Source: Phormidesmis sp. (lineage in GTDB: Bacteria; Cyanobacteriota; Cyanobacteriia; Leptolyngbyales; Leptolyngbyaceae). From it: a DNA stretch of 64,000 nt. The notes beneath the pieces are model-generated. The model saw only the letters and a list, made by a program, of their open reading frames with translations. It searched no databases and was not told the origin of the DNA. The stretch lies in assembly GCA_965248535.1 (NCBI GenBank), contig CBDFJR010000005.1:224001-288000 (forward strand), read 5' to 3'. Position numbers and translations under genes: made by a program. Shown one piece after another: positions 1-64,000 of this stretch (position 1 is its first letter; each line of letters starts with the position of its first letter).

Positions 1-1266
1 AAAAATTCGGCGCTGGTGATCATCGTCGGAGCGCTCCTCTGCCCCCAAGATTGCCGGATTCGTAACGTTCCTCAGTTAGCCGATGTCACCCGGATGGGCG
101 AGATTTTAGCCGCGCTGGGGGTCAAGCTCACCCAGAATGCCGACGTTTTAGACATTGATGCGTCTCATATCAGTCACACAAAAGCGCCCTATGAGTTGGT
201 CAGCCAGCTTCGGGCCAGCTTTTTTATCATCGGGCCTCTGCTAGCCAGAATGGGCGTAGCGCGGGTGCCTTTGCCCGGAGGTTGCTCGATCGGGGCCCGC
301 CCCGTTGATCTCCATGTGCGCGGTTTGCAGGCGATGGGCGCAAATGTGCAGATCGAGCATGGCATCGTCCATGCCTATGTGACGGGGCCCAGCAAGCGAC
401 TTCAGGGAGCCAAGATCTACCTCGATTACCCCAGCGTGGGCGCAACTGAAACTCTGATGATGGCCGCTACCCTAGCCGAGGGTGAAACCACGATCGAGAA
501 CGCCGCTCAAGAACCCGAAGTTGCAGATCTAGCCAATTTCTGCCGGGCCATGGGAGCCAAAATTCGCGGCGCAGGCACCAACACGATCGTGATCTCCGGC
601 GTGCCCAGTCTGCACTCGGTTGATTACAGCATTATTCCCGATCGCATTGAGGCAGGCACCTTTTTGCTGGCGGGGGCGATGACCCGATCGGAGATCACCC
701 TATCGCCGATTATTCCTGACCATTTGACTGCCGTTCTCGCTAAGATGCGCGACATGGGCATCCGAGTCGTGATGGATAGCCCCAAACAAATGAGAATTCT
801 GCCGAGTCAGAGCTATCGCTCAACAGACATCGAGACGCTTCCCTATCCAGGGTTTCCCACCGATATGCAAGCCCCGTTTATGTCGCTGCTGACCCTAGCC
901 CAAGGCGATAGCGTGATCAGCGAGACCGTGTTTGAAAACCGTTTGGGCCATGTGCCCGAACTGAATCGGATGGGGGCAGACATTCGGGTTAAGGGCAATC
1001 ACGCGATCGTGCGGGGGGTCTCGATGCTGTCGGGTGCGCCTGTGGTTGCCACTGACTTGAGAGCGTCGGCGGCGCTAGTGGTGGCGGCGTTGGCAGCAGA
1101 AGGCAAAACGACGATTCAGGGGTTGCATCACCTCGATCGCGGCTATGAACACCTGGAACTAAAGCTGAAAAAGCTCGGCGCTAAACTCCAGCGCGTCCAA
1201 GAACCCTCTGACTTGGAGCCGACGACACCCCCGATCGAGCCAAGCGTCCTGAGTTCACCTGCTTAG
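1..1266 (+). CDS. murA: UDP-N-acetylglucosamine 1-carboxyvinyltransferase (5' end lies outside the window)
   Basis: Frame is open from base 1 (KNSALV...). Motifs [15 protein letters not shown] with the catalytic Cys, [22 protein letters not shown] and LDRGYE. Confidence 0.97.
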
Positions 1267-1288
1267 AATCCGGGACTTGGGTGGGGAC

Positions 1289-1321
1289 AAAAAGGGGCAC
1301 CGTCCTGCTGTGCCCTTTTTT
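1289..1321 (+). terminator. Intrinsic terminator after murA, possibly bidirectional
   Basis: AAAAAGGGGCAC-CGTCCTGCT-GTGCCCTTTTTT: GC-rich stem flanked by A and T tracts. Confidence 0.7.
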
Positions 1322-1427
1322 AGGTTGTTGCTTTGAGAGCGATCGTAGAGAGATTCACGGCTTTTCTCTCTTCAACCCCTTGGGCTTATCGCTATACTGA
1401 CGTTGAGAGTCCCTTTTGACTACCTTC

Positions 1428-2300
1428 ATGTCTTTCTCAAAGTCGCTCCTCATTGGCTTAAAGGCGGATCAGTTTCGTCACCCGTTAGATCTAGAAGCCA
1501 CCAACTCGCTGAAACAGCTACCTGGACTGGATCTGCTGATCCGCAATCTGCTGGGCCCTGTGGCAGAACAGTTTTTCTATTTAGAAAATATTGCTTCGAG
1601 CATTCTAGTTGGTGAGCAACAGCTTCCTCAAATTCACCACCTGCTGCTAGAAGCTTGTCAAGTCTTGGATATTGAGCCGCCGCAACTCTACGTGCGTCAA
1701 AATCCTGTGCCCAACGCCTACACCTTTGCGATGCGAGGCAAACAGCCGTTTATCGTGATGCACACCTCGCTGATTGAGTTGCTCACGCCAGAAGAGATTC
1801 AGGCGGTGATTGCCCATGAGCTAGGGCACCTCAAATGTGACCACGGCGTTTATTTGACTCTGGCAAATATTATGGTTTTAGCTGCCGGACAGCTTCCTTT
1901 GGGGGGCGCGATCGCGCAGGGTTTGCAGGCTCAAATTTTAGAATGGGTGCGCTGTGCAGAATTTACGTGCGATCGGGCGGCTCTCCTCGCGACTCAAGAC
2001 CCCAGAACGATCATGTCTGTGATGATGAAGCTCACAGGCGGGTCGCCGTCTCTGGCGAGTCAACTTAATCTAGATGCCTTCATCGCTCAGGCACGAGCCT
2101 ATGATGAGGTGGGCAAAACTGAGGTGGGTCAACTGCTCAAGCAGATGCAGACGGCTCAGTTAACCCATCCGGTGCCTGTGTTGAGGGCGAGAGAAATCGA
2201 TCGCTGGGCCAGCAGCCAAAGTTATCAGTCGTTGTTAAAAAAGCAAGCAACAGGCTATAATAACGAAACGCAATCCAAGGGCGGATGGCGAAACTGGTAG
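1428..2300 (+). CDS. M48 family zinc metallopeptidase
   Basis: HEXXH motif (AHELGH), PNAYT, AEFTCDR and THP motifs. ATG at 1428 preferred over TTG at 1416. Confidence 0.9.
   Translation: MSFSKSLLIGLKADQFRHPLDLEATNSLKQLPGLDLLIRNLLGPVAEQFFYLENIASSILVGEQQLPQIHHLLLEACQVLDIEPPQLYVRQNPVPNAYTFAMRGKQPFIVMHTSLIELLTPEEIQAVIAHELGHLKCDHGVYLTLANIMVLAAGQLPLGGAIAQGLQAQILEWVRCAEFTCDRAALLATQDPRTIMSVMMKLTGGSPSLASQLNLDAFIAQARAYDEVGKTEVGQLLKQMQTAQLTHPVPVLRAREIDRWASSQSYQSLLKKQATGYNNETQSKGGWRNW
2232..2261 (+). promoter_or_regulatory. Candidate sigma70-type promoter for tRNA-Leu, embedded in the M48 CDS
   Basis: TTGTTA (2232-2237), 18 nt, then TATAAT (2256-2261), 17 nt upstream of the tRNA 5' end. Confidence 0.55.
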
Positions 2301-2360
2301 ACGCACCACACTCAAAATGTGGCACCGAAAGGTATGGGAGTTCGATTCTCCCTCCGCCCA
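2279..2360 (+). tRNA. trnL: tRNA-Leu (anticodon CAA), CCA not encoded
   Basis: Acceptor stem GGGCGGA/TCCGCCC plus discriminator A; D-loop AACTGGTAGAC; anticodon arm CCACA-CTCAAAA-TGTGG; long variable arm ACCGAAAGGT; T arm GGGAG-TTCGATT-CTCCC. Confidence 0.97.
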
Positions 2361-2369
2361 TCTTAATGA

Positions 2370-2591
2370 ATGCACAGAGATTCTGATCAGATCGTGCCTG
2401 AAAAGCGTCTAGGTCAAGAATATGTAGGGTTCTACCTACCTGAAGGCAAACGAGAGTTATTCAGGGAATACTGCCAGTTCATCGACAGCAGCATGAAGGA
2501 TGAACTGGAAAAATTTGTTGATCAACAAATCTCTGATCCCAAGTTTCAGCAGTACTTAGAAATGAAGCGGAAACTACAGGAAGGGAGATGA
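2370..2591 (+). CDS. Small protein, possible ribbon-helix-helix DNA-binding (ParG/CopG-like)
   Basis: 73 aa. Alternating strand YVGFYLP followed by two amphipathic helices (KRELFREYC, SMKDELEKFVDQQI). Confidence 0.5.
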   Translation: MHRDSDQIVPEKRLGQEYVGFYLPEGKRELFREYCQFIDSSMKDELEKFVDQQISDPKFQQYLEMKRKLQEGR

Positions 2592-2628
2592 AACGTCTTG
2601 CTCCACCTTAAGTAATTGTCAAAGCTCC

Positions 2629-3951
2629 TTAAGCATTCCAGCGTTTGATCACCTGCCACACAATTTTGGGATGGTAGAAAGCCGCAGGCGATTTTAGAAG
2701 GTGGGCAATCTCCATAAACAGCGTGTTCATGTCTGAATCGACGCTAGTTTGTTTCATTAATTTTTTGACATAGCCACTGAGCAAATTCTCAGCCCAGTTA
2801 GAGCGCGATCGTCCCTCGGTGCTCAAAAATCGCGAGTCTTGCCCAACCGCCAGCATCCACGGAAAGCGGTTGCTTTGAGCCAGCCGACGCTGAAAATCAG
2901 CCGAATTCAGCCTTCCACTGCCTAGCCAATCTCGCAGCACCAGAGTAGACAGAGCGCTAATCGTCATGCCTTGCCCATAGACCGGGCACAGCGCACAGAC
3001 CGCATCTCCTAGAGCCACGAAGCCATCAGGCAGATTTATTTTTTCATAGTGTCGCCAGCGATTGGCGGTCGCACGGTGAGCATAAATCTCAGAAACAGGC
3101 TTTGCGGCCACGATCGCATCATAGAACGCCGAAGATTGAAGACTACGGGCAAAATCTAGAAATCCAGACTCGTCGATCGGGGGAAAGTCGTGCCCATATC
3201 CGCCCAAGGTCGCGATCCATTGTTCGTCTTCAATTTTTGCCAGATAGCCTAATCGCGTTGCGTCGGGCGGCTGCTGAGAGATGAGCATCACCTTCCAGTC
3301 GTCTGCGTGGTGGGCGGGCACTTTATAGCGGCGAGTCGCATAGCCCAAAAACGGATTGACGACAGTTTCTGAGGGCGACCCAAATCCGGCCCGTTCTAGC
3401 CACTTGGGAGCCGCAGACCTCCGACCACTCGCATCAACTACCAAGGAGGTTGGGAGGTGCGATCGGGTTCTTTCAGGCATCAATTCCAATTCAACGCCCG
3501 TGATTTTCTCGTTTTTGGATAATAAGCCCGTGACGCGATGACGATCGACAAACTTGACGTGAGAAAGAGCCGCCAGTTTTTGCCGAATTGCCCACTCTAG
3601 CAGCGGCCGCGAACAGGTGAACGACGCAATAGAAGTCGGCTGATCGGTGCGACAATTCCAAGCGCCCTCGTTGAAATAGTGAAACTCGCGGGCCCAGTCG
3701 ATCGGGATCGCGCCCGCCTGACGCAAATCGTTGCCAATGCCCGGAAATAGCTCTTCTAAAATCTCATACCCTCTCGTAAACAAGACGTGAGGTTGAGGCG
3801 ATTGAGGCACTCCGGTGCGGTTTGCAGGGTGAGTCGGCAAGCGATCGCGCTCGACCACAATCACGGCATCAAAAAAGTCAGCCAAGACGCGGGCGGTGAG
3901 CAGTCCGGCGATGCTGCCACCGATGACCACTGCTTGAGTTAAATCTTTCAT
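2629..3951 (-). CDS. FAD-dependent monooxygenase/oxidoreductase
   Basis: N-terminal GGSIAGL dinucleotide-binding motif, VVDASGR (DG motif) and LGDAVCALCPVYGQGM (GD motif). Confidence 0.88.
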   Translation of the reverse strand: MKDLTQAVVIGGSIAGLLTARVLADFFDAVIVVERDRLPTHPANRTGVPQSPQPHVLFTRGYEILEELFPGIGNDLRQAGAIPIDWAREFHYFNEGAWNCRTDQPTSIASFTCSRPLLEWAIRQKLAALSHVKFVDRHRVTGLLSKNEKITGVELELMPERTRSHLPTSLVVDASGRRSAAPKWLERAGFGSPSETVVNPFLGYATRRYKVPAHHADDWKVMLISQQPPDATRLGYLAKIEDEQWIATLGGYGHDFPPIDESGFLDFARSLQSSAFYDAIVAAKPVSEIYAHRATANRWRHYEKINLPDGFVALGDAVCALCPVYGQGMTISALSTLVLRDWLGSGRLNSADFQRRLAQSNRFPWMLAVGQDSRFLSTEGRSRSNWAENLLSGYVKKLMKQTSVDSDMNTLFMEIAHLLKSPAAFYHPKIVWQVIKRWNA

Positions 3952-4031
3952 AGAGTCACGATCGAAGCTTTAAGACCTACGCTAATTCTAGAAGGATGTC
4001 TGATAAGTCGCCAGGGAAGCGCATCCAGACC

Positions 4032-4559
4032 TAAGGGACTTGCAATTTAATAGAATTCCGCCTTTGTTGCAGAACCCTTTAATAGGGTTAACTCAAACGA
4101 CGAACCTCGCTGACCGAAGCAAAAAGATTCTCCTGGGACTCTGTTAAATTGCGAGTCCTTAACCTGACGCGGGAGATGCTTGAGCGCAACCAGCGAACAC
4201 TGCGATCGCGATCGGGTTTGCTTCAAGATTCAGGAGATTGTTCCAACAAACTTGAGAAAGGTTGCTTTGTCAGGAGGTTTCTTTCCTGTATTCATAAGTT
4301 TTGCTACAAAAATAAGAGGCGTATTAAAGCAAATCTTATGAATGAAGCTTTGTTGATAGATTTTACTTGAGCGTTAACAGGATTTGTTGACAGAAAAGGC
4401 AAAAATTCTGAATCTGCGCTCAATACGCAATTTTGTCAGAACACATGCTGATAAACGTTGCAGCCAAGTATAGCGATTATTTTAAAAGTCAAGGGAGCGA
4501 ACCTCGCTGACCGAAGCAAAGAGACTTTCCTGAGACTCTATTAAATTGCGCGTCCCTAA
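4032..4559. mobile_element. MITE/IS remnant with one left terminal inverted repeat and two copies of the right end
   Basis: Left end TAA-GGGACTTGCAATTTAATAGAATTCC (4032-4059) is the inverted complement of ...CTCTGTTAAATTGCGAGTCCT-TAA (ends 4162) and ...CTCTATTAAATTGCGCGTCCC-TAA (ends 4559). Direct repeats 4101-4162 and 4498-4559 match at 55/62 by manual alignment. No transposase ORF. Confidence 0.65.
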
Positions 4560-4642
4560 GTTCCTCTCTAGGCAGCAGAATAAACTGAGAATTCTCGCAA
4601 CTGAGATAAACTGTCTATACCTTATTTTAGAAGCCCCGGTTT

Positions 4643-6256
4643 ATGGTTAACCCGTTGTGGCAGCGTCTTCAGTCTTGGGTGCTGTTCTGTTTGTGCTGCA
4701 TTTTAGCCGTGAGTTGCAATCGCGCCACTCCCGATTTGAGTTCAGCCAGTAAAAGTGGGCGAATCACCCTAGGCACCACGGCGACCGTGAGCACGATCGA
4801 CCCTGCCGATGCTTACAATATTTTTTCGGGCAATTTGCTCTATAACTTGGGCGATCGGCTCTATAGCTATAAGCTGGGCACCAGTGAACTGGAGCCGCAA
4901 CTGGCGATCGCGCTTCCAACGGTCAGCGCTGATGGCTTAATTTATAAGATTCCGCTGCGTCAGGGCGTGGTGTTTCATGACGGAACTGCATTTAATGCCA
5001 AAGCAATGGCGTTTTCGCTCCAGCGATTTGTTAAAAACGGCGGCGCTCCTTCGTTTTTGATTGCTGATAGCGTTGACACGATCGTGCCATCGGCAGACTA
5101 TGAGCTAACGATTAAACTCAAAAAGCCCTTTGCTGCTTTTCCGTCGCTGCTGGCGTTTTCAGGAGCCTGTGCGGTGTCTCCTGGCGCTTATGAGATAAAA
5201 GAAGGGTCGTTCAAAGCCGATCAGTTTGTGGGCACAGGCGCTTATAAGCTGGTGAGATATGGCACCGACTCGATGCAGCTAGAGGCGTTCGATCGCTATT
5301 GGGGCAAAAAGCCCGCTAACCAGGGCATTGATATCCAGTTTTTCTCTAGCCCTGCCAATTTGTTTAACGCTTTTCGCACGGGCGCGATCGACATTGCTTA
5401 TCAAAGTCTAGCCCTCGATCAAATTCGGGCGCTGCAAGACAAAAAAGCAGAAGCCGGATGGCAGATTATTGAAGAGTCTGGGAGTGGCATTAGCTATCTG
5501 ACTCTAAATCTGAATTCGCCGCCGTTGAACCAGTTAGAAGTGCGGCAAGCGATCGCTGCCATGATCGATCGGCCGCTGCTGCGCGATCGTGTCTTTCAGG
5601 GGCAAATTGAACCTCTTTATAGTTTGATTCCGGCAACCCTAGCTGTGCAGAAACCTGTCTTTGAAACCTACGGCGATCGCAACGTCAACAAAGCAACAGA
5701 ACTGCTGCAAAAAGCTGGCTATTCAGTCCAAAATCCGCTCAAGATCGAGCTTTGGTATCGCTCTAACTTAAGCAATGATCAAATGGCCGCGTTAACGCTG
5801 AAAGCGATCGTGCAAAAAAAACTGGGCGGACTGATGCAAATTGATTTAAACAGCATTGAATCGACCACTGCCTATAAAAATTTAGAAAAAGGCGTTTATC
5901 CGATTTTCTTATTAGATTGGACTCCTGACTTTCTGGATGCAGATAACTACATTTATCCATTTTTAGAATGCTCTAAAGGCAGTGCCAAAAACGGATGTGA
6001 AGAAGGACAGAGTTTTTCGCAAGGGTCATTTTATTATAGCGATCGGGTCAATCGGCTCCTCGATCGCAGTCGTCAAGAACTCAACCCCACCACCCGAAAA
6101 AATATCTTTACTGAACTGCAAGATGTCCTAGCTCAAGACGTGCCGTTTATTCCCCTTTGGCAAAGCAAAGATTATTTATTTGCTCAAAAAAACCTTCAGG
6201 GCGCTCAACTAGAAGTGACGCAAAAAGTTCCGTTTAGCACACTACACAAGTCCTAA
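4643..6256 (+). CDS. Peptide/nickel ABC transporter substrate-binding lipoprotein (family 5)
   Basis: Lipobox-like LAVSC; motifs IDPADA, LRQGVVFHDGT, VGTGAYKL and VRQAIAAMIDR. Confidence 0.92.
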   Translation: MVNPLWQRLQSWVLFCLCCILAVSCNRATPDLSSASKSGRITLGTTATVSTIDPADAYNIFSGNLLYNLGDRLYSYKLGTSELEPQLAIALPTVSADGLIYKIPLRQGVVFHDGTAFNAKAMAFSLQRFVKNGGAPSFLIADSVDTIVPSADYELTIKLKKPFAAFPSLLAFSGACAVSPGAYEIKEGSFKADQFVGTGAYKLVRYGTDSMQLEAFDRYWGKKPANQGIDIQFFSSPANLFNAFRTGAIDIAYQSLALDQIRALQDKKAEAGWQIIEESGSGISYLTLNLNSPPLNQLEVRQAIAAMIDRPLLRDRVFQGQIEPLYSLIPATLAVQKPVFETYGDRNVNKATELLQKAGYSVQNPLKIELWYRSNLSNDQMAALTLKAIVQKKLGGLMQIDLNSIESTTAYKNLEKGVYPIFLLDWTPDFLDADNYIYPFLECSKGSAKNGCEEGQSFSQGSFYYSDRVNRLLDRSRQELNPTTRKNIFTELQDVLAQDVPFIPLWQSKDYLFAQKNLQGAQLEVTQKVPFSTLHKS

Positions 6257-6337
6257 AATCATCAGACTTGAGTTGAAGAGCGATCGCAACAACCAAACTA
6301 AAAGACAATCAATAAACCTCTCTGTTTGAGTGAAGCC

Positions 6338-7360
6338 ATGTCTCGATCGAGTTCTCTGCGCTACTACATTTTGTCGCGGGTCTTGTTTGCCCCATTGATG
6401 CTGTGGCTGATCACAAGCCTGGTTTTTTTGCTGCTGAGAGCCACGCCCGGAGACCCGATCGATGCACTGTTAGGCCCGCGAGCACCCCAAGCCGCCAAAG
6501 AAGCGCTGCGCGCCCAGTTAGGCTTAGGCAAACCGCTAATTTTGCAATATTTTGACTATATGGGGTCATTGCTGCATCTAGATCTGGGCAAATCACTAAT
6601 CAGCAAAGATTCCGTGTGGGAGATCATTGGTAAGTTTTTTCCGGCAACCGTTGAGCTAGCGATCGTCAGCATGGCGATCGCGCTGATCGTCGGCATTGGC
6701 GTTGGCATTCTTTCTGCCTCTCAACCCAATAGCGCCATTGATGTCGGCGGTCGATTGTTTAGCATTATCACCTATTCCATTCCTCTATTTTGGTTGGGAA
6801 TGCTGTTGCAGTTAGTGTTCTCAGTGCAACTCGGTTGGTTTCCCTTGGGCACTCGGTTTCCCGTTACGGTTCCGGCCCCTCAAGCCATCACCGGACTGTA
6901 TACGATCGATAGCCTGCTCAGTGCTCATCTCGATCAGTTTTTCATCGCTTTATATTATCTGGCGCTGCCCTCGCTCACCCTTGGCGTGTTGATTAGCGGC
7001 ATCTTTGAACGCATCGTTCGCGTTAATCTCAAACAAACACTGAAATCCGACTATGTAGAAGCCGCCAGAGCCAGAGGCATTCCCGAACGCAAGATTCTCA
7101 TTAACCACGCGCTTAAGAACGCGATGATTCCAGTCGTTACAATTTTAGGATTAACGCTAGCAGCATTGCTAGGAGGGACAATTTTAACCGAAGTCACCTT
7201 CTCTTGGCCCGGACTCGCAAATCGTTTGTATCGGGCGATCGCCCAACGCGACTATCCCACCGTGCAGGGAATTATCGTCTTTTTTGCCGCGATCGTCGCC
7301 CTAGCCAGCATCGCGATCGACGTGATCAACGCCTATATCGATCCCCGCATTCGCTACTAG
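6338..7360 (+). CDS. Peptide ABC transporter permease (DppB/OppB-like)
   Basis: PGDP motif, EAA loop (DYVEAARARGI), HALKNA, RDYPTVQG and C-terminal DPRIRY. Confidence 0.93.
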   Translation: MSRSSSLRYYILSRVLFAPLMLWLITSLVFLLLRATPGDPIDALLGPRAPQAAKEALRAQLGLGKPLILQYFDYMGSLLHLDLGKSLISKDSVWEIIGKFFPATVELAIVSMAIALIVGIGVGILSASQPNSAIDVGGRLFSIITYSIPLFWLGMLLQLVFSVQLGWFPLGTRFPVTVPAPQAITGLYTIDSLLSAHLDQFFIALYYLALPSLTLGVLISGIFERIVRVNLKQTLKSDYVEAARARGIPERKILINHALKNAMIPVVTILGLTLAALLGGTILTEVTFSWPGLANRLYRAIAQRDYPTVQGIIVFFAAIVALASIAIDVINAYIDPRIRY

Positions 7361-7476
7361 TGGGCTTTCAACTTCTAATTCTGTCGGACGTAAAGATTGA
7401 TCTTCTGGGCAAAGGCGAGGGCTGCGATCGTGATAAGTCATAAAGGTCGAACCCCGATCGCCCGACTAAAAACGCC

Positions 7477-10008
7477 ATGGATCAAGCAGAGCAGATCAGT
7501 TGGTTAAAGCAAAACACGGTCTTAGAGTCGCTTTCAGAGGAAACACTGGGCGCGATCGTGACGGCCATTCAAGCAGAATCGGTGCAGGAAAATCGGCGGT
7601 TAGTGCTAGAAGACACGATTCCTCCGGCAGTCTATATTCTGCACACAGGGCGGGTTGAGAGCTATCGCACCAGTCAGACGGGGGTTGCCCAAGCAACGAG
7701 TTTATTGCCCGGTGCGATCGTCTATCTCAAAGAGTTATTGATTAACGCGGCGGCTGAAGACACCACCATTACCCTCAGTGATTGTGTGCTGTGGACGATT
7801 CCGCGGGCAGAGTTTTTGACGTTGACTCAGCAATACCCAGAGATTTCCCAGACGTTTTCTCGCTCTCTGGCAACCGAGTTAGAACTGGTCTCATCTCAAC
7901 TCGCCTTTGAACGAGAGAGACAGACCGCGCTGCGCCCCTATGTGGTGCCCAAGGTCAGACGGGGCATTGTCGGCACCAGTCGCTATGCGATCAGAATTCG
8001 GCAAGAGATTAAAAAAGCGTCGGGCGATCGCCAATCCGTTTTGATTTTTGGCGAACCTGGGTTAGAAAAAGACAACACGGCCGCCCTGATTCATTTTGGG
8101 TCGGGCGATCGTAAAGAACCGATGATTCAGGTCAACTGCAACACGCTGCAACCGAGTGGAGCCGAGCTATTTGGGCGGGTTGGCGGCAAACCAGGGCTGC
8201 TAGATTGGATCGGACGTGGCACACTTTTGCTCAATAATCTAGAGTCAATTCCCCCTGAGCTAGAAGAGAAATTGGCTCAACTGCTGGCAACTGGAGAGTT
8301 TAGTCCCCTCGATCGCGACGACACAACCCCGGCTCTGCGACGGTGTGAAGCCCGGATCATGATGACTTCTGAGAAAGTTTTGCCACGATTAGAGCGCGGA
8401 AAGCTGGTCGGACACACGATCAAAATTCCGCCGTTGAGAGTTCGCAAGGCAGATATTCAGGTGCAGATTGAATATTATCTCAGCCTGCTGTGTCGCTCTA
8501 GAGGCATTCTCAAGCCCAAAATCACGCCCGAAGCACTGCGTCGTCTGCAAGGCTATGACTTTCCGGGCAACGCGATCGAGCTACAAAGTCTCATCGCCCG
8601 CGCCCTCACCCAATCCGATGGAGCCTCTGAGCTAACCGAGGAAGTTTTTTGGTCAGCGAGTCTCAAAAATCGGCGGTTTCGGCTCAATTTGCTTAATGCT
8701 TATCCCAAGTTGCGGCAGTTTCTTCGCAGCCCTTGGTATCCCGATCGCTTGAATTATGGCTTCACGTTAGGCTTTTTTGCGGTCGTGGTCGCGGTGCTGA
8801 TCTGGGGCCCGCAAACCCGCGATCGTAACGTGGCGCTCAATTTCTTCTGGGCGTGGTGGTGGATGCTGATGTTGGCGGCCTTTCCGTTTGTGGGGCGGCT
8901 GTGGTGTGCGGTTTGTCCGTTTATGATCTACGGCGAACTGGCCCAAAAAATCTCACTGTGGATTTATCCCCGTCAGCTTCAACCCTGGCCCCGTCAAGAA
9001 GCCCAAACTTGGGGCGGCTGGTTTCTATTTGGCCTGTTTGCCCTGATTTTGCTGTGGGAAGAACTGTGGAATCTCGAAAATGTGGCCTATCTGTCGGGCT
9101 GTCTGCTGCTGCTGATCACGGCCGGGGCGGTGATTTTTTCGCTGCTGTTTGAGCGCCGATTTTGGTGTCGCTATCTTTGCCCGATCGGGGGCATGAACGG
9201 TCTGTTTGCCAAGCTATCAATGGTCGAACTGCGCGCCCAGCAGGGCATCTGCTCGGCTAGCTGCACAACCTATCAATGCTATAAAGGCGGCCCTCAAAAG
9301 GGCGAAGGTCTAGAGACGGGCGGCTGTCCGGTTTATTCTCACCCGGCGCAACTGCAAGACAACAAAGATTGCGTTCTCTGCATGACCTGTCTCAAAGCCT
9401 GCCCCCACCGATCGGTTGAACTCAATTTTCGACCTCCTGGGATTGAGCTTTGGACGACTCACAAACCCAGTTACGCCGAAATCGCCCTGCTATTTTTGCT
9501 GTTTGGTGCCGTGTTTTTGCATCGATTGCCCGAAATTGAACAGCAGGTTGGCTTAAATCTTCAGTTAGATAATTTTGGCATTCATGCGGGGGTGTCGGTT
9601 GTGGCGCTGCTGATTCCTGCTGCGATCGCCCTGGTCGCCCATGCCTTGATTCGTCTCTTTAACGCCAAGCCGCGGCCTTTTTTAGAACTGGCCTATGGCT
9701 ATTTGCCGATCGTGTTGGGCAGCAGTCTGGCCCACTATCTGAGATTAGGCTTGACCGAAGCCGGACGGATCATTCCCGTAACGATCGCCACCTTTGGCGC
9801 AGAGACTCAAAATCTTTCTCTCCCGATCGCCGTCGCTGATCCTGCTGTGATCGCCTTTCTTCAAGGCGTGACCTTCATTTTCTCATTTTGGTTGAGTGTT
9901 TTTCTGACTCAAAAAATCGCCCGGCAGCCGATTTGGAATTTGTTGCCGCAGCATGTTGCAACAGGCGCGATCGGGTCTATGCTATGGGGGATCGTTGTCA
10001 GCCAATAA
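7477..10008 (+). CDS. cNMP-binding + sigma54-activator-like AAA+ + membrane 4Fe-4S (polyferredoxin) fusion protein
   Basis: N-terminal cNMP-like domain; VLIFGEPG, PPLRVRKADI and YDFPGN AAA+ motifs; transmembrane region with GRLWCAVCP, RFWCRYLCPIG and CVLCMTCLKACP. Confidence 0.85.
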   Translation: MDQAEQISWLKQNTVLESLSEETLGAIVTAIQAESVQENRRLVLEDTIPPAVYILHTGRVESYRTSQTGVAQATSLLPGAIVYLKELLINAAAEDTTITLSDCVLWTIPRAEFLTLTQQYPEISQTFSRSLATELELVSSQLAFERERQTALRPYVVPKVRRGIVGTSRYAIRIRQEIKKASGDRQSVLIFGEPGLEKDNTAALIHFGSGDRKEPMIQVNCNTLQPSGAELFGRVGGKPGLLDWIGRGTLLLNNLESIPPELEEKLAQLLATGEFSPLDRDDTTPALRRCEARIMMTSEKVLPRLERGKLVGHTIKIPPLRVRKADIQVQIEYYLSLLCRSRGILKPKITPEALRRLQGYDFPGNAIELQSLIARALTQSDGASELTEEVFWSASLKNRRFRLNLLNAYPKLRQFLRSPWYPDRLNYGFTLGFFAVVVAVLIWGPQTRDRNVALNFFWAWWWMLMLAAFPFVGRLWCAVCPFMIYGELAQKISLWIYPRQLQPWPRQEAQTWGGWFLFGLFALILLWEELWNLENVAYLSGCLLLLITAGAVIFSLLFERRFWCRYLCPIGGMNGLFAKLSMVELRAQQGICSASCTTYQCYKGGPQKGEGLETGGCPVYSHPAQLQDNKDCVLCMTCLKACPHRSVELNFRPPGIELWTTHKPSYAEIALLFLLFGAVFLHRLPEIEQQVGLNLQLDNFGIHAGVSVVALLIPAAIALVAHALIRLFNAKPRPFLELAYGYLPIVLGSSLAHYLRLGLTEAGRIIPVTIATFGAETQNLSLPIAVADPAVIAFLQGVTFIFSFWLSVFLTQKIARQPIWNLLPQHVATGAIGSMLWGIVVSQ

Positions 10009-10132
10009 CACCACAGTTACGGTGGGATGATTAAGTTTCTGAGGATGAGCGATCGGCGATTATTAGCCAAGTGAGAAATTATTCAGTTAAGATCTGAACT
10101 CATTAGACTAAACGAGTTTCCTAGAAAGCGTC

Positions 10133-10810
10133 ATGGGAAGAACAAGCATCAAAGGTAATCATCGAAGACCGCTCTTTGCAAAGAGTTCTGTTCGCCATTC
10201 TCCCGAAAAGATGTCGGAAACGCCTGGTGAGATCAGGGCAGCCTGGCATCTAATCAATCAATTAGTTGCCTTTGTTCAGCGCTATCCCGTTCTTCTGTGG
10301 AGCGGAGTTTGGGTCTTGTTGGTAGCCATCATCTGGTTTAGCGCGACCGGGCTAACCCACGTTGACACCTTCGAGGTCGAACAGTCTCAGCCCGAAATCG
10401 GCGCAGACGCATCTCAGACTGCCCTGCTCAAACCGCGACTTCAGGCAAAACCTGCTTCTTCGCTGGGGCTGCTGATGGCGATCGCCGTCAGTTGTGGCGT
10501 GACTTCTCTGCTCTTGTCTAAGCAATTTACGCCTGCTAAAGCCCAGCGGGGGCTGGTAATCAAACGCCAAACCGCCTTCCCCGATCAGCCGCTTGAGACC
10601 GTCGCCCATCCCCCGTCTCCATCCGCCGAGTCTAAGCTGTCTAGACAGTCTGCGGGCGATGCCGTGCCGCGCCGATCGCCACCCGTTGAGACCCAGCCCA
10701 CCGTGACCGTGCTGCCACCCGAAGAAAACCATCCGCTAGATTGGGGCGATGCTAGCCTGGCAGACTTGATGGATATTCGCAAGCAAACGTCGCTGTCTAA
10801 CTATCTTTAG
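10133..10810 (+). CDS. Hypothetical membrane protein
   Basis: Two hydrophobic segments, Pro-rich linker and C-terminal VTVLPPEENHPLD...SLADLMDIRKQ. Confidence 0.7.
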   Translation: MGRTSIKGNHRRPLFAKSSVRHSPEKMSETPGEIRAAWHLINQLVAFVQRYPVLLWSGVWVLLVAIIWFSATGLTHVDTFEVEQSQPEIGADASQTALLKPRLQAKPASSLGLLMAIAVSCGVTSLLLSKQFTPAKAQRGLVIKRQTAFPDQPLETVAHPPSPSAESKLSRQSAGDAVPRRSPPVETQPTVTVLPPEENHPLDWGDASLADLMDIRKQTSLSNYL

Positions 10811-10832
10811 GATTGTGGATTAAATAACCTGT

Positions 10833-10910
10833 AAAAGTCCCCCAAAGTGGGGGATTTAGGGGGCTGAAGCCGATCGAAACGCAGCCCCAAAGACTTCGTA
10901 CACCATAGCT
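10833..10910. repeat. Degenerate cyanobacterial short dispersed repeat / MITE-like fragment
   Basis: Hairpin AAGTCCCCCAAAGTGGGGGATTTAGGGGGC followed by GACTTCGTACACCATAGC, between convergent genes. Resembles common cyanobacterial dispersed repeats, from recall. Confidence 0.5.
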
Positions 10911-10973
10911 ATTTAGAGAGCGGGCGAGAAGGTGCACCTTAATCGCTCCACATTCCTTATCAAGATTCTCTAA

Positions 10974-13664
10974 TCAAGGTTTCACCGCCAAGAGTGCCTT
11001 CCAGTCAGCGATCGCTGCTTCGCTCCAGAGCCAGTTTTTAGCGAGAGCATCGGGCTGAAACTGTAGAGGAGCCTGTCTGATCACTTGATCCCGCAGCTTC
11101 ACGGCTTCACCTTTAAGCCGACTCTGCTGATCAGCAGGCTGACCTGCGGTAGATTTCATGGTGACCAGCGCCAAGCCTGCGTAGGCAAAGAGCGTCTCTT
11201 GAGCAGGCGTTTTCAGGGTCTCGGTGCCAGATTTTTGTGGCTCAGTGCGCTTAATAGCCTGAATCCAGGCATCACTGGCGCGCTTGAGATTGCCTTCTCG
11301 ATAGTAAGCAAACCCTAAAGCCGTGTAATAGCGGGGGTCTGGGGTGCCTTTAAGGGCAGTTTCCCAATAGCGACGAGCATCTTCGCCGCTGTAGCTGCCG
11401 CTGTTGGTCTTCATAAACTGCCAGGCCAATCGCCCCCGCAGAAAACTGATGGCTGCCCCATCTTTCTCGGCTGGAAGGGTTTGCAAGGCAGACCCCGCTG
11501 CTGGCAAAGCGCCCCGATCGAGCAATGCCTCGACCGCTTCTTGCCCGGCTTTTAGGTTGCCTTGGCTAAAGCTGGTCATGGCAATCCCAGTCAGGTTATT
11601 GGTCTCAGCCTTAGCAACATTGGCAGGCGTTTGGCTAGAGGGCTGATCGAGACTAGGAATCTGCCGTAGAAGCTCATCTGGGCTGGGGTTAGATGCCCCC
11701 CCATATTTAGAAATGCCCCAAAGGCCCAGCACCACCGCCGATGCCAGCCCAACACTGGCGATCGCGGGTCGCCAAGGCAGACGCAACCTTGATTTTTGGG
11801 GCATCTGCCCAAACACCCGATCGCTGGGGGCTGGGGTGGTCTCAGAGGTCCCCGGTTGAGTCGGCTGGGTGACGGTGACAGCAGTCGGTTGCACGATCGC
11901 TGACTGACTCAGTAAAGGTTTAGGATCTAGCGCCAAAGAGACCTCTGCATCAGGGAGATTGTGCGCCTCACAGAGCCGCTGTAGGTTTTGCTGAACGTGC
12001 TCATAGCGCGGGTCTAGCTGCAATGCCAACTGATAGGCAGCGATCGCTTGGGGAATTTGATCGCCGTAGGCTTCGAGGGCGATGCCCAATTTGCTATAAG
12101 CTTCAGCCGATGGCTGATGCTGAATCGCGTCTCCATACACTCCGATCGCGCCGACCACATTTCCCTGAGCAAACAGCACATCGCCCAGGGTGATATAGTC
12201 CTTAGCCTCGTTGAGTTCTAGCTTGATCAAGTCAGACTCGTGCTCGGTTTGCTGGTCAAACAGAGGCTCGTCTTCAGCCCGCTCTCTAAACGGATTGGCA
12301 TCCTCCCCGGCTAACTGTCTAAACAAGTCAAGAACGGCATCGCGATCGGCTTCGTCTGGCTCTTCATAGTCAGCGATCTCTTCGGCATCTACCGCTAGAG
12401 GAGGGGCTGTTAAGGGCAGATCGGCAAGGCGAGGCGCGATCGGGCGCTCATCAAACCGAGTCTGAGGAGTTTCACTCTCTAACGGCGGCTGCAAATAGCC
12501 ATCAAAGTCGGGATGCAGATACAAAATCGGCAGCGCCCAATATAACTGGTGAGAGCCGTAGGAAGACAGCAGCCCTTGTCGGGCCCGACTCAGACTGAGG
12601 TCGATCGATGATCGCTGCCGCAAGTTGCGATAAAACAGACGGCTCAAGGTCAGCGCCACATCGTCTGGAATGCGCTCTGCCATTGCCAACACAGCCGGAA
12701 CGCCGCGCCTCAGCAGAGCATCTGCCAAGTTTCCGGTTTCGGCTTCGCTCGCCGGGTCAGAGGTGGCTGTATAAACGCCCCGACACGAGTTAAACACCGC
12801 CATGCGAATGCCGTTGTTCACCAGCAGCCCCGCTAAGTCATCGCCGCTCAAAACCTCTGTCAGCCCCGTTTTATCGCTGACCAGATATAAATCGCCGCCC
12901 GACCCCCCCAGATTGCTGTGCCCGGCATAGTGCAAAACCTGATAGCAGCCTTGTTCTAACGCCTGGGTGAGTTGCTCTCGGCCGGGCTGATCCAAAATAG
13001 TGAGTTCGATCGCGGGCAAAGGGGCCGTGCCCGATCGCGTCGCCTGCTCTCGCTGAAGTTCTTCATTTAAGTGATTGGCTTCTTGGCGCAGCGCCAAAAC
13101 TTCTTGATCGGTGGGGGCCGCCAGCACCATGAGAATTTTGAGGGGCTGATTTTTCTCTAAAGCTGGCAGCGGCTGAGACGGCAACACGGTGGCCATCGGC
13201 GCAAAGGCAGACTGATAGCGCGAGAAAATCACGTCAGTGCCCGTGGCGAGGGGGCGGCCTCCCGCATTGAGCACTTCCCACGGCAGGCGAGGCAAGCGAT
13301 CGCCCCGCAGACCTAGCCGCAGCCGCAGATCTTCACGACGATTTTGGGCTACCCCCTGAGCGGTCATCCAGCTATCGCGAATGGTGCCTTGAAATAGAGC
13401 GTCGTAGAGAGTTTGCCCCAAAGACACCAAGCTATGAGACAGAGAATCTGCCGCGTTGCCCTTGGGCGATCGCCCCGGAAGATGCCCCCGCAGCAGACCC
13501 AAGAGCGGGTCATGCATCAGTTGACTGGCCTGTGCTAGCCAGTCATCAACGCTCCAGGTGACTAGTTCTTCGGCTAAGGGCACCCCTGGTGACACCCGTT
13601 CAGTGCGAATCCAATACTCGTCTTCTCTGACCGGAGTCACAGAAATATAGAATTCCTGAGTCAC
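10974..13664 (-). CDS. hetF: HetF-like CHAT (caspase-like) protease with TPRs and a transmembrane segment
   Basis: N-terminus MTQEFYISVTPV...VSPGVPLAEE typical of HetF; catalytic dyad contexts LHYAGH and VFNSC; TPRs and a TM helix in the C-terminal half. Confidence 0.85.
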   Translation of the reverse strand: MTQEFYISVTPVREDEYWIRTERVSPGVPLAEELVTWSVDDWLAQASQLMHDPLLGLLRGHLPGRSPKGNAADSLSHSLVSLGQTLYDALFQGTIRDSWMTAQGVAQNRREDLRLRLGLRGDRLPRLPWEVLNAGGRPLATGTDVIFSRYQSAFAPMATVLPSQPLPALEKNQPLKILMVLAAPTDQEVLALRQEANHLNEELQREQATRSGTAPLPAIELTILDQPGREQLTQALEQGCYQVLHYAGHSNLGGSGGDLYLVSDKTGLTEVLSGDDLAGLLVNNGIRMAVFNSCRGVYTATSDPASEAETGNLADALLRRGVPAVLAMAERIPDDVALTLSRLFYRNLRQRSSIDLSLSRARQGLLSSYGSHQLYWALPILYLHPDFDGYLQPPLESETPQTRFDERPIAPRLADLPLTAPPLAVDAEEIADYEEPDEADRDAVLDLFRQLAGEDANPFRERAEDEPLFDQQTEHESDLIKLELNEAKDYITLGDVLFAQGNVVGAIGVYGDAIQHQPSAEAYSKLGIALEAYGDQIPQAIAAYQLALQLDPRYEHVQQNLQRLCEAHNLPDAEVSLALDPKPLLSQSAIVQPTAVTVTQPTQPGTSETTPAPSDRVFGQMPQKSRLRLPWRPAIASVGLASAVVLGLWGISKYGGASNPSPDELLRQIPSLDQPSSQTPANVAKAETNNLTGIAMTSFSQGNLKAGQEAVEALLDRGALPAAGSALQTLPAEKDGAAISFLRGRLAWQFMKTNSGSYSGEDARRYWETALKGTPDPRYYTALGFAYYREGNLKRASDAWIQAIKRTEPQKSGTETLKTPAQETLFAYAGLALVTMKSTAGQPADQQSRLKGEAVKLRDQVIRQAPLQFQPDALAKNWLWSEAAIADWKALLAVKP

Positions 13665-13986
13665 AACTACTCTCCAAGAAGACCTATTCTACAGCTATCA
13701 CTAAATCTACAGCTATGGCTGATTTTGACGATCGACTTCCCATATTCCTCATAACCACTGATTAAAGCGGCAAATCAGGCAAAATCTTTGAAATTCAGGA
13801 CGCTTTGAAGGATCGTTGAGAAACGTCCTGTCTTCAGGATTACAAACTTCTGACCTTTATGGCCCAGGATTTGAAAAAGATGTAAATTCGATGAAGCGTT
13901 TTGCGGCGGCTTCTGGTCAAAAGGCAGACGATGCACCGAGATGCCTTGAGAAACAGGTCAGTCGATCGCTGAGAACGCTGAAGGAT

Positions 13987-14823
13987 TTAGGCTCCCTCGA
14001 CTCTAGCGCGATAGTCGGCGCTGTTTTGCCCATCACTGCCAGAGGTCGGGTTCTGTTGAGCCAGTTGGCGGAGTCGCACGACCCGATCGCTAGCCGCCGG
14101 GTGATTGCTTAAAAAGGTCGGCGCTGATTTGCTGGTCACCAGTTTTTGCATAAAAACCGCCATTTGCGATTGAGCATAGCCCGCCCGTCCCAGGGTTGCT
14201 AGCCCTCGCTGGTCGGCTTCATATTCGTCTTTGCGGCTGTTGGGGAGATCGAGCGCGAGTTGAACGCCGAGATTGACGGCCGTGCTGCGATCGAGTCCTG
14301 CGGCTCCTAACAAACCTTGGGCAATTGACTTTTCTCGCATCTGCTTGATGGCGTGACGGGCCGCGATGTGACCAATTTCGTGACCCATCACACTGGCCAG
14401 TTGCGCCTCGTTATCGGCCGCCTTGATTAGGCCCCGGTGGACATAGACAAACCCGCCCATCGTTGCAAAGGCGTTGATGCTATTGTCATCGACGACCTGA
14501 AATGTGTAGCGTAGGTTTGGGCGATCGCTCTTAGCCGCGAGTCGCTGCCCCACCTGATTTACGTAGTCTGTAATTCTGGAATTGCGAATCAGTTTGACTT
14601 GACTGCCCGTAATTTCTTCGTTAATTTGCTGACCGAGGGCGACTTCTTGGCGATCGTTAAGACTCGACAACTGCACGACTTGAATGCCCTTTAACAGCAA
14701 GTCTGCCCAAGAAAATGCCTGAGAAGCAAGGGGTTGACCGACCCAGATGCTCAGGGCCACGACTAGAGAAACGAGGGGATAAAACCAGCGACGACCCGAT
14801 CGTTGAAACCGTTGATTAACCAT
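13987..14823 (-). CDS. Exported M48 metalloprotease (BepA/YfgC-like)
   Basis: Signal peptide; INAFATMGG, GHEIGH (HEXXH), EYEAD and FLSNHP. Confidence 0.9.
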   Translation of the reverse strand: MVNQRFQRSGRRWFYPLVSLVVALSIWVGQPLASQAFSWADLLLKGIQVVQLSSLNDRQEVALGQQINEEITGSQVKLIRNSRITDYVNQVGQRLAAKSDRPNLRYTFQVVDDNSINAFATMGGFVYVHRGLIKAADNEAQLASVMGHEIGHIAARHAIKQMREKSIAQGLLGAAGLDRSTAVNLGVQLALDLPNSRKDEYEADQRGLATLGRAGYAQSQMAVFMQKLVTSKSAPTFLSNHPAASDRVVRLRQLAQQNPTSGSDGQNSADYRARVEGA

Positions 14824-15169
14824 ATAAAGTGCCCGTTCAAATAAAGAAGGAATCTAAGGTGCTCAGACCAGCCCCAGAACAAACTAGTTAGACACCAGAC
14901 GCGCAGGATTTAAAATTGGTTGCAGTTGGCTGCAAAGTTCTCTAAATTCACCAATCTGATTGTAGAGAAGAACCTGCCCTGTGTTGACGGTGGCTGTGGT
15001 CAATCCCGATCGTCCCGGATGTTAAACGTCAGCAGAGCCTCTCAAAAACTCTAGAATTTAGATTTTTGACCGTCACTAGCGTGCTATAAACTCACTACCG
15101 TATGGACGAAACGCCGCGCAGTTTTGCAGTCCGCTTTCTTCTTTGATCACGCAACTGGAATCGGTATTT

Positions 15170-15688
15170 ATGGCTCTTCTAGATTCTCAAGGTCGATTAT
15201 TTGGCAAAGTTAGCCTGTTGGATGTCGGGGCAGGACTCGTCATCTTGATGGTGATTTTTGGTGTGTTCTTCTTTCCAGGAACCTCTGGCTCGATCGCTCA
15301 GATGTCTCCGGCTAAACCGATCGAGGTAGATGTGGTGGTGAGGGGTCTCAGCGCCACCGACCCTAAAAGCTTGATTAAAGCGGGTGACAAAACTAGCATT
15401 ATTGTCCGCAAACAGCCATCGGGAGAAGCGACCCTCAAGGCTGTCAAGTTTTTGCCTCGCAATACGCTAGTGCCTCAGCCTGATGGCTCTGTCAAAGCGC
15501 TGCCAGACCCCAGACCTGAAGTGGCCTTTGCAAACGATATGGTGTTGACGCTGGTGAGCAAGGCGCAGATGACCAAAGACGGCCCTGTGTTGGGGGGTGA
15601 AAAAGTCAAGGTGGGCACCACGATCGAGCTAGATGGCCCCGCCTACAACTTTTCGACGAGCGTAATTTCTGTCCGGGTTGAGAAGTAG
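15170..15688 (+). CDS. DUF4330-like membrane-anchored protein
   Basis: MALLDSQGRLFGKVSLLD N-terminus, one TM helix, VPQPDGSVKALPDPR. Confidence 0.8.
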   Translation: MALLDSQGRLFGKVSLLDVGAGLVILMVIFGVFFFPGTSGSIAQMSPAKPIEVDVVVRGLSATDPKSLIKAGDKTSIIVRKQPSGEATLKAVKFLPRNTLVPQPDGSVKALPDPRPEVAFANDMVLTLVSKAQMTKDGPVLGGEKVKVGTTIELDGPAYNFSTSVISVRVEK

Positions 15689-15705
15689 GCCCAAAAAATA
15701 AGATC

Positions 15706-15738
15706 AAAAAATAGGGGCAGATCAAGGATCTGCCCCTA
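15706..15738 (-). terminator. Intrinsic terminator between convergent genes
   Basis: Perfect 12-bp stem TAGGGGCAGATC-AAG-GATCTGCCCCTA with an adjacent A6 tract (U tract on the minus strand). Confidence 0.8.
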
Positions 15739-15779
15739 GGGTCATAGAGTTGAATGCTGCTTGAGGTTGAGAAACCCAA

Positions 15780-16175
15780 TTAACGCATAGCGTTTTTTGC
15801 TGACTTGACGGCCTTGCCCGCTTTGCTTTCAGCTTTTTCAAGGGATTTCTTAAGCGTTTCTTCGATCGAGCCTGCACCTTGAGAGTTAGACGGACTCTTC
15901 ATGTTTTCAATGCCAGCCGTGCCTTGAATTTCGTTGATTGCGCCACCTTGCGCCCGCTCGGTCACTGCTTCGAGACCCTGAGGTCCGCCCTGATCGATCG
16001 CGTCTTTAGCGGTGCGCTCATATTTCTTGGCGGTGTCGCTAGCTTCATTCTTCATGGGCTGATTTTTGGTGGGCGACGCAGAGGCCATTGGGGTCGGCAT
16101 GGCGAGAGAGATCATGAGCACTGCACAGAGACAAGCCGTGAGCACAGAGCGAACAGTGGATAACAGAGACTTCAT
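15780..16175 (-). CDS. Exported hydrophilic protein (low-temperature/stress-induced-like)
   Basis: Signal peptide, charged helical body, GAINEIQGTAGIENMKSP motif; GGAGG RBS before ATG 16175. Confidence 0.65.
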   Translation of the reverse strand: MKSLLSTVRSVLTACLCAVLMISLAMPTPMASASPTKNQPMKNEASDTAKKYERTAKDAIDQGGPQGLEAVTERAQGGAINEIQGTAGIENMKSPSNSQGAGSIEETLKKSLEKAESKAGKAVKSAKNAMR

Positions 16176-16342
16176 ACAAACTTCCTCCAAATAGAAGCTA
16201 AATTTTTGAGATGGACAATAGATTCAAATTTAGTCTGCGTCTATCTACTCACAATCTCCACCGCGATCGCGTCTGTATCTGGAGTGACGTTTCGCTAGGT
16301 TTAAACGATTAATTTGTCTATCGGAGGATAGATGTAGGATTT

Positions 16343-16651
16343 TTAGCGTCCTTTAGTCATGAATTCCACCCTTGGTAAAAGCGGGTCTTCGACCACCCCA
16401 AAGCCTTTAAAGCCCCAGCGATCGAGCACCTTGGTTAACTGCGTTCCTGGAACTGTCTCGACCGAGAAGCGATCGCTGACCCCGGCTGCATGTTTGTTGA
16501 GATAGCTCAATGCGTCAAAGTTTTCACGAAACAAGAGCACATAGCCCGTTTGCGGCGACCGAGTTGGGTCACGATCGTCACGATCGGGGTATGCAGCCAG
16601 ATAGCTGCCATCGGCTCTAGATCGAATCAGATAATAGGTTTCAGATAACAT
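16343..16651 (-). CDS. Conserved hypothetical protein
   Basis: 102 aa clean ORF, tightly coupled downstream of the permease gene. Confidence 0.75.
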   Translation of the reverse strand: MLSETYYLIRSRADGSYLAAYPDRDDRDPTRSPQTGYVLLFRENFDALSYLNKHAAGVSDRFSVETVPGTQLTKVLDRWGFKGFGVVEDPLLPRVEFMTKGR

Positions 16652-16656
16652 CAGGG

Positions 16657-17706
16657 TTAGTTAATATCCGCCAGGTCAATTCTTGGATCAACCGCTTTTA
16701 ACATCAGATCAGCAATCAAGTTGCCTAAAATCAGCATCACTGCGCCCATCATCAGACTAGCCATGACCAAATATAAGTCTTGCACTTGAACCGCCTGTAA
16801 AATCAATCGCCCCAACCCCGGCCAGTTAAAGAAAAACTCAGTGATAAACGCGCCGCTTAACAAGTTGGCAAACTCAAACCCGAGCAGCGTCACGATCGGG
16901 TTAATCGCATTTCTAAGCGCATGGACGTAGATGACTCGATTTTCAGGCAGCCCTTTAGCCCGTGCGGTTTGAATGTAGTCTTGCCGCAACACGTCGAGCA
17001 GTTGCCCCCGCATGATGCGCTGCAACCCAGCAAAGCTAGAAATGCTGAGGGCGATCGTCGGCAAAATCATGTGCCAACCGACATCGACGATTTTGCCCAA
17101 AACCGATAAATCGGCATAATCAATGCTGGTCATATCACCGACCGGAAACAGGGGTGATGTGTTTTGAGCCAAGATCAGCAGCAGCAGCGCCGTAATCAGA
17201 CTGGGAAACCCCTGACCCGTGTAGCTCAAGACTTGCAAAATGCGATCGACCCAACGCTGTTGATAGATCGCAGCCGCAATGCCCATCGGAATCGCGATCG
17301 CCCAAGTCACCACCAGCGACGAAATCGTGATGAGCAGCGTTGCCGGAACCCGTTCGATCAACAGCGACACCACCGATCGGTTATAGGCAAAACTCGTGCC
17401 AAAATCTCCCTGAGTGACAATGCGCCACAGCCACAAAAAATACTGTTCTGCCCAAGATTTATCCAAACCAAACTGCTGTCTGAGTTGCTCAATCCGTTCG
17501 GGCGAAATTTTGGGATTTTCTCTGAGCGTATCGAGATAGTCGCCCGGCGATAGCTGAATGATAAAGAAACTCAGCGCCGAGGCCAAGATCAGGGTCAATA
17601 GCGCTTGCAGCAGCCGCTTTGCCACAAATATTGAGGTGTCGCTGGTGATTGCGTCGGTGAATCGCTCCCAGATCGATCGGAGGTGTCCGAGGACAGATAC
17701 AGTCAT
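16657..17706 (-). CDS. Peptide ABC transporter permease (OppB/DppB-like)
   Basis: SPGD, GDFGTSF, EAA-like DYIQTARAKGL, HALRNA and DPRI. Confidence 0.93.
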   Translation of the reverse strand: MTVSVLGHLRSIWERFTDAITSDTSIFVAKRLLQALLTLILASALSFFIIQLSPGDYLDTLRENPKISPERIEQLRQQFGLDKSWAEQYFLWLWRIVTQGDFGTSFAYNRSVVSLLIERVPATLLITISSLVVTWAIAIPMGIAAAIYQQRWVDRILQVLSYTGQGFPSLITALLLLILAQNTSPLFPVGDMTSIDYADLSVLGKIVDVGWHMILPTIALSISSFAGLQRIMRGQLLDVLRQDYIQTARAKGLPENRVIYVHALRNAINPIVTLLGFEFANLLSGAFITEFFFNWPGLGRLILQAVQVQDLYLVMASLMMGAVMLILGNLIADLMLKAVDPRIDLADIN

Positions 17707-17764
17707 GGTGGGTCAGGGTTCAGGGGTTCAGGGTCAAACAGGGAATGCCAGTTAGTCTTTTATC

Positions 17765-18277
17765 CTAATACTCAACCAGCGTGATGATCGGCACTTGGGG
17801 AAGCTGCTGTCGCCCGTTGAGGTCTTTTAGCTCGATCACAAAGGCACAGCCCACCAACTCACACCCAGTTTGTTGAATCAGTCGCGCCGTGGCTCCGGCA
17901 GTGCCGCCTGTGGCGATCAGATCGTCTACCATCAAAATTCGTGAACCCGGATGCAGCGCATCTTGATGAATCTCTAAGCAATCCGTGCCATATTCCAGTT
18001 GATATTCAACTGAGTGAACGGCAGCAGGCAGTTTGCCAGGCTTGCGAACGGGGATAAACCCAACCTGCATTTTATAAGCCAAGGGCGCACCAAAAATAAA
18101 GCCGCGAGACTCCATGCCCACAATCAGATCAGGGTTCAGTTCGCGGCACTTTTCAGCCAAGGTGTCGATCGTATAGGTCAGCCCTGCCGAATTGCTTAAC
18201 AGGGTTGTAATGTCTTTAAATAAAATGCCGGGTTTAGGAAAATCTGGAATTTCGCGAATCAGAGATCTGAGATCCAT
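17765..18277 (-). CDS. apt: Adenine phosphoribosyltransferase
   Basis: [30 protein letters not shown] and PRPP motif [10 protein letters not shown]. Confidence 0.97.
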
Positions 18278-18509
18278 AAAAGTCTAAAGACACTAAGGTA
18301 TGAGTTGGGTTATCTCACACCTTGGCTCACTTGTCATCTCGATCGCGTCACCCAATCAACCAAAATGAGTTCTAATCGTGAGTGAATTTGAGAGGTTTTG
18401 ACGGGAACGATCGCCGTTTATTGAGCAAACCTGCTTCTCTAAAAACTGATATCCTAAAATTAGTCAACGACCGATAAAGCGAACTAGAAATCCCGACAAT
18501 CACTGGAGT

Positions 18510-18872
18510 TTGATGACCCTTAAGGAGCAAATTAATCGACAGCGAGTTCAACATATTGTCAGCAGCTATCAGCTAGAAGGCGACGAAGCGGAAGCGTTTT
18601 CTGACGATTTAGAAGCCCTGCTGCACACCTATGGGATGCCGTTAATTGAGTTAGCCCTGGTCGAAACTCTGGTGGTTAATTGGATGAATGTGCCGATGCA
18701 AAAAGGCGTTTTATTTTTGCGACAAGTCCACGATCGCTTAAAAGATTGGGAAACTCACGCCATTTCTAGCAGCTTAACGCCCCAAGAATTTCAGCAGATT
18801 ACTGGGTTAGATCCCAGTCCGATTTTTGGCATCTCTGAGTTTCCGCCCCCCTCGATTGCTCGCTCTTGTTAA
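18510..18872 (+). CDS. Hypothetical protein
   Basis: 120 aa ORF with protein-like composition, C-terminal FQQITGLDPSPIFG. Confidence 0.7.
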   Translation: MMTLKEQINRQRVQHIVSSYQLEGDEAEAFSDDLEALLHTYGMPLIELALVETLVVNWMNVPMQKGVLFLRQVHDRLKDWETHAISSSLTPQEFQQITGLDPSPIFGISEFPPPSIARSC

Positions 18873-19564
18873 TTCGCTCGTTCGTCTTTCCACAGTCTTG
18901 CTTTAGCAACGGTTGCCACACCCCTAACTCGAATGCCCTGCTGATGTAAAATTTGGACAGTAGCTTGAACGGTTGCACCCGTCGTATAAATGTCGTCTAG
19001 CAGCAGAACCGGATACTTGGGCTTTTCTTTTTGAAAGGCTTTGCCAATCTTAAAGGCCTGACGCAGGTTTTGTTGGCGTTGAGCAGCCGAGAGGTTAAAC
19101 TGTGCCTCAGTTGACCGGATTCGCTCTAGCCCATTGACCTGCATTGAATAACCTGTCAATTGACAAAAACGTTGGGCAATTAACTCTGCCTGGTTATAGC
19201 CCCGCAGCCGACGCTTGTCAGCATGCATCGGAATCGGCACCACAATCACGGGCCCCCGATCGAGACCCGCCTCTAGCCAAGCCTGCGCTAACCATTGCCC
19301 TAAAGGGCGCGCAATTTGAGACTGACGATCGTATTTAAGCTGCCCGATCGCTTGCTTCACGGTTCCGGTATACCAGCCCCAGGCAAAGACAGCGGGGTGC
19401 TGATGCCAAAACTGGGTTGGGTTAGGAAGCTGACTCTGCCATAGCTGCCGCGTGCAGTTATCACAAAACTCTGTCGGGGTGGCGCGTTGACAAAGCGGGC
19501 AGTCCGATTTAAGAAAGAGATTGAGCAGCGATCGCACAGCAGAGATCCTCAAAAAGTCCGTCAC
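18869..19564 (-). CDS. comF: ComF-family phosphoribosyltransferase-like competence protein
   Basis: CPLC...CDNC zinc motif, VPIPMH, RGYNQAE and LLDDIYTTGAT. Confidence 0.9.
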   Translation of the reverse strand: MTDFLRISAVRSLLNLFLKSDCPLCQRATPTEFCDNCTRQLWQSQLPNPTQFWHQHPAVFAWGWYTGTVKQAIGQLKYDRQSQIARPLGQWLAQAWLEAGLDRGPVIVVPIPMHADKRRLRGYNQAELIAQRFCQLTGYSMQVNGLERIRSTEAQFNLSAAQRQQNLRQAFKIGKAFQKEKPKYPVLLLDDIYTTGATVQATVQILHQQGIRVRGVATVAKARLWKDERAN

Positions 19565-19680
19565 AAGACGTGGTTAACGTGCCCAAACTCAACCCGAATA
19601 TTTATTAAGTGTTGAGCAATTCACGAGTGTGGGATCAGTGTTTTAAGATCAATCAGACTTCGTTTCAATCACTCTGACGT

Positions 19681-22104
19681 GTGGATAATCTTTACTGGAT
19701 CGACCAGATCTCATCAAATCAGCATCCGCAGGTCGGCGATCGTGCCTTGCACCTGAGCCACCTGAGGCAGAAGGGATATCCCGTCGTTCCTGGGTTTGTG
19801 CTCTCTGACCACTGGTTTCGAGCGTTTTTAGACACGATCGAGTGGTCAGATCCGCTCTTTTTTGACCTTGCTCACTCATCGCTGCGGCTCAACGTCGAAG
19901 ACGCAAGACAACTGCAAGCGATCGCGCAGCAAATTAGACAGACCCTTTTGGCCACCCCATTGCCGATCGAGTGGGCAGTTGAGCTAGAAGCGATGACCAA
20001 AGCGCTACAGGTTGAGACGGAAGATGAACCCGATCAGCCGCCTGCCGCAGCCGTGATTTTGCGGCCATCGCTGGCGCTGGCCTCCTCAAAACTGAGCGCT
20101 CTAAAGACACCCTTGCCGCCTGAAGCGGCCGATCTGTTAGAGTCGCAAGTCTGCTGGTCAGATCCGATCTCTCTAGAAAATGGCTTAAAGCAGCTTTGGG
20201 CAGAGATGTTTCGGGCGAGAAACCTGATCTATTGGCAGCGAGCCGATATTTCACTTCACCAGATTCACTTGGCGGTGCTGGTGCAGCCGATCGGAGCCGC
20301 GATCGCGTCTGGCTATCTGCAAAATCCGCAAACTGATTGGGAGATTCTCGCCACTTGGGGGCTAGAACCCGCGATCGCCCACGGCGAAGTCTCACCAGAT
20401 CTCTATCGACTCAATATCGACAACAGCACCGTGTCTTCTCAAATCCTGGGCAATAAGACGGTGGCCTATCGCTTGGGCTGCCCAGACGAGCCAGTGGCTG
20501 CTCAACCGGGTCAACGGGGGTGCCCCGCGCTGCAACTCAACCCATTGAGTGACGCTCAAGATCAGCAGTTTGTTTTAGACGCTGACCAGTTGCAGCAGTT
20601 TGTGCAGCTTGCGCGCCGATTGACCGCAGATTTTGGGTCACGGCTCTTATTAGAATGGGTGCTCTATCGCACGGGTCAACACCCTGCCCGGCTTTACCTG
20701 ACCCAAATTAAAGTGCAAGATCACGATGCTTTGATGGCTCAAGACTCGATCGAGCCTGGTCTGACTAACCTAGATGACCCTCTTAATCAGGGGTTTGGCA
20801 TCCCGATCGTGTCTGGGTTAGCCGCCGCATCAGGACGCACGATCGCCCAAGCCAGCGTGATCACCCACCTTCAACCCTTGCCCACCGACCTCAAACCTGG
20901 CACCCTCTTGGTCACGTCGGTGATCATGCCTGACTGGTTGCCGTTGCTCAAACAGGCAGCCGGGGTGATTGCCGAGCAAGGCGGAATGACTAGCCACGGT
21001 GCTATTATCGCCCGCGAGTTAGGCATCCCAGCGGTGGTGGGGGCGATTATGGCAACCCGACGCATCAAGACAGGAGATTTCTTGCTGATCGATGGCAGTC
21101 AGGGAATGGTCTATGAGGCAACGGCGGCGCTAAAGCGCGAGTTTGACGATCGCCAGTCCGCAGAAACGCTGCTTCATCAAGCGGCGGCTGCAACCCCAAA
21201 GGTCAAACCCCCGATCGCAACTCAGTTAATGGTGAATCTTAGCCAGTCTGAGCGGCTCGATCACGCGGCAAGTCTGGCAGTCGATGGCGTGGGGTTATTG
21301 CGCTCTGAGCTAATGGTGATGGATATCTTAGACCAGCAGCATCCGCAGCTATGGCTGCAAACTGGACGAAAAGCCAAACTCATCGATCGCCTCTCTACCC
21401 AGATCAGCAAATTTGCCTGTGCATTTGCGCCGCGCCCTGTTTTTTATCGGTCTCTAGATCTACGATCGCACGAGTTCCGATCCTTAGAAGGCGGCGATGT
21501 GCCCTTTGAGACTAACCCGATGTTGGGAATGCGGGGCACCCTGAGCTATGTGCTTAACCCCGATCTGTTTGAGGCAGAGCTTGCGGCTTTGAGCCAGGTT
21601 TATCGATCGGGCTATTCTAATGTGCACTTAGTGTTGCCCTTTGTGCGAACGGTGGAGGAATTTATCTTTTGTCGGCAGCGAGTTGAGCAAGCAGGGCTAA
21701 CTGACCATCCCGACTTTCAGCTTTGGATTATGGCAGAAGTGCCCTCTGTGCTGTTCTTATTGCCTGAATATGTGCAGGCTGGCGTGCAGGGCATCGCGAT
21801 CGGCACTAGCGATCTAACGCAGCTATTGCTTGGGGTTGACCGCGATCAGGGGTTAATGGCGCTGACCTTTGACGAACATCATCCGGCGGTGCTGAGAGCG
21901 ATCGCCCAACTGATCGAGACGGCTCACAAACTCAACATTCCCTGCTCGATCTGTGGGTTAGCCCCGGTTCAATATCCCAGCTTGATTGATTCGCTAGTGC
22001 AGTGGGGCATCACAGCAATTTCTGTCAACCTAGATGCGGTTGAATCGACTTATCAGGCCCTCGACCAAGCTGAGAAAAAACGTCTGGGTAGGCTAAAGCG
22101 ATAG
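19681..22104 (+). CDS. PEP-utilising enzyme, PpsA-like, with degenerate N-terminal nucleotide-binding domain
   Basis: Phospho-His motif GGMTSHGAIIARELG; DGVGLLRSE, ETNPMLGMRG, MAEVPS, IGTSDLTQ and SICG. Confidence 0.85.
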   Translation: MDNLYWIDQISSNQHPQVGDRALHLSHLRQKGYPVVPGFVLSDHWFRAFLDTIEWSDPLFFDLAHSSLRLNVEDARQLQAIAQQIRQTLLATPLPIEWAVELEAMTKALQVETEDEPDQPPAAAVILRPSLALASSKLSALKTPLPPEAADLLESQVCWSDPISLENGLKQLWAEMFRARNLIYWQRADISLHQIHLAVLVQPIGAAIASGYLQNPQTDWEILATWGLEPAIAHGEVSPDLYRLNIDNSTVSSQILGNKTVAYRLGCPDEPVAAQPGQRGCPALQLNPLSDAQDQQFVLDADQLQQFVQLARRLTADFGSRLLLEWVLYRTGQHPARLYLTQIKVQDHDALMAQDSIEPGLTNLDDPLNQGFGIPIVSGLAAASGRTIAQASVITHLQPLPTDLKPGTLLVTSVIMPDWLPLLKQAAGVIAEQGGMTSHGAIIARELGIPAVVGAIMATRRIKTGDFLLIDGSQGMVYEATAALKREFDDRQSAETLLHQAAAATPKVKPPIATQLMVNLSQSERLDHAASLAVDGVGLLRSELMVMDILDQQHPQLWLQTGRKAKLIDRLSTQISKFACAFAPRPVFYRSLDLRSHEFRSLEGGDVPFETNPMLGMRGTLSYVLNPDLFEAELAALSQVYRSGYSNVHLVLPFVRTVEEFIFCRQRVEQAGLTDHPDFQLWIMAEVPSVLFLLPEYVQAGVQGIAIGTSDLTQLLLGVDRDQGLMALTFDEHHPAVLRAIAQLIETAHKLNIPCSICGLAPVQYPSLIDSLVQWGITAISVNLDAVESTYQALDQAEKKRLGRLKR

Positions 22105-22116
22105 AAATTTCAGCGA

Positions 22117-22827
22117 TCAAAACCGCAGCGAGTCTACCGATCGCAGACGCTTAGAATCAGGTTTCCAGTAAGCGGCGATCGCGAGATTGACCTGCTTAAG
22201 CGGCACATATAAAGCACTCACCAGCAGAAAAGTCAGGGCGATCGTCAGCAGAGGAAGCTTTGCCAGCACATCTTCTAAAATGGTCGTGGCTAAGGTATCT
22301 AAGTGCGTCACAAGATCCCAACTGTTAAAGCGCAAAAACCGACCCAGATAAATGCCAAGGGCACTCAAGGCATGAATTGCCAACTCAGTTCCGACAATAT
22401 AGCGACCCAACCCGCGCTGTTTGAGATAATAGCCCACGTTGATCAGCGACAAAACATAAGACTCAAACCCCGCAAAGATAAACGCCCCATAAAGCGGAAT
22501 CAGCACCAGCGTGATCAGCCAAACTGAGTCAGCGTGCTGCACATCGTCAATGAAGTGAATGACATCGGTCAAAATATAAGGGGCGTTGGGTAAGAAGGCA
22601 ACGAATATCAAAACGCCTAACCACCAGAGCCACGATCGATGGCGGCGATGCAGCGACATAGGCGGCATGGCAATCGGTGACGACCCCAGTTGAGCACGGC
22701 GAAACAGCAGGGCGCTGAGAATGAGGGGCACGATCGCCAAAAACAAGTTCCAACTCATCCAGCGAGCGTTGTCGTGAAAAATTTCGAGGGCATTTATCAG
22801 CACGTATTTAATCGTCCAAAGTTCCAT
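22117..22827 (-). CDS. DUF1361-like membrane protein
   Basis: WNLFLA, FLPNAPYILTD and GIYLGRFLRFNSWD motifs; multiple TM helices. Confidence 0.85.
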   Translation of the reverse strand: MELWTIKYVLINALEIFHDNARWMSWNLFLAIVPLILSALLFRRAQLGSSPIAMPPMSLHRRHRSWLWWLGVLIFVAFLPNAPYILTDVIHFIDDVQHADSVWLITLVLIPLYGAFIFAGFESYVLSLINVGYYLKQRGLGRYIVGTELAIHALSALGIYLGRFLRFNSWDLVTHLDTLATTILEDVLAKLPLLTIALTFLLVSALYVPLKQVNLAIAAYWKPDSKRLRSVDSLRF

Positions 22828-22933
22828 AGGTCAAGAGACACAACAATCAGGTCAGTGACGGTGGCCCATTTATATCCCAGGGGTGCGCGTCTAGCCTGTA
22901 GTCTAAAGACTGAACTTGTCATTACCATGACGG

Positions 22934-24214
22934 ATGGATAACGGTGCTGTTCAACGGGTTAGAAAATTTTCAGAAATCATGTCTAATCAAGACCAGTCAA
23001 CTCTTAAAGCCTTGAGCTTTTTTTCTGGATGTATGGGGTTAGACCTAGGGCTGGAAAAGGAAGGCATCAAGGTGCTGCTCGCCTGTGAAGTCAACCCAGC
23101 AGCCCGAAAAACCCTGGAAACTAATCGTCCAGATATGGCGTTGATTGGGGACATCAGAGATTATTCAGCCGCCACCATTCGCGAAAAGGCAGGGTTGAGT
23201 TCGACTGAAGAGATTGATGTGATGGTTGGAGGCCCACCTTGCCAGGCGTTTAGCAGCGCAGGTAAGCGACAAGGGTTTAATGACGATCGTGGCAATGTTT
23301 TTTTGACCTTTATCGATTTGATCACTGAACTTAGACCCCGATTTGCGGTGATCGAAAACGTTCGAGGTCTACTGTCTGCTCCGCTCCAGCATCGACCTCA
23401 TGAACTGAGAGGAAGTCAATTTCCCTCTTTATCTCACGATGAGCAGCGGGGAGGGGCCTTGCTTTTCATCACTCAAAGGCTCAGAGACGCGGGATATAGT
23501 GTCTCCTTCACCCTATACAACGCTGCCAACTTTGGGTCGCCGCAACAGCGGGAACGAGTCGTTATCACTTGCAGTCGTGATGGCGAAAAACTTCCCTATC
23601 TCACGCCGACTCACTCGGAAACAGGGTTGCATGGGCTGCCCCGATGGCGCACCTTAAGAGAAGCTTTGGCAGGATTGCCCAACGATGCGCATCATTTCGT
23701 CAAGTTTCCTGAGAAACGACTCAAATACTACAGGCTTCTAAAACCTGGACAATATTGGCGGAACTTGCCTGTGGAGTTGCATCAAGAAGCGCTTGGAGCG
23801 TCGTATCATGCAAGCGGCGGAAAAACTGGTTTTTATCGGAGGTTAGCCTGGGATAAGCCTTCCCCAACACTGGTGACTCACCCGGCCATGCCTGCGACCG
23901 ATTTGGCGCACCCCGAAGCAGACAGACCCCTCAGCATTGAAGAATATAAGCGAATCCAGGAATTTCCCGATGACTGGATCATTGAGGGCAATTTGCTGGA
24001 TCAATATCGACAGGTTGGCAATGCGGTGCCCTGTTCGTTAGGACGAGCGATCGCTCAGATGTTGCTGACTCACCTAAAGGGTGAACCTCCGATCGTCTAT
24101 CCAAACTTTCCGTATTCGCGATATCACAAGACCGACGATGTGAGTTGGACGGTTGAAACGTTGGGCTATCTTGAAGAGCGATCGGAAACCCAGCTTTCTC
24201 TGGATTTAGTCTGA
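22934..24214 (+). CDS. DNA (cytosine-5)-methyltransferase (alternative start 22979)
   Basis: Motif I FFSGCMG, motif [11 protein letters not shown], motif VI ENVRG, motif VIII QQRERV and motif X QVGNAV. Confidence 0.96.
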
Positions 24215-24967
24215 CGACTCAGCCAATAATTTCCACGGGTTATTGGTTTCCACTGCTAAAGCCTCTGGATTTTGTATCAAAACCTGCTCAACAAACCTAA
24301 CAAAGTTCTCTTCGGAGAAACGATGTGTGTCATATTTTTCGTTGAAATACGACCATTGATAAAGTCCTGTGTTTGCTTCAACTTTGTGCCATTTTTCAAT
24401 GGGCTGGTTGATTCTCACCCTAGAAGACGCGCTGTTTTCTGAATTGCTGCGGTTTTTCACTTGCAAGAGAGAACCATCTACGTTGCAAAAATCGACGTGA
24501 CGAACAGATTCGCCCCAGCAGCAGTGCCAACCGTATTCACCTAACTGTTCAGCCAAAAATTCTTCAAGCAGTAACCCCTGAATATTCTCTGCTGACATTG
24601 ATAGTCTATGAGCATACTTGATCTGCTCAAGATGCTGGGCTGTCAATCCAGTCAATCGGGTCTTGATAAGGGTGTTGATAATTGGATCTGCAACAGTTCT
24701 TAGAGGATTAGAAATACGCTGAGAAATCCTGCTCTCGAAGCTTTCTTGATACTTTTTTAACCATGCTCTAGCGACAGATTTCAGATCTGTTCCTCTCACC
24801 TTCTTAGGACTGGGAGAAAGTCCTGGATTTTTGTAGCAGGCGGTTAAAATCGCACGGTGAGCTTCTGATAATGGCAGGCCTTGCTGGAGGAAGGCATTTT
24901 CAAAGATCTTTGAGAAGGTGTCTGCGGAACTAGAGGCACTGATGATGTCATCAAAGGTAAAAGGCAT
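24206..24967 (-). CDS. Type II restriction endonuclease, SinI-family-like (alternative start 25027)
   Basis: Convergent with and overlapping the C5-methylase. [21 protein letters not shown]...[12 protein letters not shown] (PD-(D/E)XK-like) recalls the SinI family. Confidence 0.75.
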
Positions 24968-25135
24968 GAAAATCTTTCCTTTCTGGACATTAAAACACTC
25001 ATCAAAAGTGCCCAGATCAGACTTCACAATTCAGGTCATAAAAAATAGGATAAGCAGCTTTCACTCCTTATCCCAATGGCTTCAAATGCTCTAGTGCAAG
25101 ACATTTGAACCGAAATCTTGCCGACGCTCTACGCT

Positions 25136-25249
25136 CTACATATTGAGGCGGTTGTCACGGCGATATTGAGTGTAGGCAGCGACAAACAGCCCAGCCAGTG
25201 TAATGGGAACCAAACCCAACACAATGCCTATCAGAATTGGCTCAATCAT
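25136..25249 (-). CDS. petG: Cytochrome b6f subunit V (not in the ORF track)
   Basis: Manual translation [37 protein letters not shown] (37 aa); divergent from cytM. Confidence 0.96.
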
Positions 25250-25474
25250 CGGTGCTCTCCTAATTTTTTAAGGGTTTGATACAGTCGATCGGGATAACCT
25301 TAGTCTCTATCTTAAGCCTATCAGTCTGCAAAATCTCAACTCAACTAGCCTCTAGGGGCAGAGTTAGGCTCTGGCTTGAGGTCTATATTTCTATACAAAG
25401 CGTGACGAAAGTTGTTAAAATCTGTTTAGTTAATGAACGACATTCCGCGCAATCATTTCGGTTAGTTAAGACTT

Positions 25475-25849
25475 TTGAACGAGCAAACCGTTAAACCTGA
25501 GAGCCTTGGGCAGAAAATCGTGTTGATCGCGCTGGTGACCATGCTGGCGATCGTGATGACAATTTTTGGGTTTAGGCAGCTACACAAGCCCAATGCCTAT
25601 GTGCGCGAGGTGTTGTCTCGATCGGGTGACGCGATTCAGGGGCACGCCATTTTTCAGATGAATTGTGCAGGCTGTCATGGCTTGACGGCAGATGGCAAAG
25701 TCGGCCCCAGTCTCAAGGGGGTTTCGGCTCGCAAGTCTTCTACGGGGCTAATCGATCAGGTGGTCAGTGGCAAAACTCCTCCCATGCCTCAGTTCCAGCC
25801 AAGTCCGCAAGAAATGGCAGATGTGTTGAGCTACTTAAAAAGTCTTTAA
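25475..25849 (+). CDS. cytM: Cytochrome cM
   Basis: N-terminal TM helix, heme motif CAGCH, GPSL and TPPMP (axial Met); head-to-head with petG. Confidence 0.88.
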   Translation: MNEQTVKPESLGQKIVLIALVTMLAIVMTIFGFRQLHKPNAYVREVLSRSGDAIQGHAIFQMNCAGCHGLTADGKVGPSLKGVSARKSSTGLIDQVVSGKTPPMPQFQPSPQEMADVLSYLKSL

Positions 25850-25942
25850 AGAAAAGATGTCATCGAAACCCCGTGCGTTCACGCCGGGGAGGGATAGCGA
25901 CGGGTCGACAGCCCCAATCTCCTACGTCGCTCACAGGATAAA

Positions 25943-25951
25943 TGCTATAAT
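25943..25951 (+). promoter_or_regulatory. Extended -10 promoter of tnpB, probably giving a leaderless mRNA
   Basis: TGcTATAAT ends 7 nt before ATG 25959; no Shine-Dalgarno in between. Confidence 0.65.
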
Positions 25952-25958
25952 GTGAGAC

Positions 25959-26787
25959 ATGACGCAGAAAGCCTTCAAGTACCGCTTCTATCCCACGCCT
26001 GAGCAAGAAACCTTGCTGAGACGCACGATGGGCTGTACTCGTTTGGTATATAACCGTGCCCTCGCCGCTAGGACAGAGGCTTGGTACGAGCGTCAAGAAC
26101 GAGTTGGGTATAGCGAAACTCTGCCATGCTGACCGCGTGGAAGAAGGTAGAAGACCTGCAATTCCTCAATGAAGTAAGCTGCGTTCCTCTGCAACAAGGA
26201 TTGCGCCATCTCCAGAAAGCGTTTAGCAACTTCTTTGGAAGGTTGCCAACCCTAAAGGCTTTGCCGCTAAACGCCGCAAACTGCGTCGAGCGCAAAAAGC
26301 GTTGAGTCGTAAGCAAAAAGGGTCGAACAACCGACACAAAGCTCGGATCATTGAAGTCGCTAGAGTCTATGCAGAGATTAGCGATGCGAGAAATGATTTT
26401 CTTCACAAGTTGACGACTCGATTGGTGCGTGAAAACCAAACCATCGCCGTTGATGATTTGGCTGTGAAGAATATGGTCAAGAATCGGAAGCTGGCTAAGT
26501 CCATCAGCGATGCTGCATGGTCTGAGTTGGTCAGACAGCTCGAATATAAGTGCGACTGGTATGGTCGTAGCTTTGTCAAGATTGACCGATGGTTTCCGAG
26601 TTCTAAGCGGTGTGGGCATTGTGGTTACATCGTGGATAAGTTGCCGTTGGAGATTCGAGACTGGGACTGCCCCAGTTGCGGGACACACCATGACCGAGAC
26701 ATTAACGCAGCAAATAATATTCTTGCGGCAGGGCTTGCCGTGTCAGTCTATGGAGCGAACGTAAGACCGGATCAGCATTCGCTTTGA
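25959..26787 (+). pseudogene. tnpB: tnpB RNA-guided endonuclease pseudogene (frameshift plus internal deletion)
   Basis: MTQKAFKYRFYPTPEQ HTH start; 1-nt loss near 26120; second break near 26240 joins FSNFF to KVANPK and removes RuvC-I; CGHC/CPSC zinc finger and HDRDINAA retained. Confidence 0.9.
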
Positions 26788-26914
26788 AGGCAGTTGCAAT
26801 GAAGCAGAAACCTAAGTCGCGAGTCTTAGGAATCACCGCTCCTTTAGGACGGTGAGGATGTCAACTCCTACCGGATCACAAGATTCTAAACTGCATCGCT
26901 AGCTTAGATCACTG

Positions 26915-27739
26915 CTAGGGTTGACCTACGATTTTCAGCAAATAGCCAGAATTTGTCGTCACAATCACGCCGTGATCACTTACGGCAATGCCAGAAGGAA
27001 CGCCAAACCCAGCTTTTAGTAGGTCTACGATCGCCACCCCTTTTCCCTGACGATCGACGGTCACAACCCATCCTAAATTTGTCGTTACCAGCAGGTTATC
27101 GTTCCAAACGGCTACCCCAAACGGCAGCCCAAACCCGGCTCTCTGCACGTCAAAAATGAGAGACTTTTCTCCTTGAGGGGTTACCCGCAGCAGTTGTCCT
27201 TTAGAGTGGGCCACTACAAAATCTTTACCCATTGTCACCACCCCAAATGGGTTTCCATCAATTAATTCTGCGATTTTGGTGATCACTCCCGTCGCGCTGA
27301 CCCGCAGCAGCAGCCCGGTTGCCTCAACCACATCAGTCGAGAGCGTCACAATATAGTCACCGTTGCTCACGGTGACTCCAAAGGGGGCACCCGCGTCGCC
27401 GCTTAACTCAGAGAGATCGGCGATCGGGGTCACTTTTCCCGCAGGGCTGACGCGCACGAGGTGATGATTAGGAAAATAGTCAGAGGTGGTCACTACCCAG
27501 TCAGCATGGTCAGCCGCGATCGCAAAAGGGATGCCTAACTGCAATGTCTGCAAATTGACTAAAGGCACGATCTCGCCCATCGGACTGATTTGCAGCACCT
27601 CTCCATCAAGCGTTGGCACCCCAAACCCGATCGGACTGACCGCAACGCCTTGCAGAGTGTAAAGATTTAAACCTTGAGCGATCGTTAAAATCGCTAAATT
27701 TCTGCCAGGGGGGATCACACTGGATTTGGGTTCTCTCAT
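26915..27739 (-). CDS. Hypothetical beta-propeller repeat protein
   Basis: About six ~45-aa repeats of the form PFG(I/V)xV...VVT...G.LLRV.P.G. Confidence 0.7.
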   Translation of the reverse strand: MREPKSSVIPPGRNLAILTIAQGLNLYTLQGVAVSPIGFGVPTLDGEVLQISPMGEIVPLVNLQTLQLGIPFAIAADHADWVVTTSDYFPNHHLVRVSPAGKVTPIADLSELSGDAGAPFGVTVSNGDYIVTLSTDVVEATGLLLRVSATGVITKIAELIDGNPFGVVTMGKDFVVAHSKGQLLRVTPQGEKSLIFDVQRAGFGLPFGVAVWNDNLLVTTNLGWVVTVDRQGKGVAIVDLLKAGFGVPSGIAVSDHGVIVTTNSGYLLKIVGQP

Positions 27740-28047
27740 CTATTTTTTTGGAGACTCTGGTTTTTAAGGAGCTTTTGTTGAATAAAATCAGTAAACCTCC
27801 TGCACTTATTTAAGCCAGCAGCGCCTTAAATCGCGATTTTTTACGAGAGTTGCGGAACGTTAAGTAAACAAAAACACCTCGTTATCACGTCTCTTAAATA
27901 AAAGGTTTATAAAGCTTGAAGCCCAATGACTGCCACAATAAGACTCGGATTGTCAATCGACTTGTCTGAGGCAGCTAGTGCTCACCTCTGCCCTTCTCTC
28001 TCACCTGGTCTAAAGTTAATCCACCCCTTACACACGTTTTTAGTCGG

Positions 28048-28857
28048 ATGAAAGCAACCAACTCAGCCCCCCTTATTCTCAAACTCGTCGGGTCTATCTT
28101 GATCCTGTCGTCTCTGATCGATTTTATTACGCTGCTGATCCCGATTAAGTCGCAAGACAACGCTTGGGTCGCGAGCACCTTCACACAGATGGTCGATCGT
28201 GGCATCATTCCGATGATCGGGTTTGCCTTTCTATTTTTGAGCTATTTTCTCGAATCAGGCACGATCGCGTCCGATCGGGGCAAGCCATTTTTAAGCCTCA
28301 GATTTTGGGTTCTGATTTTATCGAGCGTGCTGGGCTTGGCGTTTTTGTTCATCGCACCTCTTCACATGAACAACACCCGCATTCTCGCCGAGCAGTCTAA
28401 CAAACAGATTGATGACAGAGCCGCTAATCTAACCACTGATCTCAACAATAAAGTTCAGCAGCGTCAAGACCAGTTGACGGCCGCGCTCAAAAATGAAGAG
28501 CAGCGCAAGCTTTTAGACCAGCAGCTAACGCAAATTGGTCAAGCGATCGCCAGCGGCCAACTCAAAGGTGACCAACTCGCGCAGGCTCAACAAGCGCAAA
28601 AAGAGTTGCAGCAGCTAAAGACTGACCCGTCTGCGATCGAGTCTAAGGCCAAAGATTTTCGTAATCAGGGATTAATCAAGATCACTGATGAGCAAAAGCA
28701 ACTCAAAGCCCAAGCCGAAACTGATTTCCGCAAAACCAGCGTCCGCATCGGGTTGAGCAGTCTGCTGTTGGCGCTTGGCTATAGCGTCATTGGCTGGACA
28801 GGTCTGCGAGAACTGGGAGTCTTTAGAGGCTCTCGGCTCAAACCCCCGACTCGCTAG
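28048..28857 (+). CDS. hpsJ: HpsJ-like membrane protein (hormogonium polysaccharide-associated)
   Basis: Three N-terminal TM helices with QMVDRGIIP, Gln-rich coiled coil and C-terminal TM helix; next to a GT2 gene. Confidence 0.65.
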   Translation: MKATNSAPLILKLVGSILILSSLIDFITLLIPIKSQDNAWVASTFTQMVDRGIIPMIGFAFLFLSYFLESGTIASDRGKPFLSLRFWVLILSSVLGLAFLFIAPLHMNNTRILAEQSNKQIDDRAANLTTDLNNKVQQRQDQLTAALKNEEQRKLLDQQLTQIGQAIASGQLKGDQLAQAQQAQKELQQLKTDPSAIESKAKDFRNQGLIKITDEQKQLKAQAETDFRKTSVRIGLSSLLLALGYSVIGWTGLRELGVFRGSRLKPPTR

Positions 28858-28976
28858 AAGTCAATTGGGTTTAGATTGGGCATGTTTAGAGGGAGCGGTT
28901 GACCGTTGACAGTCATTTGTCGATCGTCAGCCGCTGGTCGTAAGGTGCCGTTTAAACTCTGCTCAGACCCTCTGGT

Positions 28977-29828
28977 ATGTTCTCAATTTATATCCTCACG
29001 CACAACGAAGAACTTGATATTGCCGCTTGCATTGAGTCGGCTTTGCGGTCAGATGATGTGATGGTGGTTGATTCTTTCAGTGACGATCGCACGATCGAAA
29101 TTGCCCATCGTTACCCGGTGCGGGTGGTGCAACACGCCTTTGAAAGCCACGGCAAACAGCGCACTTGGATGCTGCAATCGGTTCCGGCCAAGCACGAATG
29201 GGTCTATATCTTAGAAGCCGATGAGCGCATGACTCCCGCTCTGTTTGAGGAGTGTTTGACCACGATTCAGCAGTCTACTCACGTTGGCTATTATGTCGCC
29301 GAGCGAGTGATGTTTATGGGGCGATGGATTCGTCACAGCACGCAATATCCTCGATATCAGCTTCGGCTGTTTAACAAACACAGCGTCTGGTTTAGCGATT
29401 ATGGTCACACCGAGCGCGAAGTTGTTGCAGGCTCGACCGGATTTTTAACTGAGACTTACCCCCACTACACTTGCAGCAAGGGCATGAGCCGCTGGATCGA
29501 TAAACACAATCACTATTCGACTAATGAAGCGATCGAGACAGTTCATCAGCTTGAGCAGGGCAAGATTCAATGGCGCAGGGTGTGGTTTGGGCGGTCAGAG
29601 GTCGATCGCCGCCGAGCGCTTAAAGATCTTTCTCTGCGGGTGCCGGGTCGTCCGATCGTGCGCTTTTTTTATATGTATTTCCTGCTGGGCGGCATTCTCG
29701 ACGGTCGTGCAGGGTTTACTTGGTGCGTTCTACAGGCGTTTTATGAATATCTGATCTTGCTCAAAGTCTGGGAGATCAGACATGGGCCTGGCTCTGACGC
29801 GGCTCGATCAGCCGGGAATGTCAAATAA
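28977..29828 (+). CDS. Glycosyltransferase family 2
   Basis: SIYILTHNEE, VDSFSDDRT, ILEADE and LDGRAG. Confidence 0.92.
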   Translation: MFSIYILTHNEELDIAACIESALRSDDVMVVDSFSDDRTIEIAHRYPVRVVQHAFESHGKQRTWMLQSVPAKHEWVYILEADERMTPALFEECLTTIQQSTHVGYYVAERVMFMGRWIRHSTQYPRYQLRLFNKHSVWFSDYGHTEREVVAGSTGFLTETYPHYTCSKGMSRWIDKHNHYSTNEAIETVHQLEQGKIQWRRVWFGRSEVDRRRALKDLSLRVPGRPIVRFFYMYFLLGGILDGRAGFTWCVLQAFYEYLILLKVWEIRHGPGSDAARSAGNVK

Positions 29829-30121
29829 GATACCGATCGTGTTCGGATATTCTCGATTGGGGATCAATGGTTAAATAAGAAAACCATAACCCACAAATCT
29901 GTATAGATCTTGAAATATTTCTTCACAAGTCTTATAGATTAGGAGAAAGGCATTCAGCAAATCACTCGTGGGGGGAGGGATCGATCCCCTCACGACAGGC
30001 AAAGTTAATGCAACACTTCGCACTCTTTGACGGTTAGGGTTTTGCTTGTCGCCGTTTTAATAACCGAAGTTAAACCTCTAATGTCGTGATAATTGCAGTC
30101 AGTTGAAAGAGAGGGCTACCT

Positions 30122-30841
30122 GTGATCCAACGTCTGAAGCAAGACTTAAAAAACGACCTGATTGCAGGGCTGTTGGTGGTGATTCCATTAGCCACCACGA
30201 TTTGGCTGACGATTACGATCGCAAACTGGGTGATCAATTTTTTGACTCGCATCCCCAAGCAGATCAACCCGTTTAACGATCTCAACCCGTTTTTGGTCAA
30301 TCTGATTAACCTGACGGTCGGCTTAACGGTGCCCCTACTGTGCATCTTGCTGATCGGACTCATGGCCCGCAACATTGCCGGACGCTGGCTTCTAGATTTT
30401 GGCGAACGAATTCTACAAGCGATTCCTCTGGCAGGTGCCATTTACAAAACGCTCAAACAACTGCTAGAAACCCTTTTCAAGGATTCTAACGGGCGGTTTC
30501 GCCGCGTTGTGTTGGTCGAATATCCCCGCACGGGTGTCTGGTCGATCGGGTTTGTCACAGGCGCGATCGGGTCTGAGGTGCAGTCTCATTTCGCCAGCGA
30601 GATGGTGAGCGTTTTCATTCCAACAACCCCCAATCCGACGACAGGCTGGTATGCGATCGTGCCAGAATCAGGGGTGATCACGCTGGCGCTGCCGATCGAA
30701 GATGCCTTCAAGATTATTATTTCGGGTGGCATTGTCAGCCCCGAAGCGCTGGCTCTGGCTCCTTTATCAACCTCTTCTGGCAAGCGAGTTTTAGAGTCTT
30801 TGGTTGAGCCGTCTGCCCGTCAAGCTCTCGCAGAAGACTAG
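30122..30841 (+). CDS. DUF502 membrane protein
   Basis: AGLLVVIPLATT, VLVEYPR, FIPTTPNPTTG and IISGG. Confidence 0.9.
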   Translation: MIQRLKQDLKNDLIAGLLVVIPLATTIWLTITIANWVINFLTRIPKQINPFNDLNPFLVNLINLTVGLTVPLLCILLIGLMARNIAGRWLLDFGERILQAIPLAGAIYKTLKQLLETLFKDSNGRFRRVVLVEYPRTGVWSIGFVTGAIGSEVQSHFASEMVSVFIPTTPNPTTGWYAIVPESGVITLALPIEDAFKIIISGGIVSPEALALAPLSTSSGKRVLESLVEPSARQALAED

Positions 30842-30928
30842 CAGGTTGAAGCAGACTAAAATTCTTCTCCGATCGACGATCTAAACTTGCTAAGATAACC
30901 AGACCGAACCTAGTCAACCAAAGCCGCC

Positions 30929-31567
30929 ATGCAAGCCCGTCGAATTGCCCGTGAACTGGCTCTTTTGAGCATCAGCCAGCTACCTGCCAAGCAGGAGCGA
31001 TTGACTACTCAAAAACTTCAAGACATTGTTGTGGCGGCGATTCGCACTCTGGCAACCGATGCCCGCGACACCTTAGAAACCGCCGTCGCCGAACTGCAAC
31101 GCGGCAACAGCCGCCTCCTCAGCAGCGAAACTCGCGCCAGCGATGTAGAGTCCGCTAGAAGCATGGTGCAGGAAGCGATCGACCTAACCGAAACGGCCAT
31201 CAATCGCGTCGGCAGAACCTTCGAGATTCCTGAACTGCTTCAGTTGGCTAATCAACCAGAGGTGCGCTCCTACTCCTTAGAAATCCTGACTCGGTTTCAC
31301 GAAGAGCGGCAAGAAGTCGATCAAGTTTTGACCAATGCCCTAGTAGGCTGGCAGCTAGACCGTTTGGCGCGGGTCGATCGCGACATTCTCCGCATTGCAG
31401 TTACCGAAATGATGTATCTGGGTCTACGTCTGGAATATGCAATTAACGAAGCTGTAGAACTCGCCAAACGCTATAGCGACGAAGACGGCTATAAGTTCAT
31501 CAATGGCGTTTTGCGGCGAGTCACCGAGCAACTAAAAGCCAGTGCTAAAGCCTCTTTAGGATCGTGA
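30929..31567 (+). CDS. nusB: Transcription antitermination factor NusB
   Basis: RRIARELAL, WQLDRLARVDRDILR, INEAVELAKRYS and FINGVL. Confidence 0.95.
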   Translation: MQARRIARELALLSISQLPAKQERLTTQKLQDIVVAAIRTLATDARDTLETAVAELQRGNSRLLSSETRASDVESARSMVQEAIDLTETAINRVGRTFEIPELLQLANQPEVRSYSLEILTRFHEERQEVDQVLTNALVGWQLDRLARVDRDILRIAVTEMMYLGLRLEYAINEAVELAKRYSDEDGYKFINGVLRRVTEQLKASAKASLGS

Positions 31568-31703
31568 GTTAAAGGGCGTGCCAGGCCCGTATCCAAGTTT
31601 AGGTCTGTCTTTAATTCTTGATCCTGGCAACTCATAATCCTTCAGTTGGGAGGAGAAACTTCAATTACATTGATAATATTGAGAGCAGATTCAGGTAAGA
31701 GCA

Positions 31704-33311
31704 ATGACGTTCAACTGGTTCAATCGTAAATTCGATCAAAAGGCTGAGGAGGCAAAAGCAGAGGAGCCTGCTCAACCCGAACCTGAACCAACCCCCGCGA
31801 TCGCATCTGAGCCGCCAGCCGTTGATGAAAGTTCTTTAAGCTTTGCTAAGGCGGCTTACGAAAATATCAAAAAGCGTCAGCAGGCAGGAGCATCTACAGA
31901 GGCTCTTACAACGGTTGAGCCTGAAGAGGTTGTAGAAACTCTAGTTGCCGAGCCGCCAACCGTTTTGCTGAATGCTGCGATCGCAGAGCCTGAATCTGTC
32001 TCGATCGCTCCTCCTAAAGAGCCTTCTGAGCCTGTGTCGGAGGGTCTTTCGGTTGAGTCAGTCAACCAATTTTTAGAGACCTTAGAAGAGGTCAAACAAG
32101 ATTTAGAAACCGCGATCGCCGATCCCGAACCCATTGCAGAACCCGCGATCGCCGCCGCGATTCCCGATCAAACGGTTCCGCTTCCTTTTTGGGCGGAGTC
32201 TGAAGCCGATCGAGACGCTCGTCTAGAACGACTGAGAGCCACAGCGATCGCTGAAGAAGCCCTCGCCGTTCAGTTGCCCAGCGTGCTCGAAGCAGCCCCT
32301 GCGTTTGCTCTGGATGAAGGGTTTCTCTGGTCTACCGAAGTTTTGGCGGCCCAAGGTCGCCGGGCCGAAGACATCACCCTCGAAGAAATCACATGGCTCA
32401 AACGCTTAAGACAGGGACTAGACAAAACCCGCCGAGGATTGATCAATCAACTCAAAGCGATCGTGGGTCAAGGCCCGCTCAATCAAGATGCGGTGACTGA
32501 GATCGAGTCCCTACTGCTGCAAGCCGATGCGGGCGTGGAAGCCACCGACAAGATTATTTCTGCCCTGCAAGCAAAACTGCGCGAAGAAGTGCTGCCGCCA
32601 GAGCAAGCAATCGCTTATCTCAAAAAAATTCTGCGCGAACTGCTCGACAGCCCGCTTCAGGCTCACAACCCGGTGTTTGTGCCTGAGAAAGATGTGCTCA
32701 ACATTTGGCTGATCACAGGGGTAAATGGGGCCGGCAAGACGACCACGATCGGAAAACTCTCCCACATCGCTCAAAAGTCTGGCTATCGCTGCTTAATCGC
32801 TGCCGCCGACACCTTTCGCGCTGCCGCTGTTGAGCAGGTGAAAGTCTGGGGTGAGCGCAGCGGAGTGGAGGTGATCGCCAACCCCGGACAAAACACCGAC
32901 CCCGCTGCCGTTGTGTTTGATGGCATTGCTGCCGCCCAGTCACGCGGCACTGAGTTGCTGCTTGTAGACACCGCCGGGCGACTGCAAAACAAAAAAAACC
33001 TGATGGATGAACTCAGCAAGATTCGTCGCATCATTGACAAAAAAGCGGGCAACGCCAGAGTTGAGTCTCTGCTAGTTTTAGATGCCACCCTGGGTCAAAA
33101 CGGTTTGAGACAGGCACGAGTTTTCTCAGAAGCGGCTCAACTCAGTGGAGTGGTGCTCACAAAGCTTGATGGCACAGCTAAAGGCGGCGTGGCGCTGGCC
33201 GTGGTGGAAGAATTGGGTCTGCCCATCCGATTTATTGGAGCCGGAGAGGGCATTGAAGATCTGCGCCCTTTTTCTAGCTATGAGTTTGTCGAAGCTTTAA
33301 TCAGTGGCTAG
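31704..33311 (+). CDS. ftsY: SRP receptor FtsY with long acidic N-terminus
   Basis: GVNGAGKTTTIGKL, DTFRAAA, DTAGRL, TKLDGTAKGG and GEGIEDL. Confidence 0.97.
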   Translation: MTFNWFNRKFDQKAEEAKAEEPAQPEPEPTPAIASEPPAVDESSLSFAKAAYENIKKRQQAGASTEALTTVEPEEVVETLVAEPPTVLLNAAIAEPESVSIAPPKEPSEPVSEGLSVESVNQFLETLEEVKQDLETAIADPEPIAEPAIAAAIPDQTVPLPFWAESEADRDARLERLRATAIAEEALAVQLPSVLEAAPAFALDEGFLWSTEVLAAQGRRAEDITLEEITWLKRLRQGLDKTRRGLINQLKAIVGQGPLNQDAVTEIESLLLQADAGVEATDKIISALQAKLREEVLPPEQAIAYLKKILRELLDSPLQAHNPVFVPEKDVLNIWLITGVNGAGKTTTIGKLSHIAQKSGYRCLIAAADTFRAAAVEQVKVWGERSGVEVIANPGQNTDPAAVVFDGIAAAQSRGTELLLVDTAGRLQNKKNLMDELSKIRRIIDKKAGNARVESLLVLDATLGQNGLRQARVFSEAAQLSGVVLTKLDGTAKGGVALAVVEELGLPIRFIGAGEGIEDLRPFSSYEFVEALISG

Positions 33312-33728
33312 CTAAATTGGCCTAAATTTCAGATTCATGTTCGGTCTCGCCTAGTTGAGACTACAATTGCCTGAAATTACTCAGATGGTCTGGGTTAGAG
33401 CAGGCTAAGGTGTGAGCGATCACCGATTAGCGCCTTCGCATTGCAATCTCAATTCACAAAAACCCTGAGTGTCCAGCAGGTTGTCTCTCGAAATCGCCGT
33501 TTTGATCAGGGGCAGATTCTCTAGATCACAACCTCCATAGAAATCGGCAGTCTAAACTCTGTTTGGACTCGTCAACTTCGCCAAACTCTCATGAAAATAG
33601 ATGTTATGCTTTGCAACTCATTCGTTAATATTGATGTTCACAACTGAGTGACGATTAACCCTTGACCCAGTGATTCACAGTTGACTTATATTCTCTAGCA
33701 CGGATATTGAAATCCCTTATCTGCCCTA

Positions 33729-35148
33729 ATGACTGCTGTGCCCCTTCCTAGACAGCCCTCTCAACCGCCCGATCGTGGTGCCTCAGACGTAACGCCAGTG
33801 TTTGCCCTTAAGGAACTGGTGGCACGGCTGAATCGTGAGCAGCACAAAATTCAAGATCTGTTGAGTTCGCTAGGGTTTGCGCTTCGCAGTTTTAACAATC
33901 TTAATCAGTTTCTAGAGTTGATTCCGCTGATGGCAAGCCGGGTCACCGATGCTGATGGCGGAGCGCTGATTATGTTTCGCCCCAATGGGCAAGTCAAGTT
34001 AGAGCGCCTGCATTGTCAAGACAATCACTGGGGTCAAGAGATTCGTAAATCGTTAGAAGCGGCGATGAGACAGGTGACGGCCTCGTTTGCAGGGGTGCCT
34101 CCTTCGGAAGGTTTGACCAAATCGCCTCAAGCGATCGCCAAACTCGATCATCAGGTCAGCCGTTTTCTTAGGATCAGACATCCAAATTTTTGGCACGGCA
34201 ATTCTGGTCAGAAACATTGAGCGCGGTCGGCTCTATGTGTTTAGCCGCGACCCCGACTATACGTGGACAGAGACTCGTCAAAAATTAGTCCGACTAGTGG
34301 CGGATCAGACGGCGGTGGCGATCGAGAATGATGAGCTAACCGTTGAGCTTCGCAAAAAAGAGCGGCTCGATCGTGAGTTAGAAATCGGAGCCGACATTCA
34401 GTTGCGCCTGTTGCCCCGACATTGCCCCAAGATTGAAGGGGTAGAACTGGCGGCGCTGTGTAAAACGGCCAACCGAGTGGGCGGTGACTACTATGACTTT
34501 ATTCCCGCCGATTATGGACAGATTCGTAAGCCAGATAGCGAAAATGAGTCGGGGCGGTGGAGTCTGACGATCGGGGATGTCATGGGCAAAGGCGTTCCGG
34601 CGGGTCTGATTATGACGATGACGCGGGGAATGCTGCGCGCAGAAGTCTTAAACGGGCACTCTCCGGCGCGAATTTTGCAGCACCTCAATCAAGTTATGTA
34701 TGCCGATTTAGAAAACTCTAATCGGTTTGTGACGCTGTTTTATTCGGAATATGATCCCAAAACTCGCATTTTGTCCTACAGCAACGCGGCCCACAATCCG
34801 CCTTTGCTGTGGCAGGCTGGCACCAACACGATCGAGCGTTTAGACACGTTGGGGATGTTGATCGGCTTGGATGCTGAAACGGAGTACCAAGACGCTCAGG
34901 TGCAGCTATCTCCGGGCGACACCATCATCTATTACACCGATGGCTTTACTGACGCGGCAAACCAGCACGGGCGACGATTTGACGAAGAAAACTTGACCAA
35001 AGCTTTTCAGCTAGCGTGCCGGAGCTATGACGACCCGCAGATGATCCTAAAGTATTTATTTGAGTGTGTGCAAAAGTTTATCGGAGTCGGCACCCACAAC
35101 GCCGATGATATGACGCTCGTCGTGATGCGGATCTCAGGTAAGCCATAG
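33729..35148 (+). pseudogene. GAF + SpoIIE/PP2C phosphatase split by a +1 frameshift (true pseudogene or sequencing error)
   Basis: Removing one T from TTTT at 34163-34166 fuses 33729..34220 and 34237..35148 (...VSRF-LGSDIQIFGTAILV...LYVFSRDP). PP2C motifs GGDYYD, GDVMGKG, YTDG and DDMT are intact. Confidence 0.85.
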
Positions 35149-35249
35149 AACTCTATCAAACGAGCTAGTCTCGACGGCCTTCTAGCGATCGCCCCCAAGT
35201 AAAACCAAAGTCTGCGTAAGGGCATGACCCCGGCAGAGCCAAAGTCCGC

Positions 35250-35274
35250 GTAAGGGCACGGCACTGCCGTGCCC
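35250..35274. repeat. REP-like palindrome, preceded by a partial tandem copy at 35205-35225
   Basis: GTAA-GGGCACGGCA-C-TGCCGTGCCC; related copies at 38302, 48447 and 58957. Confidence 0.8.
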
Positions 35275-35334
35275 ACCCCCTATGCGATGCCCCAGGGAAT
35301 TTAATCTACGATCCTTTAATCACGATCGCACCGC

Positions 35335-35430
35335 TTAAATCAGCTTGATCGCACGGAAACTAAAGAACAGTGCCAGAGCTAACCCGAAAGCACCACCCAC
35401 GAGGGCTAAATAAGCGATCACTGCTGACAT
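35335..35430 (-). CDS. petL: Cytochrome b6f subunit VI (not in the ORF track)
   Basis: Manual translation MSAVIAYLALVGGAFGLALALFFSFRAIKLI (31 aa, one TM helix, RxIKLI end); GGAG RBS upstream. Confidence 0.88.
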   Translation of the reverse strand: MSAVIAYLALVGGAFGLALALFFSFRAIKLI

Positions 35431-35564
35431 AGCGGCATACTCCAAATAAATCCTATCTCTAACTATACGGAACTATTGAGCCAGAAAGAAAGAATCGCGT
35501 CGGACAATCAGCACCCGCGCCAATTCAGATAAGATGAACCGTAAGGTTTTTTGCGTTCTCTATC

Positions 35565-36668
35565 ATGCAGTCTGTTATTCCGGTTTCGTTGCCTCAAAAT
35601 GCCTATGCGATCGCCATCACTCCGGGCAGTCTCGATCACATCGGCGCATGGATCACCGGAGAAACGCCCACGCTTAAACCTGACAGCAAGATTCTCGTCG
35701 TCTCAAATCCGCTCATTTTTCGGGCTTATGGGCAGCGAGTCATCGATTCGCTAACTCAAGCAGGGTTTGAAGTCACGTCCTGCATTTTGCCTGCCGGAGA
35801 GCGCTATAAAACGCCTGCAACGGTGCAAAAGATCTATGATGCGGCGCTAGAAAGTCGCCTAGAGCGATCGTCCACTTTAATAGCCCTGGGCGGCGGCGTA
35901 ATTGGCGACATGACCGGGTTTGCCGCCGCCACTTGGCTCCGAGGAATTAATGTCATTCAGGTGCCAACAACCTTATTAGCAATGGTGGATGCGGCGATCG
36001 GGGGCAAAACTGGAGTCAATCATCCTAGAGGCAAAAACTTAATTGGTGCCTTTCATCAGCCTCGATTTGTGTTAATCGATCCGCAAGTGCTCAAAACCCT
36101 GCCCATGCGAGAGTTTCGCGCCGGAATGGCCGAAGTGATCAAATACGGCATCATTTGGGACGCGGAGCTATTCGAGAAAATGGAACAAGCAAAACGATTG
36201 GATCAACTGCGATACATCAGTGACGAATTGCTGCAAGAGATTTTGACCCGATCGTGTCAAGCAAAAGCCCACGTCGTCAGCAAAGACGAAAAAGAAGCCG
36301 GACTGCGCGAGATTCTCAACTATGGCCACACGATCGGGCACGCGGTTGAGAGTCTCACAGGCTATCGCGTTGTCAATCACGGCGAAGGGGTGGCGATCGG
36401 CATGGTCGCAGCCGGACAAATCGCTGTTGAAATGGGACTGTGGAATCAAGAAAGCTGCGATCGTCAACTCGCTCTGATCGAGAAAGCAGGTCTGCCGATC
36501 CGTCTACCGGATGGGATGGACATTGAAGCCATTCTCACTGCGCTGCAACGTGACAAAAAAGTTCAGTCTGGCAAAGTGCGATTTGTGTTGCCGACCGCGA
36601 TCGGAACCGCAATCACCACGGATCAAGTAACCTCCGATATTATTCAGAATGTGCTGCAAAAAATGTAA
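35565..36668 (+). CDS. aroB: 3-dehydroquinate synthase
   Basis: [53 protein letters not shown] and HGEGV. Confidence 0.97.
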
Positions 36669-36721
36669 TACAAATAGTCTGTTAAGGTTGAAACAACGGT
36701 TTCTCTGGAGCCTCCGTCATC

Positions 36722-37405
36722 ATGATCTCCCAAACAAAAGCCGAAATTATTTACCCGGAACGCGATGGACAACCGATGGCTGATAACACCAAACAGTTTG
36801 GCTGGATTGTCACGATTAAAGAAAACTTAGAAGCGCTGTTTGCCGACAATCCCCAGGTTTTTGTGGCGGGTGATCTGTTGTGGTATCCCGTCGAAGGCAG
36901 CAACACGATTCGGCAAGCCCCCGACGCGATGGTTGCGTTTGGACGACCCAAGGGCGATCGTGGCTCTTATCAACAGTGGCTAGAAAATGACATTCCGCCG
37001 CAGGTCGTGTTTGAGATTTTGTCCCCCGGCAACCGATTGGCAGAAACCGCCAGAAAATATAAATTCTATAACCAGTATGGCGTTGAAGAATATTATGTCT
37101 ACGACCCAGACGACAACGAACTGATCGGATGGCAGCGATCGGACAGCTATTTAGACGTGATTGAGAATATGTCTGGTTGGGTGAGTCCTCGCTTGCAGAT
37201 TCGGTTTGAGATTACGGGGGACACGATGGAAATTTATCGCCCTGACGGAGAGCGATTTCTGACCTTCACAGAGTTGGGACAGTTGAGAGATCAAGAACGC
37301 CAACGGGCCGATCAAGAACGCCAACGGGCCGATCAAGAACAGTCACGGGCCGATCGACTAGCAGAACGGTTACGAGAGATGGGTATTAACCCTGAAGAAG
37401 TGTGA
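36722..37405 (+). CDS. Uma2 (DUF820) family endonuclease-like protein
   Basis: YPERDGQPMADN, APD, VFEILSPGN, YGVEEYYVYDP and a coiled-coil tail. Confidence 0.92.
   Translation: MISQTKAEIIYPERDGQPMADNTKQFGWIVTIKENLEALFADNPQVFVAGDLLWYPVEGSNTIRQAPDAMVAFGRPKGDRGSYQQWLENDIPPQVVFEILSPGNRLAETARKYKFYNQYGVEEYYVYDPDDNELIGWQRSDSYLDVIENMSGWVSPRLQIRFEITGDTMEIYRPDGERFLTFTELGQLRDQERQRADQERQRADQEQSRADRLAERLREMGINPEEV
37289..37355 (+). repeat. 21-bp coding tandem repeat (x3) in the Uma2 tail
   Basis: GATCAAGAACGCCAACGGGCC twice plus one variant copy, encoding DQERQRA heptads. Confidence 0.9.
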
Positions 37406-37413
37406 TTAGTCGT

Positions 37414-38250
37414 TCAGATTTTCTGGGCAACTTGAAACGCTGATAGGTAACTAACCTGAACACCTTCACCTAATTTCTCTAGCACTTCTCGCAGACTGAT
37501 GAACACAGCTTCTCGCTGAGAGGGGTCTAGCCTTCTATAGGGTGAGAAGGTGTTTAAGAGCATCAAATAATCAGCGATCGAGTAAGTCATTTCACAAAGC
37601 AACTGCTCAGACACGGCAGGCTCAAACAGTCCTGAGTCGGTGACATCCTGCGTCAGCCCTTGCAGCAGCCGCTCTTGAGTGGCTTGATCTTCTGGTTGTG
37701 AAACCAGAGACGGAGCCTGGGATCGATAAACTTCATTTAGCGCTTGATGAACCTCTAGGGGAAGTTGAGGCGACATGTTCCACAGCAAGATTAGAAAGCC
37801 ATTCTCTTTCAATGCGGCTGCTGCTTTTTGGCACCTAATTTCGGGCGGAACCCAGTGCCAGGCGTTGGCAGCTAAAACGGCGTTAAAGCGCTCAGGCTCT
37901 AGTGGCCACTCCTCAAACAAACTATTGACGATCGCCACCCTTGGATAGGCTGCACAATTTTGTCGCGCCCACTCACAAGCGGCGGCACTGGGTTCTAAAC
38001 ACACCATCGAGAAGCCCGATCGGGCAAAGGGAACCGTCGCAATTCCGGGGCCGCATCCCAATTCAAGAATGGTGGCGTTGGGAGGCAGTTGGGCGAGAGC
38101 GATCGCCCGGTCAATCAGACTCTGCGAATAGCGAGGTCTGACTTTGTTGTAGTCGTCTGCAACATCGCTATACCAATCCTTACGCTGATCTGAACTGTAG
38201 GTTGCAGCAACCTGGGTATACCAGTTTTTAGCTCGCTCTGAATCGTTCAT
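37414..38250 (-). CDS. Class I SAM-dependent methyltransferase
   Basis: YNKVRPRY, ILELGCGPG and AWHWV. ATG 38250 preferred because the longer ORF reads through a REP. Confidence 0.88.
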   Translation of the reverse strand: MNDSERAKNWYTQVAATYSSDQRKDWYSDVADDYNKVRPRYSQSLIDRAIALAQLPPNATILELGCGPGIATVPFARSGFSMVCLEPSAAACEWARQNCAAYPRVAIVNSLFEEWPLEPERFNAVLAANAWHWVPPEIRCQKAAAALKENGFLILLWNMSPQLPLEVHQALNEVYRSQAPSLVSQPEDQATQERLLQGLTQDVTDSGLFEPAVSEQLLCEMTYSIADYLMLLNTFSPYRRLDPSQREAVFISLREVLEKLGEGVQVSYLSAFQVAQKI

Positions 38251-38301
38251 GACTCGCCCCGAAAACCAATACCTACAAATCAACTTAAGACGCAGATCCA
38301 C

Positions 38302-38326
38302 GTACGGGCATGGCACTGCCGTGCCC
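38302..38326. repeat. REP-like palindrome
   Basis: GTAC-GGGCATGGCA-C-TGCCGTGCCC. Confidence 0.8.
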
Positions 38327-38371
38327 ACCAACCTTGCCAACAATCAACATTATCCAATCACAATCTTAAAC

Positions 38372-39364
38372 TTATTCTTCGACTCGATAGCCCAACTCAG
38401 CCAGACGAGTGCGAGACTGTCGCCACTTGGGTTGAACTTTCACAAATAATTCTAAATAAACCTTGCCATCGATCAGTTTTTGCATCTGCTGACGCGCCGC
38501 CGTGCCGATTTCTTGAAGCATCGATCCACCTTTGCCGATGACAATGCCCTTTTGAGACGGACGCTCGACAAACACCGTTGCCCAAACGCGAGTGATCGTG
38601 TCTTCTTCCTGCACTCGCTCAATGCCGATCGCCACCGAGTGCGGCACTTCTTCACGAGTCAACAGCAAAATTTGCTCTCGAATCAACTCGCCCATGATGA
38701 AGCGTTCTGGCTGGTCGGTTACCAAATCGGGCGGATAGTAGTAAGGGCCCGGCTCTAAGTTTTGAATCAAGCTCTGCTGCAAAGAGCCTAAACCGTCTTC
38801 TGTGAGGGCAGAAAATTTAGCGACTGTCCAGTGATGTTCGGTTGCCAGGGCGCGATAGCTGTTGTCTAAAAATAAATCGTCTTCAGATTGCTGATCGGCT
38901 TTGTTGAGTCCCAAAATAATTGGGATGTCAATCTCTTTGAGCAGGTCGGCAATGTAGCGATCGCCCCCACCCAACTCGACTGAGCAATCCACCATAAACA
39001 GCAGCACATCGACAGAGTGAATGGCAATTTGAGCATTTTTGACCAAGACATTGCCCAATTCATGATGGGGTTTGTGAATTCCGGGGGTGTCAACAAAAAT
39101 GATCTGCGCCTCTGGCGTGGTCAAAATTCCGCGGAGTCGATTGCGGGTGGTCTGTGCAACAGGTGACGTGATGGCGATCTTCTGCCCCACGAGGTCATTC
39201 ATCAGCGTAGACTTGCCCACGTTGGGACGACCGATAATGCCTACAAAGCCAGATCTAAACCCCGGCGGTGAACCCGGAATTGTGTTGAAACTTTCCTGCT
39301 TAGAGATTATGTCATCGTTTTCAGACATTGTTGAACCAACTAGGTTATTTTGGATACCGTTCAA
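38372..39364 (-). CDS. era: GTPase Era (start codon uncertain)
   Basis: GRPNVGKST, QTTR, DTPG, NKAD, EEVPHS and KH-domain IVIGKGG. Confidence 0.97.
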   Translation of the reverse strand: MNGIQNNLVGSTMSENDDIISKQESFNTIPGSPPGFRSGFVGIIGRPNVGKSTLMNDLVGQKIAITSPVAQTTRNRLRGILTTPEAQIIFVDTPGIHKPHHELGNVLVKNAQIAIHSVDVLLFMVDCSVELGGGDRYIADLLKEIDIPIILGLNKADQQSEDDLFLDNSYRALATEHHWTVAKFSALTEDGLGSLQQSLIQNLEPGPYYYPPDLVTDQPERFIMGELIREQILLLTREEVPHSVAIGIERVQEEDTITRVWATVFVERPSQKGIVIGKGGSMLQEIGTAARQQMQKLIDGKVYLELFVKVQPKWRQSRTRLAELGYRVEE

Positions 39365-39496
39365 AAAAATTGCCTCAGAAGTCGATAACGTCAGGCTGAA
39401 ACTATGTGAGCGGTGAACAGCGATGAAACTGCCAGTTGAGTGACAGCTTATTGTACAAAGATAGAGCGGTGTGTTGCGCTTCTACAGAAATCTCTT

Positions 39497-40171
39497 ATGA
39501 CTTTGATGTTGACCAATGACGATGGAATTGATGCTCCTGGCATTCGGGCATTGCTTAAGGCAGTGAACGGCGAAGGCGTGATTGTGGCACCTCGCGATCA
39601 TCAGTCGGGCTGTGGTCATCAGGTGACGACGACCAACCCGATTCGGTTAGAGCGGCGATCGCTGCGTGAATTCTCGATCGCGGGAACCCCCGCCGACTGT
39701 GTGCGAATTGCCCTAACTCATCTCTGTGAAAATGCCAGTTTGGTGCTCTCTGGCATCAATGCCGGGGGCAATATGGGCGCAGATGTCTACATTTCTGGAA
39801 CCGTGGCTGCTGTCAGAGAAGCTGCCTTTCATCGCATTCCGGGGGTGGCAATTTCTCAATATAAAAAAGGAAAGACCCCGATCGATTGGGATTTATCGGC
39901 GTTTTGGACGGCCAAAGTTTTGGCAGAATTGCGCGATCGACCTTATAAACCAGGGACTTTTTGGAATGTCAATTTGCCTTATTTAGACGAAGGAATGGCT
40001 CCTACGATCGTGTTCTGCAACCCTTGCACTCAGCCATTGCCCTGTGATTTTCGGCTTGAGGATCATGACTTTTACTACTGTGGCGACTATGCCAAACGCA
40101 AGCGCGACAATGGTTCAGACGTAGATGTTTGTCTGTCAGGCAGCATCGCGATTACAGAACTGACGGTTTAG
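39497..40171 (+). CDS. surE: 5'/3'-nucleotidase SurE
   Basis: LTNDDGIDAPGI, GTPADCV, SGINAGGN and SGTVAAVREA. Confidence 0.95.
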   Translation: MTLMLTNDDGIDAPGIRALLKAVNGEGVIVAPRDHQSGCGHQVTTTNPIRLERRSLREFSIAGTPADCVRIALTHLCENASLVLSGINAGGNMGADVYISGTVAAVREAAFHRIPGVAISQYKKGKTPIDWDLSAFWTAKVLAELRDRPYKPGTFWNVNLPYLDEGMAPTIVFCNPCTQPLPCDFRLEDHDFYYCGDYAKRKRDNGSDVDVCLSGSIAITELTV

Positions 40172-40204
40172 GATTCAAAAAACTCGGCGGTTTGCGCCAC
40201 CATA

Positions 40205-40292
40205 TAAGTCAGATGATGAATTCTTGGTTAAACCTCCGAGTTTTGCATTAAGTCAGATGATGAATTCTTGGTTAAACCTCCGAGTTTTGCGT
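40205..40292. repeat. 44-bp tandem duplication between convergent genes
   Basis: TAAGTCAGATGATGAATTCTTGGTTAAACCTCCGAGTTTTGC(A/G)T at 40205-40248 and 40249-40292, one mismatch. Confidence 0.92.
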
Positions 40293-40302
40293 AAATTTGG
40301 TC

Positions 40303-41295
40303 TCAATAGCCTTCTTCTTCGTATTCTGGCTGTTTGACTTTTTCAGGAATCTTCAGTTCTTGGGGCGTATAGGGTTCTTTGTTTTCGTCTTGCCAGGGAT
40401 CTTCTTCTGGGTCGTCAAATTTGGCTTCAGGTTCTTTTACCTCTTCAAACTCAGCCTCGGTGACATAATCGTCTTCATCGTCGTAGTCTTCGTCATAGTC
40501 TTCTTCTTCGTAGCGATCGCGCTCGGTGGCCGCGCTCCAGTTGTCGTCTTCTTCTTCCGTGTCGTAATAGAGTTCGGCTTGACGCAGCGGAGCCTCTTGA
40601 CGCAACGGCAACGGTTCGGGTTCGCCCCAGTTGTCTTCGTTCCAGGTTTCCTCAACGGGTTGCCGCACCTGAGTTTGCATCGGAGTCCGAACGCCGGAGG
40701 GCAACTGATTTTCCGTGCGAATGGGAGCGAGATAGGTCTCTGTCTCGTCGCGCTCCCAGGGCGGTTTGCCAATACCTAACCGTTCTAGGATGCCAACGCT
40801 GACCTGGCTCATCCGCTCTTCGGCTCCTTCGTAGACGATTAAGCGATCGGGCCCACTGCTGACAATTTCATCGATCGGAAGCTCATAGGTGCTGACAATC
40901 TGATCGGGGATCAGGGGTAGCCCGATCGAGGCAACGGTCAGCGTGTCTACTTTGCCACTGTCAATATTGAGCCGAAACCCCCGGACTTTGCCCAGCAGTT
41001 CGCCCGTCTCAGTGATCACTTCAGAATTAATCAGACTGCTGTAACCATCCAGATCTACGTCTTCAATGGCGTTTTCATCATCGACCAAAATCACGTCGCC
41101 AATTTGCCGAATGCTCGACAGCATCATCGGTTGCGGGGTGCCATAGAAGAGATTGGGGCGAATGCTCAGGGCGACGACTTCTTGGCGATCGACCTCCACC
41201 CACAGTTGGCTCACCACGCCCAATCGTTTGCCTGTGGTGCGAGTGATGACCTGTGTGCCCAGGAGATCGGAGCGTTGGCGAAATTCTTCTGTCAT
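40303..41295 (-). CDS. PRC-barrel domain protein with acidic C-terminal tail
   Basis: Two PRC barrels (LLGTQVITRTTGKRLG; LINSEVITETGELLGKV) and a D/E-rich tail; follows smc. Confidence 0.88.
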   Translation of the reverse strand: MTEEFRQRSDLLGTQVITRTTGKRLGVVSQLWVEVDRQEVVALSIRPNLFYGTPQPMMLSSIRQIGDVILVDDENAIEDVDLDGYSSLINSEVITETGELLGKVRGFRLNIDSGKVDTLTVASIGLPLIPDQIVSTYELPIDEIVSSGPDRLIVYEGAEERMSQVSVGILERLGIGKPPWERDETETYLAPIRTENQLPSGVRTPMQTQVRQPVEETWNEDNWGEPEPLPLRQEAPLRQAELYYDTEEEDDNWSAATERDRYEEEDYDEDYDDEDDYVTEAEFEEVKEPEAKFDDPEEDPWQDENKEPYTPQELKIPEKVKQPEYEEEGY

Positions 41296-41337
41296 TGGGT
41301 CCCGAATCCTATTCGTGCAAATGCTGTCAATATCAAA

Positions 41338-44300
41338 TCATACAGAGGCACTTTGGGGCAGCTTTATCCCCAGAACTTGGGTATATGCACCTCGTGCCTG
41401 GGTTACGCCGATCGTTCGTTCAGCAGATTCAATCATCGGACGACGCAGGCTGACCACAATAAATTGTGCTTGTTGGGCCTGCTGTTTGATCATTCTAGCT
41501 AATCGCTCTACGTTTGCCCCGTCAAGAAACATATCAACCTCGTCAAACGCATAAAACGGCGAGGGGCGATAGCGCTGAAGGGCAAAAATGAAGCTGAGAG
41601 CCGTTAGTGATTTTTCGCCGCCAGACATCGAAGCCAATCGCTGAATGGGCTTGCCTTTGGGGTGGGCCACCAAGTTTAAGCCCCCATTAAACGGGTCTTG
41701 GGCATCTTCGAGTTGCAAATGCCCATCGCCATCAGAAAGGGTGGCAAAAATTGCCTGAAAGTTGATGTCTACTGCGTCGTAGGCTTCTTTGAAAGCCCGT
41801 TGCCGCAGGGTTGTGAAGTTTTCGATGCGCAGTAATAACTCGGTGCGCTCTTCTTGCAGCGTTTCGAGTTTTTCGGTGAGTTCTTCGAGGCGGGCTTGGG
41901 TGCGATCATACTCCTCTAGCGCCAGCATATTCACAGGTTCCATTGCCTGAAGGCGTTTTTGCAGCGATCGTAGCTCGTGCTGAAGTTGAGCTAAATCGGG
42001 TGCCGGGTCAGGAATCTCTGGCAGTGGGTCAGGCAGGTCGGCTCGTTGGGCGGCGAGTTGCTCATGCAGGGCGGCGACCTCGGTGCGGCGGGCCACCTGA
42101 GTTTCTTGGACTTTGCCGCGCTGCCAGTCAAGCTGCTGCTGGCGAGTTTGCAGGTCGCGCAGTTGGCGATCGACGCGATCGCGCTGCTGGCGCTCTGATC
42201 CCAGAGTTTTCTCTAAGGTGGCTAGGGCGGTTTTGAGTTCCGTAATGTGTTGGCTGACTTCGAGTTGCTGGGCGCTGAGGGTAGATTGCTGCTGTAGCTG
42301 CCCGGTTTGCTGGGTGCGGTGTTCTTGAAGTCGGGCTTGCCCTTGCTGGATTTTTTCTTGAAGTCTCTGCCGCTGGTTGTCTAATTGCAGCAGGCGCTGT
42401 TCGACGGTGCGAAGGGCTAATTCTTTTTGGCTGAGGTCAGATTCTAGCGATCGGATGCGTAATTGAATTTGCTGCCACTCGCTGTGGGTTTGCGATTGCT
42501 CTAAATCTGCCAGGGTTTGCCGGAGGTGATCTAGCTGGGTTTCGTGAGCCGGAATCTTAGTCTCTAAAGTTTGTAACCGAGTCTGAGCCGTCGTCAGTTC
42601 TTGAGTGCTGGTTTGGAGTTGCTGACTGACTTGGGACAGTTGCGTGGTGAGACGCTGAGTTTCTGTTTTAGTCTGCTCAGACTTAAGCTGAAACTCTCGA
42701 TGCTGCTGACGCGCTTCGGTGAGGTGCTGCATCGCTTTTTGGTGGGCGATCGTGGCTTTCACCAGCGTCTCTTCACACCTAAACAGGATCGTGTCGATCA
42801 CTTTGAGGCGTTCTCTTAAGGTCGTGATCTCGGCTGACTCGCCTGCCTCCACGGTGCCAAACCGGATGGAAGAGCGACCACCAGAACTGCCGCCCGTCAT
42901 GGCTCCGCTGGGTTCGAGTAGCTCTCCGTCAAGGGTCACCATGCGATATTGCCCGATATAGCGTCGAGCGTCGCCCATGGCTTGAAAGACAACTGTGCTG
43001 CCAAACACATAGGAAAACACTTCCCAATAGCGATCGTCGCACTCAATTAGATTAATCGCAAAGTCAACGCAGCCGCCCATCGATCGCAAGGTGCTGGCAG
43101 AAGGGGGCTTTCCGGCCCTGATTTTGTTGAGCGGCAAAAAAGTGGCTCGTCCGGCGCGCTTTTGTTTGAGAATCTCGATCGCCGCAGCCGCGATCGCGTC
43201 ATCATCCACCACTAATTGTCCCAACCGTCCGCCTGCCGCCGTTTCTAGGGCGACCTGATAGCGCGGCTCGACCCGTCCGAGTTGGGCGACGAGGCCATGG
43301 ACTCCCGACAAACCCATTTTGAGAATCACCTGCGTGGCGTGAGTGCCTTGCGCCTCTTGGATAGCCTGGGATTGGGCTTCTAATTTGTCTAAGGTGCGCT
43401 GTTTGTCGCGCTGCTCATTGAGAAGGCGCGTCTGGGTCTCTTTCTGAATTTGGGCTTCTTGCTCGGCCGCCGACACCGCTTGTGCCAATGCCTGAATTTG
43501 AGTGGTGAACTGCTCTAGAGCGGTAGCAAGTTGAGTCTGTTCGGCTTGTTTTTCGGCGAGTTGTTGCTGGAGGGTTTGCTGCGATCGTGTCTGTTCTTGA
43601 ATCTGTCGCTCAAGCTGGCTGGTGCGTTCTTGCAGTTGCGCTTGCTCGGTGCGGTGCGGTTCTAGACGAGTCAGCAGCGTGTCGATTTGGTGCCGCAAGT
43701 CTGTTTGTTCTTGCACCCAAGCCTCGGCGCTGGCGGCAGAAGTCGTGGCGGCTTCGCGGTTCACCTCTAGGATTTGTTTTGCGTCGTCTCGCTGTTGACG
43801 CAGGGCGGCGAGATCTTGTGTCTCGGCGGTCTGCTGTTCTTGAGTCAGAGAGTCTAGAGTTTGGGTTTGTTCGTGGATCTCTTGCTGCGATCGGGCTAAG
43901 TTCTCCGCTAAAGTCCGGCTGGAGTTGGTTAAATCTTGCTCTTGGCGCTGAAGCTGCCGCAACTCTGCCTCGCGAGTGGCTAGGGTCGATTGCAGGGCAA
44001 TTTGCTCTTCTTCGCCTAGCGATCGAACGTGGGCATTGAGCTTTTCTAGCTCGGCAGAAGTTTTCTCAATTTCGGCGACGATCGCGGCAATCTGAGTTGT
44101 CAAGTCAACGATTTCTGTCTCGCCCGTCCGAATCTGCGCCTGCAACTGCTCGGCGCTTCGGGCTGCCTGCCGATAGCGAATCACGACTTCCCACTGCTCT
44201 TTGGCTTGCAGTTCGCCGCGCAGTTTTTGATATTTTTCAGCTTTGATGCGATCTTGAGCGAGGCGATCGCGCTGGTCAATTAATTCTTTTTCGACGATGT

Positions 44301-44985
44301 GATATTTATCTTCACGCTCTTTGACAGCATCTAGCTTGTCTTTGGCTTGGTTGATCTTACGATCGAAGGATGCCACCCCCGCTAATTCATCAATGATTTC
44401 TCGCCGCTCACGGGCGTTCATGGAAATGATTCGCGTCACGTCGCCTTGCAGCACAACGTTATAGCCTTCTGGATAGATGCGTAGACGATTTAGCTGCTCG
44501 TGTAACTCAGTCAGGGTGCAGGGTTCACCATTAATAAAATAATTAGAGGTGTAAGTACCTTGCTGTGTGACGCGCAGTTTTCGAGTCACACTCCATTCTG
44601 CGTTGGGCAGTTCACTCGCACCGTTGCCATTTTCATTCCCGTTCCCATTGCTGCTATTGGTAGGAGCCAGTTCTGCTTCGTCGTCAGGCTTGCCCAAAGT
44701 GTTAAATAAATCAAGCTCATCTGACAGGTCAAAGGTGGCGGTGACGGCGGCTTCGACGGTCGATCGTCCGCGAGTGCTTTGAGTGTGGTTAACCAGATCA
44801 GGCAACCGTTCTGCCCGCATTCCTTTAGAGCCTGCTAGACCCAGACAAAACAGCAGTGCGTCGAGCAGATTTGATTTGCCAGAGCCATTGGGGCCCGAAA
44901 TCACCGTAAACCCTGGCAGCAACGGGATCGGCGTTGTGCCACCAAAGGATTTGAAGTTAGTCAGTTCGACGCGCTTGACATACAC
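41338..44985 (-). CDS. smc: Chromosome segregation protein SMC
   Basis: NFKSF, Walker A GPNGSGKSN, hinge GRATFLPL/GAMTGG, signature MSGGEK and Walker B FDEVD. Confidence 0.98.
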   Translation of the reverse strand: MYVKRVELTNFKSFGGTTPIPLLPGFTVISGPNGSGKSNLLDALLFCLGLAGSKGMRAERLPDLVNHTQSTRGRSTVEAAVTATFDLSDELDLFNTLGKPDDEAELAPTNSSNGNGNENGNGASELPNAEWSVTRKLRVTQQGTYTSNYFINGEPCTLTELHEQLNRLRIYPEGYNVVLQGDVTRIISMNARERREIIDELAGVASFDRKINQAKDKLDAVKEREDKYHIVEKELIDQRDRLAQDRIKAEKYQKLRGELQAKEQWEVVIRYRQAARSAEQLQAQIRTGETEIVDLTTQIAAIVAEIEKTSAELEKLNAHVRSLGEEEQIALQSTLATREAELRQLQRQEQDLTNSSRTLAENLARSQQEIHEQTQTLDSLTQEQQTAETQDLAALRQQRDDAKQILEVNREAATTSAASAEAWVQEQTDLRHQIDTLLTRLEPHRTEQAQLQERTSQLERQIQEQTRSQQTLQQQLAEKQAEQTQLATALEQFTTQIQALAQAVSAAEQEAQIQKETQTRLLNEQRDKQRTLDKLEAQSQAIQEAQGTHATQVILKMGLSGVHGLVAQLGRVEPRYQVALETAAGGRLGQLVVDDDAIAAAAIEILKQKRAGRATFLPLNKIRAGKPPSASTLRSMGGCVDFAINLIECDDRYWEVFSYVFGSTVVFQAMGDARRYIGQYRMVTLDGELLEPSGAMTGGSSGGRSSIRFGTVEAGESAEITTLRERLKVIDTILFRCEETLVKATIAHQKAMQHLTEARQQHREFQLKSEQTKTETQRLTTQLSQVSQQLQTSTQELTTAQTRLQTLETKIPAHETQLDHLRQTLADLEQSQTHSEWQQIQLRIRSLESDLSQKELALRTVEQRLLQLDNQRQRLQEKIQQGQARLQEHRTQQTGQLQQQSTLSAQQLEVSQHITELKTALATLEKTLGSERQQRDRVDRQLRDLQTRQQQLDWQRGKVQETQVARRTEVAALHEQLAAQRADLPDPLPEIPDPAPDLAQLQHELRSLQKRLQAMEPVNMLALEEYDRTQARLEELTEKLETLQEERTELLLRIENFTTLRQRAFKEAYDAVDINFQAIFATLSDGDGHLQLEDAQDPFNGGLNLVAHPKGKPIQRLASMSGGEKSLTALSFIFALQRYRPSPFYAFDEVDMFLDGANVERLARMIKQQAQQAQFIVVSLRRPMIESAERTIGVTQARGAYTQVLGIKLPQSASV

Positions 44986-45174
44986 AGGCTGTTCTGACCG
45001 AAAAATGAGTGTTTAGTGTAGCTCAACTAGAGCTTTCTGGATGGAAATGAGGAAGTTTCCTATAGTGATAGCATAGTCAGAACAAGCGTTCTATAAACTT
45101 TTGGGTTTTTAGATGATTTTGAGCAATTGTATAGGCAAAATTCGATCTGAAAAGATTATGCGGGCACAGCGAAC

Positions 45175-45390
45175 TCAGAAAGCGGCAGGGTTGCCAGAAA
45201 ACATGAAGAGCAGTGCAAACCCTACGATCGCCAGCCCGATCGAAAACCCCAACAGCTTGAATCGATTTTGCCAATCCTTAGATCGGTCAGGAACCAGCCA
45301 GAGAAGTAGACATCCGATCGTCATCAGACTTCCCAAGATTGCCGCCGTTCCGCCTACCCACGCAATCACGAACCAGAGAAATAAACTCAT
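45175..45390 (-). CDS. Small membrane protein with two TM helices
   Basis: 71 aa with two hydrophobic segments separated by a charged loop; downstream of cp12. Confidence 0.55.
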   Translation of the reverse strand: MSLFLWFVIAWVGGTAAILGSLMTIGCLLLWLVPDRSKDWQNRFKLLGFSIGLAIVGFALLFMFSGNPAAF

Positions 45391-45456
45391 TCAAGTCAGC
45401 GATCGCCACTCTAGATGAATCGAAGCGCTAGCGATCGCTGACTCATTATCCGTCAA

Positions 45457-45690
45457 CTACACATCATAAATGCGACACTCAGCCGCATCGGGGCGATCAG
45501 AACAGTAGCGATCGAGGCTCGATCGAGAATCGGTTTGAGGATCAGAACTCTCTAATTGAATGGACTCCACCGCATTCAACGCATCAATACATTCACTCGA
45601 TGCGGCTCCGGTAGTTGCACACGCCGTCTGCGCCTGTTGCTTTAATTCTTGAATTTGAGTGTCACGATCGGGACGGGTTTCTAAAGTCAT
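45457..45690 (-). CDS. cp12: CP12-family Calvin-cycle regulator, atypical core
   Basis: C-terminal YCSDRPDAAECRIYD and N-terminal AC...SSEC pair; ALNAVESI in place of AWD-VEEL. Confidence 0.85.
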   Translation of the reverse strand: MTLETRPDRDTQIQELKQQAQTACATTGAASSECIDALNAVESIQLESSDPQTDSRSSLDRYCSDRPDAAECRIYDV

Positions 45691-45941
45691 CTTATGTTCC
45701 TGGTTTATAGGGTTGAACCATTAAGTCAATTTGAATCGGATTTTGAAATCCTTAGCCTCACCCTAATCTTCTGTTCCACGATCGGGGTTCCTCCTCAGAC
45801 AGATCTCCTCTCATCCTTCAGTTAATTCATCGCAAAACTTAACACAGTCGTAAATAAGAAGGCATAACCCCCTTTTGGTAGACTTGTAAACTGAGAGCGC
45901 TTTTGAAGTGGCGCAAAATCAGCAGTTGGAGGACTTACTTC

Positions 45942-46979
45942 GTGGAAAACACGCTGGGTTTAGAGATTATTGAAGTGGTTGAGCAGGCTGCGATCGCCTC
46001 CGCTCGCTGGATGGGAAAAGGCGATAAAAATATGGCTGACCACGTAGCTGTTGAGGCTATGCGGGAGCGGATGAATAAAATCCATATGCGGGGTCGCATC
46101 GTCATTGGAGAAGGAGAGCGTGACGACGCGCCGATGCTCTATATCGGTGAAGAAGTTGGGGTCTGCACCCAACCCGATGCCAAAAACTTTTGCAACCCCG
46201 ATGAGTTAGTCGAGATTGACATCGCCGTTGACCCCTGCGAAGGCACCAACCTTTGCGCCTATGGGCAACCCGGCTCAATGGCAGTGCTAGCCATCTCCGA
46301 AAAAGGTGGATTGTTTGCAGCCCCCGACTTCTATATGAAGAAAATCGCGGCTCCTCCGGCTGCTAAAGGCAAAGTAGACATCAACAAGTCTGCGACTGAA
46401 AACCTGAAGATTTTGTCTGAGTGTTTAGATCGAGCGATCGAAGAACTCGTGATCGTCGTCATGAAGCGCGAACGCCACAGCGGGCTGATCGCCGAAATCC
46501 GTGAAGCAGGTGCCAGAGTGCAGCTAATCAGCGATGGTGACGTGGGCGCTGCCATCTCCTGCGGCTTTGCAGGCACCAACATTCACGCGCTGATGGGCAT
46601 CGGTGCGGCCCCTGAAGGGGTGATTTCTGCCGCCGCAATGCGGGCAATGGGCGGGCACTTCCAAGGGCAATTGATCTATGATCCAGAAGTGGTCAAAACC
46701 GGGCTGATTGGCGAAAGCAAAGAAGCCAACATCGATCGCCTCAAGAGCATGGGCATCACCGACCCTGATAAAGTCTATGATGCGACCGAACTTGCATCGG
46801 GTGACACCGTGCTGTTTGCAGGTTGTGGCATTACTCCAGGCAACCTGATGCAGGGTGTGCGCTTCTTTAAAGGCGGCGCAAGAACCCAGTCGTTGGTCAT
46901 CTCCAACAAATCTCAGACGGCCCGATTTGTGGACACCGTTCACATGAACGGGCAGCCCAAAGTGGTGCAACTGCACTAA
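45942..46979 (+). CDS. glpX: Class II fructose-1,6-/sedoheptulose-1,7-bisphosphatase
   Basis: GTG start after [37 protein letters not shown] and GAAPEGV. Confidence 0.96.
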
Positions 46980-46996
46980 TCGCTAGAGCGATCGTC

Positions 46997-47036
46997 AATA
47001 GGGAATAGCCCAACACCTCGTGGACTGTTCCCTATT
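46997..47036 (+). terminator. Stem-loop after glpX (terminator or mRNA stabiliser)
   Basis: AATAGGGAATAGCCCA...TGGACTGTTCCCTATT imperfect long stem. Confidence 0.6.
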
Positions 47037-47111
47037 AATGCCTAACTAGGCTCAACCCGTTAATTTTCAAATTCATTGTGTTCAGCTTCATAGTTTTAGA
47101 GTGAATTTAAA

Positions 47112-48407
47112 ATGAACATTGCTGTCGTGGGGCTTAGTCATAAAACAGCCCCGGTTGAGGTTCGTGAGAAACTGAGTATTCCTGAACCTGTTTATGACAA
47201 AGCGATCGCTGAGTTGTGCAGCTATCCTCACTTAGAAGAGGTCGCCGTTCTCAGCACCTGCAACCGCCTAGAAATTTATATCGTCACGACCGAGACTGAA
47301 CAGGGCATTCGCGAGGTGATTCAGTTTCTCTCAGAGCACAGCAAGCTGCCCGCAATCTATTTGCGTCAATATCTCTTCACGCTGCTGCACCAAGATGCAG
47401 TCATGCACTTGATGCGGGTTTCGTCAGGGTTAGATAGTCTGGTGTTGGGCGAAGGACAAATTTTGGCCCAGGTGAAGCAGTGTCACAAACTGGGGCAACA
47501 GCATAACGGGGTTGGGCGAATTCTCAATCAACTCTTTAAGCAGGGCATCACCGCCGGAAAACGAGTTCGCACCGAAACCAGTATCGGCACTGGGGCGGTT
47601 TCGATTAGCTCGGCGGCCGTCGAGTTGGCGCAAATCAAAGCCCAAAATCTAGCGGCCTGTCGAGTCCTCATTCTCGGTGCAGGCAAGATGTCTCGGCTGC
47701 TGGTTCAGCATTTGCTGTCTAAGGGTGCTACGCACATCACGATTTTAAACCGCACGATCGAGCGTGCCAATGAGCTAGCCAAACTGTTTCCTGATGCGCT
47801 GCTGCACCTCGGTTTGATGACGGAGATGATGCCCACGATCGCTGACTCGGATATTATTTTCACCAGCACGTCTGCAACCGAGCCAATTCTCGACGGTGCC
47901 AAGCTAGAGATGGTGTTGCAGCCTAACCAGCATTTGATGATTTTTGATATTGCCGTTCCGCGCAACGTGGATGCAAACGTAAACGCGTTATCCCACGTCC
48001 AAGCGTTTAACGTAGATGACTTAAAAGCCGTCGTCGCCCAAAATCAAGAGAGCCGTCGTCAAATGGCCATGGAAGCTGAATTGCTGCTCGACGAAGAAAT
48101 TGACTCGTTTGATCTGTGGCTGCGATCGCTCGAAACCGTCTCGACTATCAGTAGTTTGCGCGATAAAGTAGAAACCATCCGTGCTCAAGAATTAGAAAAA
48201 GCGCTGTCGAGATTGGGCAACGAGTTTGGCGATCGCCACAAAGAAATCATCGAAGCGCTGACTCGCGGCATTGTCAACAAAATTTTGCACGACCCAATGG
48301 TGCAGTTGAGGGCGCAGCAAGATATTGAAGTCCGGCGGCAAGCGATGCAGACGTTAACTGTGTTGTTTAATCTAGAGACCCCCAACAATCAGCAGGCGAG
48401 GGTTTAG
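47112..48407 (+). CDS. hemA: Glutamyl-tRNA reductase
   Basis: [41 protein letters not shown] and DIAVPRN. Confidence 0.97.
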
Positions 48408-48446
48408 GAAAACATTAGATTGTATCCCTGAGTTTGACAGATTTTC

Positions 48447-48466
48447 GTAAGGGCACTGCCATGCTC
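48447..48466. repeat. Degenerate REP-like palindrome
   Basis: GTAAGGGCACTGCCATGCTC, an internally deleted version of the 35250 copy. Confidence 0.5.
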
Positions 48467-48486
48467 TGACCAACGATTACTTAACG

Positions 48487-51360
48487 ATGTGGAATCAAGC
48501 CTTTAAGTCAGTCGTTCTCTTATTGGGATTGTGGTTTGGGTTTGATTTGCTGTCTCATTTGATAGCAGAGAGCCTGTGGTTTCAAGAAGTGGGTTATCTG
48601 AGGGTGTTTTGGCTGCGGCTGGGCACTCAGGCAGCGATCGGGACGATCGTTACCCTTGGTTCAGCGTGGTTTCTGCTCGGCAATCTGGCTCAAGCCGATC
48701 GCCTTAAGCCCGCACAACCTGCAACCAATCACCCAGCAAACGCTCTCCCCTGGCTGATTCCGCTCACCTTTTCTCTCAGTTTGCTGCTGGGAGTTTTGCT
48801 GTTGCACTATGGGCAAACCGCCGCGAGTTTTTGGCAGATTAACTGGACGCTGCCTGATCTTTCTCCTGTCTCACCGAGGCAATTTCGATTAGATACGATC
48901 GCCGAAATTCTGTCCCAACTGTTTGCCCTAATCAGACAGGGTTGGATCGCCTCATTAGAACTCGTTGCCCTAGCTGGATTCGCGATCGCGCTCCTGATCT
49001 ACCCCCGATTTTTGTTAACCGCGATCGCTATCCTCTTCAGCTTGGGGTTGGGGTTTAGTTTGTCGCACCATTGGGGCAAGGTGTTGCAGGCAATCCACAG
49101 CACGTCATTTAATCAAACTGAGCCACTCTTTAATCGAGATGTGGGCGATTATGTGTTCTTTTTGCCGATCGCCGAACTGGTGCAATATTGGCTGACGGGA
49201 TTGTTGATTTATGGATTAGTCGCGGTTTGTTTAATCTATCTGCTAGCAGGCAACAGTTTAAGCGAAGGCACCTTTTCAGGGTTTTCGCAGCAACAACAGC
49301 GTCACTTATCGGGGTTAGGCGGCTGTTTGATGCTAGCGATCGCCCTCAGTTATTGGATCAGTCGCTACGAATTGTTCTACTCGACTCACGGTGTTGCTTA
49401 TGGCGCAAGCTATACAGACGTTGGGGTGCGGTTGCCTGCCTATACTGCATTGAGTGTTGCCGCAGTTGCAATTGCGGGCTATTTGTTCTATCGCGCTTGC
49501 ATTAACTCAAAAGTCCAAATTCTGAATTCTAAATTGTTCTATGGACTGATTAGTTATGGATTGGTGGCCGCGATCGTGACTCCATTGTTGTCGATAGCAG
49601 TCCAGCGGTTTGCCGTGCAGCCCAACGAGTTAGCCAAAGAACGCCCCTATATCGAGCGCAGCATTGCCAAAACTAGAGAAGCGTTTAACCTGACGGCGAT
49701 CGAGACTCAAACGTTCAATCCCCAAAACGATCTGACCTTAGAAGCACTGCAACAAAATGCGCTAACCATTCGCAACATTCGCCTGTGGGATACTCGCCCA
49801 TTGCTGCAAACTAATCGGCAGCTTCAGCAAATTCGACCTTATTACACGTTTTTTGATGCCGACATCGATCGCTACACGCTGCTCAGTGAACAATCAACGC
49901 GGGAGACTGAAAAACAGCAAGTTCTCATTGCCGCTCGTGAATTAGATTACAACACTGTTCCCCCCGATGCTAAAACGTGGATCAACGAGCATCTCACCTA
50001 CACCCACGGCTACGGGTTTACCCTCAGTCCGGTCAATCGCGTGGCACCGGGCGGGCTGCCGGATTATTTTGTGCGTGATATTGGCGTAGATGCCCCCAAT
50101 CAAGGCAATGGCAACTTGCGGCTTTCGAGTCAACAGATTCGGGACAGCATTCCGATCGAGAATCCGCGTCTCTACTACGGTGAAAGCGCCAACACTCACG
50201 TCATGACGGCGACCAAGGTGCCAGAGTTTGATTACCCAAGCGGCAATGAAAACGCCTACAACACTTACGATGGGCGAGGCGGCATTAATATTGCAGCTTT
50301 TTGGCGACGCTTGTTGTTTGCCAACTATCTCGGCGATTGGCAAATGCTCTTGACAAGCGATTTCACTGAGCAAACAAAGCTATTGTTCCGTCGCAACATT
50401 AACGAACGCATTCGGGCGATCGCTCCTTTTCTGCGCTATGACCAAGATCCCTATCTCGTTGTTGCAGACGTTAAAGCTAATCAGGGAGCCACTCCCAGCC
50501 ATTTGTTTTGGATTGTTGATGCGTATACTACCAGCGATCGCTATCCCTATTCCGATCCAGGTTCCTTGGGTTTTAACTACATTCGCAACTCCGTCAAAGT
50601 TGTGATCGATGCCTACAACGGTTCAGTTAAGTTCTATGTGTCAGATGCCAGTGATCCGATTATTCAATCGTGGACGGCGATCTTTCCGAGTTTGTTTAGC
50701 CCGATCGCCACATTGCCGTCTTCGTTGCGGAATCATATTCGCTATCCCATCGATCTGTTTAACAGTCAGGCAGAACGGCTGATCGCCTATCACATGACCG
50801 ATCCGCAGGTTTTTTATAACCGTGAAGATCAGTGGCAAGTGCCCAATGAAATTTATGGCAACAAAACCCAACCTGTTGAACCCTATTATTTAATTACCAA
50901 ACTCCCGACGGCGGCGAGTGAAGAGTTTATTTTGCTGTTGCCCTACACGCCCAATCAGCGCACCAATTTGATTGCTTGGCTAGCCGCCCGATCGGATGGT
51001 GAAAACTACGGCAAACTGTTGCTCTACACATTTCCAAAACAAGAATTGGTTTTTGGCACCGAGCAAATTGAAGCTCGAATCAATCAAGATCCGGTGATCT
51101 CCCAGCAAATTTCGCTCTGGAACCGAGCCGGATCACGCGCTATTCAAGGCAATTTGTTGGTGATTCCGATTCAAAAATCTCTCCTCTATGTCGAGCCGCT
51201 TTATCTCGAAGCGGAGCAAAACAGCCTGCCAACACTAGTGCGCGTGATTGTTGCCTACGAAAACCGCATCGCGATGGCAGCAACCCTTGATGAAGCACTA
51301 CGAGCAATTTTTCAGCCTACGCCGACGAAAACACCCGCGATCGTGCGTCCGGTTAGATGA
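48487..51360 (+). CDS. UPF0182 family membrane protein
   Basis: LWFQEVGY, multi-TM N-terminal half, [20 protein letters not shown] and LLYVEPLY. Confidence 0.93.
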
Positions 51361-51371
51361 GCAAAAACGAT

Positions 51372-51566
51372 CTACTCAGCATTTAACCCATCGTCTATCA
51401 CAATATCCCACGCGGATATTTCTTCTTGAAACTCTGGATCGCTAGTCTGCTCTTTATAAGCGTCTTCCAGTTCTTTCATAAAGACTTTTTGCTTCTCTTG
51501 AAATAGAATGCTGATTTGCCATTGAATAGCTAAGTTGAGCCACCGTAGTCCATTTCTAATTCTCAT
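51372..51566 (-). CDS. Antitoxin-like small protein or remnant (start uncertain)
   Basis: C-terminus LEDAYKEQTSDPEFQEEISAWDIVIDDGL resembles antitoxins of MazF/PemK pairs; AT-rich; no toxin follows. Confidence 0.5.
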   Translation of the reverse strand: MRIRNGLRWLNLAIQWQISILFQEKQKVFMKELEDAYKEQTSDPEFQEEISAWDIVIDDGLNAE

Positions 51567-52868
51567 AGTTCGTATGGATGCTGCTTTCGTGCATTGGTGA
51601 AGTCTTCAGAAGGTTGATTTGAAACTCCCCAAATTCCTGCCAGCAACACCCACCCGATCGTATTAATGCGCGCATCGAACAATGTAATATCCAAAAAGCT
51701 GAACAACGCACAGGCAGAGAAGGCCATCAGAAACGTGAAATAGATCAAACGATCGTCACCCATATCCCTCAGCGCCAACACGCCCTGAGCCATCACCCAA
51801 CCCACTAAGCCATACAACAACAAAGCTGCCGGAATGCCCGCTTCGGCCGACATCATCAGCAACAGATTGTGTGGATGCCCCAGCCAATAGTGCATTTGAG
51901 CATCATAGAGGGGCGTAAAGTTTCGCAAGCCCCAACCCGTGAGCGGCCGCTGTTGCGCCAGTGACCAAGCAAACTTCCACTGCGTCGATCGCAGTTGAGC
52001 TAAAGGACGATCGCTATACATCTGGTCATTTAGCCTTGCCCAAAAAAACGCTGGCACCACTAGCCGAAACCAAGCCTGAAACGGGAGCGGTGCAAACGCT
52101 GCGCCTAACATCACTCCGGCAATAGCAGCAACTATGCCCACAATCCAGCGCCAGCCTTGATAGAGCGCAAAGGCAAGACAGGCTAACAGCGCGATCGCCC
52201 AAGCATTCCGAGAGTTGGTGAGAATCAGGGCGATCGCGTCGAGCACCACAACGCTGCCTAAAAAATACCAGTGCCGCGTTTGTTTGGCAGACTCAACCCA
52301 CAGTCCCTAGCCCTAGCCCAAATACCCCCACAAAATAACTCGCTAACACATTGGCGTAGGTAAACACCGATGCCATGCGTCCGGGTGGGTTGCCCGTGGG
52401 CGCGATCGTCCACTCAATCAAGCCCCACAGCAGCGAAGGATGTCCGCCCCAGCTTAAATAAAGTTGACCTAAACCAATCAGCGTCACCGGAATCGATGTG
52501 AGCACCAAAATCCAGGCGATGCGTCGCAGTTGAGCCGCCGTCTGAATCAACAACCCCAAAGCCGGAAAGACAATAAAAAAGGGCAGAAAATTGAACAATC
52601 CTAAAAACGCATTCTCGCGGTTGAAGGCAAAGAAAGCGGTGACCACTAGCCAAACGCCCAGCAGCAAAAATCCGCGATTGAGCGGCTGACGAATTAAAAA
52701 TTTGGCTCGTCGTCTCCAAATGTCGAGCGACGTGACCAGGAGCGCGACGCAGCCCAAAAACGCACTAAAAGGCAGCAGAACTAATCCAATTTGAATCACA
52801 TTCCAGTGCCGTTGCAGTGCCCGATCGGGATGAGCCTGAAGCCGAATCGCGTTCAAAATCGTGTTCAA
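51563..52868 (-). pseudogene. O-antigen ligase/IctB-like membrane protein split by a +1 frameshift (true pseudogene or sequencing error)
   Basis: Removing one base from CCC at 52305-52307 fuses both ORFs (...GLGL-GLWVESAKQTRHWYFLGSVV-VLDAIAL). Motifs LTNSRNAW, GWGLRNF and HPHNLLL. Confidence 0.85.
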
Positions 52869-53707
52869 ATCGCCTCAAAGCACTCCGATCGCGTCAGCCG
52901 AATCTGCGCCAACGCAAACACAGTAGGAATGACTCGCCCGTAATTGGTGGAAATCGATCGCCAGCCCAAATCTGCTAAAAACCACGCCCACATCGCCGAA
53001 CCTGCCACTGCAAACACGGTTCGAGCCGCGCCATATCTCGCCGCGCTCACCGCCATCCCATGCCGCGCCATTCGCATCGACACATAGTTTTGAAACTGAC
53101 TGGCCGCCGCGATTCCCCCATGAGCGAGGGTTTCTTTAGCGACTTGATAGCTGGCAAAGTGCAGCGCAAACTGACGGGCAACGTGCTGCAACAGCATCGG
53201 GCGCACCAGAGAACTAATGGCGATCGCGCCACTGCCCTTGAGAATCAACTTGAGCGGATCGTTTTGCACCGAGAGCGGCAATTGACTGGCCAAACTAGAC
53301 TGCACGAGCGAATGCTGTACCCGTCGCGTTAATGCCGTCTTTTCTAGAGCGGGCATTTGTTTCCAAGCGCGATTGAGCACGCTGAGAAAGATTTCGGCCT
53401 CTAGGTCGGTCGTAGACATCGAGCCAGCATAGGGCAGCTTAAGGTAACGACAAACCTGAATCAAAACCTGACGATAGCTGACCTGACCCGTTTGACGACG
53501 CAGCACGGTCACCCCATCGGCCGCTAAATAGCGAAAACGCTGGTCGATCGCTTCTAGCCAATCATCGTGATCTTGACTCTGCACCTCGATCGGGTCAGGC
53601 GTGCTGACATAATCTAACGGGTTAAACTTGGGCCGAAACAAGATTTCAGTCAAATCTCTTAACTCATCGTCCGTCGCTAACTCCAACGCGGCCCTCAGTT
53701 CGTCCAC
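52865..53707 (-). CDS. YaaW-like conserved protein
   Basis: GTG start after GGAGGAG (VDELRAALELAT); RFRYLAADG and TNYGRVIP. Confidence 0.8.
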   Translation of the reverse strand: MDELRAALELATDDELRDLTEILFRPKFNPLDYVSTPDPIEVQSQDHDDWLEAIDQRFRYLAADGVTVLRRQTGQVSYRQVLIQVCRYLKLPYAGSMSTTDLEAEIFLSVLNRAWKQMPALEKTALTRRVQHSLVQSSLASQLPLSVQNDPLKLILKGSGAIAISSLVRPMLLQHVARQFALHFASYQVAKETLAHGGIAAASQFQNYVSMRMARHGMAVSAARYGAARTVFAVAGSAMWAWFLADLGWRSISTNYGRVIPTVFALAQIRLTRSECFEAI

Positions 53708-53821
53708 TCGTTGACTCCTCCAGTGCAGAGTGATGGCAATCCTCCACATTCTACACAAGGGCAAGGGGGAGAATTGCGTTATAAATTATTTTGGGGCTAG
53801 GAATTTTAGAACGCTTATAGA

Positions 53822-54898
53822 ATGGCTGATTCTCATTTTGATATTGCGGTCATTGGTGCGGGAGTGGCAGGTCTAACCTGTGCCCAACAGCTTCAACAGG
53901 CTGGCTATCGGGTGGTTGTGGTTGAAAAATCGCGGGGACTGGGTGGACGGTTGGCGACTCGACGCTTGCAGGGCACCCATGCTGATCACGGTGTGTGCTA
54001 TTTGAAGCCCAAAGACGATCGCTTCCAAACTCTGATCGAAACTCTGCGGGAGCGATCGCTGCTGCAAATCTGGACTGACACAATTCATGAACTTGACGCA
54101 GAGGAGCACCTGATTGCGCCCCCTGATCCGGCTCCTCGCTATGCGTCTCCTAGCGGGATCTCAGCGATCGCTAAATTCCTCGCGACTGAACTCACGCTCC
54201 GGCTCAATCAGCGAGTCGAAACGATTCGTCAAACTGACCAGGGCTGGCAATTGCAGTTCGAGTCTGATTCTCTCAATCTGGCTGATCAAGCTGGCGTGAC
54301 TGCATCGGCTGTGATTGTCGCGATCCCGGCTCCGCAAGCGCTGACGTTGTTAGAATCTGTGGCAGATGAACCCCTTTTAACGTCTCTGCGATCGCTTCAA
54401 TTTGCACCTTGCATCAGCGCGATCGCGGTCTATTCAGCAGAGAAAAATCAGCCAGCCGTGCCCTGGAGAGGGGTAACTTGTGCCCATGATCCCACGATCG
54501 CTTGGGTCGGCTTAGACAGCAGTAAGCAAAACTCCCCATCGCAGCCTGTGGTTGTCGTTCAAAGCACAGCGGCCTTTGCCAATCTGCATTTAGAAACCAA
54601 TGACTTACCTCTGGTTGGACAAACGCTTTTAGATAGAGCCGCCGACTTGTTAGCATCCTGGCTGAGTTCGCCCGAAACGCTGCAAGTTCATCGCTGGCGC
54701 TATGCCTTTCCGATCAATCCACTAGCTGAGAAATTTTTGTGTGCTAACACCCGATCGCCGCTGCTCTTAACCGGAGATTGGTGTGGCGGCAACCGAGTTG
54801 AAAGCGCATTTTTGGCAGGGTTGGCAACCTCGGCACAGATCAATGAGTGCCTGCGAGGGCGATCGCTGCCAGAAAAATTTTGGGACGCGATCGTCTAA
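53822..54898 (+). CDS. Renalase-like NAD(P)/FAD-dependent oxidoreductase
   Basis: IGAGVAGL, EKSRGLGGRLATRR, DHG, HRWRYA and GDWC...VESAFLAG. Confidence 0.9.
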   Translation: MADSHFDIAVIGAGVAGLTCAQQLQQAGYRVVVVEKSRGLGGRLATRRLQGTHADHGVCYLKPKDDRFQTLIETLRERSLLQIWTDTIHELDAEEHLIAPPDPAPRYASPSGISAIAKFLATELTLRLNQRVETIRQTDQGWQLQFESDSLNLADQAGVTASAVIVAIPAPQALTLLESVADEPLLTSLRSLQFAPCISAIAVYSAEKNQPAVPWRGVTCAHDPTIAWVGLDSSKQNSPSQPVVVVQSTAAFANLHLETNDLPLVGQTLLDRAADLLASWLSSPETLQVHRWRYAFPINPLAEKFLCANTRSPLLLTGDWCGGNRVESAFLAGLATSAQINECLRGRSLPEKFWDAIV

Positions 54899-55012
54899 AT
54901 TTTAACCATTAAAAGTCCCCAAACCGTGACAGCTTGGGGATCAGCAGAAGAGGGGAACAATCTTGTTGCACGCGCAGCCCTTCCAAATATTGAATGATTT
55001 AGCGCTAAACCC

Positions 55013-55201
55013 CTAAACGTCAGCAGCGCCCTCGTTGCCTCTGCCTGCGCCTTCTTGATCGCCCTCAGCATCATCCATGCGGTTGCTGTCATAGCGTCTT
55101 CCTCTCGTCATTCGCCCTGTGTTGGTGCGTTTGCGAAACTTACGAGCATAGGCCTGGTTGCGAAGAGCTTTTTCTTTCTTTTGGTTGCGGCGTTTAGCCA
55201 T
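55013..55201 (-). CDS. Small highly basic protein
   Basis: 62 aa: MAKRRNQKKEKALRNQAYARKFRKR followed by an acidic tail; AAGGGG RBS upstream. Confidence 0.75.
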   Translation of the reverse strand: MAKRRNQKKEKALRNQAYARKFRKRTNTGRMTRGRRYDSNRMDDAEGDQEGAGRGNEGAADV

Positions 55202-55280
55202 GTTTACCCCTTTGAGACATCTATTAGCGAATGGTGGCAGCGACGATCGTTAGTGTCTGAGAACTCGATTTAGCTCTCAG

Positions 55281-55307
55281 AAAAAAGAGTTAGAGAATCA
55301 CTCTAAC
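55281..55307 (-). terminator. Candidate intrinsic terminator after the tRNA nucleotidyltransferase gene
   Basis: Minus strand reads GTTAGAG-TGATT-CTCTAAC-TCTTTTTT. Confidence 0.6.
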
Positions 55308-55376
55308 ATAACCTGGAGAGCCACTCAGGCTACAGGCCATCTCAGAATCACAAATTCTCCTCAGCAAACAATCCTA

Positions 55377-56711
55377 TCATTCAGCCGCCTTCTGATTCAA
55401 CAAATCTGCTGCTAACGTCAGGGCCTCTTCACGATCTTTAACCCTTCCTTCGGCCCGCGCTAGTTGCAGCGCCGCCAGCAGCTTGCCAATCAGCGGCCCG
55501 GCAGAAAGCTTGAGGGCAGTCATCAAGTCTTGCCCGCTCAAGAGCGGCACGGGATGAGCCACCGGATCGTCAGCATCTAAGAATCGGGTGATGAGGATGG
55601 CGATCGCTTCCAAAGGCGTTCCGGCGGCAATCGCTAAAATTGCCAACGCCGGGAACGTTGCGCCCACCTCTCGGAAAAAGAAATATTGCTCGGCTAACGT
55701 CCATTCACAGAGCGGCTTACACCCCAATCCGGGTAACCCTCTGAGCGCCGTGCTGACCGCCTGAATCTCAGCCCGACTATATTTTAAGCGCCATAGCTGC
55801 GTCTCTGCCAGTTGCGGGTCGGCGGCCAATAGGCTAGCTAACTTAGCGATCGTCAGCCAGGTGCGGGCCGAGCCAGAGGCTTTCGATTCAGGCGGCTTTG
55901 AAGGGGAGTGCGATCCACTGCGAATCGGGCGAAACAACTCGGTGGCAAACTCAGCCCAGGTTTCTTGAAAGACTACGGTAGTTTGGTCGATGCCCAGCAG
56001 TCTAGTCAAGCTTTGGGCATCAGCACTAGGGAACCAATCTTGCAGCAGCCCATCTTGCCAAGCGGCCGTGAGCCAAACGGTGCCCCGATCGCTGCTCAAC
56101 AAATAATTCAACTCAGACTGCACTCGCTCGGCCGCGATCTGCCGCAGCTTAGGAGCCAACTGCCTAATCACCCGCTGAGTTTCGGGTTCTAAAGCAAACC
56201 CTAGCTGGGCAGCCTGTCGATAAGCCCGCAGCAGTCGCAACGGGTCTTCGGCAAGATTTTCGGCACACACCATTCGCAGCAGCCCGCGTTTGAGATCGGC
56301 GTGACCTTGCAGTGGGTCGAGCAGTTGAGCCGTGTGGGGGTTATAAGCGATCGCATTCACCGTGAAGTCGCGTCGCCGCAGATCGGCATCTAAACTAGAG
56401 CCAACCTGCTGGGCAAAATCTGCCGTCCCCTGCTCAAACACAACTCTGGCGATCTGGCGATCGGCATCCAACAAAACAAACCCAGCCCGATAGTGACGGG
56501 CGATCGCTTGAGCCGTCTCAACGGCCCCCGTCGGCAAGACAAAATCTAAATCGAGATAGTCAGACGGGCGATCGAGCAGCGCATCGCGAACGGTTCCTCC
56601 CACGAGACAGGCAGAGGGCGGCAGCCAAGTGAGGCTAAAGGGCCAAGTTTCGGGCGACAGGGCAGAAGAGGCAACCAAAACGTCTTGCCAACAATCTAAA
56701 CGGTGATTCAA
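55377..56711 (-). CDS. cca: Class II tRNA nucleotidyltransferase, probably the CC-adding type
   Basis: LVGGTVRDALL, DLDF, RRDFTVNA and EDPLRLLR; short segment before RRD; no CBS domains. Confidence 0.88.
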   Translation of the reverse strand: MNHRLDCWQDVLVASSALSPETWPFSLTWLPPSACLVGGTVRDALLDRPSDYLDLDFVLPTGAVETAQAIARHYRAGFVLLDADRQIARVVFEQGTADFAQQVGSSLDADLRRRDFTVNAIAYNPHTAQLLDPLQGHADLKRGLLRMVCAENLAEDPLRLLRAYRQAAQLGFALEPETQRVIRQLAPKLRQIAAERVQSELNYLLSSDRGTVWLTAAWQDGLLQDWFPSADAQSLTRLLGIDQTTVVFQETWAEFATELFRPIRSGSHSPSKPPESKASGSARTWLTIAKLASLLAADPQLAETQLWRLKYSRAEIQAVSTALRGLPGLGCKPLCEWTLAEQYFFFREVGATFPALAILAIAAGTPLEAIAILITRFLDADDPVAHPVPLLSGQDLMTALKLSAGPLIGKLLAALQLARAEGRVKDREEALTLAADLLNQKAAE

Positions 56712-57110
56712 TTCAAACTCATCCCAACCAGGTGAATGCTTGCGAAACGACGATGATAAGACCCCGGCTAGACGGCAACACGCCTTTATTCGCAGGGTTA
56801 TCTCTACTATTCAGTATGACGATTTCCGCTCAGGAAATGCTGAAGGTGTAGCAGAAGAAAGCGACTTTTAGGGGCGATCGCTGAGCTAAGCTCACGGCAG
56901 ACGGCAGCTTGAAATCAGCAACGTAAATCAACCTGAGTGCTCGTGATCAATTCGTTCGCCTGAGCTAGAGTAGCAGAAAAGCATCTCGATTCCTGATCCG
57001 TTTCTGACGGTCAGAAGGGTGCTCTGGGTCTGAGATCATCCGAGGCAACGTTTCCGTTCAGCAGATGATCTGAATCTACTCATTGATTTAGCGATGCCGA
57101 GGCGACCACT

Positions 57111-57359
57111 ATGTGTATTTGCGTCAATTGTCACTATGTAGACCGCTGCACCACCTATCACGCGGTCGAAGAGCAGCACGAGCAGGTTCACCTGACCGAA
57201 ACGCCAGATTTTGAGGCCACTGAGCCAACGATCAACGTCAACATTCGCGATCGCTCTGACTATATCGAGATGGAGTGGGATGTCGTGGGCTGTTTGAGCT
57301 TTCAAAAAGAACCTGGAAAATGGGCAAAAATGCGCCCCGGAGAACTCGTTCCGACCTGA
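57111..57359 (+). CDS. ycf34: Ycf34 iron-sulfur protein
   Basis: MCICVNCHYVDRCTTYHAVE...EWDVVGC...GKW. Confidence 0.93.
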   Translation: MCICVNCHYVDRCTTYHAVEEQHEQVHLTETPDFEATEPTINVNIRDRSDYIEMEWDVVGCLSFQKEPGKWAKMRPGELVPT

Positions 57360-57486
57360 CGATCGGGCGGGTTATTGGACGTAATGATACAAATCTTTAA
57401 TAAAGAAACGTAATTCAGTCTCAGATCTGGGGAACAGTAGGGCAAAAATTGACAACCTATCCCCTACGCAATTTAGCTGAGACTTT

Positions 57487-58950
57487 ATGAGCTTTTTCTT
57501 TCCTGCAAGTCGTCCGGCTGTCTTTGTGCTGCTGGCAGTCGGTTTTGCATCCTCTCTGGTGGGCTTTTCATCGACCGCAGTGGCTCAGTCTGCGGCTCCT
57601 GCACCGATCGCGCCCACCCAGTCTGATGCGTCTAAGATTTCTGAAGCAGCTAAAACTCAAGAAGAGGCGCAGAAACTCTATCGCCAAGGTGAAGACAGCG
57701 CCCGATCGGGCGATTATCGCAAGGCGATCGAGAACTATAATCAGTCCCTTCAGGTCAATCCTAATTTCAGCCAGGGCTATGTGGCGCGTGGGGTGGCGAG
57801 GTCAAAGATCGGCGATCAAGCAGGTGCTCTTCAAGATTTTGACCGGGCGATCAAGCTCGACCCATCCGACGCGATCGCCTATGCCCAACGCGGCACCACT
57901 CGATTTAGCGTGGGCAATACCCCAGACGCGCTGACAGACCTCAACAAAGCTCTAGAGCTAAACCCTACTCTGGCGGCGGCTTATGTCAATCGCGGCTATG
58001 TGCGCACCCAATCCAAAGATGCAGAGGGCGCGATCGCCGATTTTGATCAAGCATTGCGGCTCCAGCCCAGCTACACCCCGGCGTTGCTCAATCGTGGGTT
58101 TGTCTCTCTCAACAAGGGCGATCGGCAAGCTGCCCTGAATGATTTCAACCTAGCGATCAAGCTTCAGCCAAACTACGCAGAGGCTTATCTCAGTCGCGGC
58201 ACGCTGCATCATCAAGCTGACGACGATGAGGCGGCGGTTGAAGACTTTAACCAGGCGATTCGCCTCAACCCTAGCTATGTTTCTGCCTACTATAATCGTG
58301 GGTTGGCTCACTCTAAATTGGGCAATTTAGAAGCCGCCCAAGCAGACTTTACAAAAGTCACCCAGTTAAGCCCTGACCAGCCAGAAGTCTTTTTGCAGCG
58401 AGGTCTCGTGCAGGCGGCGCTCAAAAACCCTCAAAGCGCGATCGCCGACTATAACCAGGCTCTCAAACTCAAGCCCGACTATGCTGAAGCCTTTAAAAGT
58501 CGCGGCGATTTGCTGACCACGATCGGCGATAATCAGGGCGCTCTCAATGACTATAACCAGGCGGTGCAAGCGCAGTCTAACTTTGCCGCTGCCTACACGA
58601 GCCGAGCCGATGCCCGATCGCAGCTAGGCGATCGTCAAGGCGCGATCGCTGACTATAGCCAGGCTGTCAGCCTCAATGGTGAAGATGCCAAAGCTCTTGA
58701 GAAGCGAGGCAAAGCCAGAATGGATCTAGGAGATGCCCAAGGCGCGATCGCCGATTTTTCTCAAGTCCTTCGCATTGATGATCGGGTTGCAGACGCTCAC
58801 TATCATCGCGGCATCTTGCTAGCGCAGATGGGCAACCGCATTGACGCGATCGCCGATCTGCGGGCAGCCAGCGACCTCTATCGCCAACAGGGCCAGCCGG
58901 AAGGCTATCGCAACGCTCTTAAACACATTAGCCAGCTAAAAACCCCCTAA
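57487..58950 (+). CDS. Exported tetratricopeptide repeat protein
   Basis: Signal peptide followed by about 12 consecutive 34-aa TPRs (AY.NRG...AI.DFNQAI.L.P). Confidence 0.93.
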   Translation: MSFFFPASRPAVFVLLAVGFASSLVGFSSTAVAQSAAPAPIAPTQSDASKISEAAKTQEEAQKLYRQGEDSARSGDYRKAIENYNQSLQVNPNFSQGYVARGVARSKIGDQAGALQDFDRAIKLDPSDAIAYAQRGTTRFSVGNTPDALTDLNKALELNPTLAAAYVNRGYVRTQSKDAEGAIADFDQALRLQPSYTPALLNRGFVSLNKGDRQAALNDFNLAIKLQPNYAEAYLSRGTLHHQADDDEAAVEDFNQAIRLNPSYVSAYYNRGLAHSKLGNLEAAQADFTKVTQLSPDQPEVFLQRGLVQAALKNPQSAIADYNQALKLKPDYAEAFKSRGDLLTTIGDNQGALNDYNQAVQAQSNFAAAYTSRADARSQLGDRQGAIADYSQAVSLNGEDAKALEKRGKARMDLGDAQGAIADFSQVLRIDDRVADAHYHRGILLAQMGNRIDAIADLRAASDLYRQQGQPEGYRNALKHISQLKTP

Positions 58951-58956
58951 AGATCA

Positions 58957-58981
58957 GTACGGGCACGGCATTGCCGTGCCC
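58957..58981. repeat. REP-like palindrome
   Basis: GTAC-GGGCACGGCA-T-TGCCGTGCCC, a few bases after the TPR gene stop. Confidence 0.8.
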
Positions 58982-59135
58982 CTGTGTGTCTGCCTAATCC
59001 GGCCGCGCTTACTCAGAAATCCCCAACTTCGATAAAGTAGATCTAACAGCGTCCTGCTTGTGAAGACCATTCAGCTTCATCAGCAGGACGTTTGTGGTTC
59101 GATCGAGGTGAGCACTGTCTTACAAGGGCTGGGAG

Positions 59136-60626
59136 ATGATTACTGCAATAACTGTGCTAGTTGCGCTAGGGATTTTGGGATGGGGATATTATCGAGCCAA
59201 ACCGTTTGGCAGACTAGGACTTTTAGCCTGGTGGCAATCGGTGGTTTTGATGGCTCCTTGGCTATTGTTCTTTGGCTTGACAACCTTAGGCATCTATCTC
59301 AACTTGATAGGCGTTCTGCTGCTGTTTGTCGCCTCTACAGGACTCTATATTCTCTTGGGGCGCAGGCTGCGGGCAGCCAGTCAAGAAGAATTGTCTCAAC
59401 GAGCGTCGGCCATCGCCCACCACGAGGGTGACTCTTTGGATGCTCAGACTGAGCCATTGAGTCTAGAAACGGTTCCCCGATCGCAGGTAGACTCGACCGC
59501 AGCCCCCGCAGCCCTTCCCATTCCCCTAGAGGATCTCAAAGCGATTCAAGGAATTTTTGGCATCGATACCTTTTATGCTACTGAGACGATTCCCTATCAA
59601 GAAGGCGCAATCTTTAAAGGCAATCTGCGCGGCGAGATAGAACCCACCTTTGAGCGCCTCTCGGCAAATTTAAAGCAGCGATTAGCCGATCGCTATCGCC
59701 TCTTTTTAGTCGAAGGTCAAGAAAGCCGGCCCGTTGTCGTGGTGCTTCCCGCTAGCAGTGACCCTAAGCCCGCCACGATCGCACAAAAGCTTCTAGCGGC
59801 AGTGTTGTTGATCGCAACGATCTCCACTTGCTTAGAAACGGCGGGTCTGCTGCTGGAATTTGACTTCTACACCTCGCCAGAGCGCTATCGAGAGGTGTTG
59901 CCGATCGGGGCAGGAATTCTCACTATTTTGGGCGTTCATGAACTGGGTCACTGGCTGCTGGCGCGTCGCTATCAGGTGCGGCTGAGTTTTCCCTACTTCA
60001 TTCCGACCTGGCAGATTGGCTCATTTGGGGCCATTACTCGATTTGAGTCGCTGTTGCCCAACCGATCAGCGCTATTTGATATCGCCTTTGCGGGCCCGGC
60101 GGCGGGAGGGGTGGTTTCACTAGCGATGCTGATTATCGGCTTGTTGCTATCTCATCAAGGCAGTTTGTTTAAGCTGCCGACCCAATTTTTTGAAGGGTCT
60201 ATTCTCGTTGGCACGGTGGCACGAGTGATTTTAGGAACGGCGCTTCAGCAGCCCACTGTTGAAGTTCACCCGCTGACCATCTTGGGCTGGGTCGGACTCA
60301 TTTTGACCGCGATCAATCTCATGCCTGCCGGACAGCTAGATGGCGGCAGAATCGTGCAGGCAATCTATGGACGCAAAACGGTTGGGCGAACCACCGCCGC
60401 CACGATCGTGGTGTTGGCGATCGCCTCCCTCGTTAACCCCCTGGCCCTTTATTGGGCGATCGTGATCTTAGTGTTGCAGCGCAATCTAGAGCGACCGAGC
60501 CTTAACGAATTGTCAGAACCCAATGACACACGAGCCGCGTTAGGCTTGCTGGCCCTGTTTCTCATGGTGACTATTCTGTTGCCGCTGACCCCAAGTTTGG
60601 CAGGGCGATTGGGGATTGGAGGGTGA
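59136..60626 (+). CDS. Site-2 protease (M50 family)
   Basis: HELGH, IAFAGP and NLMPAGQLDGG; multiple TM helices. Confidence 0.93.
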   Translation: MITAITVLVALGILGWGYYRAKPFGRLGLLAWWQSVVLMAPWLLFFGLTTLGIYLNLIGVLLLFVASTGLYILLGRRLRAASQEELSQRASAIAHHEGDSLDAQTEPLSLETVPRSQVDSTAAPAALPIPLEDLKAIQGIFGIDTFYATETIPYQEGAIFKGNLRGEIEPTFERLSANLKQRLADRYRLFLVEGQESRPVVVVLPASSDPKPATIAQKLLAAVLLIATISTCLETAGLLLEFDFYTSPERYREVLPIGAGILTILGVHELGHWLLARRYQVRLSFPYFIPTWQIGSFGAITRFESLLPNRSALFDIAFAGPAAGGVVSLAMLIIGLLLSHQGSLFKLPTQFFEGSILVGTVARVILGTALQQPTVEVHPLTILGWVGLILTAINLMPAGQLDGGRIVQAIYGRKTVGRTTAATIVVLAIASLVNPLALYWAIVILVLQRNLERPSLNELSEPNDTRAALGLLALFLMVTILLPLTPSLAGRLGIGG

Positions 60627-60705
60627 CTATACTATCGTAGAGATAGGGTGCATCATCGTTGTTACGGAAATTCTCGCTGGTTTTTCCTTTCATCTTCCTG
60701 AACTT

Positions 60706-61503
60706 ATGTCAGATCTCCCTCCCATTCTGCTGCTCCTCGATTTGAGTGCGCTGCTAGTTGGTAAACCGCGTGAGTGGCAAGAGTTTGCGCGACTGGGCAA
60801 GTGCTATGTGCCTCAATCGATCTATCAAGAAATTCAGGCCCAGAGCCAAGTTGGAATTGACCCCAATTTTGAGCAAGCGGCAAAAGAGTTTTGCCGTTTC
60901 TTTGCTGAAAGCAACTGGCAACTGACGGGGGCAGGCGCGCTTCATCCTTCACTTCAGCCGAGTGAAGGGCAAAACCTGAGCAAACGTGCTCGATTGACTC
61001 AGACGGTCTCAGAGTGTGCCTATGGGTTTGCTCGCAGCAGTCCCGGTCGGCTCGTGGTTTTGATTTCTAACGATCAGCCATTGCTCAAACGGATTCAAGG
61101 TTTGGGAATCGCCAATCTCTGCGGCGTGCCAGGGTCTGCCCTGCTGATTTGGAGTCGCAGCGGACGCAGACCCCCGATCGTGGCCCAGCATCTGCAATCC
61201 ATGCGATCGACGACTGTGACGGTGAGCGGGTTGGCGGCTCCTCGTCAGGCCCGATCGACATCGCCACCCAAGCCCAGAGCGCCGCGATCGCTGAGAGAGT
61301 CGCAGCCCAGAGTGCGCCCTAGTCAGCCGATCTATAATCATCCCGATCTGTTTCGTCAGATGGTGTCTGGCGTGTCTTCTCTCGTTGCCCTAATGATCAC
61401 GATCGGCGTGGTGTGGTATGTCGTTCAGCCCAAGAGTTTCAACCAATTTTTGCGGCACCAAAATCTTCCCACCCTGCCTGAAATTCCTTGGGTGCAAAAT
61501 TAA
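60706..61503 (+). CDS. PIN-like domain protein with C-terminal membrane anchor
   Basis: LLLLDLSAL, YVPQSIYQEI and VVLISND pattern; Pro/Arg linker; C-terminal TM helix. Confidence 0.65.
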   Translation: MSDLPPILLLLDLSALLVGKPREWQEFARLGKCYVPQSIYQEIQAQSQVGIDPNFEQAAKEFCRFFAESNWQLTGAGALHPSLQPSEGQNLSKRARLTQTVSECAYGFARSSPGRLVVLISNDQPLLKRIQGLGIANLCGVPGSALLIWSRSGRRPPIVAQHLQSMRSTTVTVSGLAAPRQARSTSPPKPRAPRSLRESQPRVRPSQPIYNHPDLFRQMVSGVSSLVALMITIGVVWYVVQPKSFNQFLRHQNLPTLPEIPWVQN

Positions 61504-61575
61504 TCGAGTTGGAACTTGTCTCTGGCTCAAGATCGTCACTGATGGCATCCCCTTCGGTCGCAAGGATTTTCTGCC

Positions 61576-62154
61576 ATGTTTTTTAGCCGTTCAGCTAACT
61601 TGGTTGCGGCGATCGCGCTCGTCACGGCTTTGTCTCTGGCGATCGCTCCGGCGATCGGGCAAAATGCCGCCGCAACTCCCCTATTTCAGCCGTTGCCCAT
61701 CAAACAAGGGGGCCCTGTGCGTCGCCCAGATCTCAAGGGCAGTCTTCACCCTGTGCCTATACCCGTCGGCGAGTCGCCGTGTGGGTTGAGATCAGACGTG
61801 GTTTTTCGCACCCTTGCTAGTGGTGGCTTTGCTGGACGAACGGATGAAACGCTGCTTTTTAAAGATGGCCGCATGATTCGCAGTCGCATTAATCTCAATG
61901 GCACTAAATCTGAGATTACAGCACGTCGCCTCTCTCTAGCGCAGGTGCAGCGGTTTGAGGCATTGGTGCAAACTCGGATGAAACCCTTCGATCGTCTCAG
62001 CTATCCCGCCCATTCAGGCTCCGCAGACTTTATAACAATCACTGCAACTAGCCATGCCGCAACGGTTCAATATGCCGATAGCGTTTGGTCTGAGTTACCG
62101 TCATCGCTAAAAATCATTCTTCAAGCCTGGAGTCGGCTGGACTCTGACCGCTAA
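61576..62154 (+). CDS. Exported hypothetical protein
   Basis: Signal peptide; SGGFAG and GSADFIT motifs. Confidence 0.7.
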   Translation: MFFSRSANLVAAIALVTALSLAIAPAIGQNAAATPLFQPLPIKQGGPVRRPDLKGSLHPVPIPVGESPCGLRSDVVFRTLASGGFAGRTDETLLFKDGRMIRSRINLNGTKSEITARRLSLAQVQRFEALVQTRMKPFDRLSYPAHSGSADFITITATSHAATVQYADSVWSELPSSLKIILQAWSRLDSDR

Positions 62155-62257
62155 TCGAGATCGCTCCTATCCTTCAAATTCGTTAGTTTCAAGGCAATCA
62201 AGGGCACCTTGGGCTAGTTAGAAGTGCCGAAAACTCTGAAGAGGAGTGAAGGATCGC

Positions 62258-63970
62258 ATGGGACGAGAGACCAGACCCAAGCTTAAGTTAATGATTGTAG
62301 ACGATGAGCCAGACAACTTAGATCTGCTCTATCGCACGTTTCGGCGTGATTTTGACGTAGTGAGGGCAACCAGCGCGATCACCGCTCTCAAAATTCTTGA
62401 CCAACAGGGTGAGATGGCCATCATCATCTCCGATCAGCGAATGCCCGAAATGCTAGGAACCGAGTTTTTAAGCAAAACCGTCGATCGCTTTCCTGACACG
62501 ATTCGGATTGTCTTGACAGGCTATACCGATGTCGAAGATCTGGTCGATGCCATCAACGCCGGAAAAGTTTTCAAATACATCACCAAACCCTGGAAGCCTC
62601 AGCAGTTGCAGGTTGTTGTCGAGCAGGCGGCAGAAACCTATGGGGTGTTAAAACAAAGAACCGCCGACTTGCAGCGCGCCCTCCGACGAGAGTCGCTCTT
62701 CAATGCGGTCACCACAGCAATTCGCGAGTCGCTCGACTATCGCAGTATGCTGCAAACGATCGTCACCACCCTGGGGCAAACCTTTGGCGCAAGTCACTGT
62801 GTGCTGCACCCCGTTGAAGGAGACAGCATTGTGGCGCAACCGTCGTTCTACTGTTTAACAGGCTGTGGCTCGATCGAGGGCGATGACGATCGCCGAGACC
62901 CCATGGTGCAAGCAGTGCTACAAACTCGCAAAACACAGTCCAGCCCGGCGTTCAAAGCAGAGGCTGAGGTGCGTCTAGTGGTGCCCTTGACCTATCAGCA
63001 AGAATTGTTAGCTATTCTTTCACTGTATAAAGGTGGCCAAGATCAGGTAGAGGTCGATTCGCTGCACAGCCCTTGGTCGCCAGAGGAGACTCAACTTCTA
63101 GAAGGCGTTGCCGAACAGGCGGCCCTCGCGATTTCTCAGGCAAAGCTCTATCAACGCACCCAAAAACAAGCCGAACAAATTCGAGCCGAGTTAGCGGTAG
63201 CTCGCCAGATTCAAAGCAATTTGCTGCGGCAGTCGTTACCCATTCTTGAAAGCATCAAAGTTCAGGCGTGCTGTCACCCGGCGCGAGAGGTGGGCGGAGA
63301 CTTTTTTGAAGTCTATCAGCATCCCCAAGGCGACGTTTGGCTAGCCGTCGGTGATGTATCGGGAAAGGGCGTTCCGGCTGCGTTATTTATGGCTAGCGCT
63401 ATCTCGGTGCTGAGACGAGAACTGTCTCAAGAAACTCCTCCTGAGCCAAACATCGTGATGCAGAACCTAAACAGCATCCTTTCTCAAGATCTGATTAGCA
63501 CCAACTGCTTTATCACGATGGTTTTAGCGCGCTATTCACCGATCGAGAAGCGCCTAGTCTATGCCAATGCGGGGCACATTTACCCGATGGTCTGGGCAAA
63601 ACAGGCAGATATGGCTCGACCAGAACCAGCGGAGATCGAGCCGATCTATCTCAAAGTGCGCGGCGTTCCCCTAGGAATTTTGCCCAAGTGGGACGCGATC
63701 GCGGGAGATCTGACGCTCCATTCAGGAGAAGTGCTGCTGCTGACCAGTGACGGCATCACAGAAGCCACGGTTCCTTCTGAAGATGTGACCTGTCCCACCC
63801 ACACAACTAACGGAGGCGAGGGTAGCTCAATGCTCAAACAAACAGGACTTTGGCAATTGCTCCTTCAAGAACGGGAATGCTTAGATCTCAATCACCTTTT
63901 AGCCCGCATCCAGTCCCACAATCCGATTCAGGAAGATGACCAGACGATTCTGTCTCTGGAGGTTCTTTAA
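62258..63970 (+). CDS. Response regulator-GAF-SpoIIE (RsbU-like) phosphatase
   Basis: Receiver VDDE, SDQRMP and KPW; GAF domain; PP2C motifs GGDFFE, GDVSGKG, SDG and DDQT. Confidence 0.93.
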   Translation: MGRETRPKLKLMIVDDEPDNLDLLYRTFRRDFDVVRATSAITALKILDQQGEMAIIISDQRMPEMLGTEFLSKTVDRFPDTIRIVLTGYTDVEDLVDAINAGKVFKYITKPWKPQQLQVVVEQAAETYGVLKQRTADLQRALRRESLFNAVTTAIRESLDYRSMLQTIVTTLGQTFGASHCVLHPVEGDSIVAQPSFYCLTGCGSIEGDDDRRDPMVQAVLQTRKTQSSPAFKAEAEVRLVVPLTYQQELLAILSLYKGGQDQVEVDSLHSPWSPEETQLLEGVAEQAALAISQAKLYQRTQKQAEQIRAELAVARQIQSNLLRQSLPILESIKVQACCHPAREVGGDFFEVYQHPQGDVWLAVGDVSGKGVPAALFMASAISVLRRELSQETPPEPNIVMQNLNSILSQDLISTNCFITMVLARYSPIEKRLVYANAGHIYPMVWAKQADMARPEPAEIEPIYLKVRGVPLGILPKWDAIAGDLTLHSGEVLLLTSDGITEATVPSEDVTCPTHTTNGGEGSSMLKQTGLWQLLLQERECLDLNHLLARIQSHNPIQEDDQTILSLEVL

Positions 63971-63972
63971 CT

Positions 63973-64000
63973 ATGAGAACTGAACTTCACATTCCCAGCA
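63973..64000 (+). CDS. Start of a probable anti-sigma factor/RsbW-like protein (truncated by the window edge)
   Basis: ATG 2 nt after the SpoIIE stop, reading MRTELHIPS. Only 9 codons are visible. Confidence 0.5.

Follow-up and report, generated by a model that had tools for sequence, protein, structure and literature searches.

Why does the coding sequence (CDS) of a peptidase end, stop codon included, inside a tRNA gene of the same strand, and what has become of two genes that share these letters? The question was raised by a locus in a 64-kb stretch of a Phormidesmis sp. contig (64,000 nucleotides, called the window hereafter), at which the following features were found.

1428..2300, + strand: M48 metallopeptidase CDS, 290 aa from the ATG at 1428 (ORF list)
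1815..1829, + strand: HELGH zinc-binding motif (HExxH), residues 130-134 (read from the sequence)
2279..2360, + strand: tRNA-Leu(CAA), class II, 82 nt, CCA not encoded (ARAGORN; Rfam)
2279..2300, + strand: doubly used 22 nt, the last of the CDS and the first of the tRNA (sequence, ARAGORN, Rfam)
2279, + strand: third base of a Lys codon and G1 of the tRNA
2280-2297, + strand: codons of GGWRNW, which are also the acceptor 5' strand, U8/G9 and the D-arm
2298-2300, + strand: stop codon TAG, within the D-loop of the tRNA

The product of the CDS matched Pfam Peptidase_M48 (PF01435) over residues 65-260 with 74.4 bits (cut-off 20.3, E 1.3e-20), and the NCBIfam HtpX models gave partial matches far below their cut-offs. 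H130, E131, G133 and H134 were invariant in a 60-sequence alignment of the protease. Note that an alternative in-frame start, TTG at 1416, would give a protein of 294 aa (ORF list), and that an identical 290-aa protease was found in the NCBI/ENA collections. The best family representatives of the window protease were N-extended, eukaryote-like proteins with 50-58% identity, one of which showed 58% identity over residues 11-275; a second M48 paralogue in the same genome had 36% identity and a different C-terminus. According to PMC12223511, sll1280 of Synechocystis and PGM48 of Arabidopsis (AT3G27110) are M48 peptidases of cyanoglobules and plastoglobules. The window protease is probably related to both, the orthology being argued for by the geometry of the locus together with that statement.

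The tRNA was the only one detected by ARAGORN in the window. Its cloverleaf with a long variable arm and the anticodon CAA is that of a bacterial class II tRNA-Leu, and Rfam RF00005 matched it with 57 bits (gathering 29, E 2.8e-11) at all 71 model positions. The ARAGORN census counted one tRNA-Leu(CAA) among 52 tRNAs in the genome; the codon TTG makes up 22% of the Leu codons in the long ORFs of the window. The minus strand of the tRNA also drew an Rfam hit to "Plastid-ycf2"; at 29 bits it falls short of the gathering threshold of 65.7, and it was read as tRNA likeness and rejected as a feature. Because the ORF ends at 2300 and the tRNA starts at 2279, the two genes overlap by 22 nt on one strand. 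The end of the CDS reads AAG GGC GGA TGG CGA AAC TGG TAG, that is, KGGWRNW followed by the stop at 2298-2300. The original prediction that the 3' end and stop codon of an M48 gene lie inside tRNA-Leu(CAA) was therefore borne out by the sequence, ARAGORN and Rfam alike. A same-strand ORF of more than 100 aa ended inside a tRNA at one of the 52 tRNA genes of the genome, namely this one, the runner-up being an ORF of 91 aa; the arrangement is not due to chance.

We examined how far the arrangement extends among cyanobacteria. An orthologue was present in 119 of 301 genomes of an evenly drawn phylum sample, and these comprised 72 that overlap the tRNA, 37 with the tail but no overlap, 9 without the tail and 1 cut by a contig end. 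The full set of 225 loci encodes 206 distinct proteins (118 overlapping, 76 tail-only, 9 tail-less and 3 cut), in a sample that is tied to phylogeny, its 80 named loci being the top 80 among 545 relatives. In the phylum sample, the C-terminus was GGWRNW in 94 of the 119 orthologues and contained W-R-N-W in 110, so that the GGWRNW ending initially proposed for cyanobacterial homologues proved correct. Furthermore, 72 of the 118 classifiable orthologues overlap, and a majority stopping upstream of the tRNA, the outcome that would have spoken for a stop lost by chance at this locus, was not what we found. The overlap is thus widespread and old. A literature search returned no account of this CDS-tRNA overlap, subscription journals lying outside its coverage.

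In the overlapping orthologues, the tRNA evidently leaves its mark on the protein gene. The stop codon was TAG in 118/118, and codon -7 was NNG, likewise in 118/118. The D-arm had its 15-nt form in all 118; on the other hand, a 14-nt form was found in 4 of 20 separated tRNAs. The acceptor stem was paired 7/7 in 102 of the 118 overlapping tRNAs and 6/7 in the other 16, and it included compensatory variants, GGGCAAG/CTTGCCC (with the tail GKWRNW) and GGGCGGC/GCTGCCC. G/E/K changes in the tails of overlapping orthologues reflect changes of the acceptor stem. These patterns show a tRNA-Leu structure maintained in evolution by compensatory changes, and to two genes that constrain each other, with the TAG, the NNG codon and the length of the D-loop all fixed.

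The upstream part of the tRNA gene likewise falls within the CDS, with the following features.

2232..2237, + strand: -35-like hexamer TTGTTA, coding for Leu-Leu at the end of the conserved YQSLL helix (promoter scan)
2256..2261, + strand: -10 hexamer TATAAT, coding for Tyr-Asn and ending 17 nt before tRNA +1 (promoter scan)
2267..2278, + strand: predicted 5' leader of the pre-tRNA, about 12 nt, its start (TSS) being placed from the -10 position

The combination TTGTTA-18 nt-TATAAT at 2232-2261 has 10 of 12 matches; taken by itself, the scan does not rise significantly above shuffled sequences (2 sites against 1.0 +/- 1.1). Among the orthologues, however, a -10-like hexamer lying 14-21 nt ahead of tRNA +1 was present in 113/118 overlapping against 6/76 tail-only orthologues, by a criterion set only after the alignments had been viewed, and TTG stood at the -35 position in 40/54 overlapping against 12/45 non-overlapping orthologues. 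Upstream of the separated tRNAs, the -10-like hexamer was kept in 18 of 20. For Synechocystis 6803, an internal start at 1095808 (Kopf 2014, Table S1) lies 15 nt upstream of the tRNA 5'-end processing site at 1095793, the row of which is annotated "6803t12,sll1280" (Hoffmann 2021, Table S19). A second processing site at 1095711 in the same table is 82 nt beyond the first, and the two sites bracket both ends of the orthologous tRNA. Both sll1280 and 6803t12 are absent from the Kopf 2015 supplements (PMC5386190). The TATAAT inside the CDS, first put forward as a candidate, has thus held up as the promoter of the tRNA, through its conservation (113/118 vs 6/76) and the Synechocystis TSS; as judged from these comparisons, it is a sigma-70-type element that moves with the tRNA when the two genes separate.

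The history of the locus was approached with a tree. None of 150 family representatives, the best outside the tail-bearing clade, ended in W[RK][ND]W. A branch with SH-aLRT 89 set five deep tail-less cyanobacterial lineages on the same side as the eukaryote-like sequences; this split carries no bootstrap value, and the tree, which has several long branches, was rooted with those sequences. As they descend from a cyanobacterium, they fall short of a true outgroup. In three genomes without the tail, the M48 gene was far from the best tRNA-Leu(CAA)-like match. The tail sequence appears to derive from the tRNA gene. In an ancestor shared by a large clade of cyanobacteria, a PGM48/sll1280-type CDS would have come to run, at its 3' end, into an adjacent tRNA-Leu(CAA), and therefore the first 22 nt of the tRNA would have been read as K-GGWRNW-stop.

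The overlap state changed 17 times by parsimony on the 213-row tree, and at least 11 of these changes are required by branches whose SH-aLRT is 95 or higher. After separation, the tRNA and the peptide tail were both kept. The spacers between separated genes range from 29 to 2777 nt and differ in length and content by lineage, the tRNA lying up to 2.8 kb away or beyond the flank covered. At one locus, TATAATAGTGAAGTTGCACCTAA, a fossil of the CDS end, directly precedes a tRNA 1448 nt downstream of the CDS. These observations show that the overlap was lost repeatedly and that separation proceeded via partial duplication, the number of separations being uncertain because some changes could be re-fusions by deletion between the 22-nt copies. 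Specifically, a stretch of roughly 45 nt or more, comprising the promoter, the leader and the 5' part of the tRNA, was duplicated many times; the upstream copy then retains the peptide alone, and the downstream copy the promoter and the tRNA alone. We therefore favor, with a probability of about 0.8, the reading that this is ancient DNA with two uses, marked by an inherited overlap, a promoter within the CDS, a selected tail and repeated separation.

A different answer was given in the original prediction, in which the overlap would serve regulation: RNase P would cut the stop codon off read-through mRNA, the product would receive a tmRNA tag, and maturation of the tRNA would exclude, and be balanced against, the output of protease. 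The geometry lends itself to this, as it puts the 5' part of the tRNA in every full-length mRNA; a full-length protease mRNA would have to extend into the tRNA, and since the entire TAG is located 20-22 nt inside the tRNA, excision would remove the stop codon. If the tRNA part of such an mRNA folded, RNase P should cleave it at 2278/2279, which would turn it into a non-stop substrate of tmRNA, and a ribosome terminating at the TAG would presumably hold the tRNA unfolded. The genome encodes both RNase P RNA (243 bits) and tmRNA, the latter with the tag ANNIVPFARKAVTA. Metatranscriptome contigs of 157-162 nt span 2205-2361/2366 and thus cross the CDS-tRNA junction (RNA libraries X2, X4 and X5 of one study). 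Such RNA contigs, which came from 4 of 8 runs, show contiguity only, not a single transcript, its ends, strand or level, and carry-over of DNA into junction-spanning contigs from RNA libraries is possible. Also in favor are the retention of the overlap in the phylum sample, by 72 of the 118 orthologues that could be classified, and the published Synechocystis processing site at the 5' end of the tRNA, inside sll1280. However, the tRNA owns a conserved promoter, so that the mapped processing site need not derive from the mRNA, and the merged transcription unit of Kopf 2014 is an algorithmic merge that gives no evidence of read-through. Moreover, both genes persisted through at least 11 changes of the overlap state, and as separated tRNAs lie up to 2.8 kb off or outside the flank, the coupling is dispensable. 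Since the tail is selected as a peptide (see below), it is the full-length protein that counts.

On balance, we regard a tuned regulatory device as unlikely. Mutual exclusion by RNase P and tmRNA is plausible chemistry that is evidently dispensable, and cleavage by RNase P was probably a tolerated cost, at most a limiter of protease output, rather than a switch. A related possibility is that the tRNA-donated motif, together with termination that competes with tRNA folding and RNase P, makes the M48 mRNA self-limiting in the overlapping species; we hold this to be doubtful as well. If it were true, each M48 mRNA would yield few full-length proteins before it became a tmRNA substrate, and the amount of protease would be set by ribosome traffic and by the capacity for tRNA processing.

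The direction of change assumed in the favored reading can also be reversed, with the separated two-copy state as the ancestral one and the overlaps arising many times by deletion between direct repeats. Recombination between two 22-nt direct repeats is possible, the tRNA is downstream on the same strand in 30 of the 76 distinct tail-only orthologues, and a parsimony count of changes carries no direction. On the other hand, overlapping orthologues hold basal positions in the tail-bearing clade and are found on most of its branches, spacers of 29 to 2777 nt vary by lineage, and decaying codons for Tyr-Asn-Ser-Glu-Val-Ala-Pro-Lys are found upstream of separated tRNAs. A fossil of the CDS end before a separated tRNA makes sense only as a copy out of an overlap, and this scenario, too, needs the CDS to have taken up tRNA sequence at an earlier time. 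We thus consider an ancestral separation very unlikely.

We next turn to the tail itself. It could be a mere passenger that is conserved through the tRNA and has no role in the protein; the tRNA alone would account for its conservation in overlapping species, plant-type relatives and all 150 of the family representatives mentioned above are tail-less, and one genome (L186) has a premature TAA ahead of the tail. The non-overlapping orthologues speak strongly against this. GGWRNW was terminal in 71 of the 76 tail-only orthologues, and both Trp codons were kept in 76/76. Synonymous positions have drifted in the same set: the second Gly codon used all four third bases (27/19/17/11), the Arg codons were CGC 25, CGA 24, CGG 13, CGT 10, AGA 2 and AGG 2, and the stops were TAA 37, TAG 36 and TGA 3. 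Furthermore, a Nostocaceae clade of 18 rows in the tree kept the tail without overlap throughout, and the neighboring linker varies freely, with no conserved column in the 60-sequence alignment. A passenger tail is accordingly hard to credit. Purifying selection acts on GGWRNW at the level of the peptide, whether or not a tRNA overlaps it, and the protease now needs its heptapeptide tail derived from a tRNA. No other GGWRNW-type end was found in the genome, where the motif ends 1 of 7605 open frames of at least 100 aa; because the motif is unique in this sense, the tail is not a shared sorting signal. Our guess would be a short C-terminal motif on a flexible linker that serves in docking or in anchoring to a lipid surface.

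That the real CDS ends before the tRNA and its extension is a chance open frame, as might be argued given that gene callers run to the first stop by rule and the promoter scan is not significant by itself, deserves practically no credence, as 194 of 206 distinct orthologues share the frame, the stop position and the peptide, such an ORF occurs at 1 of the 52 tRNAs, and the motif ends a single frame among the 7605.

In the literature on overlapping tRNA genes, we found only mitochondrial and phage cases. In animal mitochondria, the 3' ends of CDSs overlap same-strand tRNAs, excision by RNase P and RNase Z sets the RNA ends, and the stop codon is often completed by polyadenylation after tRNA excision. 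The M48 locus resembles this tRNA punctuation in having a same-strand overlap between a CDS 3' end and a tRNA. It differs in that a complete TAG lies inside the tRNA, so that completion of the stop after excision does not apply, in that a free-living bacterium carries it and the tRNA has a promoter of its own within the CDS, and in that the peptide encoded by the tRNA is itself under selection. In the mixed tRNA-mRNA operons of E. coli, such as thrU-tyrU-glyT-thrT-tufB and secG-leuU, RNase P separates adjacent genes. As at the M48 locus, tRNA and mRNA are on one strand and may be co-transcribed; however, the genes are adjacent there, and no codon falls within a tRNA. Overprinted phage and bacterial genes are similar in that two sets of constraints freeze the doubly used sites, but their second reading is another frame, whereas at the M48 locus it is a structural RNA. 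In addition, the overlap state of the M48 locus has changed at least 11 times; in some lineages, fossils of the duplication bear witness to separation, and the separated M48 and tRNA copies each keep one function. As for rescue by tmRNA (ssrA), an M48 mRNA cut at 2278/2279 would be its predicted substrate; to our knowledge, no programmed and conserved source of non-stop mRNA by tRNA excision has been described in bacteria, and the M48-tRNA locus is a concrete system for asking whether tRNA excision feeds trans-translation.

On the favored reading, the locus represents a deep and widespread same-strand overlap of a protein gene and a tRNA gene in free-living bacteria (72 of 119 phylum-sample orthologues), in which new coding sequence would have been born from an RNA gene, its tail being translated from a tRNA and later becoming indispensable by itself. 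The changes of state amount to a natural replicate experiment on how a conflict between overlapping genes is resolved, and once separated, each copy shed the constraint that it no longer needed. There are also practical consequences. Annotation pipelines that bar CDS-tRNA overlaps would truncate or drop the M48 gene, and genetic manipulation close to an sll1280-type gene of a model cyanobacterium could harm the sole tRNA-Leu(CAA) gene or the promoter of that tRNA.

Among the known proteins, PGM48 and sll1280 belong to the same family as the window protease, and sll1280 is annotated as overlapping a tRNA (Hoffmann 2021). Unlike the window protease, plant-type relatives of PGM48 end shortly after the YxxLL helix, without GGWRNW, and these relatives work without the tail. 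In an exploratory comparison, residues typical of tail-bearing orthologues included G10, D35, R103, C176 and F179, among others.

The M48 peptidase gene and tRNA-Leu(CAA) have a same-strand overlap of 22 nt, since the CDS stops at 2300 and the tRNA starts at 2279. The relevant features are as follows.

1428 to 2300, + strand: M48 peptidase CDS from the ORF list, from ATG at 1428 (in-frame TTG at 1416) to TAG at 2298-2300
2279-2360, + strand: tRNA-Leu(CAA) called by ARAGORN, the sole tRNA of the 64-kb window
2232-2261, + strand: TTGTTA-18 nt-TATAAT from the promoter scan

The Rfam tRNA model scored 57 bits on the same bases as the ARAGORN call, and the agreement of the ORF, ARAGORN and Rfam coordinates confirms the overlap as originally predicted. 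Pfam Peptidase_M48 matched the 290-aa product (E 1.3e-20), which carries HELGH at residues 130-134, is ~96% identical to Phormidesmis priestleyi records and has an identical counterpart in public protein collections. Base 2279 completes a Lys codon and at the same time forms position 1 of the tRNA; the codons GGC GGA TGG CGA AAC TGG, encoding the C-terminal GGWRNW (hereafter the tail), form the acceptor 5' strand, U8/G9 and the D-arm, and the stop TAG sits within the D-loop. This tRNA is encoded by a single gene among the genome's 52 tRNA genes (ARAGORN), and genome-wide it is the only one within which a same-strand ORF of >100 aa ends. Note that a TATACT at 1393-1398 (+), 30 nt 5' of the M48 start codon, could be the protease gene's own -10; it is absent from the promoter scan list for want of a -35.

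Conservation was analyzed in three orthologue sets: 30 loci out of 41 related genomes; the 80 top-ranking loci among 545 relatives on contigs of named genomes, with record titles including Leptolyngbyales, Oculatellaceae, Nostocales, Chroococcidiopsidaceae, Pleurocapsales, Coleofasciculaceae and others; and 119 orthologues (E <= 1e-60) from an evenly drawn phylum sample of 301 genomes, each at least 90% complete, which is the least biased of the three. In the phylum sample, the tRNA overlapped the CDS in 72 of 119 genomes, a WRNW tail occurred without an overlapping tRNA (tail-only) in 37, the tail was absent in nine, and the contig ended too early in one. Of the 37 tail-only genomes, 15 had a same-strand tRNA-Leu(CAA) no more than 1.5 kb downstream. 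All 225 loci together (206 distinct proteins) comprised 118 overlapping, 76 tail-only, 9 tail-less and 3 contig-end cases, so that the arrangement suspected in cyanobacterial orthologues is indeed conserved. At E <= 1e-60, no orthologue was found in 14 of 14 genomes of one small-genome family, and ten further families gave one in only 1 of 166 genomes. Extra tRNA-Leu(CAA) copies followed the overlapping one at two loci, L172 (+265 and +1241 nt) in genome G167 and L200 (+1066 nt) in genome G145.

The TTGTTA-18 nt-TATAAT match alone was not above chance (2 sites vs 1.0 +/- 1.1 in shuffles). For its conservation, a -10 box was defined, after inspection of the alignments, as TAnnnT with at least 5/6 matches to TATAAT and ending 14-21 nt before tRNA +1. 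Among the 118 overlapping orthologues, 113 had such a box, exactly 17 nt from tRNA +1 in 96, as against 6 of 76 tail-only ones. It is encoded as Tyr-Asn, or as Tyr-Asp or Tyr-Thr, and this type of dipeptide occurred in the linker ahead of the tail in 115/118 overlapping vs 12/76 tail-only orthologues; TTG stood at the -35 position in 40/54 overlapping vs 12/45 non-overlapping ones. Moreover, a -10 box lay within 30 nt upstream of 18 of 20 tRNAs separated from the CDS, often with former CDS codons persisting 3' of it, as in TATAATAGTGAAGTTGCACCTAA, directly 5' of a separated tRNA located 1448 nt behind the CDS.

Published Synechocystis 6803 data are concordant. According to the entry in Table S1 of Kopf et al. 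2014 (PMC4195498), TU1125 (minus strand, start 1096684, 5' UTR 25 nt) contains sll1280, the putative orthologue of the M48 gene, tRNA 6803t12, sll1281, sll1282 and sll1348, with internal starts at 1095808 and 1095531; its treatment as one unit is an algorithmic merge. The rows of Table S19 in Hoffmann et al. 2021 (PMC8682795) give a processing site at 1095793, annotated 6803t12 and sll1280, and a second one 82 nt beyond, at 1095711, both RNase E-independent. These entries place a transcription start within the protease gene, 15 nt 5' of the tRNA 5' end, and bracket the 82-nt tRNA by processing. By coordinate arithmetic on these entries, tRNA +1 is nucleotide 867 of the sll1280 CDS, which with a 22-nt overlap gives an 888-nt CDS, the geometry of orthologue loci L131 and L133. 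Taken together, the in-CDS TATAAT of the original prediction holds up as the tRNA promoter, and transcription in the window would start near 2267.

The two genes constrain each other. The codon preceding the tail ended in G in all 118 overlapping orthologues (AAG, CAG, ATG, GAG and others) because its third base is tRNA G1, whereas in tail-only orthologues it ended mostly in A, C or T, AAA being commonest (27/76). All overlapping tRNAs had the 15-nt form of the D-arm; 4 of 20 separated tRNAs had one base less, which would break the reading frame within the overlap. Acceptor stems of the 118 overlapping tRNAs were fully paired in 102 and had a single mismatch in 16, and the two-strand changes GGGCAAG/CTTGCCC and GGGCGGC/GCTGCCC exchange Gly for Lys in the protein or are silent.

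The overlapping orthologues ended in GGWRNW (104), GEWRNW (9) or GKWRNW (5), with TAG as the stop in 118/118. Within this group, the tRNA alone could account for the conservation of tail and stop. However, the suspected GGWRNW ending was also terminal in 71 of the 76 tail-only orthologues, and all 76 kept both Trp codons. There, the third base of the second Gly codon was A/T/C/G in 27/19/17/11, Arg was encoded by CGC (25), CGA (24), CGG (13), CGT (10), AGA (2) or AGG (2), stops were TAA (37), TAG (36) or TGA (3), and the adjoining linker had no conserved column. Judged from these codons, change confined to synonymous sites beside a variable linker means that the peptide and the position of the C-terminus are under purifying selection. 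Of the genome's 7605 open frames >=100 aa, this is the only one to end in the motif, which its second M48 paralogue lacks. Since Synechocystis sll1280 has been reported from cyanoglobule lipid droplets as the homologue of the plant plastoglobule peptidase PGM48 (PMC12223511), one may reasonably guess, but no more than guess, that the tail is a C-terminal motif rich in Trp and Arg that serves for anchoring or docking.

A terminal W[RK][ND]W was absent from all of the 150 best representatives in the wider family; most are N-extended and eukaryote-like (33-58% identity), and homology of the best one to the window protein ends at residue 275. In the trees, five deep cyanobacterial lineages without a tail group with eukaryote-like sequences, and all tail-bearing rows lie opposite them across a branch with SH-aLRT 89, the eukaryote-like sequences being cyanobacterial descendants and hence no true outgroup for rooting. 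Tail presence required 4 changes on the 213-row tree; further tail-less rows were L113 (long branch), decayed tails LAKNWW and LGWSNW, and one premature TAA. In three of the genomes from the deep tail-less lineages, hundreds of kb separated the M48 gene from the best match resembling tRNA-Leu(CAA). The tRNA 5' part is ordinary tRNA-Leu sequence predating the fusion, and these comparisons indicate that the tail is derived from it. Probably, a rearrangement brought the tRNA to the M48 gene end, the frame then read into it, and the protein would finally have recruited the new tail. The premature TAA, at locus L186 (genome G234), directly follows the Tyr of the -10 codons, 17 nt 5' of an intact tRNA-Leu(CAA); it represents either a sequencing error or an allele that lacks the tail in nature.

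On a protein tree built with the tail columns left out, the overlap state required 17 changes (213 rows; 13 on an earlier 128-row tree), at least 11 of the 17 being forced by branches with SH-aLRT >=95. CDS-tRNA spacers of 29-2777 nt were unrelated across lineages. The fossil codons before separated tRNAs show duplication of a segment of ~45 nt or more, comprising the -10 box, leader and tRNA 5' part, after which the upstream copy retained the peptide and shed promoter and tRNA-specific bases, and the downstream copy retained promoter and tRNA. Part of the counted changes could be re-fusions produced by deletions between the repeats. At the Chlorogloeopsis-type loci L078 and L090, the old tRNA remainder has decayed behind the CDS, the stop is now TAA, and 29 nt downstream begins a different tRNA-Leu(CAA), whose acceptor stem is unlike the old one and whose D-loop is shorter.

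Regulatory coupling of tRNA processing and protease output had also been proposed. Because the stop lies inside the tRNA, any mRNA encoding the tail includes at least its first 22 nt. The scan of the window region found no terminator-like site in between, and the genome has RNase P RNA (243 bits) and tmRNA. From established enzymology, read-through RNA with a folded tRNA part would be cut at 2278/2279 and lose the stop codon, and a ribosome terminating at TAG would cover the acceptor strand and D-arm, blocking the tRNA fold. RNA data for relatives of this organism comprised only contigs, spanning 2205-2361/2366 in three runs of one study. The overlap was abandoned on many occasions without loss of either gene, and the tRNA is served by a promoter of its own, so that we regard regulatory coupling as unlikely; a side effect that is tolerated, or that is mildly limiting, is more likely.

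The nearest known parallels are overlaps of CDS and tRNA in mitochondria, where tRNA punctuation operates, mixed operons of tRNAs and mRNAs in bacteria, and dual-coding overlaps. The present case differs from these in that an entire stop codon lies within a bacterial tRNA, codons spell the tRNA promoter, a tRNA-derived peptide has come under selection for itself, and natural separations are many and independent. The literature covered by our searches, in the parts accessible, gave no description of the M48/tRNA-Leu(CAA) overlap, though it is visible in the Synechocystis annotation.

Ahead of the M48 gene, the window contains a murA-type gene (1-1266, +; Pfam EPSP_synthase, E 1e-102), and tRNA-Leu(CAG) lies just upstream on the same contig (C5:223605-223690, -). 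Most of the named loci (best 80 of 545) had an opposite-strand tRNA-Leu(CAG) ~2.6-3.3 kb 5' of the M48 stop; thus, a conserved murA-M48 pair is flanked by two tRNA-Leu genes. On another contig, C2:1122291-1123133 holds a cluster of tRNAs Trp, Phe, a 75-nt Leu(CAG) and Ser(AGA) in ~850 nt, and is the source of the second copies that the genome census shows for several tRNAs. Directly 3' of tRNA-Leu(CAA), a 73-aa ORF (2370-2591, +) had no Pfam or NCBIfam match, and relatives' metatranscriptome contigs have 26 other letters in place of 2366-2605. It is followed by a convergent gene (2629-3951, -) for a 440-aa FAD-dependent oxidoreductase/monooxygenase-like protein (Pfam FAD_binding_3, DAO), with a weak QhpG-like NCBIfam match far under its cut-off.
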